IMG/VR virus record: IMGVR_UViG_3300033388_007730
Span: 124,001 to 188,000 of that record
DNA length: 64,000 nucleotides
Strand: one strand, 5' to 3'
A program made the position numbers and the translations under genes. The notes under the pieces are model-generated. The model was not told the DNA's origin, ran no database searches, and saw nothing but the letters and a program-made list of their open reading frames with translations. This document shows, in pieces, positions 1-64,000 of this stretch; positions within the stretch are counted from its first letter, which is position 1; every line of letters begins with the position of its first letter.

Positions 1-498
1 AAAGTAGATTTAACAAAAGTCTATTACCAATATAGACCTGGTGTCGATTATGATAGAATTCTTACTAACTCTCCTCACTTTGAATTAGCTCAACATTACT
101 ATAATAAGGGATTGAAATGGTTGAATGCAAATTTTAAAAATACAAAATATTTTATATTTCAAAAAGATATACTAAAAATCACTCCCTACGTTCCTGTGAA
201 GAAAATGAGGTTGTTTGACTCTTTAAAAAAGGGTTATTTAGGGAAGGGATATGAGAATGACCGTATAGTTATTTTAAATGATCCATTTATTTGTACTAGA
301 TATGCATTAAATTTGTCACTGCCTTCTCCAGAGGTTTTTATGGGGCATCATAGAGCAGGAGCGATGTTGGCTTTAGGGCAAAAAAATGTAGAAGTTATTG
401 TGGCTGTTGACGATATGATAGGAACTAAGAATTGTTATGGTAGACTCCATGATATTTATAGTTTGGAGAAGGTTCAAAAAATGAGGTATAACTTATGA
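1..498 (+). CDS. Hypothetical protein, 5'-truncated by the window edge
   Basis: Frame 1 is open from base 1 (KVDLTKVYYQYRPG...) into the listed 112..498 ORF; contains MGHHRAGAM, loosely ParB/Srx-like. Confidence 0.6.
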   Translation, partial: KVDLTKVYYQYRPGVDYDRILTNSPHFELAQHYYNKGLKWLNANFKNTKYFIFQKDILKITPYVPVKKMRLFDSLKKGYLGKGYENDRIVILNDPFICTRYALNLSLPSPEVFMGHHRAGAMLALGQKNVEVIVAVDDMIGTKNCYGRLHDIYSLEKVQKMRYNL

Positions 499-2504
499 GT
501 ATTTTGATTACAGGTATAACTGGTTTTGTGGGAAGTCATTTAGCAGATTATCTTTTGGAAGAAACAGATGATATCATTCATGGGTTAACAAGGTGGAGAT
601 CTCCAAAAGAAAATGTTTTACATCTTATAGATGATAGCTCAATTCGTTTTGAATATGGTGATTTAACAGATTTTTCATCTTTGTATAATATTATTAATCT
701 TAATCGTCCAAGAGTTATATTTCATTTAGCTGCTCAATCTTATGTTCCATATAGTTTTGATGTACCTGCTGCTACTCTTGATTCTAATGTAATAGGAACT
801 TGTAATCTACTGGAGGCTGTTAAACTTTTGAAAGACGATAAAGGATATGATCCTATTGTTCATATTTGTTCTTCATCAGAAGTTTACGGACAGGTTTCAG
901 AAGACAATGTTCCAATCACAGAAGATTGTCCTTTTGCTCCAGCTTCTCCATATGCTGTTTCTAAAGTTGGTGAGGATATGCTGGGGTTTCAGTATTGGAC
1001 ATCTTGGGGTGTAAAAACTATTAGGACTAGAATGTTTACTCATAGTGTAAGTAAATGGACTCCTGTTATTTTAAAAGATACATTAAGTGAATTGATAGAT
1101 ATAAAATATATTTCAGAAATAAGAAAAAAAGGGAAAGAAGGGGGATATTTTTCGGGAAAAATGTTAGAAGATAATACTCAAATATGGGATATGAATAGAT
1201 CTAATTTAGAAGTGTGGAATGATGAAAAATGGACAAAAATAAAACATATATCTTGTCACTCTATTAATAATTGTAAAATGTTAGAAATAATTAGTAGAGG
1301 TGGGGTTATCTGTGCTACAGATAATCATTCTATAATTGATGAAAAATCAAAAGAAATTTTAGCTTCAGATTTAAAATGTGGAGATAAGATAAAGATAACT
1401 TCTTTGCCAAATATTGAGATTACTGATATTTCAGAAGATTTAGCTTGGTTATATGGATTTTTTGTAGCTGAAGGGACAGTAACTGGAGGAAGATTAAAAA
1501 TTTCTAACAAGAATATTGATTTGTTAGAAAAATCAAAAGTTATTTTTTTAAAATATTTGGCAATTGATGGAACTATAGACCAGTATAAAGACATTTATAC
1601 TTTAAGATTAAGAAAGCCATTTTGTATAGCAAAAAGATTTTATGAAGATTGTTATGCAACTGACAAAAATAAAAAAATACCAAAAATTATTTTAAACGCT
1701 AATAAAAAATCAAAAATTTCTTTTTTACGGGGGTATAATTGTGGAGATGGAAACTTAAAAAATAATGTAAAAAGTGATTTTTATAGATTTAAAACAAAAT
1801 CTCCTATTTTAGCTATGGGATTATGTTATTTTATAGAAAGTGTTTTAAATGTAAAGTATAAAATTAATGTTGAACATAGAGATGATAAAAGATATTTTGA
1901 AATAAGATGTTTGTCTCAAAAAAATACAAAAAATGGGGAGTGGTTAAAAAAAGATAACAATGTTATTTTAAAAATAATGAAAATGGAATATGAAGATGAA
2001 GTTTGGGATTTTGAAACAGAGAATCATTGGTTCCATGCAGGTATAGGTGGGAATATTGTACATAATACTGGTCCACGTAGAGGTGATGTTTTTGTAGTAT
2101 CTGCTTTTGCTAAACAAATAGCAAAGATTGAAGTTGGATTGCAGAAGAACATTATTCACGTTGGCAATCTTGATAGTGTAAGAACTTTCGCTGATGTTAG
2201 AGATACTGTAAAAGCTTATTGGAAATTAGTTAATGAATGTGAGCCAGGAGAAGTTTATAATATTGGTGGAAATGTTACTATGACTATTGGAGAGATGCTA
2301 GATAAACTTATTGAAAAATCTACTATGGATAATATAGAGGTATTTGTAGATCCTAATCTGTTAAGACCCTCAGATGTCACACTTCAAATACCATGTACAG
2401 ATAAGTTTAAAAAAGCGACAGGTTGGGAACCAGGGATAGATTTTGACACAACATTAGAAGATACTCTTAATTTTTGGAGAGAATATTGGAGAAAAAATGG
2501 ATAA
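495..2504 (+). CDS. gmd: GDP-mannose 4,6-dehydratase-family SDR containing an intein
   Basis: TGITGFVGSHL Rossmann motif, HLAAQSYV, SSSEVYG, SPYAVSK (YxxxK), GNLDSVRTFADVRD, LLRPSDV. Confidence 0.9.
   Translation: MSILITGITGFVGSHLADYLLEETDDIIHGLTRWRSPKENVLHLIDDSSIRFEYGDLTDFSSLYNIINLNRPRVIFHLAAQSYVPYSFDVPAATLDSNVIGTCNLLEAVKLLKDDKGYDPIVHICSSSEVYGQVSEDNVPITEDCPFAPASPYAVSKVGEDMLGFQYWTSWGVKTIRTRMFTHSVSKWTPVILKDTLSELIDIKYISEIRKKGKEGGYFSGKMLEDNTQIWDMNRSNLEVWNDEKWTKIKHISCHSINNCKMLEIISRGGVICATDNHSIIDEKSKEILASDLKCGDKIKITSLPNIEITDISEDLAWLYGFFVAEGTVTGGRLKISNKNIDLLEKSKVIFLKYLAIDGTIDQYKDIYTLRLRKPFCIAKRFYEDCYATDKNKKIPKIILNANKKSKISFLRGYNCGDGNLKNNVKSDFYRFKTKSPILAMGLCYFIESVLNVKYKINVEHRDDKRYFEIRCLSQKNTKNGEWLKKDNNVILKIMKMEYEDEVWDFETENHWFHAGIGGNIVHNTGPRRGDVFVVSAFAKQIAKIEVGLQKNIIHVGNLDSVRTFADVRDTVKAYWKLVNECEPGEVYNIGGNVTMTIGEMLDKLIEKSTMDNIEVFVDPNLLRPSDVTLQIPCTDKFKKATGWEPGIDFDTTLEDTLNFWREYWRKNG
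1044..2066 (+). mobile_element. Intein (341 aa) with LAGLIDADG endonuclease in gmd
   Basis: Junctions MFTH|SVSKWTPV and NIVHN|TGPRRG; block B ATDNHS; LAWLYGFFVAEG and FLRGYNCGDG; removal restores RMFTHTGPRRG. Confidence 0.92.
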
Positions 2505-3453
2505 TTTTATAGATTTATATAAAAGAATGTATCTTATTAGAAAATCTGAAGATGTTATAATAGAATATTATTCTGAAGATGAAATGAAAACCCCTATGCA
2601 TATGTCTAAGGGATCAGAAGCTATATCGGTAGGAGTATGTTCTGCTATTAATGATGAAGATCAGGTATTTGGGACTTACAGATCTCATGCTTCATACCTG
2701 GCTAAGACAGGAGATTTGAATGGATTTTTTTCAGAAATGTATGGCAAGAAAACAGGAGCATGTGAAGGTAAATCTGGTTCTATGCACCTTTGTAATATAG
2801 ATAAAGGTTATGTATCTTCCTCTGCTATAGTCGCTAGTAATATACCAGTTGCTGTTGGCGCTGCCTTTGCTAATAAGATGAAAGGAAATGGTAAGAAGGT
2901 GGTTGTATTTTTTGGCGATGGTGCAATGGATGAAGGCATTTTTTGGGAGAGTATAAATATGGCTAGTTTGTGGTCTCTTCCAATATTGTTTGTATGTGAG
3001 GATAATAGATTAGCAGTTCATACTCATTCTAAATTTAGACAGGGTTATGAAAATATAATTGGTATTGTAGAAAATTTTAATATAATTACTGGATACAGTT
3101 TAGCAGTAGATGTGGAAGATGTTTATGATACAACAAAAACCGTTATAAGATGTATGGGAATATTTAGCGAACCAGGATTTATACAATTAGAATATTATAG
3201 ATATTTGGAACATGTCGGTATTGATTGCGATGAATATGAGGAATATAGAGAAAATGAAACTTGGAATACTAATGATGAAATAAATGATCCCGTTGTAGTA
3301 TTGAGAAAAAAATTAAAACATATTGATGTTGATGTAGAGGGTATAGAAATGGAAATAGCAAAAGATGTTTATACTGCTTTAGAGTGTGCTAAAGTTAGTA
3401 AATTTGCTCCAAATTGTGATTTATATAAGGATGTTTATTATGAGCAAAATTAA
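2497..3453 (+). CDS. TPP-dependent dehydrogenase E1 alpha-like subunit
   Basis: TYRSHA, GKSGSMH, FFGDGAMDEG TPP motif, CEDN, YRYLEHVG. Confidence 0.9.
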   Translation: MDNFIDLYKRMYLIRKSEDVIIEYYSEDEMKTPMHMSKGSEAISVGVCSAINDEDQVFGTYRSHASYLAKTGDLNGFFSEMYGKKTGACEGKSGSMHLCNIDKGYVSSSAIVASNIPVAVGAAFANKMKGNGKKVVVFFGDGAMDEGIFWESINMASLWSLPILFVCEDNRLAVHTHSKFRQGYENIIGIVENFNIITGYSLAVDVEDVYDTTKTVIRCMGIFSEPGFIQLEYYRYLEHVGIDCDEYEEYRENETWNTNDEINDPVVVLRKKLKHIDVDVEGIEMEIAKDVYTALECAKVSKFAPNCDLYKDVYYEQN

Positions 3454-4486
3454 TATGACATATGAAAGAGCTATTAATGAAGCTTTGTATCAAGAGATGG
3501 AAAGAGATGAAAACGTTTTCATATATGGGATAGGAGTTCCTGATCATAAAAAGATTTTTGGTACAACAAATAGACTGCTAGAAAAGTTTGGAAAAGATAG
3601 ATGTATAGATACGCCGTTAGCAGAAGATGGATTAACTGGATTTGCTCTAGGTGCAGCTGTTAATGGTATGAGACCAATACTAACACATATACGTGTTGAT
3701 TTTGCTCTACTATCGATTAATCAATTGTTTAATAACATTGCGGCTTATAGATATATGTCAGGAGGTCAATTAGAAGCTCCTATAGTTATTAGAATGATAA
3801 TTGGGAGAGGATGGGGGCAGGGTGCTCAACATAGTAAATCACTTCAATCTATATTTGCGCATATTCCTGGATTAAAGGTTGTTATGCCTACTACTCCAAA
3901 TGATGCTAAGGGAATGATGGCAGCAGCTATACGAGACAATAATCCAGTTATTGTATTAGAACATAGATGGCTGTATTGGCAAGAGGGAGAAGTAGAAGAA
4001 GAACCATTTATTATTCCTTTAGATAAGGCTAATAAATTAAGAGATGGAAATGATATAACTATTGTATCTACTTCATGGATGAATGTTGAGGCTATCAAGG
4101 CAGCTGATATTCTTGAGAAGAATGGCATAAGTGTAGAAATAATAGATCCACGTTGTATATCATCTATTGATATAGATCTTATTGTAGAGTCTGTTTTAAA
4201 AACAAAAAAATGTATAGTAGCTGATAATGATTGGATTTATTGTGGTTTTAGTGCTGAGTTATCGACACAGATATATGAGTGGTGCTTAGGAGATATTAAA
4301 ATCCCTATAAGGAGAATTGGATTTGCTCATACACCGTGTCCAACAGTTAGACATTTAGAAAATGAATTTTATTCTAATACTATAAATATTATAAAAGAAG
4401 TAGAGGGATTAATGGGAATAGATGAAATTGATCTTTCTGGGGAGGAATTTTATAGTCATGAGAATAAATTTAAAGGTCCATTTTGA
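3440..4486 (+). CDS. TPP-dependent dehydrogenase E1 beta-like subunit
   Basis: DTPLAEDG, GAQHSKSL, HIPGLKVVMP, NPVIVLEHR; start moved to ATG 3440, overlapping the alpha stop. Confidence 0.9.
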   Translation: MSKINMTYERAINEALYQEMERDENVFIYGIGVPDHKKIFGTTNRLLEKFGKDRCIDTPLAEDGLTGFALGAAVNGMRPILTHIRVDFALLSINQLFNNIAAYRYMSGGQLEAPIVIRMIIGRGWGQGAQHSKSLQSIFAHIPGLKVVMPTTPNDAKGMMAAAIRDNNPVIVLEHRWLYWQEGEVEEEPFIIPLDKANKLRDGNDITIVSTSWMNVEAIKAADILEKNGISVEIIDPRCISSIDIDLIVESVLKTKKCIVADNDWIYCGFSAELSTQIYEWCLGDIKIPIRRIGFAHTPCPTVRHLENEFYSNTINIIKEVEGLMGIDEIDLSGEEFYSHENKFKGPF

Positions 4487-4495
4487 GGAGATCGT

Positions 4496-5197
4496 ATGTG
4501 TTGGTTAGACAAAAAATCATTAGAGCAGATGTTGAAATTAAAAGATGAATATAATATCTCTACATTTATAGAAACGGGGGTATTTAGAGGAGTTAATATT
4601 AGGTATCATTCTTTTCACTGGGAGAAGGTTATGTCGTGTGATATATTAGATGAGTACATATCTATAGCTAAAGATTATAATAAGGATAGGGATAATGTAT
4701 CCATAGAGAAAATGTCAAGTCCTAATTTTTTGAGAAAGTTCATTAAAAAATATAATGAGCAAGGAAGAGATGATTATGTATTTTTATTCTTGGATGCTCA
4801 TTTCTATGATCCTGCTCTTTCTCCAGAAGAGAAGTGGGTAGTAGTAAATGAGATTAAAGCTCTTGAGGGATTTAATAAGGCTATTATTTGTTTGCATGAT
4901 TTTGATTGCAGCGGTTTAGGTCATTGTTGTTATGACGATCAGCCTTTGGGATTCCCCCTTGTGCTGGCAGATCTTTCAAAAGTTAATCCAAATTTTTACT
5001 ATTATGTCAACAATAAAGAAAATTGCGAGATACACGATGAGAAAAGTATATATGATGTTCCAGAGCTAATCGTAAATGAAGAAGTTCTAGATAATATTAG
5101 ATATGCTAACAGCTGTGATAGACTAAGATATAGAGGTATGTTGTATTGTACTCCAACTCCTATTGATTTAGACAAGTTTGATATTAGGAGATCATAA
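4496..5197 (+). CDS. Putative class I SAM-methyltransferase-like protein
   Basis: FIETGVFRG, FLFLDAH, ICLHDF resemble motifs I, IV and VI; lies in the sugar cluster. Confidence 0.5.
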   Translation: MCWLDKKSLEQMLKLKDEYNISTFIETGVFRGVNIRYHSFHWEKVMSCDILDEYISIAKDYNKDRDNVSIEKMSSPNFLRKFIKKYNEQGRDDYVFLFLDAHFYDPALSPEEKWVVVNEIKALEGFNKAIICLHDFDCSGLGHCCYDDQPLGFPLVLADLSKVNPNFYYYVNNKENCEIHDEKSIYDVPELIVNEEVLDNIRYANSCDRLRYRGMLYCTPTPIDLDKFDIRRS

Positions 5198-5198
5198 T

Positions 5199-5822
5199 GT
5201 GGAATTAGAACTGAGTAACAAGAGAGTTCTTGTAACTGGTGGTAGCAAAGGTATCGGCAAAGCAATTGTATCAGGATTAAAAGATGAAGGTTGTGCTGTA
5301 GATATTTGCTCCAGGACGGAAGGAATTATATTAGATGTCCTTGACAGAGACTACAAAAAGATTGATGGCAAATATGATATTTTAATAAATAATGTTGGAG
5401 GTGGCGGTAGATGGGGGGGCGATAATTATGAAGAATTTGATGAATGGGATGATATCTATGAGAAAAATGCAGGAGCAGCTAGAAAATTAACAATGAAATG
5501 TCTCCCGTATATGAAAGAAAAGTGGTGGGGAAGAGTTGTCACAATCTCTTCAATTTTTGGCAAAGAAGCAGGAGGCAGACCGTGGTTTAATATGGCGAAA
5601 GCAGCAGAAATAAGTTTAATGAAAAATCTAGCTGGAAAATATGAAGGTATTACTTTTAATACAGTTGCTCCAGGATATATAGATATTGGAGCTAAAGGAT
5701 TTATAGGATCTGGCAAACCAGATGATGTTGCTAATATAGTGGTTTTTTTATGCTCTGACAAGGCTAAGCATATAAATGGTGCGTGTATTACGGTAGATGG
5801 TGGCGAAAGTAGAAGTTTTTAA
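5199..5822 (+). CDS. Short-chain dehydrogenase/reductase
   Basis: VTGGSKGIG, NNVGG, FNMAK (Phe in place of the catalytic Tyr), VAPG, ITVDGG; GTG start after AGGAG. Confidence 0.85.
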   Translation: MELELSNKRVLVTGGSKGIGKAIVSGLKDEGCAVDICSRTEGIILDVLDRDYKKIDGKYDILINNVGGGGRWGGDNYEEFDEWDDIYEKNAGAARKLTMKCLPYMKEKWWGRVVTISSIFGKEAGGRPWFNMAKAAEISLMKNLAGKYEGITFNTVAPGYIDIGAKGFIGSGKPDDVANIVVFLCSDKAKHINGACITVDGGESRSF

Positions 5823-5836
5823 TTAAGGAACAAAAT

Positions 5837-6826
5837 ATGTTATCAAAAGAGTTTTTGAAAAATTTTGAAGGAAAAAAGTGCTTGGTAACTGGTGGAACTG
5901 GTCTTATAGGAAGACAAGTTGTTGAAATGCTTTGTGATGCAGGAGCAAGAGTCACAATTATATCTTTGGATAAGGGTATAGAAGTAGATGAAAGAGCGAT
6001 ATATTTATATGCGGATCTAACTGATTTCGATTCTTGTAAAAAGATGACGATTGATAAGGAATATGTTTTCCATATTGCGGGAATAAAAGGATCAGTGAAA
6101 GTAACTAAAGAGAAACCAGCAAGTTTCTTTGTACCTCTTCTTATGATGAATACCAATATATTAGAAGCTTGTCGCCTGAATAACGTAGAGAAGGTTGTCT
6201 ATACAAGTTCTGTTGGGGCATACTCAAGTGCAGAAGTGTTTAAGGAAGACGAGAACTTAACAGGTGAACCTATGGATATGTTCCCTGGTTGGGCTAAGAG
6301 GATGGCTGAGAAGCAAATAGAAGCATATGCTATTCAATATGGCATGAAGAATATTGCAATCGTAAGACCTGCTAATATTTATGGACCTGGGGATAACTTC
6401 GATCCTGAAAATGCTATGGTTATTCCTACTTTGATGCATAGGATATATAATAATGAAGACCCTGTTGTGATATGGGGAGATGGTTCTGCTATTAGGGACT
6501 TTGCATATAGTAGAGATGTGGCTGAGGGCATCGTACAGGCTCTGTATTATGGCACAGATGGCAAGTTTGTTAATCTTGGTAGTGGAACAGGTGTTTCTAT
6601 TAAAGAGCTTGTAGAAGCTCTGAGCAGTTTTCTCAATTTTAATTATGAGTTTGACACTACGAAACCACCTGGTTTTCCAAGAAGAGTAATGGATATTTCT
6701 CTTGCTAAAGAGATGATATGTTATGAACCTTCTACGTCTTTGGAGGATGGATTGAGGAAAACCTGGGAATGGTTTGTTGAAAATGTCGAAGAATATAAGA
6801 GTAGAAAAAATTATTTTACGGAATAA
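5837..6826 (+). CDS. NAD-dependent epimerase/reductase (GDP-L-fucose synthase-like)
   Basis: TGGTGLIG, GWAKR, RPANIYGPGDNF, WGDGSAIRDF. Confidence 0.85.
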   Translation: MLSKEFLKNFEGKKCLVTGGTGLIGRQVVEMLCDAGARVTIISLDKGIEVDERAIYLYADLTDFDSCKKMTIDKEYVFHIAGIKGSVKVTKEKPASFFVPLLMMNTNILEACRLNNVEKVVYTSSVGAYSSAEVFKEDENLTGEPMDMFPGWAKRMAEKQIEAYAIQYGMKNIAIVRPANIYGPGDNFDPENAMVIPTLMHRIYNNEDPVVIWGDGSAIRDFAYSRDVAEGIVQALYYGTDGKFVNLGSGTGVSIKELVEALSSFLNFNYEFDTTKPPGFPRRVMDISLAKEMICYEPSTSLEDGLRKTWEWFVENVEEYKSRKNYFTE

Positions 6827-6828
6827 TT

Positions 6829-8199
6829 ATGGATGTATTGTTTGTAATTCATAAAATAGAGTATGGTGATCTAATAGCTTTAAGTTATTTGTCATCTATA
6901 GCTAAAGTGAGGGGATTTAAAACACATTTATGTATTTTAAATACAAATAACATATTCGAAATGATGGATACAATATCTCCTTGTGTTGTGGCTTATTCTG
7001 CTAATATAGAGAATTTTGCTATTTTAGTTGATGCTAACAAAAGCATTAAAGATAAGTATGATTTTACATCTATAATGGGTGGTCCTCAACCAACTTTTAA
7101 ACCAGATTTATTTCAAGAAAGCTCTGTTGATGTATTTTGTGTAGGTGAAGGAGAGTTGGTTTTTGGTGATTTTCTAGACGCTTTGAAAAATAATTTGCCA
7201 TTTGATAATATAGACAATTTAATTACTAAAAATGGAGCTAATCCCGTCAGGCATTTGATTAAAAATTTGGATGATTTGCCTTTTCCTGATAGAGATCTGA
7301 CTTTGAGTAACTCTTATTTGAAGGAAGTTTCAAAAAAGTCATTCTATACTACCAGAGGATGTCCATTTACATGCTCTTATTGTTGCAATAGTTATTATAA
7401 AAAATTATATAAGGGTAAGGGTAAAGCAATAAGAAGATTTTCTGTTGATAGAATTATAAGTGAAATGAAATTTGTTAAAGATAGATATAGAATGGATTTT
7501 ATAAAAATTGGCGATGATTTATTTACTTCAAAGGCAGACGATTGGCTTAAAGAATTTGCAGAAAGGTATTCTAGAGAGATAAACTTACCTTTTAATTGTT
7601 ATTTAAGATTAGATATGATAGATGATGATTTGCTAATTTTATTGAAGAAGGCAGGATGTTATTCTGTTCATCTTTCTGTAGACAGTGTTTCCAAAAAAGT
7701 AAGAGAAGAAGTTTTCAATAGGAAGTGGAGAGAAGTTAATATAGAAGAAAATTTGAAGATGATTCATAGTTATGGGATTAATACTTGGGTTAATTTTATG
7801 CTGTCTGCTCCGGAGTCTACTTTAAATGATGATTTAGAATCTATTAGATTGAGTAGGAGGACAGGAATAACATATACTGCTTATAGCACAACTATTCCAA
7901 TACAAAATACTAAATTATTTGATTACTGCGTTGATACAGGATGTATTGATGAAAAATATAATGGTGAGATAGGAGATAGTTGGGGGGTCTCGCCTTTAAA
8001 TTGTTTTTCAGAAAAAGAAAAAGATATAAGATACAATATTTTTTGTTTGGGTGCTATTGCTGCCAAGATGCCCATACCTATTTATAAATTTTTATTATTT
8101 ATTATAAAACACTTTCCGTCAAATCGTTTGTTCAAAAAAATTCATGATAGATATCTAAAATATTCGATAAAAAATAATATATTTAAAATAGAGAGATAG
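6829..8199 (+). CDS. B12-binding radical SAM protein
   Basis: GGPQPT and GEGE cobalamin-domain motifs, LPFPDR, RGCPFTCSYC (CxxxCxxC). Confidence 0.9.
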   Translation: MDVLFVIHKIEYGDLIALSYLSSIAKVRGFKTHLCILNTNNIFEMMDTISPCVVAYSANIENFAILVDANKSIKDKYDFTSIMGGPQPTFKPDLFQESSVDVFCVGEGELVFGDFLDALKNNLPFDNIDNLITKNGANPVRHLIKNLDDLPFPDRDLTLSNSYLKEVSKKSFYTTRGCPFTCSYCCNSYYKKLYKGKGKAIRRFSVDRIISEMKFVKDRYRMDFIKIGDDLFTSKADDWLKEFAERYSREINLPFNCYLRLDMIDDDLLILLKKAGCYSVHLSVDSVSKKVREEVFNRKWREVNIEENLKMIHSYGINTWVNFMLSAPESTLNDDLESIRLSRRTGITYTAYSTTIPIQNTKLFDYCVDTGCIDEKYNGEIGDSWGVSPLNCFSEKEKDIRYNIFCLGAIAAKMPIPIYKFLLFIIKHFPSNRLFKKIHDRYLKYSIKNNIFKIER

Positions 8200-8203
8200 A
8201 AAA

Positions 8204-8737
8204 ATGCAGGTAGAAACAACAAAGTTGAAAAATGTTCTTTTATTCATCCACGAATGTTATGAAGATCACAGGGGAACTTACGAAGAGATTTATAACCAAG
8301 AAAAATTTGACAAAATATGTGAAGAGTATATTGGTCATATAATTGAATTTAAAGAAGATAATATAGCAGTATCCTCTAAACATGTGCTTAGAGGGTTGCA
8401 TGGAGACAATAGGACTTGGAAATATGTTACTTGTTTGAAAGGTAAATATTTTATTAATGTGTTGTGTTATGATTATGACTCTGAATTTTTTGGACAATAC
8501 CAGAGTTTTGTTTTAAGTGAACAGAATAAAAGTCAACTTCTTATTCCTCCTTTTCATGGTCATGGATATGTTGTTATGAGTGATGAGGCAATTTTCCATT
8601 ACAAACAATCTTGTATATATAAAGGTATGAAAGAGCAATTCACAATAAAGTATAATGATGATAGGTTTAACATGTGGTGGCCTATAAAAAATCCTATTTT
8701 ATCAAAAAGAGACGAGACAGGGATGCTAATAGTATAA
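8204..8737 (+). CDS. rmlC: dTDP-4-dehydrorhamnose 3,5-epimerase-family cupin
   Basis: DHRG, VLRGLH, IPPFHGHG, WPIKNPILSKRD. Confidence 0.88.
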   Translation: MQVETTKLKNVLLFIHECYEDHRGTYEEIYNQEKFDKICEEYIGHIIEFKEDNIAVSSKHVLRGLHGDNRTWKYVTCLKGKYFINVLCYDYDSEFFGQYQSFVLSEQNKSQLLIPPFHGHGYVVMSDEAIFHYKQSCIYKGMKEQFTIKYNDDRFNMWWPIKNPILSKRDETGMLIV

Positions 8738-8765
8738 AAGATATTTTTTAATAAGGAGTTATTTT

Positions 8766-9689
8766 ATGAGTTTGTTAAATTTTACAGTTTTCCATGTTGG
8801 GGGCAGGGGGGGGATAGGTGAAGCTAATAGGGTTTTACAGCTTTCCAGAAATAAAAAAAATAAATTTAAGTTGTATGTTTTTGAAGCCGATCTTAATGAC
8901 GAATCATCAGATGAAGAAAATAAAAAATTTATAAGGAAGGTGAAAAAAAGGAATGATGTTGATGCGGAAGTTTTAGAGTATTGTATACATGATCATAATG
9001 GAGAGGAAGATTTCTATATTAATGTAGATCCAAGATCAAGTAGTCTATTTAAGATGTCTCCTGGTATAGTCAATTATAGTTTTCCTAAAATGGGAGAGCC
9101 TATGTGGAAAAATCATGGTGCGGTTGATGAGATTAAAAAAGTTAAAGTAAGTACTTTTGATTCTATTCGAGAGAATGGTCTAGATGTCGTTCCAGATCTT
9201 CTAAGTATGGACGCTCAAGGATCGGAACTATCTATTATGAAAGGTAGTAGTCATATATTTGATAATGATTGCTTGGCGGTTTGCACTGAGGTAGAGTTTA
9301 GGGAGATTTATAAAAAACAACCATTATTTTCTGATCAAGATTCTTTTTTAAGAAAAAATGGTTTTATATTTGCTAATTTCCATACTGTTCAGGAGTGGTT
9401 CCCTTCAAAGTTGATGATAGGAAAGCCCTTTTACACAGTCGGAGAGGTAACGTTTTTGAAAGATTATGTATATCTAATGGATAAATATAAAAATGATTTA
9501 GAAACGTTGATACCATTAATGTTTAAATTGGCAGTAATATCGAAAGCTTTATTTTACACTTCTTATACTTTTATTGTATTAGATTCTTTGTATGAGATGA
9601 ATACGAAGGCATATAAATTGTTTGTTAAAAATAGTTCTGATAAAATAGTAATTGATGTAGATAAATTTTATAAGGAGAATTTAAAATAA
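8766..9689 (+). CDS. FkbM-family methyltransferase
   Basis: HVGGRGG, FEAD, MDAQGSEL, EVEFREIYKKQPLFSDQD. Confidence 0.8.
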   Translation: MSLLNFTVFHVGGRGGIGEANRVLQLSRNKKNKFKLYVFEADLNDESSDEENKKFIRKVKKRNDVDAEVLEYCIHDHNGEEDFYINVDPRSSSLFKMSPGIVNYSFPKMGEPMWKNHGAVDEIKKVKVSTFDSIRENGLDVVPDLLSMDAQGSELSIMKGSSHIFDNDCLAVCTEVEFREIYKKQPLFSDQDSFLRKNGFIFANFHTVQEWFPSKLMIGKPFYTVGEVTFLKDYVYLMDKYKNDLETLIPLMFKLAVISKALFYTSYTFIVLDSLYEMNTKAYKLFVKNSSDKIVIDVDKFYKENLK

Positions 9690-10660
9690 TGAGTTTTTAT
9701 AAAGATAAAAATGTTTTAGTTACAGGAGCAGCAGGTTTTACTGGAACTAACTTAATTAAAAGATTATTAGAAGAAGGTGCAAATGTTAGAGGAGTATTAC
9801 ACAGAAAAAGTCCACGAGTTGATTTTGATTATGATAGGATAAATTATATATGGGCAGATCTAACACATAAAGATGCTTGTGCAGAAGTTGTAAAAGATAT
9901 TGATTATGTTTTTATGTGTGCTGCTAATACCTCCGGTGCTGCTGTGATGGAAAAAACACCTTTAACTCATGTAACTCCCAATGTAATAATGAATTCTCTT
10001 ATGCTTGAAGCTGCTAATAAGGCTGGAGTAAAGAAATTTTTATTCATGAGTAGCACAACAGTTTATCCAATTTCTGAAGAGTCTTTAAAAGAGGATGATG
10101 TTAATGATGAATTTTTTGAGAAGTATTATTGTGTTGGATGGATGAAAAGATTCTCTGAAGTCATGTGTGAGATGTATTCAACGAAGATTAAAGAACCTAT
10201 GACGACAATTGTTGTAAGACCAGGTAATCTTTATGGTGATTTTGATGATTATGAGTGGGACACTTCTCATTCTACAGCGGCGTTAATAAGAAGAGTAGTA
10301 GAGAGGCATGATCCATTAGTTGTATGGGGAGATGGAAGTGATTTAAAGGATATCACATATATATCTGATTTAATTGATGGTATGATGTCTGCCATGGAAA
10401 AAATTGATAACTTTGAAATTATTAATATAGCTAGCGGAAAGTCGTATAGTATTAAAGAAACTTTAAATATGATTTTAGAAATTGATGGATATATAGATGC
10501 AAAAGTTGAATATGATTTAACTAAACCAACTATGATCTCAAAAAGATTGATAGATATAAGTAAAGCACAAAAATTATTAAATTTTGAACCTAAGCACGAT
10601 CTTAGGTTAGGAATAGAAAAAACTATTAAATATTATAAGGAGAAAGATAATAATGGTTAA
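9689..10660 (+). CDS. NAD-dependent epimerase/reductase (GDP-L-fucose synthase-like), second copy
   Basis: TGAAGFTG, GWMKR, RPGNLYG, WGDGSD. Confidence 0.85.
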   Translation: MSFYKDKNVLVTGAAGFTGTNLIKRLLEEGANVRGVLHRKSPRVDFDYDRINYIWADLTHKDACAEVVKDIDYVFMCAANTSGAAVMEKTPLTHVTPNVIMNSLMLEAANKAGVKKFLFMSSTTVYPISEESLKEDDVNDEFFEKYYCVGWMKRFSEVMCEMYSTKIKEPMTTIVVRPGNLYGDFDDYEWDTSHSTAALIRRVVERHDPLVVWGDGSDLKDITYISDLIDGMMSAMEKIDNFEIINIASGKSYSIKETLNMILEIDGYIDAKVEYDLTKPTMISKRLIDISKAQKLLNFEPKHDLRLGIEKTIKYYKEKDNNG

Positions 10661-11354
10661 GTTTAGCATTATAGGACCAGCTATAAAATCTCATTTATAC
10701 TCTCGTTTCTACCAGGGGCTAAATAAAAATAACACCAATTTTGAAGTTGTGTTTGTGGGAAATAAACCACTTACAGAATCAATGCCAGATAATTTTATTT
10801 ACATATATTCAGAAAGTTCTCCTGCGTGTTGTCTTGAAATAGCAGCTAGAAAAGCTCAAGGAGAGTATTTGATGATATCTCCTGATGATTATACTTTTTC
10901 AAATAATTTTTTAGATAATTTTAAAAAATATTTAGATTCATGTAGTGATGAAAAGATGATGATTGCAGGAAAATATAAAAGAGGAGGAGATATGAAGGAC
11001 GAATGGCTGGTTTTTGATCAGAAGATTAAAGGATCATCTCCGATAGGTCAATGCACAACATTAAAAAGAGAAGAATGGTTAAAGTTGGGTGGAATAGACA
11101 GAAGGTTTGAACATGGGTGTTGTGATATGGATATGATTATGAGGATGTATGAAATTGGTTATAAACTTCATATAGAGAAGAATACGTGGGTAGAAGAGGA
11201 TGTTATTAAGGATAAAAAAATAAGGAGAAAACGTCTGTGGAAAAAAACGGGCAAAGCCAGAAGAGCATTATTGAATTCTTTGTGGGTTAAGAATGGCAAA
11301 ATGTCCAAAAAAAGACTGGGCAAATTATATCCTTTTTCAGAAGATATAGTATGA
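10653..11354 (+). CDS. Glycosyltransferase family 2-like
   Basis: AQGEYLMISPDD, LGGIDRRF, CDMD. Confidence 0.7.
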   Translation: MVKFSIIGPAIKSHLYSRFYQGLNKNNTNFEVVFVGNKPLTESMPDNFIYIYSESSPACCLEIAARKAQGEYLMISPDDYTFSNNFLDNFKKYLDSCSDEKMMIAGKYKRGGDMKDEWLVFDQKIKGSSPIGQCTTLKREEWLKLGGIDRRFEHGCCDMDMIMRMYEIGYKLHIEKNTWVEEDVIKDKKIRRKRLWKKTGKARRALLNSLWVKNGKMSKKRLGKLYPFSEDIV

Positions 11355-11421
11355 AAAAAATATACTGGGATATGCTTAATAAAAAAATTGAATAATTTTT
11401 AAGAAAATAAAAGGAGACAAG

Positions 11422-11865
11422 ATGAGTAGACAATGGCAATATAATTTTTCAGAATTAATAGATAGATTAAGCATTCATCAGTTAAAAGAAGTATTTATTC
11501 CGGAGCAAAAAGAAAAATATTCTAATGATATGGATCTGATTGCTAGTGATTTAACTGAAATTGTGAAAGAAAAAAATATAGAGTTATCAGGTGAGATGAT
11601 AAGAGCTATAATTGTCATAGCTCAAATGAATACTCATATTTGGTATAATGAATCTAAAGCTAGGAGTGGAGAAGATCAAGATGTCAATTTGTTGAAGCTT
11701 ACACATGGAATAAATGGAATTAGAAATAGAGTAGGAAATTGCATATTAGAGATGATTGGTGACATTGATAAATTTGATTGGAAGACAGACTGTTTAGCAG
11801 CTGAGTTTAAGGATTGGGAAATAAGTTTATTTAAGAAAAATAAGGAGAATAAAGATGAAGAATAA
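11422..11865 (+). CDS. Hypothetical helical protein
   Basis: Good RBS (AGGAG); ELIDRLSI motif of small proteins seen in sugar clusters. Confidence 0.6.
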   Translation: MSRQWQYNFSELIDRLSIHQLKEVFIPEQKEKYSNDMDLIASDLTEIVKEKNIELSGEMIRAIIVIAQMNTHIWYNESKARSGEDQDVNLLKLTHGINGIRNRVGNCILEMIGDIDKFDWKTDCLAAEFKDWEISLFKKNKENKDEE

Positions 11866-12823
11866 AAAATATAGTTGTTTTATTGGAAGATGGCAACCAT
11901 TTCACAAGGGACATGATTATATCATAAAACAGGCATTGAATAAAGGTAAATCAGTATGGATAGCCGTTAGAGACACTCCGGTAACAGACTGGGACCCTTA
12001 TACCACACAAGAGCGTTTTGAAATGATAAGTGCTCATTATAAGAATGAAGATGTGATTGTTAGTATTGTTCCTGATATTGAATCGGTTAATATAGGAAGA
12101 AAAGTTGGTTATGAAGTTAACCGTTATGATGCTCCAGAAGATATAGAGGGTGTTTCTGCTACTCAGATTAGAAAAATGATGTCAGAAGGAGATTCTTCGT
12201 GGAAAGAAAAAGTTCCTAAACTCATTGCTGATTATTTAATAAGTAAAGGTAATTTGTCTCTTGCAACAGAGCAAGGAATGGTTATATGGTTCACAGGTTT
12301 ATCAGGAGCAGGAAAGAGCACAGTAGCAAATGCTCTTCTACCTGTATTAGGAAATAAGGGTAGAGGAGTCAAAATACTTGATGGAGATGAGGTAAGAAGA
12401 AACATAACATCTGATTTAGGATTTTCAAAAGAAGATCGTTCAGAGAATATAAAGAGAATTAGTTTTGTAGCTAAATCAATTGCTGATGTAGGTGGGATAG
12501 CTATTGTAGCAGCTATATCTCCATATGAAGAAGACAGAGAAAAAGCTAGATATTTAATTGGAGAGGATAGATTTTTTGAAGTTCATGCTGATTGTCACAT
12601 GGATATTTTGGTAGAAAGAGATGTCAAAGGATTATACAAAAAAGCTATTGCTGGAGAGATTCTTAATTTTACTGGTATTTCAGATCCATATGAAGCTCCT
12701 AAAAATCCTAATTGTACAGTCCATAGCGACTATATGTCTGTTTCTGAATCTGTTAACAAAATATTAAAAAAGGTAGAAGAGTTTCTAAATAAACCAAAAG
12801 AAGGAATGATGTTTTATATATAA
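11855..12823 (+). CDS. cysC: HxGH nucleotidyltransferase fused to adenylylsulfate (APS) kinase
   Basis: N-terminal GRWQPFHKGH and SATQIR; C-terminal WFTGLSGAGKST, LDGDEVR, RDVKGLY, FTGISDPYEAP. Confidence 0.9.
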   Translation: MKNKKYSCFIGRWQPFHKGHDYIIKQALNKGKSVWIAVRDTPVTDWDPYTTQERFEMISAHYKNEDVIVSIVPDIESVNIGRKVGYEVNRYDAPEDIEGVSATQIRKMMSEGDSSWKEKVPKLIADYLISKGNLSLATEQGMVIWFTGLSGAGKSTVANALLPVLGNKGRGVKILDGDEVRRNITSDLGFSKEDRSENIKRISFVAKSIADVGGIAIVAAISPYEEDREKARYLIGEDRFFEVHADCHMDILVERDVKGLYKKAIAGEILNFTGISDPYEAPKNPNCTVHSDYMSVSESVNKILKKVEEFLNKPKEGMMFYI

Positions 12824-12833
12824 TAGAGATTAG

Positions 12834-13655
12834 ATGCATTTCAATAGAAAAAAAACACCGCAAAAGAAGAGACTTAAGATACGCCCTAATACTATTGATA
12901 AGAGAAGTCCTACTGATGATGTGAAGCATATACCAAGAGTCAGAAACTCTAGAGTAAAAAAGAAGAAGTCTATTTCACATGATGTAATAATATCAAAGAG
13001 TATTAATAATAGCAAATATAAGAATATGTCGGAGTGGAAGGGCATTGTTGAAAATCAACCAGCATTTATTCTTGGTAATGCTCCTAGCATATTATCCAGA
13101 AATTTACATTTGTTGAATGATTATTTTACTATAGGTGTGAATAGAATTTTTTATATTTATGATCCAACAATTTTAATTTGGCAAGATCAAGAAGTATGGA
13201 TTAAAGATAAGAAAAAAATAATGAAACAAAAATCTATAAAGGTTTGTAGAGATAGAAGTGATCCTAGACAAAAATTTATAAATTTTGAATTGAATATGGG
13301 AAAATTTAAGTTTAATAGTAATCCTGGCAAGTTGCATGGAAGAGGAAATACAGGAGTTTTAGCAATACAGTTGGCAGTTTCTATGGGGTGCTCTTGTGTA
13401 GTTTTATTGGGGATGGATTGCCGATATGAAGGAAGAAGTAGAACTGATTTTTATGGGAAGAATAAAGATCATAAACATTATACATTAAAAATGTGCAAAA
13501 ATGCGATGAATTGGGTAGAAGGAAAATGTCCTGTTCCAATATATAATTGTGGTAATTCTGATGCATGGCCTAGAAGAGAGTTGGAAGATGTCATTGAAGA
13601 ATTAAATCCTCTAAAATTAGGAAGAAATTATTATTTGAGTGTGTTGGGAAAATGA
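12834..13655 (+). CDS. DUF115/MptE/Maf-like protein
   Basis: AFILGNAPS, TIGVNR, AIQLAVSMG, LLGMDC. Confidence 0.65.
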   Translation: MHFNRKKTPQKKRLKIRPNTIDKRSPTDDVKHIPRVRNSRVKKKKSISHDVIISKSINNSKYKNMSEWKGIVENQPAFILGNAPSILSRNLHLLNDYFTIGVNRIFYIYDPTILIWQDQEVWIKDKKKIMKQKSIKVCRDRSDPRQKFINFELNMGKFKFNSNPGKLHGRGNTGVLAIQLAVSMGCSCVVLLGMDCRYEGRSRTDFYGKNKDHKHYTLKMCKNAMNWVEGKCPVPIYNCGNSDAWPRRELEDVIEELNPLKLGRNYYLSVLGK

Positions 13656-13903
13656 AATACGTTGACTTAAGAGAAGAACTTAACGACTACTTAACAGATG
13701 AAAAGAGGAAGATATCAAAAGATCATCTTGATTCTGTATGTAAAATATATCATAAACATAAAACTTGTAAATATATATTCCTTTCTCCTATCGGATATGT
13801 ATGTATGAGAAATAGTCCTATGAAGAAAGAATTAGATAGATTATCTAATAGTAAGCAAATGGTTAGTAGAGCTGATAACTGCAAAGGATACGAAAAAATA
13901 TGA
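13652..13903 (+). CDS. Hypothetical Cys-containing small protein
   Basis: Start and stop overlap both neighbours (ATGA coupling). Confidence 0.6.
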   Translation: MKYVDLREELNDYLTDEKRKISKDHLDSVCKIYHKHKTCKYIFLSPIGYVCMRNSPMKKELDRLSNSKQMVSRADNCKGYEKI

Positions 13904-14367
13904 AGAAAAAGAAAAAAAAGACTACCAAAGTGAAAAAGAATAGTGTACAATGCAGGAAGAAGAAAAAGAAGAGTAAAAAGAAAACAGTTAAAAAATCTAC
14001 CAAGAAAAAAGTAGTTAAGAAAAAAGTAGTTAAGAAAAAAGTAGTTAAGAAAAAAGTTGTCAGGAAGAAAAAGAGAAGAAAAAAGAGAGTAACAAGAGAG
14101 AAGCTACTTATGGTTGATATTTATCCTATATTAAACAGAGTTCAATTGAAAAGAAAAACAGAGACCTTTGTTGCTAAAGCAGAAGAAGCTGATATTATAG
14201 AAAATACCATTAAAGATCTTGATCTTAGATATTCAAGAAGAGAAATGAAGAGACAAGTTGAATTCACTGTAAAGCCAAATAAAAATAATGTATTTGATGA
14301 TGAAGATTTGCTTGATATAGAATATTTAGACGATGAAATCCCCGAACCAGGACAAATATTCCCATAA
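13900..14367 (+). CDS. Lys-rich histone H1-like protein with an acidic C-terminus
   Basis: (KKKVV)x4 and poly-Lys N-terminal half; acidic tail DDEDLLDIEYLDDE. Confidence 0.65.
   Translation: MKKKKKKTTKVKKNSVQCRKKKKKSKKKTVKKSTKKKVVKKKVVKKKVVKKKVVRKKKRRKKRVTREKLLMVDIYPILNRVQLKRKTETFVAKAEEADIIENTIKDLDLRYSRREMKRQVEFTVKPNKNNVFDDEDLLDIEYLDDEIPEPGQIFP
14002..14061 (+). repeat. 15-bp coding tandem repeat AAGAAAAAAGTAGTT (3 exact + 1 degenerate)
   Basis: Read directly; encodes KKKVV. Confidence 0.9.
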
Positions 14368-14418
14368 GTCATTATCCAGCCTATATTTACGTTCTTCCAG
14401 AAAAATTATATTTTTTTG

Positions 14419-14447
14419 TTGAAAGTGAATTGCATTTATGTTATAAT
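14419..14447 (+). promoter_or_regulatory. AAAGTGA-box promoter
   Basis: TTGAAAGTGAATTGCATTTATGTTATAAT: -35, 17 nt, TG-n-TATAAT. Confidence 0.75.
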
Positions 14448-14482
14448 CTCTGTAATGGTATTTATATTTGTGAGATAAGAAA

Positions 14483-15373
14483 ATGAAAGCAGAAGAACAA
14501 TTAAAACTTTTAGTTAATGAGCCTGATTTCCTTTCAAAGTCTGGAAGTAGATTGTACGGAACGAGTACGCCTACATCAGATTATGATTTAAGAGGGTTTG
14601 TGTTGCCTCCATATGAGTACCTCGTTGGGCTGAAAACATTCAATGATATGGAACTCGAAGGTGATCATAAGGTTTATAGCGTAAAGAGATATTTGGAATT
14701 GGTGCTTCGTGGAGATCCGCAATGCACAGAGCTTTTGTTCGCAGATTATGATAGTATTGAATACATAAGTTCTGTTGGTGAAATTATCATGTCATTAAAA
14801 GATGATCTTGTTAGCAACGTTATTTATAATCGTATCATGGGATATAGCATTGGCGAATGGAGAAAAGCTATGGCTATTCGTTTAGTTTCTGTTGAACGAA
14901 ATAAGACTAAGAAAGAAATCATAAATGATGTGCGTAATCATTGGAAGCTTGATAAAGAAAAAATGGATAGCATTATAAAGATTTTTGATTCTGTAGATGA
15001 AAAGAAATGCATTTCTTCTATGGCTGGTCTTGGAGTGAAGAGGAAGAAAGAAGTTGAAGAGCATGGCTATTGCAGAAAAAGTGCGACTCATTCTATTCGC
15101 CTGGTTACTCAACTTACTGAACTTCTGCTCACTGGTAATATTATTTTTCCTAGACCCAATGCTGATTTTCTTCTTGACATTAGACATGGAAAATATAGTA
15201 AAGATGAATTAGAAGAAATTCACAATGAAGTTGATGCTATAGCTAAAGAAGCAAAAGAAAAATCTGTTCTTCCAGAAAAGCCTAATTCTGGTAAGGTATG
15301 GAAAGTGTATGAAAAAATCGTTGTAGATTTTTTGAATAAAGATGAAAGATTTAATAATTTAATTGGAGAGTAA
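14483..15373 (+). CDS. Pol-beta superfamily nucleotidyltransferase (YcgL/RlaP-like)
   Basis: SGSRLYGTSTPTSDYDLRG, HSIRL, LLDIRHG. Confidence 0.8.
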   Translation: MKAEEQLKLLVNEPDFLSKSGSRLYGTSTPTSDYDLRGFVLPPYEYLVGLKTFNDMELEGDHKVYSVKRYLELVLRGDPQCTELLFADYDSIEYISSVGEIIMSLKDDLVSNVIYNRIMGYSIGEWRKAMAIRLVSVERNKTKKEIINDVRNHWKLDKEKMDSIIKIFDSVDEKKCISSMAGLGVKRKKEVEEHGYCRKSATHSIRLVTQLTELLLTGNIIFPRPNADFLLDIRHGKYSKDELEEIHNEVDAIAKEAKEKSVLPEKPNSGKVWKVYEKIVVDFLNKDERFNNLIGE

Positions 15374-15374
15374 G

Positions 15375-15818
15375 ATGGCAAAGAACGGTAACAAAGGCAT
15401 GAAGAAGTATGAAGAAATCTTGAAAAAGATTTGTAATGTAGAAGATTTGCACTATCTAAGAGGTCCAGAGTGGGAAGGATGTCTTGGAGTTGCGATAGTC
15501 CTTGCCTTTATGGAAGGAGTCCCTGCCAATATACAGGCGATAGCCAGGTATTTGGATGTGTCTTCTTATAACCAAAGTTTAGTTTCTGCTTTTAGCCGTT
15601 TGAAGGTTAATGACATCTTTAATAAAGAATATGGTGTTAGAGAAGATGCTTCTCTGAAAGGGAAAGCAATTATTTCTCCTCAGCCTAAATTCATAACTCC
15701 GCAACATATGTCAGATTTAGACTGGTGTCATCTTGCAGGAATTGCTGGTGGATTTTCTGGCATTAGAATAGAGGAGAGGAAGAAGACAGAGGAAGTAGAA
15801 ACTGCTGGAAAAGAATAA
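15375..15818 (+). CDS. Hypothetical protein
   Basis: GGAGAG RBS then ATG 15375. Confidence 0.6.
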   Translation: MAKNGNKGMKKYEEILKKICNVEDLHYLRGPEWEGCLGVAIVLAFMEGVPANIQAIARYLDVSSYNQSLVSAFSRLKVNDIFNKEYGVREDASLKGKAIISPQPKFITPQHMSDLDWCHLAGIAGGFSGIRIEERKKTEEVETAGKE

Positions 15819-15993
15819 AGTGTGTAGATACGATCCATAAATTGTTATGCCAGGTTGTTAGCGGCCCTATAAGGGCTTAAAATCCTATAACAGGTGGATA
15901 GAGAGAACCATCTGGCGAGGCGTATGAGGTGGAGAATCGGGAATCCTCAATTTTATTCTTTTCATTTTTATTAAAAATATGGAGGAGGAGATT

Positions 15994-16518
15994 ATGTCAA
16001 AAGATATCATAGGTTTTTATAAGGGTGCAGCAACAAGTCAAAAAGGACTTTATGTATCAGATGTCGATGATATGACAAATGAGCAATTAGAGTCAGATTG
16101 TTATTATATTCAGTGGATTTTTCCTTTGCCAGAAGCTAGTAAAGCTGTTCCTGATACTCCTATTTTGCGGCAAGCTGATATAAATGAATTTCGTGAATCC
16201 TATGAGTTAAGAGGGGCTATGCTCAAAATGGCTCTAAAAATGTTTGATTTTTATGGGTTTAAAGTGAGAGATGGAGAATCAACAGGGAAGATAGTAAAAG
16301 CAGATAATTTTGATGAAAGATCTAAAGAATGGTTGACATCTCGCAATCATAATTTTCTTCGTTTAACTCGTATAGTCAGGTCTACGAAGCTTTTAGGATT
16401 AGAGGGTTTAGCTAAAAATTTCTATAATTGTTTATGCGAAATCTATGAAGAGAATAAGGGAATAGTAGGTCCATATACTAAACAATTCTGGGATGAAGCT
16501 ATTGAAAAAGATGTGTAA
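15994..16518 (+). CDS. Opioid growth factor receptor (OGFr) N-domain-like protein
   Basis: YIQWIFPLPEAS, MFDFYG, NHNFLRLTRI. Confidence 0.8.
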   Translation: MSKDIIGFYKGAATSQKGLYVSDVDDMTNEQLESDCYYIQWIFPLPEASKAVPDTPILRQADINEFRESYELRGAMLKMALKMFDFYGFKVRDGESTGKIVKADNFDERSKEWLTSRNHNFLRLTRIVRSTKLLGLEGLAKNFYNCLCEIYEENKGIVGPYTKQFWDEAIEKDV

Positions 16519-16535
16519 AAGATTTTATTTTATCA

Positions 16536-16564
16536 TTGAAAAGTGAAAGACAATATGATAAAAT
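16536..16564 (+). promoter_or_regulatory. AAAGTGA-box promoter
   Basis: TTGAAAAGTGAAAGACAATATGATAAAAT. Confidence 0.75.
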
Positions 16565-16573
16565 TATTAACTA

Positions 16574-16607
16574 TATTAATTTTATTTCATTATTAATTTT
16601 ATTTCAT
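16574..16607 (+). repeat. 17-bp tandem duplication TATTAATTTTATTTCAT x2 in a 5' leader
   Basis: Read directly, between the promoter and the RBS. Confidence 0.8.
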
Positions 16608-16624
16608 TTTCTTAGGAGAAAATT

Positions 16625-16837
16625 ATGAAGGTGACAAAAAGAGGTACAAACGTAAAAAGACACACTACTCATTATCTTGTTGGTGGTAAATGGAGAACTC
16701 GTAAAGAGTCTGTAAAGCTTGCCAAAGAAGGTAGAATTAATGGAGTGACAGTTTGTCGAGGAGAATATGGAGAATACATTCAATCACTACCATCTGCTAC
16801 CATAAAGCTATATGATATGCCAGAGGTAGTGAGATAA
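16625..16837 (+). CDS. Small basic protein (DUF3892-like)
   Basis: Strong RBS; pattern THYLV...TRKESV...YIQSLP...LYDMPE. Confidence 0.55.
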   Translation: MKVTKRGTNVKRHTTHYLVGGKWRTRKESVKLAKEGRINGVTVCRGEYGEYIQSLPSATIKLYDMPEVVR

Positions 16838-16868
16838 TTATTCGTTCTTTGTAATACGTTTCTAAGTT

Positions 16869-16901
16869 GGCACAGATGCATTGGATTGTGTGTTTGTGCC
16901 A
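16869..16901 (+). other. Long intergenic hairpin (possible terminator or processing site)
   Basis: GGCACAGATGCA pairs with TGTGTTTGTGCC using G-U pairs; no clear U-tract; coordinates approximate. Confidence 0.45.
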
Positions 16902-16939
16902 TCTAATTTAAGAGGGGGCATAGATTTTTCAATAAAAAT

Positions 16940-16969
16940 AAAGGTATCTCTTATCATAAATGGAATATA
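16940..16969 (+). promoter_or_regulatory. Candidate sigmaH-like promoter
   Basis: AAAGGT-N17-GAATATA upstream of HNH-topA. Confidence 0.4.
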
Positions 16970-17012
16970 GTTAATAGAAAATAAATTTTGTTAACACATC
17001 GGAGATATTATT

Positions 17013-17840
17013 GTGATTAAAGAAGATATTGAAAAATTAACAGTTAGGACACAAGTCACCAGGATATGTGATGAGTGTGGGAAAAAAGATAAATTAACAA
17101 TCCATACAATTTTATGTTCTAAAATTAGAAGAAAAACGGGCAAGGATTACTGTAAGAAATGTAGTTATAAGTTTAGAGAACATAACCAAAAAATAGGAAG
17201 TGCATCTCCGTATTGGAAGGGTGGAGTAAGTATTAACCCGACTAGTGGTTATTTAAGAATAAATAAAACAAAAGAGTATTTACATAAATATATTTATGGA
17301 GAATTTGTTGGAAGAAAAATTTCTAAAACAGAAAAAATTCACCATATAGATTTAGATAAATTGAATAATAATGTAGATAATTTATATTTATGTGAGAATA
17401 AAAGTTGTCATTCTAAAGTTCATAGTCAAATGGAAGAACTTGGCTATATCTTATTAGGCGAGTATATTTGGTTTTCTAGAGAAAAACATAAATATGTATT
17501 AGATAAAATTATAGAAAATAATATAATTTTCGAGGTAAAAGGTAAACCAACTTGTATTTTAAAAGATCATAATGGAAAAAGATATGCTTCGATATATATA
17601 GGATACAGAAAACATCAGAGATATCACAGGTATCTTATGGAGAGATTTTTAAATAGAAAATTAATGAAAAATGAACATGTTCATCATATTGATGGAGAAA
17701 TATTAAATAATGATATTAATAATCTTATAGTTGTGAGCAAATCTAATCATAAATATGTTCACAATTCTTTACAAAAATGTATTTCTGAGTTATATAAAAC
17801 AAATATGGTTAAATTTGAGAAGGGAATTTATTATGTTTAA
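17013..17840 (+). CDS. Free-standing HNH homing endonuclease with two HNH domains
   Basis: CDECG/CKKC zinc motif, YWKGG, IHHIDLDKLNNNVDNL and VHHIDGEILNNDINNL. Confidence 0.85.
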   Translation: MIKEDIEKLTVRTQVTRICDECGKKDKLTIHTILCSKIRRKTGKDYCKKCSYKFREHNQKIGSASPYWKGGVSINPTSGYLRINKTKEYLHKYIYGEFVGRKISKTEKIHHIDLDKLNNNVDNLYLCENKSCHSKVHSQMEELGYILLGEYIWFSREKHKYVLDKIIENNIIFEVKGKPTCILKDHNGKRYASIYIGYRKHQRYHRYLMERFLNRKLMKNEHVHHIDGEILNNDINNLIVVSKSNHKYVHNSLQKCISELYKTNMVKFEKGIYYV

Positions 17841-19842
17841 ATATTTATTTATAATAGAATCTCCTGGAAAACAGAAAAAAATACAATCTTTTTTGGGGAA
17901 GGATTTTTTAGTAATCCCTACATACGGGCATATAATGGATCTTCATCCAAAAAAAATAAGTGTTGATATTAAGAATGATTTTAAGCCTGCTTATGAAATT
18001 AATTCTGATAAAAAAGAAGTAGTTAAAAATATAAAAGGAAAAGCTAAAAAAGCAGAAATAGTTTATATAGCTACTGATTTAGACAGAGAAGGCAGTTTAA
18101 TTGCTAATGGAGTGGCTTCTATCCTTCCTAAAGAAACTGCTTATAAAAGAGTTAAATATAATGCGATAACTAAAAAAGATATTTTAAATGGTATTGAAAA
18201 TGCAGGAGAAATAGACGCTAAATTGGTACATAGTGCAGAATGTAGGCGTATACTTGATAGACTTGTTGGATGGAAATGCAGTTTCTTAACTAAACAAGCT
18301 ACTGGAGGATCATCTGCTGGTAGAGTTCAAAGTGCTGCTCTGAGAATCTTAGCAGAGAGAGAAAAAGAAATAAGAGATTTTGTGCCACAAGAATATTGGC
18401 CAATTGAAGTAACTCTTGAAAGAGAAAATGGTGAAACAGTTATAGCTAATATCAAGAAACCAAAACCTCTTGATATCAAAACAGAAAAAGATTCAAAAAC
18501 TATTTGTGATATATTAAAGAAAAGTGACTGGATAGTTTCTAAATATGAAACAAAAGAAAAATTTACAAGAGCATATGCTCCATTTACAACTTCTACATTA
18601 TATCAATCAGCATCATCTATCTTAGGATGGAGTTCATCTAAAGCATCTTCGGTAGCACAACAATTATATGAGTCTGGTGCTATAACATATATAAGAAGCG
18701 ATTCAACATATATTGTTCCAGATTTTGTAAGTACGATGAGAGATACAGCAGGAGTAAAATATGGGCAAAATTATGTTTCTTCTAAAGTTAATTTTTTCGC
18801 AAATAAAAAAGGTGCTCAACAAGCTCATGAAGCTATTCGAGTTACTGATGTAAATGCGGAGAATTGTGGTACTGGTGATGGGAATAGACTGTATAAGATA
18901 ATATGGAAAAGAACAATAGCATCTCAAATGGAGAAGTTGAAACAACTGGCTGGTTTAGCAGAGTTCAAGTGTAATAAGTATTTGTTTGGGGCTACAGGTA
19001 GTAAGGTTCTTTTTGATGGGTTCAGAAAGTGTTGGGATTATGGATCTTTAACAGATTCTGAGTTGCCAGAGTTTGAAGTTGGAGAGGAATTAAAATGTAT
19101 TGATGTGAAGACAGAACAAAAATTTACTGCTCCTCCACCTCATTATACAGAGTCATCAATCGTAAAAGAACTTGAGAAGAGAGGAATTGGAAGACCTAGT
19201 ACATTCGCATCTATTCCTGCAACTTTGCTGAAACGTAATTATATAGAAAAGAAGAAGAATACAATTTATACTACTGATATAGGGATAGGAGTTTCTGACT
19301 TCTTAGTTGAATCTGATTTCTGTTTTGTTAATTTGGATTTTACAGCAACACTTGAAACGGATTTAGATTGTATTGCTACTGGTGACTGTTGCAAGTTAGA
19401 TATTCTTAATGAGTTCTGGTGTAGATTAAAACATGATATAAATAATGCTAAGAATATTAGAGAATCTAAGTCTAAGACAGATTATGTTTGTAAAAAATGC
19501 GGTGGTTTTTTGATGTTAAAACACAGTAAATATGGTCCGTTTTTGACATGCGAGAATAGAACTAATAAAGATGCTCCTTGTGATTATAAGTGTGATGTAG
19601 GCGAGGGTGGAGTTCCAGTAGAGAAGAAGAAAAAAGAAAAGAATTATTCAACTGAGTATAAGTGCCCCAATTGTGATTCTTATTTATTGATTAGGACTAA
19701 TAAAAAAGGTGGTTTGTATCTTGGTTGTGAGAATTGGCAGCAGCCATCCTGCAAAGGATTCTATAATGCAGAAACTGGAGATAAAATAGCATTCAAGAAG
19801 AAAAAATATAAAAAATGGGGAAAAAAGAAGAAAAATGACTAG
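17833..19842 (+). CDS. topA: DNA topoisomerase IA with C-terminal zinc ribbons
   Basis: IESPGK, ATDLDREG, SAGRVQS, ITYIRSDS (catalytic Tyr), AHEAIR, GIGRPST, CKKCG/CPNCD. Confidence 0.95.
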   Translation: MFKYLFIIESPGKQKKIQSFLGKDFLVIPTYGHIMDLHPKKISVDIKNDFKPAYEINSDKKEVVKNIKGKAKKAEIVYIATDLDREGSLIANGVASILPKETAYKRVKYNAITKKDILNGIENAGEIDAKLVHSAECRRILDRLVGWKCSFLTKQATGGSSAGRVQSAALRILAEREKEIRDFVPQEYWPIEVTLERENGETVIANIKKPKPLDIKTEKDSKTICDILKKSDWIVSKYETKEKFTRAYAPFTTSTLYQSASSILGWSSSKASSVAQQLYESGAITYIRSDSTYIVPDFVSTMRDTAGVKYGQNYVSSKVNFFANKKGAQQAHEAIRVTDVNAENCGTGDGNRLYKIIWKRTIASQMEKLKQLAGLAEFKCNKYLFGATGSKVLFDGFRKCWDYGSLTDSELPEFEVGEELKCIDVKTEQKFTAPPPHYTESSIVKELEKRGIGRPSTFASIPATLLKRNYIEKKKNTIYTTDIGIGVSDFLVESDFCFVNLDFTATLETDLDCIATGDCCKLDILNEFWCRLKHDINNAKNIRESKSKTDYVCKKCGGFLMLKHSKYGPFLTCENRTNKDAPCDYKCDVGEGGVPVEKKKKEKNYSTEYKCPNCDSYLLIRTNKKGGLYLGCENWQQPSCKGFYNAETGDKIAFKKKKYKKWGKKKKND

Positions 19843-20278
19843 GAAAAATGAAGTTGTAAAATGTGGTGGGCATTGTTATGATGGCTGTGGGTGGCAAAGT
19901 TGTTATTTTTGGGATAGGGGAAGTACAAAGGACCCAAAATGTAGATGTTTATTATTTGGAGGGATAGACGGAGTAAAAAAATGCATGTCAAGATCTATTC
20001 CACAATGCAATAAAGTTTTTGGGACAGATTGTGAAAAGGTAATAGAAACATACGAGAAAAAACCAGGAGTAATAGTATCAAGAGGAGAGAAGTATCATGG
20101 TGAGTGGGTAGTGATGATTGATTTTAATAATACCACTGTAATAGCTCATGATAAGGATAGAGAAAAAGCGGTAGAAAAGGCTGGAAAGGTGGGCGTTCCA
20201 ATTGTTGGTAAGGTTGGGGATAATAAGAATCAAGGAGTACTTTTATATATGCCAAAAAAAATGTTTCAAAGTGATTAA
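19835..20278 (+). CDS. Hypothetical Cys-rich protein
   Basis: Coupled to the topA stop; multi-Cys N-terminal half. Confidence 0.6.
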   Translation: MTRKNEVVKCGGHCYDGCGWQSCYFWDRGSTKDPKCRCLLFGGIDGVKKCMSRSIPQCNKVFGTDCEKVIETYEKKPGVIVSRGEKYHGEWVVMIDFNNTTVIAHDKDREKAVEKAGKVGVPIVGKVGDNKNQGVLLYMPKKMFQSD

Positions 20279-20292
20279 CAAAATGTTATAAT
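20264..20292 (+). promoter_or_regulatory. AAAGTGA-box promoter
   Basis: TTTCAAAGTGATTAACAAAATGTTATAAT. Confidence 0.7.
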
Positions 20293-20322
20293 GCTAATTG
20301 AAGAATATTTTATTGAAGAGGG

Positions 20323-20874
20323 GTGGATATGAGTGGTATGATGAAGAATCTCGATGGGGCACAAATTTATCTCAGCGGTGGAATCGACAGGGTAGAGGAT
20401 GACGGTCTGGGGTGGAGAAAAGAATTTAGGAATAGATGTAACAGGGCAAAACTTCCTGTTGGATTTTTGGATCCAACGAATAAGCCAGATCATCTTGGAT
20501 CGGAGGTCGGAGAAGAGAAGAACAGGGTGAGGGTGCTATTAGAAGCTCATAAATGGGAACAAGCACAAAATCAAGCAAAATATTTTAGACATATAGATTT
20601 AAGAATGGTAGATAGTTGCCATTTGTTTGTAGTTTATATTGATATAACTAGTCATCTTTGTGGTACATATCAGGAGCTGTTTCTTGCTGAATCGCAGAGT
20701 AAGCCTATGTTCGTTATTATGGCTCCTGGTCAGAGTAAATGGGATATTCCTTCTTGGCTAGTCACTGTATTTGACGAAGATGATGTCTTCAATGATGTTA
20801 AATCTTGTGTGGAACATTTGAAATTGCTTCATTCTGGTAAAATTATTTTTGACGATAAATGGATTATGATATAA
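20323..20874 (+). CDS. Nucleoside 2-deoxyribosyltransferase-like protein
   Basis: IYLSGGID, WRK, LDPT, DLRMVD, GTYQEL. Confidence 0.75.
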   Translation: MDMSGMMKNLDGAQIYLSGGIDRVEDDGLGWRKEFRNRCNRAKLPVGFLDPTNKPDHLGSEVGEEKNRVRVLLEAHKWEQAQNQAKYFRHIDLRMVDSCHLFVVYIDITSHLCGTYQELFLAESQSKPMFVIMAPGQSKWDIPSWLVTVFDEDDVFNDVKSCVEHLKLLHSGKIIFDDKWIMI

Positions 20875-21040
20875 AAATAAAAAAGAATTTATTACATATG
20901 TCAGGATAGTTATTAATTATAATCAGATATAGGAGTATTTGATAAATCTCATTATTCTTTTCAAAGTTGTGCTGCTGAATTATTTAGAATGAGATTGGTT
21001 GATTTTGATAAGAATAAGAATAAGAAGGAATATTATGTAG

Positions 21041-21069
21041 TTGTAAAGTGAAAGATATTTTAGTATAAT
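21041..21069 (+). promoter_or_regulatory. AAAGTGA-box promoter
   Basis: TTGTAAAGTGAAAGATATTTTAGTATAAT. Confidence 0.7.
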
Positions 21070-21098
21070 AGAAGAAATTAAATTTTAGGAGAAGTAAA

Positions 21099-21545
21099 AT
21101 GGCAAAAGTAAGACCTGAATATGAAGTAAATGATGAGTTCAACACTATGGCTACTCAAGTTGTTGAAAAATATACAAACCTGTTTGCAGGTGTTAAAGTA
21201 GATCAAATTTGTTGTATGAATATTGTTAATAAAGAAAGACCAGAGAGCAAGAAGAAAGTGTGGCAGTTAGAGGCAGTTAAAATGCCTATGGCTCTTCATT
21301 GTACTTATGGTTGGTATGTAACTCTTTATTCATCTGATTGGGAAGCTTATTCACAAACCCAGAAATTATTGTTAATTGCTACTATTCTTCATGGTATGCC
21401 AACAGATGATTCAGATGATGGCAAGATTGTCCCTATGGATACTAAAGGATATTCTACTATGTTTAGAACCTTTAAGGGAATAGATTATATGGATGATACT
21501 AATGCCCCTAATATACTCGATGAAGATATTAAATGGGTAAAGTAA
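21099..21545 (+). CDS. Phage metallopeptidase-like protein with a degenerate HExxH
   Basis: WEAYSQTQKLLLIATILH resembles W..LS..Q...L..HELxH but lacks the first His and the Glu. Confidence 0.45.
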   Translation: MAKVRPEYEVNDEFNTMATQVVEKYTNLFAGVKVDQICCMNIVNKERPESKKKVWQLEAVKMPMALHCTYGWYVTLYSSDWEAYSQTQKLLLIATILHGMPTDDSDDGKIVPMDTKGYSTMFRTFKGIDYMDDTNAPNILDEDIKWVK

Positions 21546-21546
21546 T

Positions 21547-21756
21547 ATGTATAGAATAGATAAATTTTTAGAATATTATAATAGTTTGTCTGGTACACAA
21601 ACTTGTCTTGATGGGCACATATGGGTGAATGCTCGACCTCTTCCTTTCTATTATGGGTTCCTTACAAAAGGATATTGACGTGAAAAGAAACAAAGGAAGA
21701 AAGATGCTAAAGCTGTTCTGAAAGGGACAGCAATAGCAGTAACTTGGAAAGAATAA
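21547..21756 (+). pseudogene. Small phage-type ORF interrupted by an in-frame TGA (21676-21678)
   Basis: MYRIDK...WVNARPLPFYYGFLTKGY*REKKQRKKDAKAVLKGTAIAVTWKE fills the gap exactly; not in the ORF track. Confidence 0.55.
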
Positions 21757-21779
21757 TTAATGTAAAATAAGGAGAAATA

Positions 21780-22235
21780 ATGAGTAAATATCAATTATGG
21801 TCAAGAGATGAGTATGGTCAAGGAAGCATACTTTTTACTTCAGAAAATGTAGATGAAGTAATCAAGAGAGGTAAAGAAGAAGTTACAAAACTTAATGTAT
21901 CTAATGCTTTAACAGCAGATGATCGTGAAAGAAATTGGGAAGCATATATGGTTAGTATAACTTCTGAGAGTAAGAAGAAAACTAAGTATGTATATGGTGG
22001 ACCTTACGCCCAAGCAACTGATACTGTTTATGCTTTTGGAGCAAAGAATGAAGATACAGTTAAATTAGGAGAAGTTCCAAAGGCTGTTGTTAGGATTTAT
22101 CTTGGTAATATTTCTGTTGACAGACATAAAGAAGAAGATTGGTTCGCTTCTGATGTTGGTAGAAAACAAATCATTGATAAGATTGATCATCAAGATCTTA
22201 GTGGCAAGGCTATATTCTTTGTAAAAAAGGTGTAG
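21780..22235 (+). CDS. Hypothetical protein
   Basis: AAGGAG RBS, 151-aa ORF. Confidence 0.65.
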   Translation: MSKYQLWSRDEYGQGSILFTSENVDEVIKRGKEEVTKLNVSNALTADDRERNWEAYMVSITSESKKKTKYVYGGPYAQATDTVYAFGAKNEDTVKLGEVPKAVVRIYLGNISVDRHKEEDWFASDVGRKQIIDKIDHQDLSGKAIFFVKKV

Positions 22236-22237
22236 TT

Positions 22238-22951
22238 ATGGAAGATACTATTATTATAGGAATGTCTGGTAAGAAACAATCTGGTAAAACTCTTTCTTGC
22301 GAAGATATTCAGAGAAAATATGGTCTATCACAATCTGCCAATTATCCTGTTACAACTATTTCTGCTACAGTAGCTCTATATAGTTTTGCTGATATGCTTA
22401 AACAAAAAGTATGTATGGATACTATGGGATTAACATATGAGCAATGTAATGGAACTAATGAACAAAAGAGCACTCCTACCAAATATAAATGGGAAAATTT
22501 ACCACGACAGATAAGATATGATAATAAATTGGGATCTAAATATGCATCTAATGGAGAAGTGTATCAACACATCTTACCAGAAGGATTTATGACTGCTAGA
22601 GAGATTTTACAGATAGTTGGGACAGACATATTTAGAAAGTATTTTGATGATGATATTTGGGTGAATGCTACTTTCAGAAAAATAGAGAAAGAGAAACCTA
22701 AAGTAGCAATTATTACAGATGCCAGGTTTCCAGGTGAGATCGACGCAATAATGAATAATGGTGGTTGTGTAATTCGTCTGTTAAGAGATGTCTGCGAAAG
22801 TGATTTTCATGAAAGTGAAACAGCATTAGATGATTATGATTTTACAAAGTGGGGAAATAGAGTTTGTATTATTGATAATCAACATATGAGTATAGAAGAA
22901 AAAAATGTTGTTGTATTTAAGTATCTAGAGGGAATAATCAAATGTCAATAA
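22238..22951 (+). CDS. Deoxynucleoside monophosphate kinase (phage type)
   Basis: SGKKQSGKT, SFADMLK, TAREILQIVGTD, IITDARF, HESE. Confidence 0.85.
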   Translation: MEDTIIIGMSGKKQSGKTLSCEDIQRKYGLSQSANYPVTTISATVALYSFADMLKQKVCMDTMGLTYEQCNGTNEQKSTPTKYKWENLPRQIRYDNKLGSKYASNGEVYQHILPEGFMTAREILQIVGTDIFRKYFDDDIWVNATFRKIEKEKPKVAIITDARFPGEIDAIMNNGGCVIRLLRDVCESDFHESETALDDYDFTKWGNRVCIIDNQHMSIEEKNVVVFKYLEGIIKCQ

Positions 22952-25647
22952 ATGATTCATTAGCTGTAAAATATAGACCAGGTAAGTTGGATGATGTTAT
23001 CGGTCAACCAGTCGTTGTTAAAGCATTTAAAAATGCATTCAAATCTGAGACACTTCATCATGCTTATATTTTAGCGGGAAAATATGGTTGTGGGAAATGT
23101 GTAACAGGAGATACTCTTGTTTTAACCGATAAGGGATTGAAGCGTATCGATGATATTGTGCCGAAACAAACGGGTATATCTTCAATTGATGTTAAAATTG
23201 TAGATGAACAGGGAATGGGAAGAACTTTTTTTGGATATTACGAAGAAAATGTAGATACAAAAAGAGTTACAAATAATTTAGGAATAGAGATACAAGGGAC
23301 ATTAGAGCATCCTTTAAGAGTTTTTAATACTAATACTTGTAATATTGAGTGGAGGAATATTGGGGAGATTAAAAATGGAGATATCTTACCTATTTACAGA
23401 AATGAGTATTGTATAAAAAATAAAAAGACAGAGTTATTATCTAAAAGTAATATTTTGTTAGAACTTTATATGATAGACAAAACTAGAAATTTAAAAGATA
23501 AAGTTGTCTGTCCAATTTGTGAAAAAGAGTTTTTGCAGCTAAACACACATTTAAAAACACATGATATATCTCTAAGTAAATTCCGCAAAAAGTATGGAGA
23601 AGATTATCCTATTCATGGAAAGCAGTTTGCCATAAATAATATTAAGAAATCTATAAAATCTGTTACATTGCCAACTCACGTTAATGATGATTTCGCAAGA
23701 TTTATAGGATATTTATTATCAGAGGGTAACATTTATAATAATTCTATTATTTTTACCAATTCTGATAAAATAGTTTTAGACGATTACGAGAGAATTGTTT
23801 CGCGTTTATTCGGAGTTAAAATTGAAAAGAGCAAAGATAGTCGTAAAGAAAATTTGTATAACTATCGTATCCATTCGGCATTGTTAGTATTTTATCTGAA
23901 TAGAATAGGAGGCATTAATCTTGCATTAAAAGAGAAGTATATTCCTAAACAATTATTTAGCTGGGACCATAAATACATTGTTGAATTTTTAAAAGCTTTG
24001 TTTGAGGGGGATGGAGGGATCAACGGTAAAAGAGTATCTTATTATACAATAAGCAAAAGATTATCAAAAGAGATTCAGCAGCTATTGTTAAGTTTTGGGA
24101 TAGTGTCTTATTTAAGAAAAGAAACAAAAAAATATAATAACTGTGTGAGGAAGTTGGGGCATGTTGCTTATTCGGTTAATATTAGTGGTTTAGATTTAAA
24201 GAAATATTATGAAGTAATTAATTTTATTTCAAATATTAAAAAGAATAGTTTGTCATTAATAGCGAATAAAAATGAAACTAATAATGATACAATACCTGGA
24301 ATCGCAAAATTATCTCATAGTATTATTGATACTTTGGGCATTTCAAAAGCAGGTAAAATACAGGTGGGAGACAAATGGATAATCGCCCCGAAAAAGCCTA
24401 GTAATTTTTCTGTTATTGCTAAAAAAAATGGTAATATATCTTATAGTAAATTAAGAGAAATTATTTCATATTTAGAGAGTCTCAAAGATATTGTCTCTCA
24501 TAAGTATAGTGATAAAAAAACTTTTTATGAGTTTATAAGCATTATAGATATATGCAATGAATTGTATGATAAGAAATATTATTTTTCGAGAGTAACTTTT
24601 GTTGAAGGTGGGCTTAATACAAGTGTTTATGATATATGTAAAGATGGAGGAGACAAATCTTTTATAGCTAATGGATACATTAGCCACAATACAACAGTTG
24701 CCAGAATAATAGCTGCTATGGAAAATTGTGAGAAGAATGGAAAAGACCCTTGCGGTGAATGCAAAAATTGCAGAGATATATTGAGTGGTAATTCTATAGA
24801 GGTAATTGAACTTGATGCTGCTAGTCATGGTGGTGTTGATGATATAAGAGCAATACATAAAGATCTCTACCAAATGCCTATCTCTTGTAAAGTGAAATAT
24901 GTTATCATTGATGAGGCTCATTCATTAACTAAACAAAGTGCTGAAGCAGCATTAAAGATGATTGAAGAGCCTCCTGAGTTTGTGAGATTTGTACTATGTA
25001 CAACAGAACCACAATCATTTAAACCAACTATTCATAGCAGGTGTATAACTTGGAAATTCAATAGTGTCAGTTGGATGGAGATGATACCGCTATTAGAAAC
25101 TATTTGTTCAGAAGAGGGTATCTCTTTTGATCGTGAATCTTTATCTATAATTACGAAAGCTTCAAAGGGTTCTGTCAGGAATTCATTACAGAATTTACAG
25201 ACAGTTATGAATTACACTGGAACTAAGAAACTCTCTCCAGAAGAATGTAGGGAAGCATTAGGAGTAGTCAATTCTAAGCTGTATTCTGATTTGATTGATG
25301 GGATAATTGAAGTAAAGATAATGAATTGTTATAAAGTAATTGAAGAGATTTTGAAAGATGGAAAAGATATTGGTTTGATTATAGATGGTGTATATGAATA
25401 TTTGAATAATATTCTTGTGGTAAGAGCCTGCAAGAATGATTTATCACATTTCAATTTCAGTGATGCAGAGATTAAAAAATACATTAGTCAAGCAGCAGGG
25501 ATGGAAGGTGATATGGTTCTTAGAACAATGAATTTGATGAATAATTTAGCTTTTGGTGTTGAATATGGACTTAACCCTCAAGTGTTACTCAATAAATTTG
25601 TTACTGAAGCTATGCTTACTAATAAGAGGTTCATGAAAAAGAGATAA
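22942..25647 (+). CDS. dnaX: DNA polymerase III clamp-loader gamma/tau subunit containing an intein
   Basis: KYRP, IGQ, HAYILAG..GCGK|TT, CGECKNC, ELDAAS, IIDEAH, LKMIEEPP, TIHSRC. Confidence 0.93.
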   Translation: MSINDSLAVKYRPGKLDDVIGQPVVVKAFKNAFKSETLHHAYILAGKYGCGKCVTGDTLVLTDKGLKRIDDIVPKQTGISSIDVKIVDEQGMGRTFFGYYEENVDTKRVTNNLGIEIQGTLEHPLRVFNTNTCNIEWRNIGEIKNGDILPIYRNEYCIKNKKTELLSKSNILLELYMIDKTRNLKDKVVCPICEKEFLQLNTHLKTHDISLSKFRKKYGEDYPIHGKQFAINNIKKSIKSVTLPTHVNDDFARFIGYLLSEGNIYNNSIIFTNSDKIVLDDYERIVSRLFGVKIEKSKDSRKENLYNYRIHSALLVFYLNRIGGINLALKEKYIPKQLFSWDHKYIVEFLKALFEGDGGINGKRVSYYTISKRLSKEIQQLLLSFGIVSYLRKETKKYNNCVRKLGHVAYSVNISGLDLKKYYEVINFISNIKKNSLSLIANKNETNNDTIPGIAKLSHSIIDTLGISKAGKIQVGDKWIIAPKKPSNFSVIAKKNGNISYSKLREIISYLESLKDIVSHKYSDKKTFYEFISIIDICNELYDKKYYFSRVTFVEGGLNTSVYDICKDGGDKSFIANGYISHNTTVARIIAAMENCEKNGKDPCGECKNCRDILSGNSIEVIELDAASHGGVDDIRAIHKDLYQMPISCKVKYVIIDEAHSLTKQSAEAALKMIEEPPEFVRFVLCTTEPQSFKPTIHSRCITWKFNSVSWMEMIPLLETICSEEGISFDRESLSIITKASKGSVRNSLQNLQTVMNYTGTKKLSPEECREALGVVNSKLYSDLIDGIIEVKIMNCYKVIEEILKDGKDIGLIIDGVYEYLNNILVVRACKNDLSHFNFSDAEIKKYISQAAGMEGDMVLRTMNLMNNLAFGVEYGLNPQVLLNKFVTEAMLTNKRFMKKR
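23098..24690 (+). mobile_element. Intein (531 aa) in the DnaX Walker A motif, with LAGLIDADG and C2H2 zinc finger
   Basis: GCGK|CVTGDTLV ... FIANGYISHN|TTVAR; GTLEHP; FIGYLLSEG and FLKALFEGDG. Confidence 0.95.
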
Positions 25648-25654
25648 AGATTAT

Positions 25655-25682
25655 TAAACACTTTTTTGATATGTGTCGATAT
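25655..25682 (+). promoter_or_regulatory. Candidate sigma28/SigD-like promoter upstream of the sigH-like gene
   Basis: TAAA-N16-GTCGATAT versus consensus TAAA-N15/16-GCCGATAW. Confidence 0.45.
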
Positions 25683-25714
25683 AAATAACGCAATATGACA
25701 CATGCGAAAGGAGT

Positions 25715-26434
25715 GTGAATATGGATAAATCCAAGAATGATGGAAAAATCAGTAACTTGGATTATCAGGGTTTAGTAGATATAGTGAGAAGTGGCAGAAA
25801 TAAGAAGCAGAATCAAGCATATAATGAAATAGAAAATAGGATAAGACCAAAGATATATTTTATTATAAGGCAATTTTATATACCAGGATGTAATTATGAT
25901 GATATTTTACAAGAGGCATTATTCGCTTTAAGATATAAAGCTATTCCGGATTATGATGGTAGTCGTGGCAGAGGCGATACCATTTATCCATTTGATAATT
26001 TTGCAGTTCTTTGTATAAGAAGACATTTATCTACATTATTGAAATCTAGCTTCCAAAATAAAAGAAAAGCACTAAATACAAGTTTGTCCTTAGACCAAGA
26101 TAGAAATAATGTTTCAGATGATAGTTTATTTTTATCAGATATAATTCCGAGAACGGAAGGTAGTGTCGTAGGTGATTTGGGAGAAAAAGAATATTATCAA
26201 AAACTATTTAGCAGCTTATACGCAGAGTTGTCTATATTAGAGAAAAGAGTATTTAGTTTATATTCTAAAAGATATTCTTATGGTGAAATTTCTATAAAGA
26301 TAAATAAATATTACAGGAAAAATAAGATAAAGAAAAAGACGAATATTAAATCCATAGATAATGCTCTTTCGAGGATAAAACAAAAAGCAAAAGAAGTTTA
26401 TGAGAGATATGGATTAGAGGAAGAGAATGAGTAA
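25715..26434 (+). CDS. Sigma-70 family factor, SigH/Spo0H-like
   Basis: DDILQEA, FAVLCIRRHL, ALNTSLSLD, LSILEKRV, SYGEIS, KSIDNALSRIKQK. Confidence 0.85.
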   Translation: MNMDKSKNDGKISNLDYQGLVDIVRSGRNKKQNQAYNEIENRIRPKIYFIIRQFYIPGCNYDDILQEALFALRYKAIPDYDGSRGRGDTIYPFDNFAVLCIRRHLSTLLKSSFQNKRKALNTSLSLDQDRNNVSDDSLFLSDIIPRTEGSVVGDLGEKEYYQKLFSSLYAELSILEKRVFSLYSKRYSYGEISIKINKYYRKNKIKKKTNIKSIDNALSRIKQKAKEVYERYGLEEENE

Positions 26435-26501
26435 TAAAATTAGAGAAGATCTTCACTCATCCTGTAAAAAATAATATGTAGTTGTAATAATTAGGTGACG
26501 T

Positions 26502-27404
26502 ATGAACAAAGTAGCATTTTTATTTCCTGGACAGGGATCTCAATTCATTGGTATGGCAGAAGATAGTTATCTGTATGATACTGCAAATGATATATTGGGA
26601 TATGATATAAAAGACATATGTAATAATGGTCCTTTAGAAAAACTCAATTCTACTATAGTTTCACAACCTGCTATATTCATCGCTTCTGCTGTAATGTTAG
26701 AAATATTTGATACGATGATGCCAGAAATTTTCCCCTCTTTTGTGGCTGGATTAAGTTTAGGAGAATATACTGCTTTATATGCCGCAGGAGTGATAAATTT
26801 TGAGACTGGTCTTATGTTAGTTCAGGAAAGAGCAGAGTGGATGCAAGGAGCAGTTGATCGTTCAAAAGGTGGTATGGTTAGTATCATAGGATTAGATGAA
26901 GAAAAAGTTAGAGAATTGTGTAAAGTGGCAGCAGAAGATGAGTATTTAACATTAGCTATTTTCAATTGTCCATCTCAAATAGTTATTAGTGGAGATATTG
27001 TGGCTTGCTATCGTGTTGTATTATTAGCTAAAGAGTGTGGAGCTATCAAAGCTATTAAATTAGATGTTGCGGGAGCTTTTCATTCAAAAATGATGAGATA
27101 TGCTGTCAGTGGATTAAAAGATGTTTTGTGGCATCACATAGATCAAGATTATCAAATTCCTTCTGATGTAAAAATAATATCTAATGTAGATGCTGAGTAT
27201 TATGTTGATGATAATAACATCAGGAATAATCTTGCTGTTCAACTTATTCAACCTATTTTGTGGCAAAAGTGTATGGAGAGATTAATTAGAGATGGAGCAG
27301 ATGAATTTTATGAAATAGGACCAGGGAGAACTCTTACGGGATTAATGAAGAGAATAGACAGAAAACAAAAAATATTTCATGTTTTAGATGTATTAAAAAA
27401 ATAG
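26502..27404 (+). CDS. fabD: Malonyl-CoA:ACP transacylase
   Basis: FLFPGQGSQ, SQPAI, AGLSLGEY (catalytic Ser), GAFHS, EIGPG. Confidence 0.93.
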   Translation: MNKVAFLFPGQGSQFIGMAEDSYLYDTANDILGYDIKDICNNGPLEKLNSTIVSQPAIFIASAVMLEIFDTMMPEIFPSFVAGLSLGEYTALYAAGVINFETGLMLVQERAEWMQGAVDRSKGGMVSIIGLDEEKVRELCKVAAEDEYLTLAIFNCPSQIVISGDIVACYRVVLLAKECGAIKAIKLDVAGAFHSKMMRYAVSGLKDVLWHHIDQDYQIPSDVKIISNVDAEYYVDDNNIRNNLAVQLIQPILWQKCMERLIRDGADEFYEIGPGRTLTGLMKRIDRKQKIFHVLDVLKK

Positions 27405-27415
27405 GAGAATTAAAG

Positions 27416-27493
27416 ATGGTAACAATATTTAATTCAATAGCAATAATATTATTGTGTATTGCTCCTTATACTCATCTTAATAATAATCATTGA
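27416..27493 (+). CDS. Possible 25-aa hydrophobic peptide
   Basis: AGGAG then MVTIFNSIAIILLCIAPYTHLNNNH*. Confidence 0.3.
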   Translation: MVTIFNSIAIILLCIAPYTHLNNNH

Positions 27494-27518
27494 AAAGTGA
27501 AAAGCAATATGCTATAAT
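27490..27518 (+). promoter_or_regulatory. AAAGTGA-box promoter
   Basis: TTGAAAAGTGAAAAGCAATATGCTATAAT. Confidence 0.8.
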
Positions 27519-27557
27519 AAGTAATGTAAATAAAGTTGAAATATAGGAGATGAAGTA

Positions 27558-28823
27558 ATGAAGTTTAAAATTAATGCAGGAGAGTTCGTTAGGTCTTTAA
27601 ATGCCACTTTTGATGTAGCTACAAAATGCATTGCGCCAGGTGTTGATACAGAGAATATGATAACTATTAAATCAGATAAAGATAAGATAGTGGCAACATC
27701 TTATGGTGGAAGTGCCAGTGTTATTACTAAAATAAGTAATGATTTTTCTACGGAGATGTCTTATGAGAGTGAAGAATCTGGTGAGGCTACATTCAATGCA
27801 ATTATAATGATGAAATCATTACAGGTGTTCAAGGGATCTGATATCAACGTTGGACTAGACTCTAATCAAGTAATTCTTTCTCTTTGCGATGATGAGGATT
27901 TTATACAATGTGTTCCTACATACGATGGTTCTATATCTATTCCCCCAGTTGCTGATAAATTCACAAAAGAATTATCTGTTAATAGAGAAATTTTGATTGA
28001 AGGTATAAAAAAGGTTCAATTTGCTGTTGGATTTGCAGAAACACAAAGAAAATATTTATGTCTGATTCTAAGAACTACAAAAACAGGTATGAGATTTATA
28101 GCTGGTTCTGGTGGGGAATTTGCGATATCTGATATTACAGGAAAGGGTATATCTACTGGTAAAGGGGAGATTATTTTTCCTCATTTAAATTTATCTAATA
28201 TAACTGCTATACTATCCAATTCATCTGATAAAAATGTAGAAATTAAATGCGCTAAGAAAAATGATGCTAATAATATCCCAGCGCAAATAGTTTTAAAACT
28301 TAAACATTCTACTATATGTTTGTTTAAGATAGATGCAGCTATCAATTATCCAGATATTGATTCTGTGTTAGACTTTGATTATCCTAATAAGATTAGCAGT
28401 AACATTCTTGAGTGGAAAAGGTCAATAGCAGGAATTGATGCTGCTGATTTAGGGAATAAAGGATCAGACAAAGTTCCTAATACGGAAGTAAAGATTGATA
28501 AGAAGAATGAAATACTTCGTATTGAGACAAAGGGAGAATTAAAGTCTAAAAGTAAAGTATGTATTAAGAGTGGTGATAGCTCGATATCTGATAAGGAACC
28601 TTGGTTCAAGTGTAATTCTAAATATCTTAAAAACATAACTACCAAGTGTGGCATAGATAGTGGAGACATAGTAATCAACTTTGAGAACCAGCAGCCTCCT
28701 ACTGGCGTGAATGGCAAGTCTCATAGTATAAAACCTATTCTAATTAATTTTCCTGATAATGTTAATGCTGGTAAAAGTACTACTGAGAGTTTTAAGTTAT
28801 TTTTCATTGCTTCAACACTATAA
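27558..28823 (+). CDS. dnaN: Divergent DNA polymerase III beta sliding clamp
   Basis: MKFKIN start, LIEGIKKVQFAV, NYPDIDSVL, FKCNSKYL, C-terminal KPIL; lies near dnaX and holA. Confidence 0.7.
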   Translation: MKFKINAGEFVRSLNATFDVATKCIAPGVDTENMITIKSDKDKIVATSYGGSASVITKISNDFSTEMSYESEESGEATFNAIIMMKSLQVFKGSDINVGLDSNQVILSLCDDEDFIQCVPTYDGSISIPPVADKFTKELSVNREILIEGIKKVQFAVGFAETQRKYLCLILRTTKTGMRFIAGSGGEFAISDITGKGISTGKGEIIFPHLNLSNITAILSNSSDKNVEIKCAKKNDANNIPAQIVLKLKHSTICLFKIDAAINYPDIDSVLDFDYPNKISSNILEWKRSIAGIDAADLGNKGSDKVPNTEVKIDKKNEILRIETKGELKSKSKVCIKSGDSSISDKEPWFKCNSKYLKNITTKCGIDSGDIVINFENQQPPTGVNGKSHSIKPILINFPDNVNAGKSTTESFKLFFIASTL

Positions 28824-28833
28824 TCAGGATAAT

Positions 28834-30006
28834 ATGAAAAGAATATTTTTATTAGAAGGTTGTTGGTTCTATCGTAATGATGCTCTTTCTAAATTGAAAG
28901 AGGTTGTTGGGGATCATGACTTATATTCTTTTGATAACAAATGTAGTTATGAGTATGTTAAACAAATTATAATGGAGTTATCTTGTTTCGGCAATCGTAA
29001 GTTAATTATTATAAATGAATTGCCATTTGTTAAAGCTCCTAATAAATCTCAAGCTAAGACAAAAGTGACTAATTATTTTCAGAAATTGATTCCAAAAATG
29101 CCAGATGGTAGTATTGTTGTTTTTAATGGTTGTATATCTGAAAGAAATAAGAAGTTTAAAGCTGTTGTCAAGGAACACGGTAAAATATATTCTTCCGAAA
29201 AGAAGAAGAATAAGAATGAGGCTACTAAATTTGTAGTTGGTTTTTTTGAGGGAATTAATAAAGAAATATCATTTGATGATGCATTTATTATAGCTAATTC
29301 TTTGAATTTAGATGTTGATACAGTTGATATGGATAATTTAATTCTGCTGTGCTATAAGGTAAGAGATTATATTGGGGTTAAGAAGAAAGTATCTAATGCT
29401 GATATATTGTTAGTGTGTAATCAGTCCAGAGAGTTCGTGACCTGGAACTTGTTTAATAGTTTTGACGATAAGGATTTTTGTCATGCTATGGAGTTATTGA
29501 ATATACTGTTGAATTCTGCTAAGAGTGTAGAGGGTGAGATAATTAAGTTGATGGCTAGTATCAGGTGGAAGTATAATTTGTTGTTTATGGCTAAGGATGG
29601 TGTTTTTCATGAAATGTCAAAAAAGGAGATAGTTGATAAAATCTCGAAATTAAATAAAATGGAAAGAAGTGGTAGAGGGAAAAAGATTAAAATGAATCTT
29701 AAAGAAGAGAGTGGGAAGACGACTCCTGCCTATTCTAATGCTATGATTAATTCTGTTTTTAATGGTAGAAATGGAAGAAAACCATCATTGTCTTGTTATA
29801 CGCATGATCAATTGATTCTAATTAATTACGCTATAAATAAGTCACTTATAAAGGTTAGATCTGGATGTACAAAGCATGAAATACTTATACCGATAGAGTT
29901 TTTGTTTTTAACTATTTGCGGCAAAATTAAAAAAATAGAGTCTTTGAGAATTTTAGAGAGTAAGAATTTGATAACTTTAGAGGATTATTATGACATCTCT
30001 TGCTGA
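28834..30006 (+). CDS. holA: DNA polymerase III delta subunit-like
   Basis: ELSCFGNRKLIII (cf. SLF..RKLV), VTWNLFNSF...AMELL helical domain; follows dnaN. Confidence 0.65.
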   Translation: MKRIFLLEGCWFYRNDALSKLKEVVGDHDLYSFDNKCSYEYVKQIIMELSCFGNRKLIIINELPFVKAPNKSQAKTKVTNYFQKLIPKMPDGSIVVFNGCISERNKKFKAVVKEHGKIYSSEKKKNKNEATKFVVGFFEGINKEISFDDAFIIANSLNLDVDTVDMDNLILLCYKVRDYIGVKKKVSNADILLVCNQSREFVTWNLFNSFDDKDFCHAMELLNILLNSAKSVEGEIIKLMASIRWKYNLLFMAKDGVFHEMSKKEIVDKISKLNKMERSGRGKKIKMNLKEESGKTTPAYSNAMINSVFNGRNGRKPSLSCYTHDQLILINYAINKSLIKVRSGCTKHEILIPIEFLFLTICGKIKKIESLRILESKNLITLEDYYDISC

Positions 30007-30244
30007 AAATGTAGGTAATTTAATGATGGCTGTGGCAAAAATCCCCGATATTTGCTCAGAATTCCAGAAAACACCGTCTGACGAGAATGGTGAAAAAATT
30101 ATTGAAATAATTGAAGAATCTGAAAAAAAACTATTGACAATTAAGAAGAATATTGTTATAATAGTCAATGACATGAAGGAAGAAGAAAGCTTCAGTGTAG
30201 AAGCAACACTTTCAAATAATGGTTTTATTATTAAGAATGAATAG
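29990..30244 (+). CDS. Hypothetical protein
   Basis: GAGG RBS, 84-aa ORF. Confidence 0.5.
   Translation: MTSLAENVGNLMMAVAKIPDICSEFQKTPSDENGEKIIEIIEESEKKLLTIKKNIVIIVNDMKEEESFSVEATLSNNGFIIKNE
30134..30162 (+). promoter_or_regulatory. Consensus sigma70 promoter without the AAAGTGA box
   Basis: TTGACA-N17-TATAAT with extended TG. Confidence 0.7.
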
Positions 30245-30253
30245 GGAGTAGTA

Positions 30254-30451
30254 ATGGCAAAGAATCAAAAAGAAGTCGAATTTACAATCAAAAATGGTGG
30301 CATTGTAGAGGCAGATCAGCAAGGTTATGAGGGCAAGGGTTGTGCAGGTGACATTAAGGTTATCTTAGATGCTCTTGGCGGAAAAGCGAAAACAACAAAG
30401 AAGCAAGAATATCGCAAAGGCAAAGAGGTTCATATTACACAAAAGAGATAA
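30254..30451 (+). CDS. DUF2997-like small protein
   Basis: VEFTIKNGGIVEAD..GYEGKGC...LDALG...KQEY. Confidence 0.7.
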   Translation: MAKNQKEVEFTIKNGGIVEADQQGYEGKGCAGDIKVILDALGGKAKTTKKQEYRKGKEVHITQKR

Positions 30452-30464
30452 TGGGGGGAAAGTT

Positions 30465-30809
30465 ATGGGTTTTAAGAAACATATGCGTTCTGATGCTCCT
30501 CTTGTGATAGGGAACAGTACAGGTGATTCTGAATTATTTAGACCAGGATTTTCTTATCAAATAGAGGATGTGATTTACACTGTTATTTCAGATCCTACTC
30601 AAGACGTTACGGCTCCTATGAGAAAAGTGCTGTTAGCTGACGGGACATTTGAGATAATGACTGTTGAGAGTATTAGAAAAGATCTCAAGAGTTATGGAGC
30701 GAAAAGACTTCCAGATGTTCAGAGGTACGTTAAAGAGAAGCCTGTAGCGAAAGAGCTAGAAGCTCCTGTGAAAAAGAAAAAGAAAGCAACCAAAAAAAAG
30801 GGTAAATAA
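30465..30809 (+). CDS. Hypothetical protein with a Lys-rich tail
   Basis: GGGGGA RBS before ATG 30465. Confidence 0.6.
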   Translation: MGFKKHMRSDAPLVIGNSTGDSELFRPGFSYQIEDVIYTVISDPTQDVTAPMRKVLLADGTFEIMTVESIRKDLKSYGAKRLPDVQRYVKEKPVAKELEAPVKKKKKATKKKGK

Positions 30810-30810
30810 G

Positions 30811-31008
30811 ATGCAAGATAGTGAAGTATCATTACAAATTCTTCCATCAGGTGAAGTTCGTTTCAAAAGAGGCGATGTCGAGCATAATGCGGCCCTTATG
30901 TCAGTTTTGTCTGAAATGTATCCTGAGAGAATTTCTGAGTTTGAGGAATTCTTTAGGGGATCTGAGGATATTATTGTATTAGAGGGAGACACTATCTTCT
31001 GCGGTTAA
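30811..31008 (+). CDS. Hypothetical protein ending in -CG
   Basis: 65-aa ORF followed by a terminator. Confidence 0.55.
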   Translation: MQDSEVSLQILPSGEVRFKRGDVEHNAALMSVLSEMYPERISEFEEFFRGSEDIIVLEGDTIFCG

Positions 31009-31039
31009 GCGTTTTCGTGATAGCCTTTATCATATGACT

Positions 31040-31071
31040 AAGAGTCGCATCCTTTGATGCGGCTCTTTTTT
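31040..31071 (+). terminator. Rho-independent terminator
   Basis: AAGAGTCGCATC / GATGCGGCTCTT stem with a short loop, then a T-tract. Confidence 0.8.
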
Positions 31072-31134
31072 CATATCTAATGGCTCTTTAAGTCGATATA
31101 TAATATATATTAATATCGATTTAAGGAGAGTATT

Positions 31135-31746
31135 ATGGCTAAAGTAATTGTAGGAGTTGATGTAGGTCTAACAGGTGGAATTTCAATTTTAATTGGCAAA
31201 AAAACACCTTTAGTTTATAAGATTCCAGTAAAAAAAATTGTGGTAAACAAGAAAAATAAAAATACTTATGATATGCCAAGTATTGTAAATATCTTAAAAA
31301 AATATAAAGATGATAATGTGCTATTCTATATTGAGAGGCAATCTACAAGACCTGGTGAAGGAGCCGTTTCAGCAATGACTATTGGGAAGGGATATGGACA
31401 ACTTTTAGGAGTAGCGTATGCTTTTGCTTTTAATATTGTTATAGTTTCTCCTCGAACTTGGAAAAAATGTTTTCCAGAATTAACAACTGATGAGATGTTA
31501 GACATTAAAGCGGGAATGAAGAAGTCGCGGCTGTTTGGCAAAACTTTAGAGGATAAAGACCAGAAAAAAGAGAATAAGAGGTATATTGAAAAATTAGGTA
31601 GAAATTTTAAGTCTTTAGCCAAAAATGAGGCTAGAAAATTAGTTTCTACAAAATATCCTGGGCTTTCCGATTTATTCAAAAAAAAGAATTCAGATGGGTT
31701 AGCTGAATCTTTGTTGATTGCGATATATGGAAGATCACAGGATTAA
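31135..31746 (+). CDS. RuvC-like Holliday junction resolvase
   Basis: VGVDVGLTGG, YIERQ, GKGYG, VSPRTWKK, DGLAESLLIA. Confidence 0.85.
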   Translation: MAKVIVGVDVGLTGGISILIGKKTPLVYKIPVKKIVVNKKNKNTYDMPSIVNILKKYKDDNVLFYIERQSTRPGEGAVSAMTIGKGYGQLLGVAYAFAFNIVIVSPRTWKKCFPELTTDEMLDIKAGMKKSRLFGKTLEDKDQKKENKRYIEKLGRNFKSLAKNEARKLVSTKYPGLSDLFKKKNSDGLAESLLIAIYGRSQD

Positions 31747-31779
31747 CATTAATAGCCTTATACGGGAGAAAAAATCAAA

Positions 31780-32142
31780 ATGAGTTGGTATAAATATTCA
31801 AAAGATTTTGATAAGAGAAATATTATAAATCATAAAATAATGTATTTGGAAGAAGTCAAAGAAACATTGAAGAAACTAGCTAAATTAATCTTCCAAAGTG
31901 CTACTATGGCTAAGCAAAATAACGTGGATATTATGAGTTCTAAAAAGATGACATCGTATCCTATGTTGCATAATATTTTAATAGAGGCTGATACAATAGC
32001 TCTAGATAGCCCCTGGAAGTTTGCATCGCTTTGCGAAGAGGCTGTTATGAGTATAAATAATCAGATAGAAACATTAAAATCTGAGAGAAAAAAAATAACA
32101 AGTGTTGAAAATAAGAATGTTGTGGAGAAAGGCTGGGTTTAG
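31780..32142 (+). CDS. Hypothetical protein (MSWYK N-terminus)
   Basis: GGAG RBS, 120-aa ORF. Confidence 0.65.
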   Translation: MSWYKYSKDFDKRNIINHKIMYLEEVKETLKKLAKLIFQSATMAKQNNVDIMSSKKMTSYPMLHNILIEADTIALDSPWKFASLCEEAVMSINNQIETLKSERKKITSVENKNVVEKGWV

Positions 32143-32796
32143 ATGGCTAAAAAAGAGATAACAGTTACGCAGAAAATTGATTCTAGTTTAAAAGTTCCAT
32201 ATGAATTTAATTCAGATAGAACAACTAGGAAGAATTGTAAATTATGTCAGTGTGAGTTCCGAGATGAAGTAGAAGGATGGTATGAAGAACAAAGAAGAAA
32301 AAATTATAGCGCAATTAAAACTAAGTTAAATGAAGAAAAAGAATTGAAAATATCTGTTAATGCTATAAAGAATCATATGCTCTATCATTATAAAGCAACA
32401 GAAAGAAAATCGACGTTAACAGAGTATATGACCGATGTGCAGAGTTGGGTTTTGATGCAGACTAATAAAGTAGCAGCATTAAAAACTAGAATTGCTATAC
32501 TAGAAAGAGAAATGATGGTAATAGCTTCTGAGGGAGAAGATCTTGATCTTGCAGAAAGAAGAAAAAATGCTGAAACTATTAAAAAGATTGCTGATACTCT
32601 TTTAACTTACGATGCTAAACTCAAAGAGTATGAAAAAGATATGGAACCTGTAAGAATAGTATTTAATCAATTAAAAGTTATTGTTAAAGATGAGATGGAA
32701 GGTATTGAGGATGTGAAAGCTAGAAATATTATCTATAATGTGATGGGTAGATTAAAAGATAATGTTGGTGATATGATTATTGAAAGCGGGAATTAA
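32143..32796 (+). CDS. Hypothetical CxxC/His and coiled-coil protein (terminase small subunit-like?)
   Basis: CKLCQ, ISVNAIKNHMLYH, helical C-terminal half; function speculative. Confidence 0.45.
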   Translation: MAKKEITVTQKIDSSLKVPYEFNSDRTTRKNCKLCQCEFRDEVEGWYEEQRRKNYSAIKTKLNEEKELKISVNAIKNHMLYHYKATERKSTLTEYMTDVQSWVLMQTNKVAALKTRIAILEREMMVIASEGEDLDLAERRKNAETIKKIADTLLTYDAKLKEYEKDMEPVRIVFNQLKVIVKDEMEGIEDVKARNIIYNVMGRLKDNVGDMIIESGN

Positions 32797-32800
32797 TATT

Positions 32801-32950
32801 ATGAAAGAATATAAAAGCAAAAAATACATTAAGATGAATGCTAAAGTTGGCAGCTCTAAGAACAATAATATAAAGCCAATCAAAATAGAACCGAAAAAAA
32901 CAAAGCGAGTTAAATCCAGTTGTGGTGGATGCTCTAGAAGGACAAGATAA
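32801..32950 (+). CDS. Small basic protein ending CGGCSRRTR (49 aa)
   Basis: MKEYKSKKYIKMNAK...SSCGGCSRRTR* fills the gap; below the ORF-track cutoff. Confidence 0.5.
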   Translation: MKEYKSKKYIKMNAKVGSSKNNNIKPIKIEPKKTKRVKSSCGGCSRRTR

Positions 32951-35588
32951 ATTGGATAGACCTACTATAATCAAAATTTTATCTAAGTTTAGATATTTAT
33001 TCCAAGATTTATCTTATGGAGAAGATGCGGTTATGCAAAAGATAACTAACTATCTTCCTTCTAATCATATGGTATTTCCATGCGATGTAATAGATTTGAG
33101 AAAAATACTTATAGATGAAGAAATAAAATTTGATGATTATATACCATTGTTCTCTAAAAGATTTGCTGAGAGTTTTTTAAAAAGATATGCTCTGTTTCTG
33201 GTGATTGATATAAGAAAGATTGATAAGGATAGTTTTAAATATGGTGGTTTGTGTATTTTAAGAGACAATGAGTTAGATATTAGTGACTCTTTAATAAGGA
33301 TAGTAGTTAACAAACAGGCAGCTAATAATACTTTTAATGTGGTGCAAAATATGATGCAAGAATTGAACAAATATGTAGAATGTGTGGTAGAGAATAGTGT
33401 TCCTGGAATGAGTTCTCCTGCCCCTATATTATCATCTAGGAAGATAGTATTTAAAGCAGCTCAGAATGTTGAGTCTGAATTGTCTTTAGACCCGAAAGAA
33501 AAAAATATATTTGATTTTCTTAGAAGGGTTAAAAAAGATTATAATCTTCCTGTTCAGATGAGAGTAGCTGGTGGATGGGTTAGAGATAAATTGCTTGGCA
33601 AAGAAAGTGATGATATAGACATAGCTGTTAATATGCCAGGTTATGATTTTGCTAAGATAGTAGCAGATGCTGCTGTTAAATATAATGTAACGCATGACCC
33701 TAAAGCATACAAGGTTAGTTTAGAAAAATCAAAAGATCCTAGTGAAAAGACTCCTAATGATAGTCTTTTAGTAGGTGCAGTTTATCTTTTCGGGCAGAAA
33801 ATAGAATTTGTTCCTATGAGAACAGAACATTATCCTGATCCTGATAGCAGGCAACCAGAAATAACTAATACTAATGATCCTAGAGAAGATGTTAAAAGAA
33901 GAGATTTAACTATAAATTCTCTTTACTACAATGTTGATACTGGCAAAGTAGAAGATTATGTTGGTGGAAGAAAAGATTTGGGAGTAGACGGAAATGGAAC
34001 TATACTTCTAAGGACTCCTGATGATGCTTATAAAACATTTCATGAAGATCCTTTGAGATTATTGAGAGTTTTGAGATTCCACAGCCGTTATCCTAATAGC
34101 GTAATAGATCCTTCAGTCGTAGAAGCTATGAAAAATCCAGAAGTGCAAGCTTCTTATGCTAGAAAAGTTTCTACAGAGAGAGCTGGACCAGAATTGATAA
34201 AAATGTTATCAGGAGCAAATCCTGTAGATTCTTTAAGATTGTTATTTGAGAGTGGTTTATACAAACAGGTTTTTGATGTTCCTTCTATGAAGAATATAAA
34301 TGAAGAAGGAATAATGATGGATCAAAGAAGTCCTTATCATGAAAAAAGTTTGTCAGATCATACTCTAGACGTTGTGAAGTACTTGAATGAGAAAATGAGT
34401 AATGAGGGTGAAAGTGATTTAATGAGAGGATTGATGAATTTTGCTGCTATGTTCCATGATTTTGGGAAAATGAGTAACAAGGTTGCAAGACCACATAAAA
34501 ATCCAAGATTCGAAGGTCATACTACTTATGTAGGTCATGAAAATGAATCTGAAACTATGGCAGAAGAAATAATGAATTCTATAGGACTTAAGGATTATCA
34601 AAAAAAGATAGTTAAAGCAGTCGTTAAATCCCATATGTTCCCTCATAAGTTCACTGGTTGGGCTGATTCTTGGGCTAAGAAGAAAAAAATATGGAAAGGC
34701 AATGAGGGTCCAGGTAAATTTATGGAGAATCTAAAATTAAAAGGTTTAGATCAAAAGACTAGAGGATTAGAAGAAGATGATGAAGAAGTTATAGATAAGT
34801 CTGCTGACCTTTGGAAGTATGTTCATTATCATGCTGAGGCTGATTCTAAGGCTGGTAAAACTGGGAAGCATGATGAAGGGGAAACAGAGAGAGGTAGACA
34901 GTGGTTTGAAAATTATTACAATGATCCAGCTATAGAATTCACCAGAACGAGAGGTTCTGTCATAGATGGCAATACGATAAAAAATCTTGTTGAAGAAATT
35001 AGTGGATTAGAACAGCAAAAAAGGGATCCTACTCGAACTAAATTGAAAGTTGAAATAACACCTAATGTTATATCATTTGTGCAAAAAAGAATAGCTGATA
35101 TGCAATATAGGCGTTTGATACCTCTTGATTTCGCGGCTATGGAAGAGGGTCCAGAGAAAGAGTCGTCTTTAATAAATTCTCAAAATAGAGCTGCTAATCA
35201 AGCTAGGCAAATAATCAAAAGTAATTTAGATAAATATTTAAAAATAACTCCAATTGAAGGAGAGACTACAATGAGTACTAGTTGGTATGATAAAATAAAA
35301 ACATCTAATACGATATCTAAACCTTTGCCAGTTCCTCAGGAAGAAGATCCTGAAGTTCATAAGGGGCCACAACCCATGGAGGCAAAATATCAAAAAGGCA
35401 TGAGGGTTAGAGATAGAAGAAAGGGTTTGGTAGTCCCTCAGGATTTTGGAGTTGTTTATTCTATTAATAATAATACTAATATTATGATAATACTATGGAA
35501 TCCTGATAATAAAGAAAAGAAAAGAGAAGAGAAATTTGATATGGTTGAAGATACCGAAAAGTTGTCATTGATAGTGGCGGAGGTTTAA
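32922..35588 (+). CDS. cca: Class II CCA-adding / poly(A) polymerase-family nucleotidyltransferase with HD domain and long extensions
   Basis: RVAGGWVRDKLLG, DDIDIA, RRDLTINSL, EDPLRLLRVLRF, STER; HD domain HTLDVV...FHDFGK...GHE; real start may be TTG 32952. Confidence 0.85.
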   Translation: MVDALEGQDKLDRPTIIKILSKFRYLFQDLSYGEDAVMQKITNYLPSNHMVFPCDVIDLRKILIDEEIKFDDYIPLFSKRFAESFLKRYALFLVIDIRKIDKDSFKYGGLCILRDNELDISDSLIRIVVNKQAANNTFNVVQNMMQELNKYVECVVENSVPGMSSPAPILSSRKIVFKAAQNVESELSLDPKEKNIFDFLRRVKKDYNLPVQMRVAGGWVRDKLLGKESDDIDIAVNMPGYDFAKIVADAAVKYNVTHDPKAYKVSLEKSKDPSEKTPNDSLLVGAVYLFGQKIEFVPMRTEHYPDPDSRQPEITNTNDPREDVKRRDLTINSLYYNVDTGKVEDYVGGRKDLGVDGNGTILLRTPDDAYKTFHEDPLRLLRVLRFHSRYPNSVIDPSVVEAMKNPEVQASYARKVSTERAGPELIKMLSGANPVDSLRLLFESGLYKQVFDVPSMKNINEEGIMMDQRSPYHEKSLSDHTLDVVKYLNEKMSNEGESDLMRGLMNFAAMFHDFGKMSNKVARPHKNPRFEGHTTYVGHENESETMAEEIMNSIGLKDYQKKIVKAVVKSHMFPHKFTGWADSWAKKKKIWKGNEGPGKFMENLKLKGLDQKTRGLEEDDEEVIDKSADLWKYVHYHAEADSKAGKTGKHDEGETERGRQWFENYYNDPAIEFTRTRGSVIDGNTIKNLVEEISGLEQQKRDPTRTKLKVEITPNVISFVQKRIADMQYRRLIPLDFAAMEEGPEKESSLINSQNRAANQARQIIKSNLDKYLKITPIEGETTMSTSWYDKIKTSNTISKPLPVPQEEDPEVHKGPQPMEAKYQKGMRVRDRRKGLVVPQDFGVVYSINNNTNIMIILWNPDNKEKKREEKFDMVEDTEKLSLIVAEV

Positions 35589-35589
35589 G

Positions 35590-36459
35590 ATGTATCAAGC
35601 TGCGTTAGGTGGATATGATTTAGTATTTACTGATGCCCCTGTTTATTACGAACCAGGATTTACTATTATGTATCCTTTGGAGTTAGAAGTTCCTCAGTGT
35701 GACATATATTACATTCTTATAAGAAAAAGAAGTGATAGTGGTGGAGTAATATTTGACACTTTATCTATTTCCAATATGAGTATAAGTGTTAAAGATGCTA
35801 CTAACGGAGAAGATATACCTGCTTATTTGACAGCAACTTTGACTAATACTTTTTGGGATGATGATCCAGCTTTTACTCCAATAGTTTTGGTAGTGGAGAA
35901 TAATCTCAGTGTTGGTAATGCCACAACAAGAGTAGTATCTTTAGATATATCTATATCAGATAATAATGATAATACTTTTATAAATTTAAGAACATCTATT
36001 GTAGATACTGGGAGGTTCTTTTATTTTATCCCTCTATCTACTAATGAGCTGAGCGGTAGAAATAAAAATACTGCTGTTGGCACACAATATTATTTATCGG
36101 TTGGAGCTAGTGGCGATAGATATTTATTATTCTCCCCTTATTCTTTTTTTAGTGAAGTTGAGAAAGGAAGCGATGGTATATCTTTCTCTTATCCAGTGGG
36201 ATCTATTTTTTATAAAAGACAAAAATCTTACAATGATGAGGATTTTGATTTTAGTATATTATCTTCTAGTCATGCATTTGTGCCAGATAACATTTCTTTA
36301 ATTAATATTCCAGGTTATAGAAAGGTTGCAGCTTTGCACGTAGATGCTAATATGCACAGTGAGTTATCTCATATCACAACAAATGCTTTTGTTGATATAG
36401 AATCAGTTGGTACTTTAAGCGGTGTGACTGACACTTTTAGAGTTAATCTTACAAGGTAA
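35590..36459 (+). CDS. Hypothetical beta-rich protein, possibly structural
   Basis: 289-aa S/T/D/aromatic-rich ORF. Confidence 0.55.
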   Translation: MYQAALGGYDLVFTDAPVYYEPGFTIMYPLELEVPQCDIYYILIRKRSDSGGVIFDTLSISNMSISVKDATNGEDIPAYLTATLTNTFWDDDPAFTPIVLVVENNLSVGNATTRVVSLDISISDNNDNTFINLRTSIVDTGRFFYFIPLSTNELSGRNKNTAVGTQYYLSVGASGDRYLLFSPYSFFSEVEKGSDGISFSYPVGSIFYKRQKSYNDEDFDFSILSSSHAFVPDNISLINIPGYRKVAALHVDANMHSELSHITTNAFVDIESVGTLSGVTDTFRVNLTR

Positions 36460-36468
36460 TGGTGAAAA

Positions 36469-36987
36469 ATGAATTGGTTTAAAGAGTCAAGTAATAATGA
36501 TTTCATAGTTAAAATTAAAAAAATTCTCAAAGCACATCCGTTTACTAAGGCTTTAACAGAATATTACAATATTTCACCATCTGATATAGATAGTCATTTA
36601 GAGATAGAGATAGCAGATTTAGATGGAAAATATGCTGAGGGGAATGGTAGGATTATAAGGTTAAATAAAAAAATGATAAATGAAGATTTTTTCACTGGTA
36701 ATTTCCATTTTGTGATACATGAATTTTTTCATTGGCTAAAACGTAGATCTGAAGATAAGTTCTATTTTAATGATCCAGAAGAGATTCAAAGTTTCGTTCT
36801 TCAAATGGCGTGGGAAATTGTGTCTGGTAGAAGTGCTGAAGAAGTTAAGTGTAAGATGCATCCAGTTATAAAAAGTCATTTTAAGAATAATGAACAAAAA
36901 TTTAATATGGTTTTTAAGGAGATGTTAGAAAAAGCCATATATTTGGCTAACATTTATGAGAAAGAAAAGAATTTTTCAATGATATAA
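36469..36987 (+). CDS. Putative zinc metallopeptidase (HExxH), MNWFK N-terminus
   Basis: VIHEFFHWL with downstream PEEIQS. Confidence 0.6.
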   Translation: MNWFKESSNNDFIVKIKKILKAHPFTKALTEYYNISPSDIDSHLEIEIADLDGKYAEGNGRIIRLNKKMINEDFFTGNFHFVIHEFFHWLKRRSEDKFYFNDPEEIQSFVLQMAWEIVSGRSAEEVKCKMHPVIKSHFKNNEQKFNMVFKEMLEKAIYLANIYEKEKNFSMI

Positions 36988-37012
36988 TTGAATTATTAAT
37001 TTAGGAGATATT

Positions 37013-37714
37013 ATGAAGCGATTGAAGGTTACTCATTTCCGATCAGATCCTGCTTATTGTGTGGCAGGAGCTTGTTCGGTTGTTGCCAACTATTATAATC
37101 CCGAAATAGATTATAATTTTGTAAAAAAAGAAGCATATAAAGTATCAAAAGATATAGCAGAAATAGGATTAGATAGTGGTCAAATGGGGTTACTTCTTAA
37201 TAGATTAGGATTTTATAAGGTTACTTTAGTTTCTAGTGTTATGCATTGTTTCGATTATTCTTGGCGAAATTATGGGAAAAAAAGACTGTTAAGAGAACTA
37301 GAAACTGCGACAAAAAAGAAAAAAGACGCAGGAGCAAGAGCAGAAATAAGAAGTATTTATAAATGGTACAAACAAAGTGATTTTGATAACAATATTATAA
37401 TAAGTTATGATTTTGGCAAGTATATAAGGCAATATCTTAATAAAGGAAAACCACTTATTCTCACTTTTAATTGGACTATGTTTTTTAAATTTGAAAAACA
37501 GAACAGCAAAGAAGAAGAAGATCCTATTAATGGTAATTATGAAGAACATGCCGTGGTAGCTAATGGTTATGATGATAAAGGAGTCTGGATAGTAGATTCT
37601 CATCATCAATATTATAAGTACAAAAGAAAAAAGTATAGAAGAGGATTCTATAAAATTTCTTGGGAAAATTTAATGACAATAATGGGAGAAGGAGATCTCA
37701 TTTTGCCAGAATAA
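37013..37714 (+). CDS. Papain-fold (C39-like) cysteine peptidase
   Basis: AYCVAGAC, GKPLIL, HAVVANGYDDKGVWIVDS. Confidence 0.75.
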   Translation: MKRLKVTHFRSDPAYCVAGACSVVANYYNPEIDYNFVKKEAYKVSKDIAEIGLDSGQMGLLLNRLGFYKVTLVSSVMHCFDYSWRNYGKKRLLRELETATKKKKDAGARAEIRSIYKWYKQSDFDNNIIISYDFGKYIRQYLNKGKPLILTFNWTMFFKFEKQNSKEEEDPINGNYEEHAVVANGYDDKGVWIVDSHHQYYKYKRKKYRRGFYKISWENLMTIMGEGDLILPE

Positions 37715-37735
37715 TATATTTAATAGAGAAAAATA

Positions 37736-39403
37736 ATGGTAGATCAATTTACAAATATAGTAGGCGGATTTGAACAGTGTGAGCCACCTTTTTGTTCGCA
37801 AGATTTTCAAGTAGATGTTACGCAATTTGAGTGTAGTGGTGATATAGTTTATGTGAGCTGGATAATTACAGATCAATACAACAGAGGTATATCACCATCT
37901 TCAAATGTTGTTCAATATTCTTTGAATAGTAAAAATTTTAATAGTTCTCAACAAGTTGCTGTTAATAGTTTTAGTGGTAATTACTATAGTACTTATTTTG
38001 ATAAACCAGGAGAAGGATTGCTTTATATAAAAATAAAAGCACAAATAAATTTTATTTTTATAGAAGGTTATCCTGAAAACCATATTCCTCTAAATATGGA
38101 TACATGTGTAGATATAGCATCCGTAGCTGTGCCAGTTGGATTTTGTTCACAAACTCCATATGATGGTGTCCCTGTGTATATGGTAAAAAATATTTTGCCA
38201 ACGATAACTGACGACCCTGCTACTACATTTTATTTTGCAAGAGGAAATTATTGTTGGTTTGTAGATAAAAATCTTTATGATACTGAAATATCAATTGATG
38301 ATATTGATTATCCTAATTTGGCTGTTCTATGGGATGCTACAACTTCTATAGAAATTAAAAATAGTTGTGAAGCGTGTGATTTAACACTATCATGTCCATC
38401 ACCAGTTTGGACACCTGATCCTCTGTATCCCGGTGATTCTGGAAAAGATCAAGCAGAAATTTATTTGGAGTATAGCACTTGGACTGAGCGTGATGAAGTT
38501 ATAATTTATGGACCAGATCCACTTGGAGATTGTAGTAGAAATCAAATATGGAATTCTACTTGTGTAGGAACATGCAGAGGATATCAAGACTCTAGACAAG
38601 ATGATTGTGGTAATCCTGCTATTGATTGTGAAGATGGAGGAGAAGGACCAGGATTGTATTTAAGAAGACCGTCTCAATTTATAGTAACTGGATGTGATGG
38701 TTTTCACGACTATTATAATGGCACAGATTTTTGTGTAAAACAACTTTGTATTACTTTAAGAAAAGAGCAGATACCTATATCTGTACAAGTTATAGGAAAA
38801 TGCGATGACGCTAGTAGAACATATTGGTGTGCGTATGTAGAAGGACCTGATTTTACATATTGTAGATGTGGTAACGGAACTGATTGCGGAGCTATCATAG
38901 GTAGTTCTAGTAGTTCTAAGAGTTCAAGCTCAAGTTCTAAGAGTTCAAGCTCAAGTTCTTCTAAGAGTAGCTCAAGTTCTTCTAAGATTAGCTCATCAAG
39001 TAGTTCTAAAAGCAGCAGTTCTAGCTCGAAAAGTTCTAGCAGCTCTAGCTCGAAAAGTTCTAGCAGTTCTAGTTCAAATAGTTCTAGCTCAAGCTCTTCT
39101 AAGAGTAGTTCTTCAAGTAGTTCAAAGAGTTCTAGTAGCTCATCAAAGAGTAGTTCTTCTAGCAGTTCAGAGAGTTCAAGCAGCGATGAATCAGGTTCTG
39201 CCGCTGCTTTTCTGATCAATGATATGACCAATAAAGAGATAGAAGATATAATTAGTAAATTTTATAATGATAATCCTGGGATATTTGATGGTAAAACTCT
39301 TAGCGAAAAAGAAGATATTATTTTAGAATTTGTTGGGTCAGGTGAGATGATAGCGGAGGTGGCTCTTAGAATAGCGATTCGTGAGGGCATAGAAATAGCA
39401 TAG
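37736..39403 (+). CDS. Cys-rich protein with a long poly-Ser tract (probable virion or surface protein)
   Basis: Many Cys in an acidic domain, then about 94 aa of S/K repeat. Confidence 0.7.
   Translation: MVDQFTNIVGGFEQCEPPFCSQDFQVDVTQFECSGDIVYVSWIITDQYNRGISPSSNVVQYSLNSKNFNSSQQVAVNSFSGNYYSTYFDKPGEGLLYIKIKAQINFIFIEGYPENHIPLNMDTCVDIASVAVPVGFCSQTPYDGVPVYMVKNILPTITDDPATTFYFARGNYCWFVDKNLYDTEISIDDIDYPNLAVLWDATTSIEIKNSCEACDLTLSCPSPVWTPDPLYPGDSGKDQAEIYLEYSTWTERDEVIIYGPDPLGDCSRNQIWNSTCVGTCRGYQDSRQDDCGNPAIDCEDGGEGPGLYLRRPSQFIVTGCDGFHDYYNGTDFCVKQLCITLRKEQIPISVQVIGKCDDASRTYWCAYVEGPDFTYCRCGNGTDCGAIIGSSSSSKSSSSSSKSSSSSSSKSSSSSSKISSSSSSKSSSSSSKSSSSSSSKSSSSSSSNSSSSSSSKSSSSSSSKSSSSSSKSSSSSSSESSSSDESGSAAAFLINDMTNKEIEDIISKFYNDNPGIFDGKTLSEKEDIILEFVGSGEMIAEVALRIAIREGIEIA
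38903..39184 (+). repeat. Coding poly-Ser (SSSSSK)n low-complexity tract
   Basis: Mixed Ser codons AGT/TCT/TCA/AGC/TCG. Confidence 0.9.
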
Positions 39404-39407
39404 AAAT

Positions 39408-40220
39408 ATGAATTTTACAGATAAAGTGTATAAAAGATATAGTGATGCTAACGATATGGAAAGATATAGTGGGAAGATATATCTTAACTGTTGTGTTGGT
39501 GTTGAATATGATTTGGATTTATTAGAATACTCTATTAATTATTATAAAGAATTAGGAGTAGATGAATTTTTTATAATATTAAACACAGAAGATGAGAATA
39601 GTTTTAACCTCAAAAGAGCTATGAAAATATTAGACAAATATCCAGATATTCATAGGAGCATCTGGATAGGAGAGTATTATGGTTATATTAAAGGGGAAAA
39701 AGAGAAAAGTGTTGTTGAAAAAGTTATGGGAGAGGATGATTGGATAATTACTACTGATGTTGATGAATTTTTTGATTTTCCCATAGATTTAAGAAAATTA
39801 ATTGCCATTTGTGAAGATCAGGAGTGTCAAGTGGTTTATGGAAAAATAGTAGATAGGATTTCTTCAGATTATAAATTAAAAAAAGTAGATAAAACAAAAT
39901 CTCTGTGGGAACAATTCCCGATAAATGCTAAAATATATAACCAATTAAAAAGTAAAATATTATTACGCAGAAAAAAAATAGATATATATCATGGAGGTAA
40001 ATCTGGAGGACATCATTCATTTGTTGATCCAATGAGTGTTAAGATATATCCAGATATTTTAAAAGTGTATCATTTTCACTGGACAAATACTTTATTAGGG
40101 AAACTAGAAGAGAGAGTAGAAGTATGGAAAAAATATGGTAGGAATGATTGGAAGAGCCTTCAAGAAGTAATAGATGATTATAAAAAATATGGAATGTTAG
40201 TAGAGTCACAAAAATATTAA
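39408..40220 (+). CDS. Glycosyltransferase family 2-like (GT-A)
   Basis: YYKELGVDEF, WIITTDVDEF, VYHFHW. Confidence 0.75.
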   Translation: MNFTDKVYKRYSDANDMERYSGKIYLNCCVGVEYDLDLLEYSINYYKELGVDEFFIILNTEDENSFNLKRAMKILDKYPDIHRSIWIGEYYGYIKGEKEKSVVEKVMGEDDWIITTDVDEFFDFPIDLRKLIAICEDQECQVVYGKIVDRISSDYKLKKVDKTKSLWEQFPINAKIYNQLKSKILLRRKKIDIYHGGKSGGHHSFVDPMSVKIYPDILKVYHFHWTNTLLGKLEERVEVWKKYGRNDWKSLQEVIDDYKKYGMLVESQKY

Positions 40221-40277
40221 AGGTTATTAATTATTGATAATAGATATGATATTTTTTTTGTATTAAATTCAGGTTAT

Positions 40278-41009
40278 ATGGAGTTCGGCAAAATACTTTT
40301 AGGGTCTATTTTTGACAATTGCGATTTATCTAAAATAAATTGTATACATATTTCTGATACAGGATTAAAAGAATGCGATATAAGATATATTAAGAGTAAA
40401 TATAATAAAGTAAAGATTGTTAAAACTAATGTTATAACAGAATTTGAAACTGGAGGTAGATGGGGAGGAGATTGGCAGAAAAACATTAATAATAAAACAG
40501 AAGAATACTTAAAAGTTCTTGAATACAATATATACCCAGTAATTATGATTGATGCTGATTGTATGATTCTAAAGGATTTATATTGTTTAATAGATATTAA
40601 TTATGATATTCAATTATGTGTAAGGTATTCCGATAGCAGAAAAATTCCAAATTGTTTAGCATCATTTTTTATATGTAATAATGCTAAATCAGTAGAATTT
40701 ATAAAGAAATGGAGAAAAATTTATAAGCATTTAACATTAGCTTATAATAATAATCCTGTAGAAAGTAAATCTTTAGAAATTGCGAGAGATATATACTGTA
40801 AGAAGTATAAGTTTAAAAGTCATTGTGTCCAAGAAGTTGCTGGTGAACCGGATAATTATTTTGAAGATGAAGAATACCAAAAAAAAGTAAGTATTGTTCA
40901 TTTTAAGGCTAGAGGCGGATTTAATTCAGGACTAAAAAATAAGAGGATTATATTTGAGACGAGAACGAAACATTTTAGAGACGATATCCAAAAGTATTTA
41001 AAGGACTAA
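40278..41009 (+). CDS. Nucleotide-diphospho-sugar transferase (GT-A)
   Basis: SDTGL, VIMIDADC (DxD), ASFF, IVHFK. Confidence 0.7.
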   Translation: MEFGKILLGSIFDNCDLSKINCIHISDTGLKECDIRYIKSKYNKVKIVKTNVITEFETGGRWGGDWQKNINNKTEEYLKVLEYNIYPVIMIDADCMILKDLYCLIDINYDIQLCVRYSDSRKIPNCLASFFICNNAKSVEFIKKWRKIYKHLTLAYNNNPVESKSLEIARDIYCKKYKFKSHCVQEVAGEPDNYFEDEEYQKKVSIVHFKARGGFNSGLKNKRIIFETRTKHFRDDIQKYLKD

Positions 41010-41012
41010 TTA

Positions 41013-41405
41013 ATGAATTTTAAAGATATAATAAAAAAATATAGAGACAGGAATAAAAGCACAATATCTTCTGACAATGTGTCTCATGAGATGAATGCCA
41101 TTGTGCTTTATTCAACGTCTAATGCTCTATTTGATTTTAATGGTGTTATGATTGATGATGTTATGTCTTATGGCAAATCTAAGGGATACAACATAGATAA
41201 AATTGTTTTTCTTACCTCATATGATATAGAATTTACTGATGAGAATAAAGGTGTTAAAAAAGTAGACGATAATTCAATTAGGATTAGTCAGAATTATAGG
41301 ATGAAAAGTGATGCCAAAATAAGTATTATAGAAGAAGATGGAAAAGTAATTGCCAGGGTTTTTATGGGATCTTATATTATTGTAGGTAAAATACGTGAAA
41401 AATAA
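41013..41405 (+). CDS. Hypothetical protein
   Basis: 130-aa ORF overlapping the kinase start. Confidence 0.55.
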   Translation: MNFKDIIKKYRDRNKSTISSDNVSHEMNAIVLYSTSNALFDFNGVMIDDVMSYGKSKGYNIDKIVFLTSYDIEFTDENKGVKKVDDNSIRISQNYRMKSDAKISIIEEDGKVIARVFMGSYIIVGKIREK

Positions 41406-42861
41406 AATATCAAAAAAACGGTGGTTTTCTGAGGTAGTTCTGTATAATATGCGGGAGTCTATAATAATTACGAATGTCGATGGAGTAATAATTTATGTGA
41501 ACAAAGCAACAGAAAAATTATTTGGTTATACTGAAAAAGAAATGATAAATCAGAAACCAATAATGGTTAATGCTGAACCTGATGCAGAGAAAATCCAGGA
41601 ATCTATTTTAGAGGCTATGCTATGTGATGGGGAATGGAAAGGGCAGTTGCTTAATAGGAAAAAAAATGGTGATTTATTCACAGTTGAATTAACAATATGT
41701 CTTCTAAAAGATCTATATGATAACTTAGTTGGTTTTATAGGATATCAAAAAGATGTGACAAAAGCACTTAAGGCATCCAAGAAGATAAAAGAGAGTGAAG
41801 AGAAGTTTAGAAAAATTTTTCAAAATTCTCCTATGGGTATGCACTTGTATCAATTAAACATGGATGATGAGTTAGTTTTAATAGACTCTAATCCTGCTGC
41901 TGATGATTTTACAGGTATTAACACTGTTGATTTTATCGGAAAAACTCTCGAAGAAGCTTTTCCAGTTTTAATCGGTACAGAGATTCATGAAAGATACAAA
42001 ATGGCAGCTTCTAAAGGTATCTCTTGGAATACATCTTCTTTTACATACAAAGATGAAAGAATAAATGGTATTTATGATATATGGGCATATCAAATTTCAC
42101 GTAATCGTGTATTAGTACAGTTTGTTGAAGTAGTTAAGAGAGAACACGTTGAAGAGGAATTAAGAAATAGAAATCAAGAGTTAGAACAATTCGCATATGT
42201 AGCTTCTCATGACCTACAAGAACCATTGAGAGTAGTATCTAATTATTGTGAGATGTTGAGTGATAAATGCAAAACTTGTCCAAGAAGAGATAAAGATACT
42301 GAAAAGTGGTTGGAATATATAACGGAAGCTATTGATAGAATGAAAAATTTAATAAGGGAGTTATTGGATTTTTCTAGGGTAGGAAGAAAAGATAAATCAT
42401 TTGAGAGTTGTAATATAGGAGACATAATAGAAGATGTTAAAGATGATTTCAAGATATTGATAAAAGAGACTGATGCTGTTATAAAAGTAGAAGAGAACAT
42501 GCCATCAATAAATTGTATCGAATTCAGAATTAGACAATTATTTTATAATTTGATAAGTAATGCTATAAAATTTAGGGGAAAGAAAAAACCGCATATAGAT
42601 ATAAGCTTTTATAAAGAAGATGACGAATATGTATTTTGTGTTAAAGATAATGGGATAGGAATTTCACCAAAATATTTTGATAGAATCTTTGGAATATTTA
42701 AGAGATTGTATTCTAGAGAAGAATATCCTGGTACAGGAATAGGTCTTGCTTTATGTAAGAAAATAGTAGAAACTCATAATGGCAGAATATGGGTTGATTC
42801 TAAAGAGAATAAAGGGGCTTCTTTTTATTTTACCCTTTCTACAGTATTAGAAAGTGATTAA
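41395..42861 (+). CDS. Cytoplasmic PAS-PAS sensor histidine kinase
   Basis: Two PAS domains; H box FAYVASHDLQEPLR; N box NLISNAIKF; G1 DNGIGI; G2 GTGIGLALC. Confidence 0.93.
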   Translation: MKNKISKKRWFSEVVLYNMRESIIITNVDGVIIYVNKATEKLFGYTEKEMINQKPIMVNAEPDAEKIQESILEAMLCDGEWKGQLLNRKKNGDLFTVELTICLLKDLYDNLVGFIGYQKDVTKALKASKKIKESEEKFRKIFQNSPMGMHLYQLNMDDELVLIDSNPAADDFTGINTVDFIGKTLEEAFPVLIGTEIHERYKMAASKGISWNTSSFTYKDERINGIYDIWAYQISRNRVLVQFVEVVKREHVEEELRNRNQELEQFAYVASHDLQEPLRVVSNYCEMLSDKCKTCPRRDKDTEKWLEYITEAIDRMKNLIRELLDFSRVGRKDKSFESCNIGDIIEDVKDDFKILIKETDAVIKVEENMPSINCIEFRIRQLFYNLISNAIKFRGKKKPHIDISFYKEDDEYVFCVKDNGIGISPKYFDRIFGIFKRLYSREEYPGTGIGLALCKKIVETHNGRIWVDSKENKGASFYFTLSTVLESD

Positions 42862-42879
42862 AAAATATTATTTTTTTCT

Positions 42880-42907
42880 TTGAAAGTGATTATGAATATG
42901 GTATATT
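42880..42907 (+). promoter_or_regulatory. AAAGTGA-box promoter
   Basis: TTGAAAGTGATTATGAATATGGTATATT. Confidence 0.65.
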
Positions 42908-42935
42908 AAAGATTAATTGCTTATTTTATCGATAA

Positions 42936-42993
42936 GTTTAGTAGTGTAGAGTAGAGTTTAGTAAAGCAAAGTTTAGTAAAGTTTAGAGTTTAG
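42936..42993 (+). repeat. Five AGTTTAG heptamers in a 5' leader
   Basis: agtttag-tagtgtagagtag-agtttag-taaagcaa-agtttag-taa-agtttag-agtttag, running into the AGGAG RBS. Confidence 0.75.
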
Positions 42994-43003
42994 GAGATTC
43001 AAA

Positions 43004-43873
43004 ATGAGTTATGATCAAAAGATCAAGTCCGCGCGTCAAATCGTAGAAACCCACAATGAGAACGTAGATAATTTACATCAAGTGAATTTCGATCTGTTCA
43101 TCGCGACATTGAAAGAAATGGGTGGCACTTCCGAAGAAACCCTTAAAGCTTGTAGCTGGGAAGACTTGCAGGAATGTGGAGTTCCAAAACTTCTTGCAAG
43201 AAAATTCGCACATCTTTTCAGACAAGATAGCGACAAGGGTTTAACAAAGTCTGTTTATGTTTCTGATAAGAAAGCTAAGTCAATGACTATCAGTGAATTA
43301 TTGGAAAGATATAATCCAAGAGATATTAAAAATGCTGTTGGAAAAAGATTGGTAGATGTTTCTGATGGTAAGAGATGTATTGTTTTTGGTGACAATGGTA
43401 AAGTTAATGTAGCTGTTTCAGAAGGTCTTATCAATGATTCAATTGATGGTCACGATGAATTGACAAGTACATTCATCGATGGTATTCCAACTCCTGTTTA
43501 CAAAGTTGGAGAACGTCCTGATTGTTACACTGATGAAAATCCACTTTATCCTACAAGAGCATTAAGGTCTGGTGAGAACTGTGATCAGACTGGTCGCTCT
43601 TGGGATGGTATAGCTGTTGTTGTTCGTCAACTTCTTTATATAGCCAGGTCGCGAACAAATGAGTTGAAGATTAATTCTCTCGACGATGCTCATTCTGCTT
43701 TTGATAAAGCAGTGAGTGATAATGCTGAAAAGACAATCCGTCAGAGATATCCAAAAGCTTCATTGAAGTATGATGAATTATCATCAATTGGCAAACTTCC
43801 TGTCTTAAAGTTGAAGATTGGCAAAGAGTGTAGTCAAGCGAATGCACCTTTTGGTAAAAACAGAACTTTTTAA
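43004..43873 (+). CDS. Hypothetical protein with a SAM/HhH-like N-terminal segment
   Basis: SWEDLQECGVPKLLARK; has its own promoter and terminator. Confidence 0.65.
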   Translation: MSYDQKIKSARQIVETHNENVDNLHQVNFDLFIATLKEMGGTSEETLKACSWEDLQECGVPKLLARKFAHLFRQDSDKGLTKSVYVSDKKAKSMTISELLERYNPRDIKNAVGKRLVDVSDGKRCIVFGDNGKVNVAVSEGLINDSIDGHDELTSTFIDGIPTPVYKVGERPDCYTDENPLYPTRALRSGENCDQTGRSWDGIAVVVRQLLYIARSRTNELKINSLDDAHSAFDKAVSDNAEKTIRQRYPKASLKYDELSSIGKLPVLKLKIGKECSQANAPFGKNRTF

Positions 43874-43886
43874 TGATATTAACTGT

Positions 43887-43917
43887 AGAGTAGGCGGAGA
43901 AAATCCGTCTACTCTTT
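43887..43917 (+). terminator. Rho-independent terminator or attenuator hairpin
   Basis: AGAGTAGGCGGA-GAAAA-TCCGTCTACTCT then TT. Confidence 0.7.
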
Positions 43918-43935
43918 ATCTTTGGAGAAAACAAA

Positions 43936-45138
43936 ATGAGCACAATAATGTCAGTAAATAATTTAGAAATGGATTTGCGTATTGCCCCCAAGTTGAGTAA
44001 AGTTACAGATGCAGCTGGAGAAGAGGTTGCTCAAGGATTACCATTTGGAGTACAAACAAAGGTAAATGCTGTTGATGAGTATCCTGGTTGTCCTGATAAT
44101 TGGATGAATGGCTCAAATATAGTTAGTAGCTATTTCCTTGGAGTGGAAGAAGAAAAAGGTATGTGGTTAAATTTTAATACTTGTACTTCTCACACTCACG
44201 ATGTAGCAGTAATTGTCAGTGTTCAGGGTATCAATCCTGTAACTGGTCAAAAGATGGTTGGGGAAAATTCTTTGAGGCTAGAGAAGTATCAGAGTAAATG
44301 TCCTATTCATGATATTGATTTTAAGCAGGACAGGTTCTGTGAAGAGTGTGGATACAAATGGCCTGCCCAGAATTATATAGCTACTACTGGGACTCCGTGG
44401 GGATTATTCTGGTTAGATGGATTTAGAAACTCAGATGGAGTTGTGAGACAATATATCTTTACAGAAGAAGAGATAAAAGGAGTTGCTTCTCAGATGATAG
44501 GAGATGATAGGGTATTCGCTATTGGAATTGCTTTTTATCTTAGTAAGGAACCTAAGCCTGTACCAGAGAGAAGAAGCATGATGAGAAGCATAATGAGAAG
44601 CAGTGATCCTTGTGGGCAGAGTATCAGCAACTATGCAGGTTCTCCACCAGCATATATGGGGTATATAGATGAATCTAATTTAACCCAAAAATGTTCAAAA
44701 ATTGGTAGTCAAGTACCTGCAGTAAATTTTAGTTGTTCTGTCGGTGCTAGTGCTAATGATGATTTAGAACCCGTCGCTGGTAATCTTTGTTCTCTTCAAG
44801 GAGTTATTACTCCAGATGCTGCTGTTGAAGAACAAACAGCTGGAGATATCATAACTTCTAATCTTTATACTACTAATATAGATGTTGTTGAAGAAGTAGT
44901 AGCAGATGAATCAGTTGAACCTGTGATCCCTGTTAAGAAGTTAGAGGTTGGTGCTGGAGCAATGATTAATCAAAAGATTTATGTTGATACCAAAGAGATG
45001 GATCATTGGGAAGATAAACCTGCTGGAATGATTTATATGAATTACTGTGATAAAGAAATTTTGAAAAACATTTTGGCAAAAGGTAGAAGGAAAGAGAAAA
45101 AAGAAGGGTTCATGGAAGAGATTAAAGTTGGTAGTTAA
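43936..45138 (+). CDS. Conserved hypothetical protein (WLDG..DG.VRQ family) with an inserted Cys/His zinc ribbon
   Basis: GMWLNFN, GINPVTG, QNYI, WLDGFRNSDGVVRQY, GAGAMINQKIY; CPIH...CEECG insert. Confidence 0.65.
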   Translation: MSTIMSVNNLEMDLRIAPKLSKVTDAAGEEVAQGLPFGVQTKVNAVDEYPGCPDNWMNGSNIVSSYFLGVEEEKGMWLNFNTCTSHTHDVAVIVSVQGINPVTGQKMVGENSLRLEKYQSKCPIHDIDFKQDRFCEECGYKWPAQNYIATTGTPWGLFWLDGFRNSDGVVRQYIFTEEEIKGVASQMIGDDRVFAIGIAFYLSKEPKPVPERRSMMRSIMRSSDPCGQSISNYAGSPPAYMGYIDESNLTQKCSKIGSQVPAVNFSCSVGASANDDLEPVAGNLCSLQGVITPDAAVEEQTAGDIITSNLYTTNIDVVEEVVADESVEPVIPVKKLEVGAGAMINQKIYVDTKEMDHWEDKPAGMIYMNYCDKEILKNILAKGRRKEKKEGFMEEIKVGS

Positions 45139-45142
45139 TTAT

Positions 45143-45185
45143 AATATCCCCCAACATTCATTGTGATATTGGGGGATATTTTTTT
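45143..45185. terminator. Probable bidirectional terminator between convergent genes
   Basis: AATATCCCCCAA / TTGGGGGATATT stem followed by a T-tract. Confidence 0.75.
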
Positions 45186-45597
45186 ATATAGCTTTAAGTG
45201 TTTTTACTCTTTTTCTGCCATAAGTGGCACATCTTATGGCTCTTGTTAAGTCTTCATGTTTAACTTCATCTTTGATAAGGAAATCTTTTATTCCTAATGA
45301 GAATGCTTTTATTCCTAGACTATAATCTTCTAATCCGGTAAGAATTATTATAGGTATTTTTTTATTTTTTTGTTCTAAGAATTTATTAACTTCATTAATA
45401 GTATCTAATCCGTCTGTTTCAGGAAGGACTAAATCTAATATAATAACATCATATTCATTTTTTCCCAATTTTTCTAATGCTGCTTTTAAACAATCGCTTT
45501 CATCAGCAGTCATATCTGGAATTAGATTGGTTTGATTAATCCTTGTTATTGCTATATCTCTGTCTTCTTTACTATCATCTATAACTAGTACTTTCAT
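45184..45597 (-). CDS. Single-domain response regulator
   Basis: VLVIDDS, ILDLVLPETDG (phospho-Asp), IILTG, FLIK. Confidence 0.9.
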   Translation of the reverse strand: MKVLVIDDSKEDRDIAITRINQTNLIPDMTADESDCLKAALEKLGKNEYDVIILDLVLPETDGLDTINEVNKFLEQKNKKIPIIILTGLEDYSLGIKAFSLGIKDFLIKDEVKHEDLTRAIRCATYGRKRVKTLKAI

Positions 45598-45607
45598 TTT
45601 ACTCTCA

Positions 45608-46081
45608 CTATTTTATGTTGTCATTTTTTATGATATATAAATTTCCAGCGTTTGGGAGAACGGATGTTTTAAGCCAATACTCACCCATAGTTGCTATTTT
45701 TTCAAATAAGTTTTTAGTGCTAAAACTTTTTACTATGTATGAATTAGCATAAGCATCATATGATTTTTGGATATCTTCTTCTTCGCTAGAGTTACTGAAC
45801 ATTATAACTGGAATTACTTTATATTTTTTATCATTTTTTATTTTTTTTAATAGTTCATAACCGCCTATTTTTGGGAGATTTATATCTAGTATTATAAGAT
45901 CAGGGGTTTTTGCTTCTTTAAATTTATTTTTCTTAAATATGTATTCTAGGGCAGTTTGTCCATTTGAAATGTTAGTTATCTCTAATTTTATATCAGGGAT
46001 TCTGTGGAGAGCAGTATCTAATAAGGTGAAATCTGGCTCGTTATCTTCTATAGAAAGTATATTAAATGTAGTGTCTGTCAT
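45608..46081 (-). CDS. Single-domain response regulator, Rcp1-like
   Basis: IEDNEPD, PDLIILDINLP, IPVIMFSNS, ANSYIVK, EYWL. Confidence 0.9.
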   Translation of the reverse strand: MTDTTFNILSIEDNEPDFTLLDTALHRIPDIKLEITNISNGQTALEYIFKKNKFKEAKTPDLIILDINLPKIGGYELLKKIKNDKKYKVIPVIMFSNSSEEEDIQKSYDAYANSYIVKSFSTKNLFEKIATMGEYWLKTSVLPNAGNLYIIKNDNIK

Positions 46082-46123
46082 TGTTTATCCTTTATAGACG
46101 CAAAAAAAATAGCATTATATATA

Positions 46124-46153
46124 TATATTATGAATTTATTTTCTATTTCCTTT
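46124..46153 (-). promoter_or_regulatory. Candidate sigmaH-like promoter for the receiver pair
   Basis: Minus strand AAAGGA-N17-TAATATA. Confidence 0.35.
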
Positions 46154-46154
46154 G

Positions 46155-46183
46155 TGGAAAAGTGAAAAATAATATGGTAAAAT
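46155..46183 (+). promoter_or_regulatory. AAAGTGA-box promoter
   Basis: TGGAAAAGTGAAAAATAATATGGTAAAAT. Confidence 0.7.
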
Positions 46184-46226
46184 AGCGGTATGATTGTAAA
46201 AAGAGATTATTTTTGGAGAAAAGTAG

Positions 46227-47117
46227 ATGAAAGATGTTATTTTTGAGAAGTATGGGGCTTATGAGCCACAAATTGAATGTTTAGATATGGGATTTGTAAA
46301 ACTGTTAGATTGTATGCCAAGAGTATTGAGAGAAGAGGAAGATACTGCTGATTATGCGATAGGAGAAGCAGCCAGGCAAAGTTATAAAAGAGAGACAAAG
46401 ACAGTAGCAGATGATAAGACACTAATAAGATATTTAATGAGGCATACTCACACAAGCCCATTGGAGATGATAGAGTTTAAGTTCCATTGTAAATTACCTA
46501 TTTTTGTGGCGAGAGAAATGATACGTCATAGAACTGCTAATGTGAATGAGCTTAGTGGTAGATATTCTGAGATGCCAGAAGAATATTATATTCCAGGGGA
46601 GCTTAGAGTACAATCTTTAATAAATACACAAGGCTCTGAAGGATCTATTAGTGAAGGTTCAGTAGAGATGACAAAGGGTTTTATGAGATTACAATCTCAA
46701 GATGCTTTTAAATTCTATTATAGACTATTAGAGCAAGGTGTGGCAAGAGAACAGGCAAGAATAGTTTTGCCTCTTTCAACTTATACTGAGTGGTACTGGA
46801 AGATTGATTTACACAATTTACTTCATTTCCTTAATTTAAGATGTGATCACCATGCTCAACAGGAGATTAGAGTTTATGCTGATGCTATTCTGGATCTAAT
46901 TAAGCCTATAGTTCCTTGGACTGTATCAGCCTGGGAAGATTATAGTCCTTATCGCGGTGGAATGATATTAACCAGATTTGAGGTAGAGGCTATAAGGAAA
47001 AGGTGCTATAATACTAATACCATCGTTTCGGATATTGAGTCTTCAAATAAATTAGAACAGAGGGAATGGCAAGAAAAGGCTAAAAGACTGGGATTGGATG
47101 ATAATAGTCATCCATAG
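46227..47117 (+). CDS. thyX: Flavin-dependent thymidylate synthase
   Basis: HTSPLEM, RHRTANVNELSGRY signature, AREQARIVLP, HAQQEIR. Confidence 0.95.
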   Translation: MKDVIFEKYGAYEPQIECLDMGFVKLLDCMPRVLREEEDTADYAIGEAARQSYKRETKTVADDKTLIRYLMRHTHTSPLEMIEFKFHCKLPIFVAREMIRHRTANVNELSGRYSEMPEEYYIPGELRVQSLINTQGSEGSISEGSVEMTKGFMRLQSQDAFKFYYRLLEQGVAREQARIVLPLSTYTEWYWKIDLHNLLHFLNLRCDHHAQQEIRVYADAILDLIKPIVPWTVSAWEDYSPYRGGMILTRFEVEAIRKRCYNTNTIVSDIESSNKLEQREWQEKAKRLGLDDNSHP

Positions 47118-47132
47118 TAAAGGCATAGTTAT

Positions 47133-48221
47133 ATGAAAATATTAGATTTTTCTAATAGTCGTAGAAGTTTTTTAATGTCCAAAAGAATGCCTGCTAAAGA
47201 TTATTTTTTCTTTTTAAACGGAGAGAAAATGAATTTTTTTAGAGAAAGGGAATCTCATGTTGAAGATATTAAATATTTTTGTCCAGAAATCCTTAAGAAC
47301 AAAATAAATACAATGAATGAAATAGAGAGACATTCTGATGCTGATATTTTGTTATTAAACGATATGACAATTATAAATAAAAAACATAGTAATGATATAG
47401 TTAATTTTTTAAATAAATTTAAAGGCAAAATAGTTGCTATAGGTTATTCTTGGGATTTTGTTATTGATTGCCCTCAAAATAATAATCAACTAAAAAGAGA
47501 AATCGATGCTCTAGCCGTAGCTGGTCCATCTTCTTTATGTAAAGTGCAAGCATTTCCTTATAGCCAATCAGAATTAGATGTTCTGCATAGAGATGTCAAC
47601 AATGTTTTTGTAAATAAAAATGATGTTATAAAAAAATATAAATTGCCTAGTAATAAAAAATATGTATTAATAACAGTTGCATTTCAGAGAGAACATGAAA
47701 ATTATCTTAAAGATCTTAGACTATTTGAAAAAAAAATAGTGAAATTCATTAAATATATAAAAAATTATGATAACATTTATACTATATGGAAGATAAAAGA
47801 AAAACAAAAAGATTTTGTTAAAATTGTAAAAATTATTTTAAAAAGTCAAAAATTTGATAATTTTTTTGTATTCTCAAATGTTTACGATGACGGGTATGAA
47901 AGGTGGCATCGTCGTTTTATTTCTCCAATTAATGAATTATCTTCTGTGATATCTTGTCATATTAATTTATCTTCAATATCTTTTTCACATATAGAAATAG
48001 CAGTTGCTGGCATACCAACTTATTCTTTTAATGGAGATAATGTTGAAATGCCTTATAATCCAGAATGTATTAAAGACATGTTTAATACATTTTGGGATAA
48101 AAAGTCTATTAGCAATTGTTATGGAAATAAAGATATTTGTATAGATAGGTCTTTAATAATGCCTATTATTGATAGAAATTTTTTCACTGACAACCTAATA
48201 AAAAATCTATTGACATTATAG
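47133..48221 (+). CDS. Hypothetical protein, possibly GT-B fold
   Basis: 362-aa very AT-rich ORF; SHIEIAVAGIP resembles EA...G.P. Confidence 0.45.
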   Translation: MKILDFSNSRRSFLMSKRMPAKDYFFFLNGEKMNFFRERESHVEDIKYFCPEILKNKINTMNEIERHSDADILLLNDMTIINKKHSNDIVNFLNKFKGKIVAIGYSWDFVIDCPQNNNQLKREIDALAVAGPSSLCKVQAFPYSQSELDVLHRDVNNVFVNKNDVIKKYKLPSNKKYVLITVAFQREHENYLKDLRLFEKKIVKFIKYIKNYDNIYTIWKIKEKQKDFVKIVKIILKSQKFDNFFVFSNVYDDGYERWHRRFISPINELSSVISCHINLSSISFSHIEIAVAGIPTYSFNGDNVEMPYNPECIKDMFNTFWDKKSISNCYGNKDICIDRSLIMPIIDRNFFTDNLIKNLLTL

Positions 48222-48237
48222 AAATATGTGGTATAAT
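48210..48237 (+). promoter_or_regulatory. Sigma70 promoter, probably giving a leaderless transcript
   Basis: TTGACA-N16-TATAAT ending 7 nt before ATG 48245; no RBS. Confidence 0.65.
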
Positions 48238-48244
48238 ATCTGAT

Positions 48245-48571
48245 ATGAGTGATACGTATGGAATAAATGAAGGAATATCTCGTTTTGAGATAATGGATCT
48301 CTGGACTGATGAAGAAAGAGAAAAATTAGAGTCAGATAGAGAAGAAAAAAGAGAAAAGTTACAATCAGACAGAGAAGAAGCAGGTTGTTGCGAGTATTGT
48401 GGATCTAAAAATAACCCACATTGGGTTCCATCTATGACGAGATATCATTGGGATAAGTACAAAAAATTGGAAGATCCTAACAGAGACTTATTTTATTGTG
48501 ATGAGTGTGAAGAGTATCATATGGAGTATTGGAATAACATGTGGGAAGAGTATAGTGCTTCGAGGTGGTGA
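48245..48571 (+). CDS. Small zinc-finger protein with RFEIMDL motif
   Basis: CEYCG...CDEC. Confidence 0.65.
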   Translation: MSDTYGINEGISRFEIMDLWTDEEREKLESDREEKREKLQSDREEAGCCEYCGSKNNPHWVPSMTRYHWDKYKKLEDPNRDLFYCDECEEYHMEYWNNMWEEYSASRW

Positions 48572-48572
48572 A

Positions 48573-48791
48573 ATGGATAAAATAATAGTTGTACATGATA
48601 AAAATTCAGAATATGATGCATCACCGTTTCATGATGTTCCATATGAGAAATTAAATTTTTCTGTTAAAATTAATGCTCATTTGATAGTATATGTTTCTGA
48701 ACAGAATCAAGAAGTGACTATAATTAAAAATAGATGGGGATCGAATGATGATCCTAAGATAATTAGTTTTTTGAAAATTTTTACGAGATAG
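48573..48791 (+). CDS. Hypothetical protein; possible -1 frameshift extension to 48868
   Basis: GAGGTGG RBS; IIKNRWG; T6 run at 48767-48772. Confidence 0.55.
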   Translation: MDKIIVVHDKNSEYDASPFHDVPYEKLNFSVKINAHLIVYVSEQNQEVTIIKNRWGSNDDPKIISFLKIFTR

Positions 48792-48864
48792 AAAATTCTC
48801 CTCCGATTGAAGAAGAGATAGAACCAGAAATTCCAGTTAATAGATTTGAGATGATGGATTTTGA

Positions 48865-49227
48865 ATGAGTAAACATAATGAACAATTTAGATTTGATATA
48901 ATAGATTTTGGAGATGATATAGAAAATGCTTATCAGGCAAAATTAGAGAGAGAAGAGAAAAAGAGAGTAGAGAAAGTTGTTAGATTAGCAACGGATTGTA
49001 AACGCAAGGTAGAAGAAAAAGGAGTTTGTGAGGGTTGTGGCGGGAAAGAGAAATTGAGATGGGTTTGTAACGAAGAAGCCTACTTATGTTATGATTGTTA
49101 TTATAAAGGTATGCGACAGTGGGAAGATCTTTGTTGCTCTCATGGTCGTAGCGCCGAAGATATTCCTGGTTTTATATATGATGATGAATGGGAGTATCTT
49201 TGGGAAAAAGAGCAAAAAAAAACTTAA
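48865..49227 (+). CDS. Small zinc-finger protein with RFDIIDF motif
   Basis: CEGCG...CYDC; architecture similar to 48245. Confidence 0.65.
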   Translation: MSKHNEQFRFDIIDFGDDIENAYQAKLEREEKKRVEKVVRLATDCKRKVEEKGVCEGCGGKEKLRWVCNEEAYLCYDCYYKGMRQWEDLCCSHGRSAEDIPGFIYDDEWEYLWEKEQKKT

Positions 49228-49280
49228 AAAGAGTTAAGTATACTTGACGCATTTGAAGTATTTGAAAAGGATCTAGGAAT

Positions 49281-49511
49281 ATGAGTAAAATAGAAGAAAT
49301 AGAAAAAGAGAATGTAGCTTTAAGAGGATGTATAGATTCTGCTTTAATGACATTAGCAGATTATGATGGATACAGAGAAGCAGAAGGTTTGATGGGACTT
49401 ATAGATGATGTTGTTGAGACTTTACAATCTGGTTGTTCAAATAGAATAGTAGATTTTGAGAGCAGGAAAGTTTGTCCTTTGTGTTTTCAAAGATTAAAGA
49501 AAGAAGAGTAA
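49281..49511 (+). CDS. Hypothetical protein
   Basis: DYDGY...GLMGLID, C-terminal CPLC. Confidence 0.6.
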   Translation: MSKIEEIEKENVALRGCIDSALMTLADYDGYREAEGLMGLIDDVVETLQSGCSNRIVDFESRKVCPLCFQRLKKEE

Positions 49512-49512
49512 A

Positions 49513-50559
49513 ATGTTACTTACAAGAGAACAATTTAGAAATGGAGTACTTGAGAGAGATAACAATCAGTGTGTTATCTGCGGAAGCTCTACAGATCTTG
49601 TGGCACATCACATTATGGAGAGAAGATTATTTGAAGATGGTGGATACTACATTTCAAATGGTAGCACACTCTGCGAAGAACATCATATTCTTGCTGAGCA
49701 AACTGTTTTGTCTTGTGAAGAGATTAGAGAAGCAGCAGGAATTACAGATATTGTTTTACCTCCTCATCTGTATCAAGATACTAAGTATGAAAAATGGAGT
49801 AACATCATACTCTCTGATGGTCGTAGGTTAAAAGGTGAGTTGTTCTTTGATGAGTCTGTTCAGAAGATACTTAAAGCAGGCGATGTATTAAAGCATTTTT
49901 GCAAATATGTCAAATATCCAAGAACCTGGCATCTCTCACACAGTCATAAGGTTCATCGTAATGATATGCAGTTAGATTCTAATAAACAGTTTAATGGCAA
50001 GAAAGTAGTAGTCACTATTAAGATGGATGGTGAAAACACCACAATGTATAATAACTATCTTCATGCTCGTTCAGTTGATAGTGCTAATCACCCTACAAGA
50101 GGTTGGGTTAAAAGAATACATGCTGAGATGGGATGGAATATTCCTGAAGGTTGGAGAGTCTGTGCTGAGAATATGTATGCTAAACACACTGTTGAATATG
50201 AGAACCTTGAATCTTATCTTCTTGTTTTTTCTATATGGAATGAAAAGAATGAGTGTTTGTCATGGGATGATACTATTGAATGGGCAGAACTGTTAGAACT
50301 TTCTATGACTCCTGTTCTTTATGTGGGAGAATGGGATGAAAAAAAGATTCATTCTTTATGCCCAAAAGAATATAATGGAGATAAAGTTGAAGGATATGTG
50401 GTCCGTTTATTTGAATCTTTTACATATGGGGATTTCAGAAAATCAGTAGCCAAATATGTGAAGCCAGAATTTGCAGATCAACTCGGAACTGGGAGCAGCC
50501 ACTGGAAGTATAAAAAGATAATTCCCAACAAATTACAAAAGAAAGTTGTTGAAAAGTGA
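49513..50559 (+). CDS. HNH domain fused to an ATP-dependent RNA ligase
   Basis: RDNNQCVICG..AHHI..NGSTLCEEHH; KYPRTWHL, KMDGEN (motif I), CAEN, EGYVVR, AKYV. Confidence 0.85.
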   Translation: MLLTREQFRNGVLERDNNQCVICGSSTDLVAHHIMERRLFEDGGYYISNGSTLCEEHHILAEQTVLSCEEIREAAGITDIVLPPHLYQDTKYEKWSNIILSDGRRLKGELFFDESVQKILKAGDVLKHFCKYVKYPRTWHLSHSHKVHRNDMQLDSNKQFNGKKVVVTIKMDGENTTMYNNYLHARSVDSANHPTRGWVKRIHAEMGWNIPEGWRVCAENMYAKHTVEYENLESYLLVFSIWNEKNECLSWDDTIEWAELLELSMTPVLYVGEWDEKKIHSLCPKEYNGDKVEGYVVRLFESFTYGDFRKSVAKYVKPEFADQLGTGSSHWKYKKIIPNKLQKKVVEK

Positions 50560-50577
50560 TTAAAGCTATGTTAGAAT
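50549..50577 (+). promoter_or_regulatory. AAAGTGA-box promoter overlapping a gene junction
   Basis: TTGAAAAGTGATTAAAGCTATGTTAGAAT. Confidence 0.55.
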
Positions 50578-50813
50578 TAGAGCTAGTGTATCCTTATAAC
50601 AGGTCAATGGGTACTTTAGCTGACTTTTGTGGTTTATGGGATTGTGGCATACTTGGTGGCGGGACTAATAGTGTAAAAGCTTTAATATCCATGCCTTCTT
50701 TTCATTTTAAAAAGATATTTGGTACAAATCCAAGAGTTGGAAATTATGGTATCCCTAGTGGAATGGAAAAATTTATAGCAGGTGTGAAAGTTAAAGAAAT
50801 AATAACAATTTAA
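50556..50813 (+). CDS. Hypothetical protein
   Basis: 85-aa ORF; start uncertain because it overlaps a promoter match. Confidence 0.5.
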   Translation: MIKAMLELELVYPYNRSMGTLADFCGLWDCGILGGGTNSVKALISMPSFHFKKIFGTNPRVGNYGIPSGMEKFIAGVKVKEIITI

Positions 50814-50824
50814 GAGAGAAAGAA

Positions 50825-51430
50825 ATGATTAAGATTAAAGATCCAAAAAGAATTATTACAGCAAAGAGAAAAAAGAACATAATCTGTTGGCTCGATTTGG
50901 ATGGCGTAATTTGCTATTGGTTAAAATCAGCTGCAAACACTCTGGGAATAGATTTGAGAAGGTCTGATATTAGACAACAGCTTAAAGATGGAAAGAGAAT
51001 GGAAAGTTTTGTAGGTGGTGATTCTAAAATGTGGACTAAGATTGATGCTGAAGGCGAAGCCTGGTGGGAAAATATAGAAAAACTTCCTTGGGCTGATGAC
51101 TTAATTAATCTTCTTAAGAAAGAAACAAAAGATTTATCATTTCTAAGTTCTCCTTCTAATAGTCCTACTTGTTATTCCGGAAAAATAAAATGGGTACAAA
51201 AGAATTACCCAAAGATGGATAGAGATGTATTTATTGGATGTAAAAAATATAGATGTGCTAGTTCTGATTCTCTTCTTATTGATGATACCGCAAAAGAGTG
51301 TAAGAAGTTTAGAGAAAATGGTGGGCATGTTTTTGAGTGGCCTAATGTTCTATCTATTATTGATGGAGAAATTAAGATAGAAGATGTATTAAGTGATTTG
51401 GCTAATGAAATAAATAAAATAAGATTATAA
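50825..51430 (+). CDS. HAD-family 5'(3')-deoxyribonucleotidase-like
   Basis: LDLDGVI, LSSP, GKIKWV, LLIDD. Confidence 0.8.
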   Translation: MIKIKDPKRIITAKRKKNIICWLDLDGVICYWLKSAANTLGIDLRRSDIRQQLKDGKRMESFVGGDSKMWTKIDAEGEAWWENIEKLPWADDLINLLKKETKDLSFLSSPSNSPTCYSGKIKWVQKNYPKMDRDVFIGCKKYRCASSDSLLIDDTAKECKKFRENGGHVFEWPNVLSIIDGEIKIEDVLSDLANEINKIRL

Positions 51431-51441
51431 GGGATGGATTT

Positions 51442-51756
51442 ATGAAGTATGTATTAGCTGGAAAATCAGAAACTTTTAATTTGTATTGTCATATAAATAA
51501 ACAGCAACCTGATAAAGATGTAATATATGCGAAAACAGAGAAAATATTTAATGACACAACTGACATTGATACGATAGTATTATTGTCTGGATGGTGGGGA
51601 AAAAGTTGGGCTAAAAAGGCTCTTAAAGGTATTCTTGAAGTATATCCTTGTATAGATATAGAGTATTTGGATGGGCAATTTGGAGAGAAAGAGAGAGAGG
51701 GTATTTCTGCTCAGAAGAGTACACTTACCCGATTTGATTTAATAGATTTGGAGTAA
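51442..51756 (+). CDS. Hypothetical protein with C-terminal RFDLIDLE
   Basis: 104-aa ORF with RBS. Confidence 0.6.
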   Translation: MKYVLAGKSETFNLYCHINKQQPDKDVIYAKTEKIFNDTTDIDTIVLLSGWWGKSWAKKALKGILEVYPCIDIEYLDGQFGEKEREGISAQKSTLTRFDLIDLE

Positions 51757-51800
51757 AAGTAGTGAAGAAATAGTTATGATAGCTGCTGAGGAGAATAGTG

Positions 51801-52133
51801 ATGAAAAGTAAATTGATTGAGTTGACAGATGAGAATTTTGAGGAAGAAGTTATAAATAGTTCCATTCCTGTAATGGTAGATTTTTATGCCGATTGGTGTG
51901 GGCCTTGCAGATCTATGACTCCAGCATTAGAAGATTTATCTGGGGAGATGGAAGGTAGTTTAAAGATTGGTAAAGTTAATATAGAAACAACATCTTTAGC
52001 TACAAAATATTCTGTTTCTAGCATTCCCTCCCTTTTTATGTTTAAAAATGGAGAGATAACAGAGAGAAAAACAGGACTACAAAACAAAAAGGCATTGATT
52101 AAGTTGGCATCTGGGGAGAATAACGATGAGTAG
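51801..52133 (+). CDS. trxA: Thioredoxin
   Basis: VDFYADWCGPC, VSSIPSL, FKNG. Confidence 0.93.
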   Translation: MKSKLIELTDENFEEEVINSSIPVMVDFYADWCGPCRSMTPALEDLSGEMEGSLKIGKVNIETTSLATKYSVSSIPSLFMFKNGEITERKTGLQNKKALIKLASGENNDE

Positions 52134-52452
52134 TTCCGAAGATAAATTTATTGAAGTTTGCAGAGTGAAGATGGCAGCAGAACTTGAGATGCCACCTGAT
52201 AACATTGATATGGTATCTATAATATCTTGTTGTAAAAGAGCAATTATAGAGGAATGTGGTAGAGATGATCAAAAAGGAATTATCATTAATCCACTAACGG
52301 AAGAGGAGAAAAAAGCTGTTTTTAGTGAATATGGCCCTATTGCTATCAGCAAGATATTTGCTAAGGAAGAGCCTTTTTGTGAGTGGGCTGATAAATTTGA
52401 AGAAGATTATGTAAGAATATTCTTGGAAAAAATAAATAAAAGAGAAGATTAA
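52126..52452 (+). CDS. Hypothetical acidic protein
   Basis: Coupled to trxA. Confidence 0.55.
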   Translation: MSSSEDKFIEVCRVKMAAELEMPPDNIDMVSIISCCKRAIIEECGRDDQKGIIINPLTEEEKKAVFSEYGPIAISKIFAKEEPFCEWADKFEEDYVRIFLEKINKRED

Positions 52453-52721
52453 ATAAATTGTTCTTCTCCATTTTCATCTATATAGAGTAATAATTTTCCA
52501 GCAGATGAGTCGAACCATCCTTTTATAGATATTAATCCAGAATGATGGCTTCTGTGACACTTAGTACAGATACAGACACAATTAGAGTTATTATATTTTC
52601 CACCTGCAAAAATTCTATGAACATCGAGGAGTTCATATTTTTCTTCCCCGCAAATGCGACAAGATCTATGTCTTCTTTTGAAGGCTTTTTTGCTAACAAA
52701 TGGAGTTTTAAAATTTTTCAT
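52449..52721 (-). CDS. Small HNH endonuclease
   Basis: CRICG...DVHRI..GGKY..SNCVCICTKCHRSHH. Confidence 0.8.
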   Translation of the reverse strand: MKNFKTPFVSKKAFKRRHRSCRICGEEKYELLDVHRIFAGGKYNNSNCVCICTKCHRSHHSGLISIKGWFDSSAGKLLLYIDENGEEQFI

Positions 52722-52728
52722 TTTGTAC

Positions 52729-52757
52729 TTTCAAAGTGAAAGATAATTATGTATAAT
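52729..52757 (+). promoter_or_regulatory. AAAGTGA-box promoter
   Basis: TTTCAAAGTGAAAGATAATTATGTATAAT. Confidence 0.7.
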
Positions 52758-52797
52758 TATCGTAATAAATGTTATTTTTTAATTAGGAGAACTTAGT

Positions 52798-53271
52798 ATG
52801 ATGAATTACAATCGGGTTATGTTGATGGGCAGACTCACTGCCAATCCAATTCTCAGGGTTTTTGATGACGGTAATAAAGTTGTGAACTTTTCTATCGCTA
52901 CTAATAGAACTTGGAAGGGTGCTGATAACCAAAGAAGAGAAGAAACGTGTTTTGTGGCTTGCAAGGCTTTTGGAACAAGAGCACAGGCAATTAACGACTA
53001 TTTCTCAAAGGGAAGACCTTTATTTATTGAGGGTCATCTTTACCAGGAAAAGTGGGTAAATAAGGATACTCAAAAAAATATGACTAAGTTGCGTGTAGTA
53101 GTCGATAATTTTGAATTTCTTGATAAGAAGAGTTCAACAGAAGATGGAATTCCAGCATCTGCTGGTAATTCGTTTATGTCTGGTTCCGCAGATGATTTTG
53201 ATGCTGTTGTAGATGATGCTGTTACTACAGAAGTTACTTCTACTAACAAAGATGTTGCTGACAGGAGTTAA
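52798..53271 (+). CDS. ssb: Single-stranded DNA-binding protein
   Basis: NRVMLMGRLTANP, FSIATNR, KGRPLFIEG; acidic tail without the usual IPF end. Confidence 0.92.
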   Translation: MMNYNRVMLMGRLTANPILRVFDDGNKVVNFSIATNRTWKGADNQRREETCFVACKAFGTRAQAINDYFSKGRPLFIEGHLYQEKWVNKDTQKNMTKLRVVVDNFEFLDKKSSTEDGIPASAGNSFMSGSADDFDAVVDDAVTTEVTSTNKDVADRS

Positions 53272-53273
53272 TT

Positions 53274-54137
53274 GTGATAAAGCTCAAAAGTATTAAATTA
53301 CGCAACTATTGTGGTTATAGAGATTTTGAGCTTGATTTGTCTGAGGGAGATGGAGTGAAAAAGTGGCAGATGTTCTACGGTCCTAATGGTAGTTTTAAAT
53401 CTACTTTTTTAAGGGCTGTAGAACTGTTGTCATCTCCTAGGATGATTCTGGGTAGAGTTAGTGCTAAGTTGTTTTTACGCAGATTAACTTATCATTCTAA
53501 TTATCAGCCTAGTTATATCGGCTTTGATAAATTAAGAACAAATTTGTATATGGAAGCTACTTTTTTAACTGATGATGGTGATAAAAGAATAGTGTTGGAA
53601 AATAATTGGGATGATAAAGTTGGGTTGACCACAAATGAGTTGCCATTAGATATAATATCGGCTGCTTCTTTTATCGATGCAGATAATCCTAATAATATGT
53701 ATAGTTTTCAGATACGTGATACCAATGAAGAAAGTTTTTTGGATATGGCGGAATCTGTTTACAATCTAAAATGTTATTTACCTGAAGAGTCATTAGTGAA
53801 AGAAAAAGATATATCTAATGGAAAAGATATTTTGCTTTATACAGATTTTGTTATTATTAAATATGGAGATACATTGGTCCATTATAAGAGTTTTTCTGAT
53901 GGAGAGAAGAAAATAGCAACTCTTCTTTCTGCTCTTTTTAGAAGAAGTAGAGAAGCCGATATTTTGCTTATTGATAATATTGCGCAACATATATATTTTA
54001 AGAGGCATATGGATCTTATATCTAAAATAGATAGGTTTTTTCCATCGACTCAAATTTTAGCTACTACACATTCTTCGACGATAATAAGTGGGATGAATGA
54101 AAAATATCTGGTAGATATGGAAAAAAATATTTTATAA
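53274..54137 (+). CDS. ABC/SMC-type ATPase
   Basis: LRNYCGY, GPNGSFKST (Walker A), FSDGEKK signature, ILLIDN (Walker B variant), ATTHS. Confidence 0.8.
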   Translation: MIKLKSIKLRNYCGYRDFELDLSEGDGVKKWQMFYGPNGSFKSTFLRAVELLSSPRMILGRVSAKLFLRRLTYHSNYQPSYIGFDKLRTNLYMEATFLTDDGDKRIVLENNWDDKVGLTTNELPLDIISAASFIDADNPNNMYSFQIRDTNEESFLDMAESVYNLKCYLPEESLVKEKDISNGKDILLYTDFVIIKYGDTLVHYKSFSDGEKKIATLLSALFRRSREADILLIDNIAQHIYFKRHMDLISKIDRFFPSTQILATTHSSTIISGMNEKYLVDMEKNIL

Positions 54138-54143
54138 ATTTTT

Positions 54144-54206
54144 ATGGAGGAAATGGAGGAAATGGAGGAAATGGAGGAAATGGAGGAAATGGAGGAAATG
54201 GAGGAG
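54144..54206 (+). repeat. 9-bp tandem repeat (ATGGAGGAA)x7, last unit ATGGAGGAG
   Basis: Read directly; can be translated (MEE)7-HQNVLLILKL* to 54239. Confidence 0.95.
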
Positions 54207-54312
54207 CATCAGAATGTGCTGCTGATTTTGAAACTTTGATAAGATTCGTGGAAAGACAAAAAGATGAGTAAAATTAAGAATGTAAATTAAAAATTAATAT
54301 AGGAGAAAAAAA

Positions 54313-54561
54313 ATGACAGCTACAGAAACAAGATTAAAAAACACAAGAATGAAATTGGATATTGAAGAAGCAAAAATAAGAGGTAAAAGAGCTAAGCTTG
54401 AATTGGATAAAGTAAAAGCTGAAATTGAAAAGATTAAAGCAGATACAGAGAGAAGCAAATTAGATTCTTTAAAAATGGAAATGGCAAAAGAAAAAATGGA
54501 ATTGGAAACAGAATTTATGAGACTTCAGATTCAGAAACTGGAGGCAGAAGTTGATAAATAA
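54313..54561 (+). CDS. Small coiled-coil protein
   Basis: AGGAG RBS; heptad-like K/E/L/M pattern. Confidence 0.65.
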   Translation: MTATETRLKNTRMKLDIEEAKIRGKRAKLELDKVKAEIEKIKADTERSKLDSLKMEMAKEKMELETEFMRLQIQKLEAEVDK

Positions 54562-54628
54562 GAAGAGTTTGCCTTATGGGTGGTCCATGTTCAGGATTCA
54601 TGTTAAAGTATTTGATTTTTAGGGAGGT

Positions 54629-54850
54629 ATAGGATATAAGAAAATTAGTGATATAAGGATAGCACGATCAGTATTGACAGATACAATTTATGCTGGATTT
54701 ATTGATAAAGATGGAGAATCGTGGATTGATAAAGTAGATGTTACGAAAGATTTTTGGAAAGCTGTAATAGAGACATTTGTTGATGATTCCAGAATAATAA
54801 CTTCTTCGAATGAAGAAAAATTTGAAGTAATCGTTAGAAAAGTGAAATAA
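54629..54850 (+). CDS. Small phage-type ORF lacking a canonical start codon
   Basis: 73 open codons (RSVLTDTIYAG...WIDKVDVTKDF) after GGAGG; first codon ATA. Confidence 0.45.
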   Translation: MGYKKISDIRIARSVLTDTIYAGFIDKDGESWIDKVDVTKDFWKAVIETFVDDSRIITSSNEEKFEVIVRKVK

Positions 54851-54925
54851 ATTAATTTTTTAGTAGTTGTATGAAGGGAAGATATAGAATATAAGTTATA
54901 ATGATATTTTTAATAGGAGAATATT

Positions 54926-55759
54926 ATGATTTATAGTAGAATATGCCCTCAGTGTAAAAAAGAAATAAAATATAAACACAAGGGGACTTGGAAGAGATTA
55001 GAGAAAAAGGGGTCTTTTTGTTTTAATTGTACTCGTAAAAATTTATGTAAGACAGATGAACAAAAAAAACAGATGGCTTCTCATTTTGGAGAACCTCGTA
55101 GAGGAAGGGATAATCCTTTTTATGGGAAAAAGCATTCTGATAAAACTAAGGCTATTTTAGCGAAAAAGTGCAGGAGGGTCGGGAAAGAGTGCGGGATGTA
55201 TGGTAGATCTTTTTATGATATTTGGTTGGAAAAATATGGTAAAAAAGAAGCTAATAAAAAGATGGTTGAATTTAAAAAGAAACAGTCAATACTTCATTCT
55301 GGTAAAAATAATCCTATGTATGGCAAACCTTCTCCTCAAGGATCTGGGAACGGTTGGAGTGGATGGTATAAAGGATGGTACTTTAGGAGTTTGAGAGAAT
55401 TATCTTATGTCATAAATTATTTAGAAAAGAATAATTTAGAATGGATATCTGCTGAGAAGAAAAAGTTTTCAATACCATACAAAGATTATGATGGAACAGA
55501 GAGAACTTACCGTCCTGATTTTTTTGTTGAAAATAGCATATTAGTAGAAATTAAACCCAACAGATTAAAAAAAGCTGTAACAAATAATTTAAAAAAAGCG
55601 GCAGCAGAAAAATTTTGTAAAAAAAATAATTATAAATATGAAGTGGTAGAACCTAAGAGAATGAAAGATAAGCAAATAGCCGATTTGTATAAGAAAAAGA
55701 AGATAAAATTTTTAGATAGATATGAGAAAAAATTTAAAGAAAGATATTTAAATGAGTAA
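54926..55759 (+). CDS. NUMOD3-containing homing endonuclease with a TnsA-like PD-(D/E)xK domain
   Basis: CPQC/CFNC, NPFYGKKHS, NNPMYGK, FRSLRE, TYRPDF...LVEIKP. Confidence 0.8.
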   Translation: MIYSRICPQCKKEIKYKHKGTWKRLEKKGSFCFNCTRKNLCKTDEQKKQMASHFGEPRRGRDNPFYGKKHSDKTKAILAKKCRRVGKECGMYGRSFYDIWLEKYGKKEANKKMVEFKKKQSILHSGKNNPMYGKPSPQGSGNGWSGWYKGWYFRSLRELSYVINYLEKNNLEWISAEKKKFSIPYKDYDGTERTYRPDFFVENSILVEIKPNRLKKAVTNNLKKAAAEKFCKKNNYKYEVVEPKRMKDKQIADLYKKKKIKFLDRYEKKFKERYLNE

Positions 55760-56306
55760 GAGGATAAGACGCATAAATTTAATTTCTGGTCCTGGAAGTG
55801 GAAAAAGTATTACTGCTACTAACATAAGAGCACAACTTGGTTTTAGAGGTTATGACATTGAGCTTGTTAATGAGGTGATTAAGGATTGGACATATATTCC
55901 GAGAATACCTACTAGTTGTGATGGTTTTTTTCTTCAGGCTTCTCAAGTAGAAAAAGAAGATATAAGATTGAGGGCGGGAGTCGAACTCATTGTTAGCGAC
56001 TCCCCTTTGATGCTCCAATATTTCTATGCTAAATGGCATAATGCTCCGTTACAAAAGCCTATGCTTCAAGCAGCTTTAGAGTTTGAGAAAATGTATCCTT
56101 CTATCCATATTTCTATGCAGCGTAATGATGAATTTTATTCAGAAGTAGGAAGATATGAAAAATTAGAAGAAGCTAAAGAGATTGATAAAGCTATTGAACA
56201 GGTTTTATTTAATAATGGTATAGACTATATTCCTTTTTCGTGCCTAGATCAAGATGGACTTATCAATGCTATAGTTTCAATAATAGGAGATAAAAATGTT
56301 GTTTGA
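55752..56306 (+). CDS. P-loop NTPase/kinase (NadR/AAA_28-like)
   Basis: INLISGPGSGKS, IVSDSPL, EVGRYE. Confidence 0.75.
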   Translation: MSKRIRRINLISGPGSGKSITATNIRAQLGFRGYDIELVNEVIKDWTYIPRIPTSCDGFFLQASQVEKEDIRLRAGVELIVSDSPLMLQYFYAKWHNAPLQKPMLQAALEFEKMYPSIHISMQRNDEFYSEVGRYEKLEEAKEIDKAIEQVLFNNGIDYIPFSCLDQDGLINAIVSIIGDKNVV

Positions 56307-56871
56307 TGAATTTGGAATAGATGAGTTGGGAAGACTGAGAAAAGAGACAGCATTTATGGAGATTTGTTTTGTATTAAGTAAATTATCAATGGATAACTCT
56401 TCAAAGTGTGGTTGTCTCGCAGTGCATGATGATGGAGCATTATTATCAGGAGGATATAACAATCCTGTTAGAGGATCTGATGATAAGAATGTACCAATAG
56501 ATGTGAGACCTGACAAATATTATTTCATGGAACATTCTGAAAGAAATGCAGTGTATAATGCAAGTAGACATGGTATTAAATTATTTGGTTGTACATTTTA
56601 TGTTACTGGATTTCCATGTGTGGATTGTTTGAGAGCAATGTTGCAATCAGGAGCAAAAAAGATTATATATGGTCCGAATCAAACCAGGATGTCTTTACCT
56701 ATAGATGTATATGCTCAGATGCTTAAAAATCAACCTGTTGTTATAGAGAGATTCAAACATGATAAAGAGTTGTATAAACAACAACCAAAAATCGAAGAAG
56801 AAATGAATAAAAAACTTCGAAATGGTATTGAAGATATTAACTTTGAATGGAATGTTAGAGAAGATGGTTAG
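56296..56871 (+). CDS. dCMP deaminase
   Basis: GYN, EHSERNA, FPCVDC zinc motif. Confidence 0.85.
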   Translation: MLFDEFGIDELGRLRKETAFMEICFVLSKLSMDNSSKCGCLAVHDDGALLSGGYNNPVRGSDDKNVPIDVRPDKYYFMEHSERNAVYNASRHGIKLFGCTFYVTGFPCVDCLRAMLQSGAKKIIYGPNQTRMSLPIDVYAQMLKNQPVVIERFKHDKELYKQQPKIEEEMNKKLRNGIEDINFEWNVREDG

Positions 56872-56938
56872 GCATAGAAATAAATAAAGGATTTTATACC
56901 ATTTATTTTTAATATAAAAGTTAATAATTAACCTAAAA

Positions 56939-57148
56939 ATGAGATTTGCTCAGGAATGGCCTGGGCAAATTTTTTCTATTTACAATGTGCCATCATTGAA
57001 AGAAAAAAATATGAGTATTCTAAAAAAGTTTTTTGTGTTCCGTTGGTTATATAATTTGAAAGTAGCTCGTAATGAAAAAAAACAAAGAGAGAGAATACGA
57101 TATTCTGAAAAAAGGTGGGAAATGAAATTAAGAGGATTAAAAAGGTAA
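56939..57148 (+). CDS. Hypothetical basic protein
   Basis: Short ORF; start may be the downstream MSIL. Confidence 0.35.
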   Translation: MRFAQEWPGQIFSIYNVPSLKEKNMSILKKFFVFRWLYNLKVARNEKKQRERIRYSEKRWEMKLRGLKR

Positions 57149-57195
57149 TATATGGAACATAAAGTAAAGAGAATTATTAAATATAAAGAGCAACT

Positions 57196-59568
57196 ATGGA
57201 AGATATAAATATCAAATCATTATTACAAGGTGGAATTCGTAAAGATCCAGAAGATGATAGAGATTTTATTTTTACAACACCACATATTCCTGATCATACT
57301 GTCTTGGGAAGTGCTGATTCTATTCCATTAAAAATAGATCATTCTAATAAGATGGGTTCGGTTAAGTTTCAAGGTGCGTTAGGATGCCATGATATTAGAA
57401 CAGAAATACTTACAGAAAAAGGTTGGAAACTATTTAAAGATTTGGATAAAGAAGAAAAAGTAGCTACCGTTAATCCTAATACCCATGAAATTGAATATCA
57501 AGAGCCAATTAATTATTTAGAATATGATTATGAAGGAGATATGTATTATTTTCACCATAAAAGTGGATTAGATGCTATGGTTACTCCTAATCATAAGATG
57601 TATGTCAAGAAATGGGATAATAAAAATATGACATTAAAAGAAGAATTTGAATTCATTGAAGCACAAAATATGGGTTGGTATTCTGGATTGTTGACAAAAA
57701 TTGATTGGGATGGGATCTCTCCCAAAACAATGAAAATGCCAGATGTTGAGATAGGACAAAGAAATGGAAGCAAAAAACAATCTATAAGAATAGGTAAAGA
57801 AATTGATACTACTAATTTCATTACATTTTTGGGATTATATTTAGCAGAGGGCTGTTGTTATCGTCCTGAGGGTAGTGGATCTTACAGAATTGAGATCGCC
57901 GCTAGTGACAATAATGATAGGAAAAATGAAGTTATTGAAATTATTGATGATTTGCCGTATAAATATACTATTTATCATGATAGGATAACAATATGGAATA
58001 AATCTTTATATACATTTCTTAAGCCTTTTGGGAATGTTTATACTAAGTCAGTACCAAGATTTGTTATGGATTTGAATAAAAAGGATATCGCTGCATTTAT
58101 GTATGGTTATTATTTAGGAGATGGATCTTTTCATGATAATGGGGCAAGGACAGGGTATTCGGTATCTGAACATTTAATTGATGATCTTCAAGAACTATCT
58201 TTGAAAATAGGGGTATATAGTAGGAAAAAAAGTAGATCACCTAGAATTGCATATATTAAAGGTAGAAAAATTTTTGGTAAAGAAAGTTATGAACTTCATG
58301 AAAGACAAATAGATACGAAGTTGTCGATAGATAGAAATAAATATTCATCCAAAGTTCCATATAATAATAAAGTATATTGTGTAGAAGTCCCTAATCACAT
58401 ACTTATTACTAGAAGGGGTGGTTGTATTCTAATTTCTGGCAATTCGTGCGTAGCGTTTGCAGCTTGTGCTTTAAAAGAGTGGCAAGAAACAATAGAACAT
58501 GAAAAGGAAGTTTTGGCAGGGAAAAAAGATCATAGAGAAGGTAAAGAATATAATTTGTCTGAACAGTGGATTTATTGGAATTGTAAAAAAATAGATCCAT
58601 GGCCTAATTCTGAAGGAACAAATCTGAGATCAGCTATGAGAGTATTAAATAAGATTGGAGTTCCTACCGAACAAGCTTGGGGTTACACTGATGATAAGGT
58701 GAACATTGGTGAACCTGAAAGCTGGGCATATATGATAGCAAGGTGGAATTTAATAGGGTCTTATTGGAGAATATCAGGATTAGATCAAATTAAAAAAGCA
58801 TTGATCGAGAGTCCTATTATTATTGGGATGGCTTGTTTTAGAGAAATGTATGGTAATTTAGAACATGGTTTAATACCTTATCCTGCTAATCCTGGAGAAG
58901 TAATGTCTCATCATGCTGTTTGTGTTGTTGGTTATGATGAAGAGAAAAAACTCTTAAAATTTAAAAATAGTTGGTCTAAGTTCTGGGGAGATGTTGGTTA
59001 TGGATATATACCTTATGATTATGTAAGAGATTTTGTATGGGATGCGTGGATTGCTAGAGATATTAGTGTAACTCATGAAATGCTTGAAGGTACTAGATTA
59101 TTGGTAGGTGCAGATGTACCAACAGTAATAGAGATAGCTGAGACACCACTTATACAAAAAGATACAGAAGAGAATTTTTCTTTTGTAGGATTTAAGTATC
59201 CTTCTCTTTTAGATACTTTTTCTATTATTAAAGATATTTTTGGAGTTCCAGAAATAGAGATATTTAGAGCTTCTAAAAAGGTGGGAGTTAAATTAGAAGA
59301 TTCTTCATCTATTAACTTATTCTGTAAAAAATATTTTGCTGAGTTTAGAAAAGAATCTGTAAAGAAATATGGATTTGAAGTCGATGTTATTAAAGTGGAT
59401 GATGAATATCCAATTATTGGTATTTGTTTGTGTGAAAAAGAAATTAGTGATAAATTTGATGAAAATCAGATAAAGATAGAAGATGTAATGAAAAAAGTGG
59501 TTGGCATGAGAGATATATTGGCTCTTGGCAAAGATATAATAATTTACAATGGTGTGAGAAAATATTAA
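57196..59568 (+). CDS. Papain-family (C1A) cysteine protease containing an intein
   Basis: Spliced motif QGALGSCVAFA, LSEQWIY, HAVCVVGYD, KNSWSKFWGDVGYG. Confidence 0.9.
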   Translation: MEDINIKSLLQGGIRKDPEDDRDFIFTTPHIPDHTVLGSADSIPLKIDHSNKMGSVKFQGALGCHDIRTEILTEKGWKLFKDLDKEEKVATVNPNTHEIEYQEPINYLEYDYEGDMYYFHHKSGLDAMVTPNHKMYVKKWDNKNMTLKEEFEFIEAQNMGWYSGLLTKIDWDGISPKTMKMPDVEIGQRNGSKKQSIRIGKEIDTTNFITFLGLYLAEGCCYRPEGSGSYRIEIAASDNNDRKNEVIEIIDDLPYKYTIYHDRITIWNKSLYTFLKPFGNVYTKSVPRFVMDLNKKDIAAFMYGYYLGDGSFHDNGARTGYSVSEHLIDDLQELSLKIGVYSRKKSRSPRIAYIKGRKIFGKESYELHERQIDTKLSIDRNKYSSKVPYNNKVYCVEVPNHILITRRGGCILISGNSCVAFAACALKEWQETIEHEKEVLAGKKDHREGKEYNLSEQWIYWNCKKIDPWPNSEGTNLRSAMRVLNKIGVPTEQAWGYTDDKVNIGEPESWAYMIARWNLIGSYWRISGLDQIKKALIESPIIIGMACFREMYGNLEHGLIPYPANPGEVMSHHAVCVVGYDEEKKLLKFKNSWSKFWGDVGYGYIPYDYVRDFVWDAWIARDISVTHEMLEGTRLLVGADVPTVIEIAETPLIQKDTEENFSFVGFKYPSLLDTFSIIKDIFGVPEIEIFRASKKVGVKLEDSSSINLFCKKYFAEFRKESVKKYGFEVDVIKVDDEYPIIGICLCEKEISDKFDENQIKIEDVMKKVVGMRDILALGKDIIIYNGVRKY
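57385..58443 (+). mobile_element. Intein (353 aa) with LAGLIDADG endonuclease at the protease active site
   Basis: QGALG|CHDIRTEILT ... VYCVEVPNH...ISGN|SCVAF; VTPNHKM; FLGLYLAEG and YYLGDG. Confidence 0.93.
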
Positions 59569-59576
59569 AAAAAGTG

Positions 59577-59604
59577 TTGATATTTGTATTTTTTCTGCTA
59601 TAAT
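59577..59604 (+). promoter_or_regulatory. Sigma70-like promoter for the tmRNA
   Basis: TTGATA-N16-TATAAT with TG-n extension. Confidence 0.55.
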
Positions 59605-59629
59605 ACGATAGTTCTTATAAAATTAAATA

Positions 59630-60011
59630 GGGGACGACAGGATTGACTGGATAGGTAGAAAATTGAATTGCATGTCAGAGATGGTAGTTGGCTCTGTAAA
59701 AAATCTACTAAAAAGTTTAATTGCAAACAGTTACGCAATGGCTGCTTAAGCAGCAGGAGGGTGGCATAGCCTACCTTCCACCGATGTCTGTAAGGGAGTT
59801 TCCTGCTGGAACTTACAGGCTAATTTAGGCAGGATAGCCGAGAAACATTTTCTCATGGTGTGATTGGCGACAAGTCCCGATAAGGGGATGAGATAGCGAA
59901 AGTTAGGGTTAGTCCGTTGTTCCTAACATAGTGAAAAAAAAACAACGGACTATACATGTAGATGTTTGATTTGAAATATCACAGGACGAGGCTTCAATGC
60001 CTCCGTCTCCA
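59630..60011 (+). ncRNA. ssrA: tmRNA; tag (A)ANSYAMAA at 59723-59749
   Basis: 5' GGGGACG pairs with 3' CGTCTCC-A with G3:U; T-arm GAGGC-TTCAAT-GCCTC; GCATGT/ACATGT helix; resume codon GCA; tag ends AA*. Confidence 0.92.
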
Positions 60012-60041
60012 TTATGATGAAGTTTTTTTAAGGATGTAATA

Positions 60042-60392
60042 ATGAGTAGAGTAGGATTATTAGTAATATTGTTTTTGACTTCTTTTCTCTTTTGTGGTTG
60101 TGATAAACCAGAACCAAGACCAAGACCGAAATTCGGTAAAGGTCAAAAAGTTATTCATAGAGCTACAAGTAAAGAGTGTTATGTAATTAACTCTACTTAT
60201 GATTATACCGAATCAGTTGGATGGACTTGTGCTGTATATTCTTATATGACATAAGAAGAGATTGAGACATTGGAAAAGTCTGTTACTGGTATTACTAAAA
60301 AATGTAATGTTGAAGCTGGACAAATACAATTGTGTGAACATGTTTATAAAAGTATGTTAGAACCTACAGAAGATGATTATAGAAAGGATTAA
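60042..60392 (+). pseudogene. Lipoprotein-like ORF with an in-frame TAA at 60252-60254
   Basis: Hydrophobic signal with a lipobox-like FCGC; the frame stays open 45 codons past the TAA, up to the next gene. Confidence 0.5.
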
Positions 60393-60394
60393 AA

Positions 60395-60565
60395 ATGAAA
60401 GCATATGGACGTAAAAATCCTATAAGGGATGGAGCAAGGAAGAATAGAAAACATTCTCGTAGAGGGAATGTTTGTTCTGTATGTAATAACACTAAAATTA
60501 GTAAAGGAAGTGCTAGGCAGAAAATGAAAAATATATTAGCAAATGGAGATATCGATTTCCTGTGA
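60395..60565 (+). CDS. Small basic CxxC protein (56 aa)
   Basis: AAGGA RBS; MKAYGRK...CSVC...KGSARQ. Confidence 0.55.
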   Translation: MKAYGRKNPIRDGARKNRKHSRRGNVCSVCNNTKISKGSARQKMKNILANGDIDFL

Positions 60566-60594
60566 TTTACTAACTAATTTATAGGAGACTGATA

Positions 60595-60966
60595 ATGAGT
60601 AGAACGTATCGAAGAGATGCAGTTGTATTAGACTGTAATTGTGGCGCACCTGTAGGATCTCATTGGAGATTTTTTTGGAGACCAGGATCTATTACTCCTA
60701 ATAGGGAAATAGATATAGAACTTAGAAGATCTCGTAGTAGAGGATTACCACCAGATAGAATGTGTCATTGTTGGACTAATAAACAATATGATTTTTATTC
60801 TAAAAGAAATTACAAGAGAGATCATAAATCTTGGCGTAAATGTAACAGAACTTGGAAAAAGATTTATCAAAAGAAACGTAGAGCCAGGATTAGAGCAGCA
60901 ATGAGTCATAAGGATTATGAGAATATTCCTAAATTCAGAAAGGAAAATGACTGGAATTGGATTTAA
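60595..60966 (+). CDS. Arg/Lys/Trp-rich hypothetical protein
   Basis: AGGAG RBS; MSRTYRR...RRARIRAAM...WNWI. Confidence 0.6.
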   Translation: MSRTYRRDAVVLDCNCGAPVGSHWRFFWRPGSITPNREIDIELRRSRSRGLPPDRMCHCWTNKQYDFYSKRNYKRDHKSWRKCNRTWKKIYQKKRRARIRAAMSHKDYENIPKFRKENDWNWI

Positions 60967-60988
60967 TTTTCACCCTTCTCTAGTCCCC

Positions 60989-61023
60989 TGCCTCTCATCT
61001 CTTGTAGATGGGAGGCATTTTTT
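60989..61023 (+). terminator. Rho-independent terminator
   Basis: TGCCTCTCATCT-CTTGT-AGATGGGAGGCA followed by T6. Confidence 0.85.
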
Positions 61024-61047
61024 ATTTATAAATTTTATGTTTTTTAG

Positions 61048-61076
61048 TTGAAAGTGATTATTTTTTATGGTATAAT
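61048..61076 (+). promoter_or_regulatory. AAAGTGA-box promoter, probably leaderless
   Basis: TTGAAAGTGATTATTTTTTATGGTATAAT ending 6 nt before ATG 61083. Confidence 0.75.
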
Positions 61077-61082
61077 ATCGTT

Positions 61083-61700
61083 ATGAAAGATGGAATAAAA
61101 AATGAAGAAGTTCTTTCAGAAGAACAACAAAAACTCATATCTAAAAATATGGGACTTTTAGATGCTTTTTACAAGACTGAGATAGGAAAAGGGTATATCC
61201 CTGATCAAAAAAAAGATGATTTTTTCAGTAATCTTCAACAGAGATTTTGTAATGCTGCTCTTAAATATAATGAAGATGCTGGGTTTAAGTTTAGTACTTT
61301 TGCTTATGGTAGTTTTATTTTTTGTGCAGCAGAAATGAAAAAAAAGCTTTTCAGAGACAGAAAAGTTTTTACTGGTAATGATAAGAAATTTGTTTCATAT
61401 GGAAAAAAATCTGTTTGGAATTCTATAAATGGATGGGATGTTGATTCTGTTATCAATTATGAAAAGGTAGTTAATCTTGTAAATAAAGTTCCTTTATCTG
61501 AAAAAGAAAGAACAGTAATTAATTTTTATTATTTTGAGGGTCTTACTCTTTTAGAAACAGGAAAAAAATTGGGACTCTCCAGACAAAGAATAAAACAAAT
61601 AACATTAGAAGCTATTTATAAAATTAAGAGATTTGCTGATAGAAGAGATTATAGAATAGGAGATTTTGTTAAGTATGGTGAAGGGTTTGTAAATGGCTAG
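61083..61700 (+). CDS. Alternative sigma-70 factor (SigF/FliA-like, regions 2 and 4)
   Basis: YNEDAGFKFSTFAY, LSEKERTVI..YYFEGLTLLETGKKLGLSRQRIKQI. Confidence 0.85.
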   Translation: MKDGIKNEEVLSEEQQKLISKNMGLLDAFYKTEIGKGYIPDQKKDDFFSNLQQRFCNAALKYNEDAGFKFSTFAYGSFIFCAAEMKKKLFRDRKVFTGNDKKFVSYGKKSVWNSINGWDVDSVINYEKVVNLVNKVPLSEKERTVINFYYFEGLTLLETGKKLGLSRQRIKQITLEAIYKIKRFADRRDYRIGDFVKYGEGFVNG

Positions 61701-62298
61701 ACCTTATGGAGGACACTATTTAACAGAAGAGCAGAAGAAATTAGCAGGAGATAATCTCCCTCTTGTCTGGTGGTTCATAAGTAAGTATGCATTGACAAAA
61801 GGAGTTATTCAAGTTCATGAAATAGATGAATGTTCTGGTTATTTGATTTGGCATCTGTGTATGTCTGCTGAAGCTTATGATCCTGATAGAGGCGTTAAAT
61901 TTAGTAGCTATGCTGTGAAAGGAATGTGGAGCGGATTACATATTTATTTAAATCTTAGAAATAAGCGTATTAATAGATTTATATCAACTGACTGGACTAT
62001 GCAGGGCAATGACGGAGCCATGTCTAATGAACCAGAATATAAGTCTAAAGCAGAGAGGACCATTAAGTGGAAAGATATTAAATCTTTATTTGATATCATA
62101 ACCATGAGTCCATTAGAAGAGCAAATTGTTTTCTTCACTTATGAGAAAAAATATTCTGCTAAACGGGTAGGAGACATTGTAGGTTTAACAGGAGAACGTA
62201 TCAGACAGCTTAAAGTAATAATAATTGATAAAATAAAAATTGCTGTTAAGGAAAATAATGTTTCGATAGAAGATTTTATTATGGATGATAAGGAATAG
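61693..62298 (+). CDS. Alternative sigma-70 factor (SigF/FliA-like), paralog of 61083
   Basis: LTEEQKKLAGDNLPLV, YDPDRGVKFSSYA, VGDIVGLTGERIRQL. Confidence 0.85.
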   Translation: MARPYGGHYLTEEQKKLAGDNLPLVWWFISKYALTKGVIQVHEIDECSGYLIWHLCMSAEAYDPDRGVKFSSYAVKGMWSGLHIYLNLRNKRINRFISTDWTMQGNDGAMSNEPEYKSKAERTIKWKDIKSLFDIITMSPLEEQIVFFTYEKKYSAKRVGDIVGLTGERIRQLKVIIIDKIKIAVKENNVSIEDFIMDDKE

Positions 62299-62299
62299 T

Positions 62300-63031
62300 A
62301 TGGTTAAAGGAAGTCCATTAATACATAAAGGTGTTAAAACAAAAATTGATACTATAGGAGAATTGATATATTCTTATAGGATAGCAAAGGGATTAACTCA
62401 GGTAGATTTAGGAAAAGCTATAGGAACATATATAAGAGTATATAAATTTGAAGAGTTTAGTCCAATGATACTTAAATATGAAAAAGGGTATGCCTTGCCA
62501 GGTTGTCACAATATTTATATGTTATCAGAAGTTCTTGGCATAGAAAAAGAACCTTTTTTTAATATGGTTCTTAAAGAACATTATAATAGATTTATCGAAA
62601 AACATCATGAGAAATTTTTTCAAGTTATTAGGATGATGGAAAAGGGAAAAGAGCTATCATCTATTGATACACTATGTAGATATGTTTTCTGCCATGAAGG
62701 AAAATTGAAACATAATTTTTCTAAATCTTCTAAGATATTAAAAAATGCTTTTTGGAAAAAAAAGATTACTGATAAGATTACTTATAAGTCAATGGCTATT
62801 GAATTGAATAGTCGTGATGGGACGCGATATTATGATTACCGCGATCTTTGTAATATAATGCATGGCAGAAGATTACTTAGTTTAAGAGTCTTATTTGAAA
62901 TATGCGATTATTTAGAAATAGAATCATTTAAATTACATAAAACAATAGTAGAAGAAAGAGCATTTGCTCATGCGGTAAATATGATGGAACAATGGGAAAT
63001 TTGTAAACAAGAAAGAAAAAATAATGGATAA
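62300..63031 (+). CDS. Tandem XRE-type HTH protein
   Basis: YRIAKGLTQVDLGKAIG...YEKG..LP; second unit TYKSMAIEL...ICDYLEI. Confidence 0.65.
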   Translation: MVKGSPLIHKGVKTKIDTIGELIYSYRIAKGLTQVDLGKAIGTYIRVYKFEEFSPMILKYEKGYALPGCHNIYMLSEVLGIEKEPFFNMVLKEHYNRFIEKHHEKFFQVIRMMEKGKELSSIDTLCRYVFCHEGKLKHNFSKSSKILKNAFWKKKITDKITYKSMAIELNSRDGTRYYDYRDLCNIMHGRRLLSLRVLFEICDYLEIESFKLHKTIVEERAFAHAVNMMEQWEICKQERKNNG

Positions 63032-63602
63032 AAAAATTACAATAATAAAAAAATTAACAGATTTCAAGTGGATTAATTTATTTAATGTGAAGTATACCAA
63101 CGCTAAAGGTAATTTAGTAGATTGGGTCTTTGCTTCTCGAAAAAAAGATCCACTGGATTATGATGGTGTTGATGCTGTAGTTATTGTGCCATTAATAGAT
63201 ACTCCTGAAGGCAGAAAAGTAGTTATTATTAAGGAGTATAGAGTTGCGATAAGTGGTTATGAATATGGGTTTCCAGCAGGATTGGTGGAGGATGGATTCA
63301 GTGTTGAAGAAACAGCAAGAAAAGAGTTGAGAGAGGAAACTGGATTTGTGATAAGAGATCTTATTAGTAGAACTAATAAGATATATACTTCTCCTGGTCT
63401 TAGCGATGAATCTTGTGTTATAGTTTTTGCAGAAGTAGTAGGAAATTTTAGTACAGATTATCAGGAAGCTACTGAAGATATAGAATCTATGTTAATGGGA
63501 GTTGAAGAAGTAAGAGATCTCCTTGATGATCCTGATAAGAAGATAGGATCTAAAGCTTGGGGAGTTCTTTACTATTATTCTCAAATAGGAGAGATTAAAT
63601 AA
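63024..63602 (+). CDS. NUDIX hydrolase (ADP-ribose pyrophosphatase-like)
   Basis: FPAGLVEDG...ETARKELREETG, SPGLSDE. Confidence 0.9.
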   Translation: MDKKITIIKKLTDFKWINLFNVKYTNAKGNLVDWVFASRKKDPLDYDGVDAVVIVPLIDTPEGRKVVIIKEYRVAISGYEYGFPAGLVEDGFSVEETARKELREETGFVIRDLISRTNKIYTSPGLSDESCVIVFAEVVGNFSTDYQEATEDIESMLMGVEEVRDLLDDPDKKIGSKAWGVLYYYSQIGEIK

Positions 63603-63609
63603 TGCCTCA

Positions 63610-64000
63610 TTATAATAAGGTTATATTATATTTTCTATCCAGATGAATTGTGCTATTTTGATAGAGCCAATTCGTGAGTTTGTGGCATTGTTTATTGCCA
63701 CCAATAGTTAATCCTTTAGCTTTGCCTTTATTTTGAAGTTTTTTATATTTTATATTTAGTTCTTTGAAAAATAAATACTGTAGAGAATTAAGAAATTTTT
63801 CTGTTCCGACAATAGTGATTTGAAGGTTTCTGCGATTTCCATTTTTTCGGTAGCATATACAGCCATCTCCATCGATATAACCTCTGATAAAGTGATGTTG
63901 AAGATTATAATCTATATTGGGGAATTTTAGGGTGAGGCTTTTTCTTGGAGTGCAACCTAATTTTATGAGATCGTTGCATAGTTTATTAGAATAATATCTT
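63610..64000 (-). CDS. LAGLIDADG homing endonuclease, 5'-truncated by the window edge
   Basis: Minus-strand frame LGCTPRKSLTLKFP...HFIRGYIDGDGC...LDRKYNITLL*; not in the ORF track. Confidence 0.85.
   Translation of the reverse strand, partial: RYYSNKLCNDLIKLGCTPRKSLTLKFPNIDYNLQHHFIRGYIDGDGCICYRKNGNRRNLQITIVGTEKFLNSLQYLFFKELNIKYKKLQNKGKAKGLTIGGNKQCHKLTNWLYQNSTIHLDRKYNITLL

What the first reader, a model, noticed from the sequence alone, without database searches (positions are those of the whole stretch)
57196..59568. Intein inserted next to the catalytic cysteine of a papain-like protease
Seen: a 353-aa LAGLIDADG intein splits QGALG|SCVAFA. The +1 nucleophile is Ser and the catalytic Cys is at +2, separated from the oxyanion-hole Gln until splicing. 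The intein ends Gly-Asn rather than His-Asn. Known: most inteins lie in nucleotide-binding replication proteins, so a C1A peptidase is an atypical host. Inference: the protease cannot work before splicing, so the intein could act as a conditional or timing switch, for example in virion maturation. It may also simply be a homing parasite at a conserved site.
Basis: partly seen in the sequence, partly recalled or inferred. Interest (0 to 1): 0.72.

Follow-up and report, generated by a model that had tools for sequence, protein, structure and literature searches.

The report
Mobile intein splitting a phage papain-like protease
A huge-phage gene for a papain-type cysteine protease is interrupted, one residue before its catalytic cysteine, by a self-splicing and probably mobile intein. 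Related phage genes carry inteins beside the other two catalytic residues as well, which makes this an undescribed but mechanistically ordinary case of selfish elements lodging in active sites.

Summary
ORF 57196-59568 (+) encodes a 790-aa precursor. A 353-aa LAGLIDADG intein (Cys64 to Asn416) sits between Gly63 and Ser417 of the motif QGALG|SCVAFA. Removing it restores the papain-family active-site motif, as found uninterrupted in intein-free and syntenic relatives.

The intein folds like PI-SceI and the VMA inteins. It belongs to a phage intein lineage also found in terminase, ribonucleotide reductase and NAMPT genes. Cys1, a block-F Cys and a penultimate Gly are shared traits of that lineage.

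In this viral C1 peptidase subfamily I found three intein sites, each 1-4 residues from a catalytic-triad residue:
- a, before Ser-Cys
- b, after His-Ala-Val
- c, after Asn-Ser-Trp-Ser/Gly

Four observations point to a homing parasite:
- Intein alleles are scattered over the extein tree.
- Inteins are more alike than their host genes (74% against 51%).
- The intein, including its endonuclease, is under purifying selection.
- The genome holds at least six more intein-like regions.

Nothing supports a timing switch or a role in virion maturation. The gene lies among nucleotide-metabolism and sigma-factor genes.

Verdict: a new host and new sites for a known kind of element, of moderate interest.

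The parts
57196..59568 (+). Precursor gene: C1 (papain-family) cysteine peptidase interrupted by an intein. The precursor is 790 aa and the predicted spliced product 437 aa.
57196..57384 (+). N-extein, aa 1-63. It ends with the motif FQGALG and holds the oxyanion-hole Gln59 (57370-57372). There is no propeptide (no Inhibitor_I29 hit).
57385..58443 (+). Intein, aa 64-416 (353 aa): Cys1 to Gly-Asn. It is class-1-like and of LAGLIDADG type.
57385..57699 (+). N-terminal splicing region (blocks A and B): Cys64, and Thr130-Pro-Asn-His133 (57583-57594).
   Evidence: Invariant columns C1, D3, T6, E7, T67, P68 and H70 in alignment A2. TIGR01445 scores above its cut-off.
57700..58329 (+). LAGLIDADG homing-endonuclease domain. 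Motif 1 lies at 57826-57852 (Glu218) and motif 2 at 58099-58125 (Asp309).
   Evidence: Pfam LAGLIDADG_3; PI-PkoII match; I-DmoI and PI-SceI fold matches; dN/dS 0.07 between P0007 and P0013
58330..58443 (+). C-terminal splicing region (blocks F and G). It holds VYCVEVPNH with the invariant block-F Cys395 (58372-58398), Arg-Arg, Gly415 and Asn416.
58444..59115 (+). C-extein, the C1 peptidase core (aa 417-640): Ser417 (+1), catalytic Cys418 (58447-58449), catalytic His573 (58912-58914) and Asn591 (58966-58968). The sites used by inteins b (after Val575) and c (after Ser594) in relatives are empty here.
59116..59565 (+). C-terminal extension of about 150 aa of unknown function. It is shared only with P0002 and P0003 and is an alpha/beta domain with no significant fold match.

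Best explanation
This is a selfish, splicing-competent class-1 intein with a LAGLIDADG homing endonuclease. It has homed into the most conserved codons of a huge-phage papain-family (C1) peptidase gene, between Gly63 and Ser417, one residue before the catalytic Cys. Shown: the insertion is precise, and intein-free orthologues read through it. It has the intein sequence blocks and the intein fold. It belongs to a phage intein lineage that also lives in terminase, RNR and NAMPT genes. It is patchily distributed, and it is more conserved than its host gene. Inferred mechanism: Cys64 makes the N-terminal thioester. Ser417 (the conserved Ser of the G-S-C-W motif) attacks it. Asn416 cyclises without a penultimate His, possibly helped by block-F His400 or the invariant Arg-Arg. 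An O-to-N shift then restores QGALGSCVAFA and gives a 437-aa peptidase with Gln59, Cys418, His573 and Asn591 in register. The excised endonuclease would cut intein-free alleles in co-infecting phages and copy the intein in. The site is favoured because it cannot drift or be deleted imprecisely without killing the enzyme, and because it offers a Ser nucleophile. The same logic explains the two other intein sites in this gene family, beside the catalytic His and Asn. The precursor is probably inactive, but as a by-product rather than a designed switch.
For: Junctions and empty sites. The syntenic L006, from a 547,943-bp contig, reads QGALG|SCVGF without an intein. Triad assignment. Intein identity: and the fold. 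Lineage traits (Cys1, block-F Cys, Gly-Asn) are shared with inteins of Gordonia phage GMA6 terminase, Lak-A1 and Staphylococcus phage NAMPT. These residues are invariant in A2, mini-inteins included. A penultimate Gly is compatible with full splicing in a phage intein (PMC5050341). Mobility: on the extein tree the site-a label needs 5 changes for its 5 rows, and P0001's sister P0002 is intein-free. Site-a inteins form one clade at 100/99 support. Intein identity between P0001 and P0007/P0013 is 73-74%, against 51-53% for the exteins. dN/dS is 0.05-0.14, with the endonuclease domain at 0.07. Mini-inteins at the same site (P0005, P0014) fit the homing cycle. The genome is intein-rich.
Against: No splicing, endonuclease or protease activity was measured. 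No reads or runs could be found to show intein-plus and intein-minus variants in one population. dS is near saturation, so the dN/dS values are rough. Block-F His400 is not invariant in the lineage (Ser in P0012, Gly in P0014), so what assists Asn cyclisation is unknown. The invariant block-F Cys is unusual for class 1, and its role is unexplained. A selfish origin does not exclude a secondary regulatory effect.
Confidence: 0.8

Rival explanations
1. Conditional-splicing switch. The intein keeps the protease off until a redox, metal, temperature or timing cue lets it splice, for example to time proteolysis late in infection or during virion maturation.
For: The insertion separates Gln59 from Cys418 and sits at the start of the active-site helix, so the precursor should be inactive (inference). 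Cysteines cluster at the splice site (Cys64, Cys395, Cys411 and the catalytic Cys418), so a disulfide trap is chemically conceivable. Kelley et al. argue that non-His penultimate residues tune splicing rate in phages (PMC5050341). No canonical prohead protease was found in the 219-kb record, but the record is only 44% complete.
Against: The closest relatives do without the intein. The same intein lineage sits in unrelated genes. An endonuclease is maintained, which a pure regulator would not need. The neighbours are nucleotide-metabolism and transcription genes, not structural ones. A penultimate Gly gave fast, complete splicing in the one phage intein tested.
Confidence: 0.1
2. Decayed or non-splicing insertion. 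The gene is a pseudogene, or the HINT domain only cleaves, so no active peptidase is made.
For: The penultimate His is missing. Block F has Cys in place of the usual Asp. Pfam Intein_splicing and Hint score below their gathering cut-offs.
Against: The frame is open for 790 aa. All nucleophiles and TxxH are present and invariant across nine relatives. dN/dS is well below 1. The extein catalytic residues are intact. The same end motifs occur in inteins of essential genes of cultured phages, terminase and RNR, which must splice.
Confidence: 0.05
3. Assembly chimera or other artefact joining an intein to a peptidase gene.
For: The source is a metagenome-assembled contig.
Against: The same architecture at the same codon occurs in six independent protein clusters from different data sets (ENA, Logan, NCBI, JGI). 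The junctions are in frame and exact. The G+C content of the intein (0.30) matches that of the exteins (0.32).
Confidence: 0.01

Closest known systems
Phage class-1 LAGLIDADG inteins with a penultimate Gly: Gordonia phage GMA6 terminase large subunit, Staphylococcus Twort-like phage NAMPT and RNR inteins, a Lak-A1 megaphage intein, and the mycobacteriophage Bethlehem gp51 RDF intein studied by Kelley et al. 2016
   Same: Homologous over the whole length at 26-32% identity. The block A start is the same (C-[HYF]-x-x-x-T-E-[ILV]-L-T), and so are TxxH, the block-F V-Y/H-C-V motif and the ..G-N|S/T end. All carry a LAGLIDADG endonuclease and all reside in phages.
   Different: The host protein is a papain-family peptidase rather than an NTP- or nucleotide-binding enzyme. 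The insertion lies next to a catalytic nucleophile.
Inteins in other proteases: Chlamydomonas eugametos chloroplast ClpP, archaeal LonB, and Lon of Nucleocytoviricota and Anaeramoeba
   Same: An intein interrupts a protease, so the protease needs splicing to mature. The ClpP intein also lacks a canonical penultimate His. These are cited in PMC5050341 ref 52, PMC4760082 and PMC10710043.
   Different: Those are serine proteases, and the Lon inteins lie in an ATPase-containing protein. No cysteine peptidase of family C1 was found in the papers searched.
Multi-site intein hot spots in one protein (Prp8 with 7 sites; DnaB, MCM, PolB, RNR)
   Same: One conserved gene family has several independent insertion points clustered at functional motifs, with different intein lineages at different sites (here LAGLIDADG at sites a and c, HNH-type at site b).
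   Different: Here the three sites map one-to-one onto the three catalytic-triad residues of a small hydrolase. [quoted passage not shown]
Xylellain (PDB 3ois) and cathepsins K, L and S: the nearest solved C1 peptidases
   Same: The Q...G-S-C, H-A-V and N-S-W motifs align. PF00112 scores above its cut-off.
   Different: Only about 25-30% identical. There is no I29 propeptide, and position 22 is Leu rather than the disulfide Cys. In P0001-P0003 an extra C-terminal domain of about 150 aa is present.

Membership tests
Intein (protein-splicing element) | In-frame insertion whose removal restores a contiguous, conserved host sequence | tested here: met
   Intein-free relatives, including the syntenic L006, read QG.LG-SCV.F straight through.
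Intein (protein-splicing element) | Position-1 nucleophile (Cys/Ser), block B TxxH, C-terminal Asn and +1 Ser/Thr/Cys | tested here: met
   Cys64, Thr130..His133, Asn416 and Ser417. All are invariant in alignment A2.
Intein (protein-splicing element) | Penultimate His (block G:6); common but not obligatory | tested here: not met
   Gly415. Gly is conserved across the lineage. Known phage inteins with Gly splice (PMC5050341).
Intein (protein-splicing element) | HINT fold | tested here: met
   The model (pLDDT 84.7, pTM 0.84) matches TliVMA, PhoVMA, PI-SceI, PI-PkoII and PI-PfuI at probability 1.00.
Intein (protein-splicing element) | Protein splicing actually occurs | not testable with these tools
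   This needs expression and detection of ligated exteins.
LAGLIDADG homing endonuclease (double-motif) | Two LAGLIDADG motifs, each with a catalytic acidic residue, and the alpha-beta-beta-alpha-beta-beta-alpha fold | tested here: met
   Motifs at aa 211-219 (Glu218) and 302-310 (Asp309). Pfam PF14528 scores 28.6 bits against a cut-off of 22.5. The fold matches I-DmoI. DNA cleavage was not tested.
Class 3 inteins (WCT triplet) | Trp at B:12, Cys at F:4, Thr at G:5, and usually no position-1 nucleophile | tested here: not met
   B:12 is Met135, G:5 is Ser414 and Cys1 is present. Only the F:4 Cys395 fits. Block numbering follows PMC5050341.
Peptidase family C1 (papain family) | Pfam PF00112 above the gathering score, with Gln, Cys, His and Asn in the conserved motifs | tested here: met
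   44.8 bits against 20.7 for the precursor and 65.2 bits for the intein-free sister P0002. Gln59, Cys418, His573 and Asn591 align to the cathepsin and xylellain motifs.
Peptidase subfamily C1A as usually met (secreted zymogens) | N-terminal I29-type propeptide or signal sequence | tested here: not met
   No Inhibitor_I29 hit at E<=1. Only about 45 residues precede the mature-domain motif. No signal-peptide predictor was available.
Conditional (regulated) protein-splicing inteins | Splicing that depends on redox state, temperature, salt, a metal or a substrate | not testable with these tools
   Only circumstantial: cysteines lie near the junction. Distribution and mobility argue for a parasite.
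Phage prohead (maturation) protease | Location in the head-morphogenesis module next to the portal, scaffold and capsid genes | tested here: not met
   The neighbours are an AAA_28 protein, a dCMP deaminase, two sigma-70-like proteins, an HTH protein and a NUDIX protein. In relatives the neighbours are DUF5661, DUF5662, Acb1 and a lysozyme.

The most novel reading that the evidence does not exclude
The inteins that sit beside each catalytic-triad residue of this huge-phage C1 peptidase family might be more than parasites. They could have been co-opted as post-translational locks, for example a disulfide trap involving Cys64, Cys395 and the catalytic Cys418. Such a lock would keep a potentially self-damaging cytoplasmic protease off until a defined redox state or stage of infection.
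Probability: 0.08. Interest if true: 0.75.

Novelty: new member of a known kind. Interest (0 to 1): 0.45.

Why it matters
Inteins are known mostly from ATP- and nucleotide-binding replication, repair and packaging proteins. Here a small cofactor-free hydrolase family of huge phages has been invaded at three separate points, each within 1-4 residues of one member of the Cys-His-Asn triad. Two intein types are involved (LAGLIDADG and HNH), and mini-intein derivatives and one double-intein allele also occur.

This is a clean natural example for the view that inteins persist where sequence cannot change. It adds a new host family and three new insertion sites to intein catalogues, and all of these proteins are currently labelled 'hypothetical'.

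It also offers a compact test system. The protease read-out depends directly on splicing, with a Ser+1/Cys+2 junction and a lineage that lacks the penultimate His. Finally, it marks this phage group as unusually intein-rich, with candidate split inteins.

Tried and rejected
- **Sequencing runs.** None was listed for the locus. Presence/absence polymorphism in the source population could not be examined.
- **Third word-index protein search.** I used tblastn against GenBank phages instead.
- **C-terminal 150-aa domain.** It has no Pfam, NCBIfam or PADLOC hit and no stand-alone homologues. Atlas structure hits to SPOR domains are weak (TM 0.39-0.44). The AlphaFold model (pLDDT 74) has no significant PDB match (best E 0.056). 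Its function is left open, and the SPOR/cell-wall idea is not supported.
- **Class 3 mechanism.** I considered it because of the invariant block-F Cys and rejected it: there is no Trp at B:12, no Thr at G:5, and Cys1 is invariant.
- **Jump from site a to site c within the gene.** The two lineages are each monophyletic, but their mutual relation to the terminase, Lak and NAMPT inteins is unresolved. No such claim is made.
- **Canonical prohead proteases (S77, S78).** Not found in the 219-kb record. This is uninformative because the record is 44% complete and the S77 control found nothing anywhere.
- **Endolysin role.** It was suggested by one distant (26% identity) annotated phage homologue and is not supported.
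- **More distant C1 peptidases.** Among the best 150 representatives they show no inteins.
- **Literature.** Searches found no paper on an intein in a papain-family peptidase. InBase and InterPro architectures could not be queried.
Full report
**Observation.** The window is bases 124001-188000 of a 219,188-bp IMG/VR virus record that CheckV rates 44% complete. It has about 31% G+C and almost all genes lie on one strand. Its genes include a clamp loader, topoisomerase I, a tRNA nucleotidyltransferase and sigma factors. Its relatives sit on contigs of up to 548 kb. It is therefore a huge phage.

ORF 57196-59568 (+) is open for 790 aa. Residues 64-416 (DNA 57385-58443) begin with Cys-His-Asp and end with Gly-Asn. 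They are flanked by FQGALG and SCVAFA.

**The host protein.**
- Pfam places the C-extein in Peptidase_C1 (E 2e-11, 44.8 bits against a cut-off of 20.7).
- The best solved relative is xylellain, PDB 3ois (E 3.5e-17).
- The natural intein-free relative P0003 aligns to cathepsins K, L and S and to xylellain across all three active-site motifs.
- In the window protein the catalytic residues are therefore Gln59, Cys418, His573 and Asn591.
- There is no I29 propeptide. The residue that forms a disulfide in secreted papains is Leu here. This suggests a cytoplasmic enzyme.
- A C-terminal extension of about 150 aa is shared only with P0002 and P0003. No function could be assigned to it.

**The insertion is an intein.**
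- LAGLIDADG_3 scores above its cut-off, and so does NCBIfam intein_Nterm.
- The PDB sequence search finds PI-PkoII and an NrdHF intein.
- PHROG hits cover intein-bearing RNR, ThyX and PhoH families.
- tblastn aligns residues 1-353 end to end with inteins of cultured and metagenomic phages: Lak-A1 (32% identity, E 7e-36), Gordonia phage GMA6 terminase (E 8e-23), T5-like and Twort-like phage RNR, and Staphylococcus phage NAMPT.
- An AlphaFold model built on nine relatives (pLDDT 84.7, pTM 0.84) matches whole intein-endonucleases: TliVMA, PhoVMA, PI-SceI, PI-PkoII and PI-PfuI at E 3e-19 to 1e-11. Its middle part matches I-DmoI.
- Both LAGLIDADG motifs keep their acidic residue.

**The Gly-Asn end and other odd residues are lineage traits.** In alignment A2 (four full-length site-a inteins, three site-c inteins and two mini-inteins) the invariant positions are Cys1, Asp3, Thr6, Glu7, Thr67-Pro68-x-His70, the block-F Cys332, Arg343-Arg344, Gly352 and Asn353. 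The terminase, Lak-A1 and NAMPT inteins also end in Gly-Asn followed by Ser or Thr, and they also have V-Y/H-C-V in block F. Terminase and RNR are essential in cultured phages, so this architecture must splice.

Kelley et al. report that phage class-1 inteins often replace the penultimate His by Gly, Lys or Ser. They also report that a Gly-bearing intein splices completely and is slowed by a Gly-to-His change (PMC5050341). The intein is not class 3: B:12 is Met, G:5 is Ser and Cys1 is invariant. The role of the invariant block-F Cys remains unexplained.

**Wider picture: three sites, one per triad residue.** I ran a word-index search and an exhaustive HMMER search of 1.84 billion representatives (35 representatives at E<1e-30). 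Together they show a compact viral subfamily of C1 peptidases. Within it I found inteins at three positions:

| Site | Position | Alleles | Intein type |
|---|---|---|---|
| a | Gly\|Ser-Cys | P0001, P0007, P0012, P0013 (full length); P0005, P0014 (151- and 158-aa mini-inteins) | LAGLIDADG |
| b | His-Ala-Val\|Cys | P0006, P0008-P0011, P0013, P0016, P0023, P0030 | canonical His-Asn end, HNH-like endonuclease |
| c | Asn-Ser-Trp-Ser/Gly\|Cys/Ser | P0004, P0015, P0042 | LAGLIDADG, ends Cys-Gly-Asn |

P0013 carries two inteins (a and b). Each site is 1-4 residues from one member of the catalytic triad. More distant C1 peptidases among the best 150 hits have none. All of these proteins are unnamed or called 'hypothetical'.

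**Evidence for mobility.**
- Of 36 close loci in IMG/VR, 35 are empty at all three sites and one has a site-b intein.
- L006 (a 547,943-bp contig) and L003 share the window's gene order around the peptidase, and both read through the site without an intein.
- On a maximum-likelihood tree of 65 extein cores, the site-a label needs 5 changes for its 5 rows, site b needs 6 for 8, and site c needs 3 for 3. The sister of P0001 is the intein-free P0002.
- The site-a inteins themselves form one clade (100/99), as do the site-c inteins.
- P0001's intein is 73-74% identical to those of P0007 and P0013, while the exteins are 51-53% identical. P0015 and P0042 show 68% against 44%.
- Nei-Gojobori dN/dS is 0.05 between P0007 and P0013 (endonuclease domain 0.07) and 0.08-0.11 against the window copy. 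dS is near saturation, so these values are rough.
- Mini-inteins at the same codon fit the later stages of the homing cycle.
- The genome carries at least six further intein-like regions: in a clamp loader, a GDP-mannose dehydratase/epimerase, a UvrD helicase, a PolIII alpha split over two ORFs, a fractured RNA ligase and an AAA ATPase. It also has free-standing LAGLIDADG genes.

**Mechanism (inferred).** This would be standard class-1 splicing.
1. Cys64 forms the thioester.
2. Ser417 carries out the trans-esterification.
3. Asn416 cyclises.
4. An O-to-N shift yields the 437-aa peptidase.

The site offers an immutable target for the endonuclease and a ready-made Ser nucleophile. The conserved Cys after His-Ala-Val plays the same part at site b. 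At site c the +1 residue varies among intein-free alleles but is Cys or Ser in the intein-bearing ones. The precursor is probably inactive, because the insertion separates Gln59 from Cys418 at the start of the active-site helix. This was not tested.

**The regulatory reading.** Nothing found here favours a timing switch. The nearest relatives lack the intein, and the element keeps its own endonuclease. The flanking genes are an AAA_28 protein, a dCMP deaminase, two sigma-70-like proteins, an HTH protein and a NUDIX hydrolase. In relatives they are DUF5661, DUF5662, Acb1 and a lysozyme. None belongs to a head-morphogenesis module. Canonical prohead proteases were not found, but the record is incomplete. 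A redox trap involving the junction cysteines remains chemically possible, and I rate it at about 0.1.

[quoted passage not shown] The proteases known to host inteins are ClpP and Lon. Four full-text searches found no report of an intein in a papain-family peptidase. InBase and InterPro could not be queried.

The element is therefore a new member of a known kind, with a new host family and three new sites. It is a neat illustration of active-site targeting rather than a new mechanism.

Noticed in passing
window 22942-25647 (+): A DnaX-like clamp-loader gene (901 aa) carries a large LAGLIDADG intein, roughly aa 53-583, ending His-Asn|Thr. A ROS/MUCR-like zinc-finger hit lies inside the intein.
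   Followed up: partly
window 495-2504 (+): A GDP-mannose 4,6-dehydratase / NAD-dependent epimerase (669 aa) is interrupted by a LAGLIDADG intein, roughly aa 185-524, ending His-Asn|Thr. This is a second non-replicative host in the same window.
   Followed up: partly
L072 1175-2221 and 2253-3650 (G000 68674-69720 and 69752-71149): PolIII alpha is encoded as two adjacent ORFs. The second begins with an intein C-terminal segment of about 48 aa that ends ..VVHN|CHAAGVVV. This is a candidate naturally split intein, or an intein with an out-of-frame part.
   Followed up: partly
L071 1486-2283 and 2603-3157 (G000 195485-196282 and 196602-197156): One ORF has an OB fold plus a Hint N-terminal half. 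After a gap containing stop codons comes an RNA-ligase ORF. This looks like a fractured gene with a split or decayed intein.
   Followed up: partly
L070 1470-4460 (G000 78969-81959): A UvrD/Rep helicase (997 aa) has an intein at about aa 263-609. Pfam Intein_splicing scores above its cut-off.
   Followed up: partly
L073 2026-3039 (G000 204025-205038): An AAA ATPase ORF whose first 130 aa or so match the intein splicing domain. It may be another split or N-terminally truncated intein arrangement.
   Followed up: no
window 63610-63999 (-), running off the window; also L074 1131-2036: Free-standing LAGLIDADG endonuclease ORFs. One is on the minus strand of an otherwise plus-strand genome. The other is fused to an AP2 DNA-binding domain.
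   Followed up: no
window 61083-62298 (+): Two tandem sigma-70-like genes (region 4 hits) are followed by an HTH protein (62285-63031) and a NUDIX hydrolase (63024-63602).
   Followed up: no
window 57385-57464: The first 80 nt of the intein are 81.5% identical at the DNA level to the start of the NAMPT intein of Staphylococcus Twort-like phages (Stab23 and others). The proteins as a whole are only 26% identical.
   Followed up: partly
L076 6001-8868 (protein P0013): A relative's peptidase carries two inteins at once (site a LAGLIDADG and site b HNH-type). Its neighbours include Acb1-like 2',5'-phosphodiesterase, phage lysozyme, ClpP and EF-Ts genes.
   Followed up: partly
window 59116-59565: The C-terminal domain of the peptidase (about 150 aa) is found only in P0001-P0003. 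The predicted alpha/beta fold has no significant match, and the resemblance to SPOR domains is weak.
   Followed up: yes
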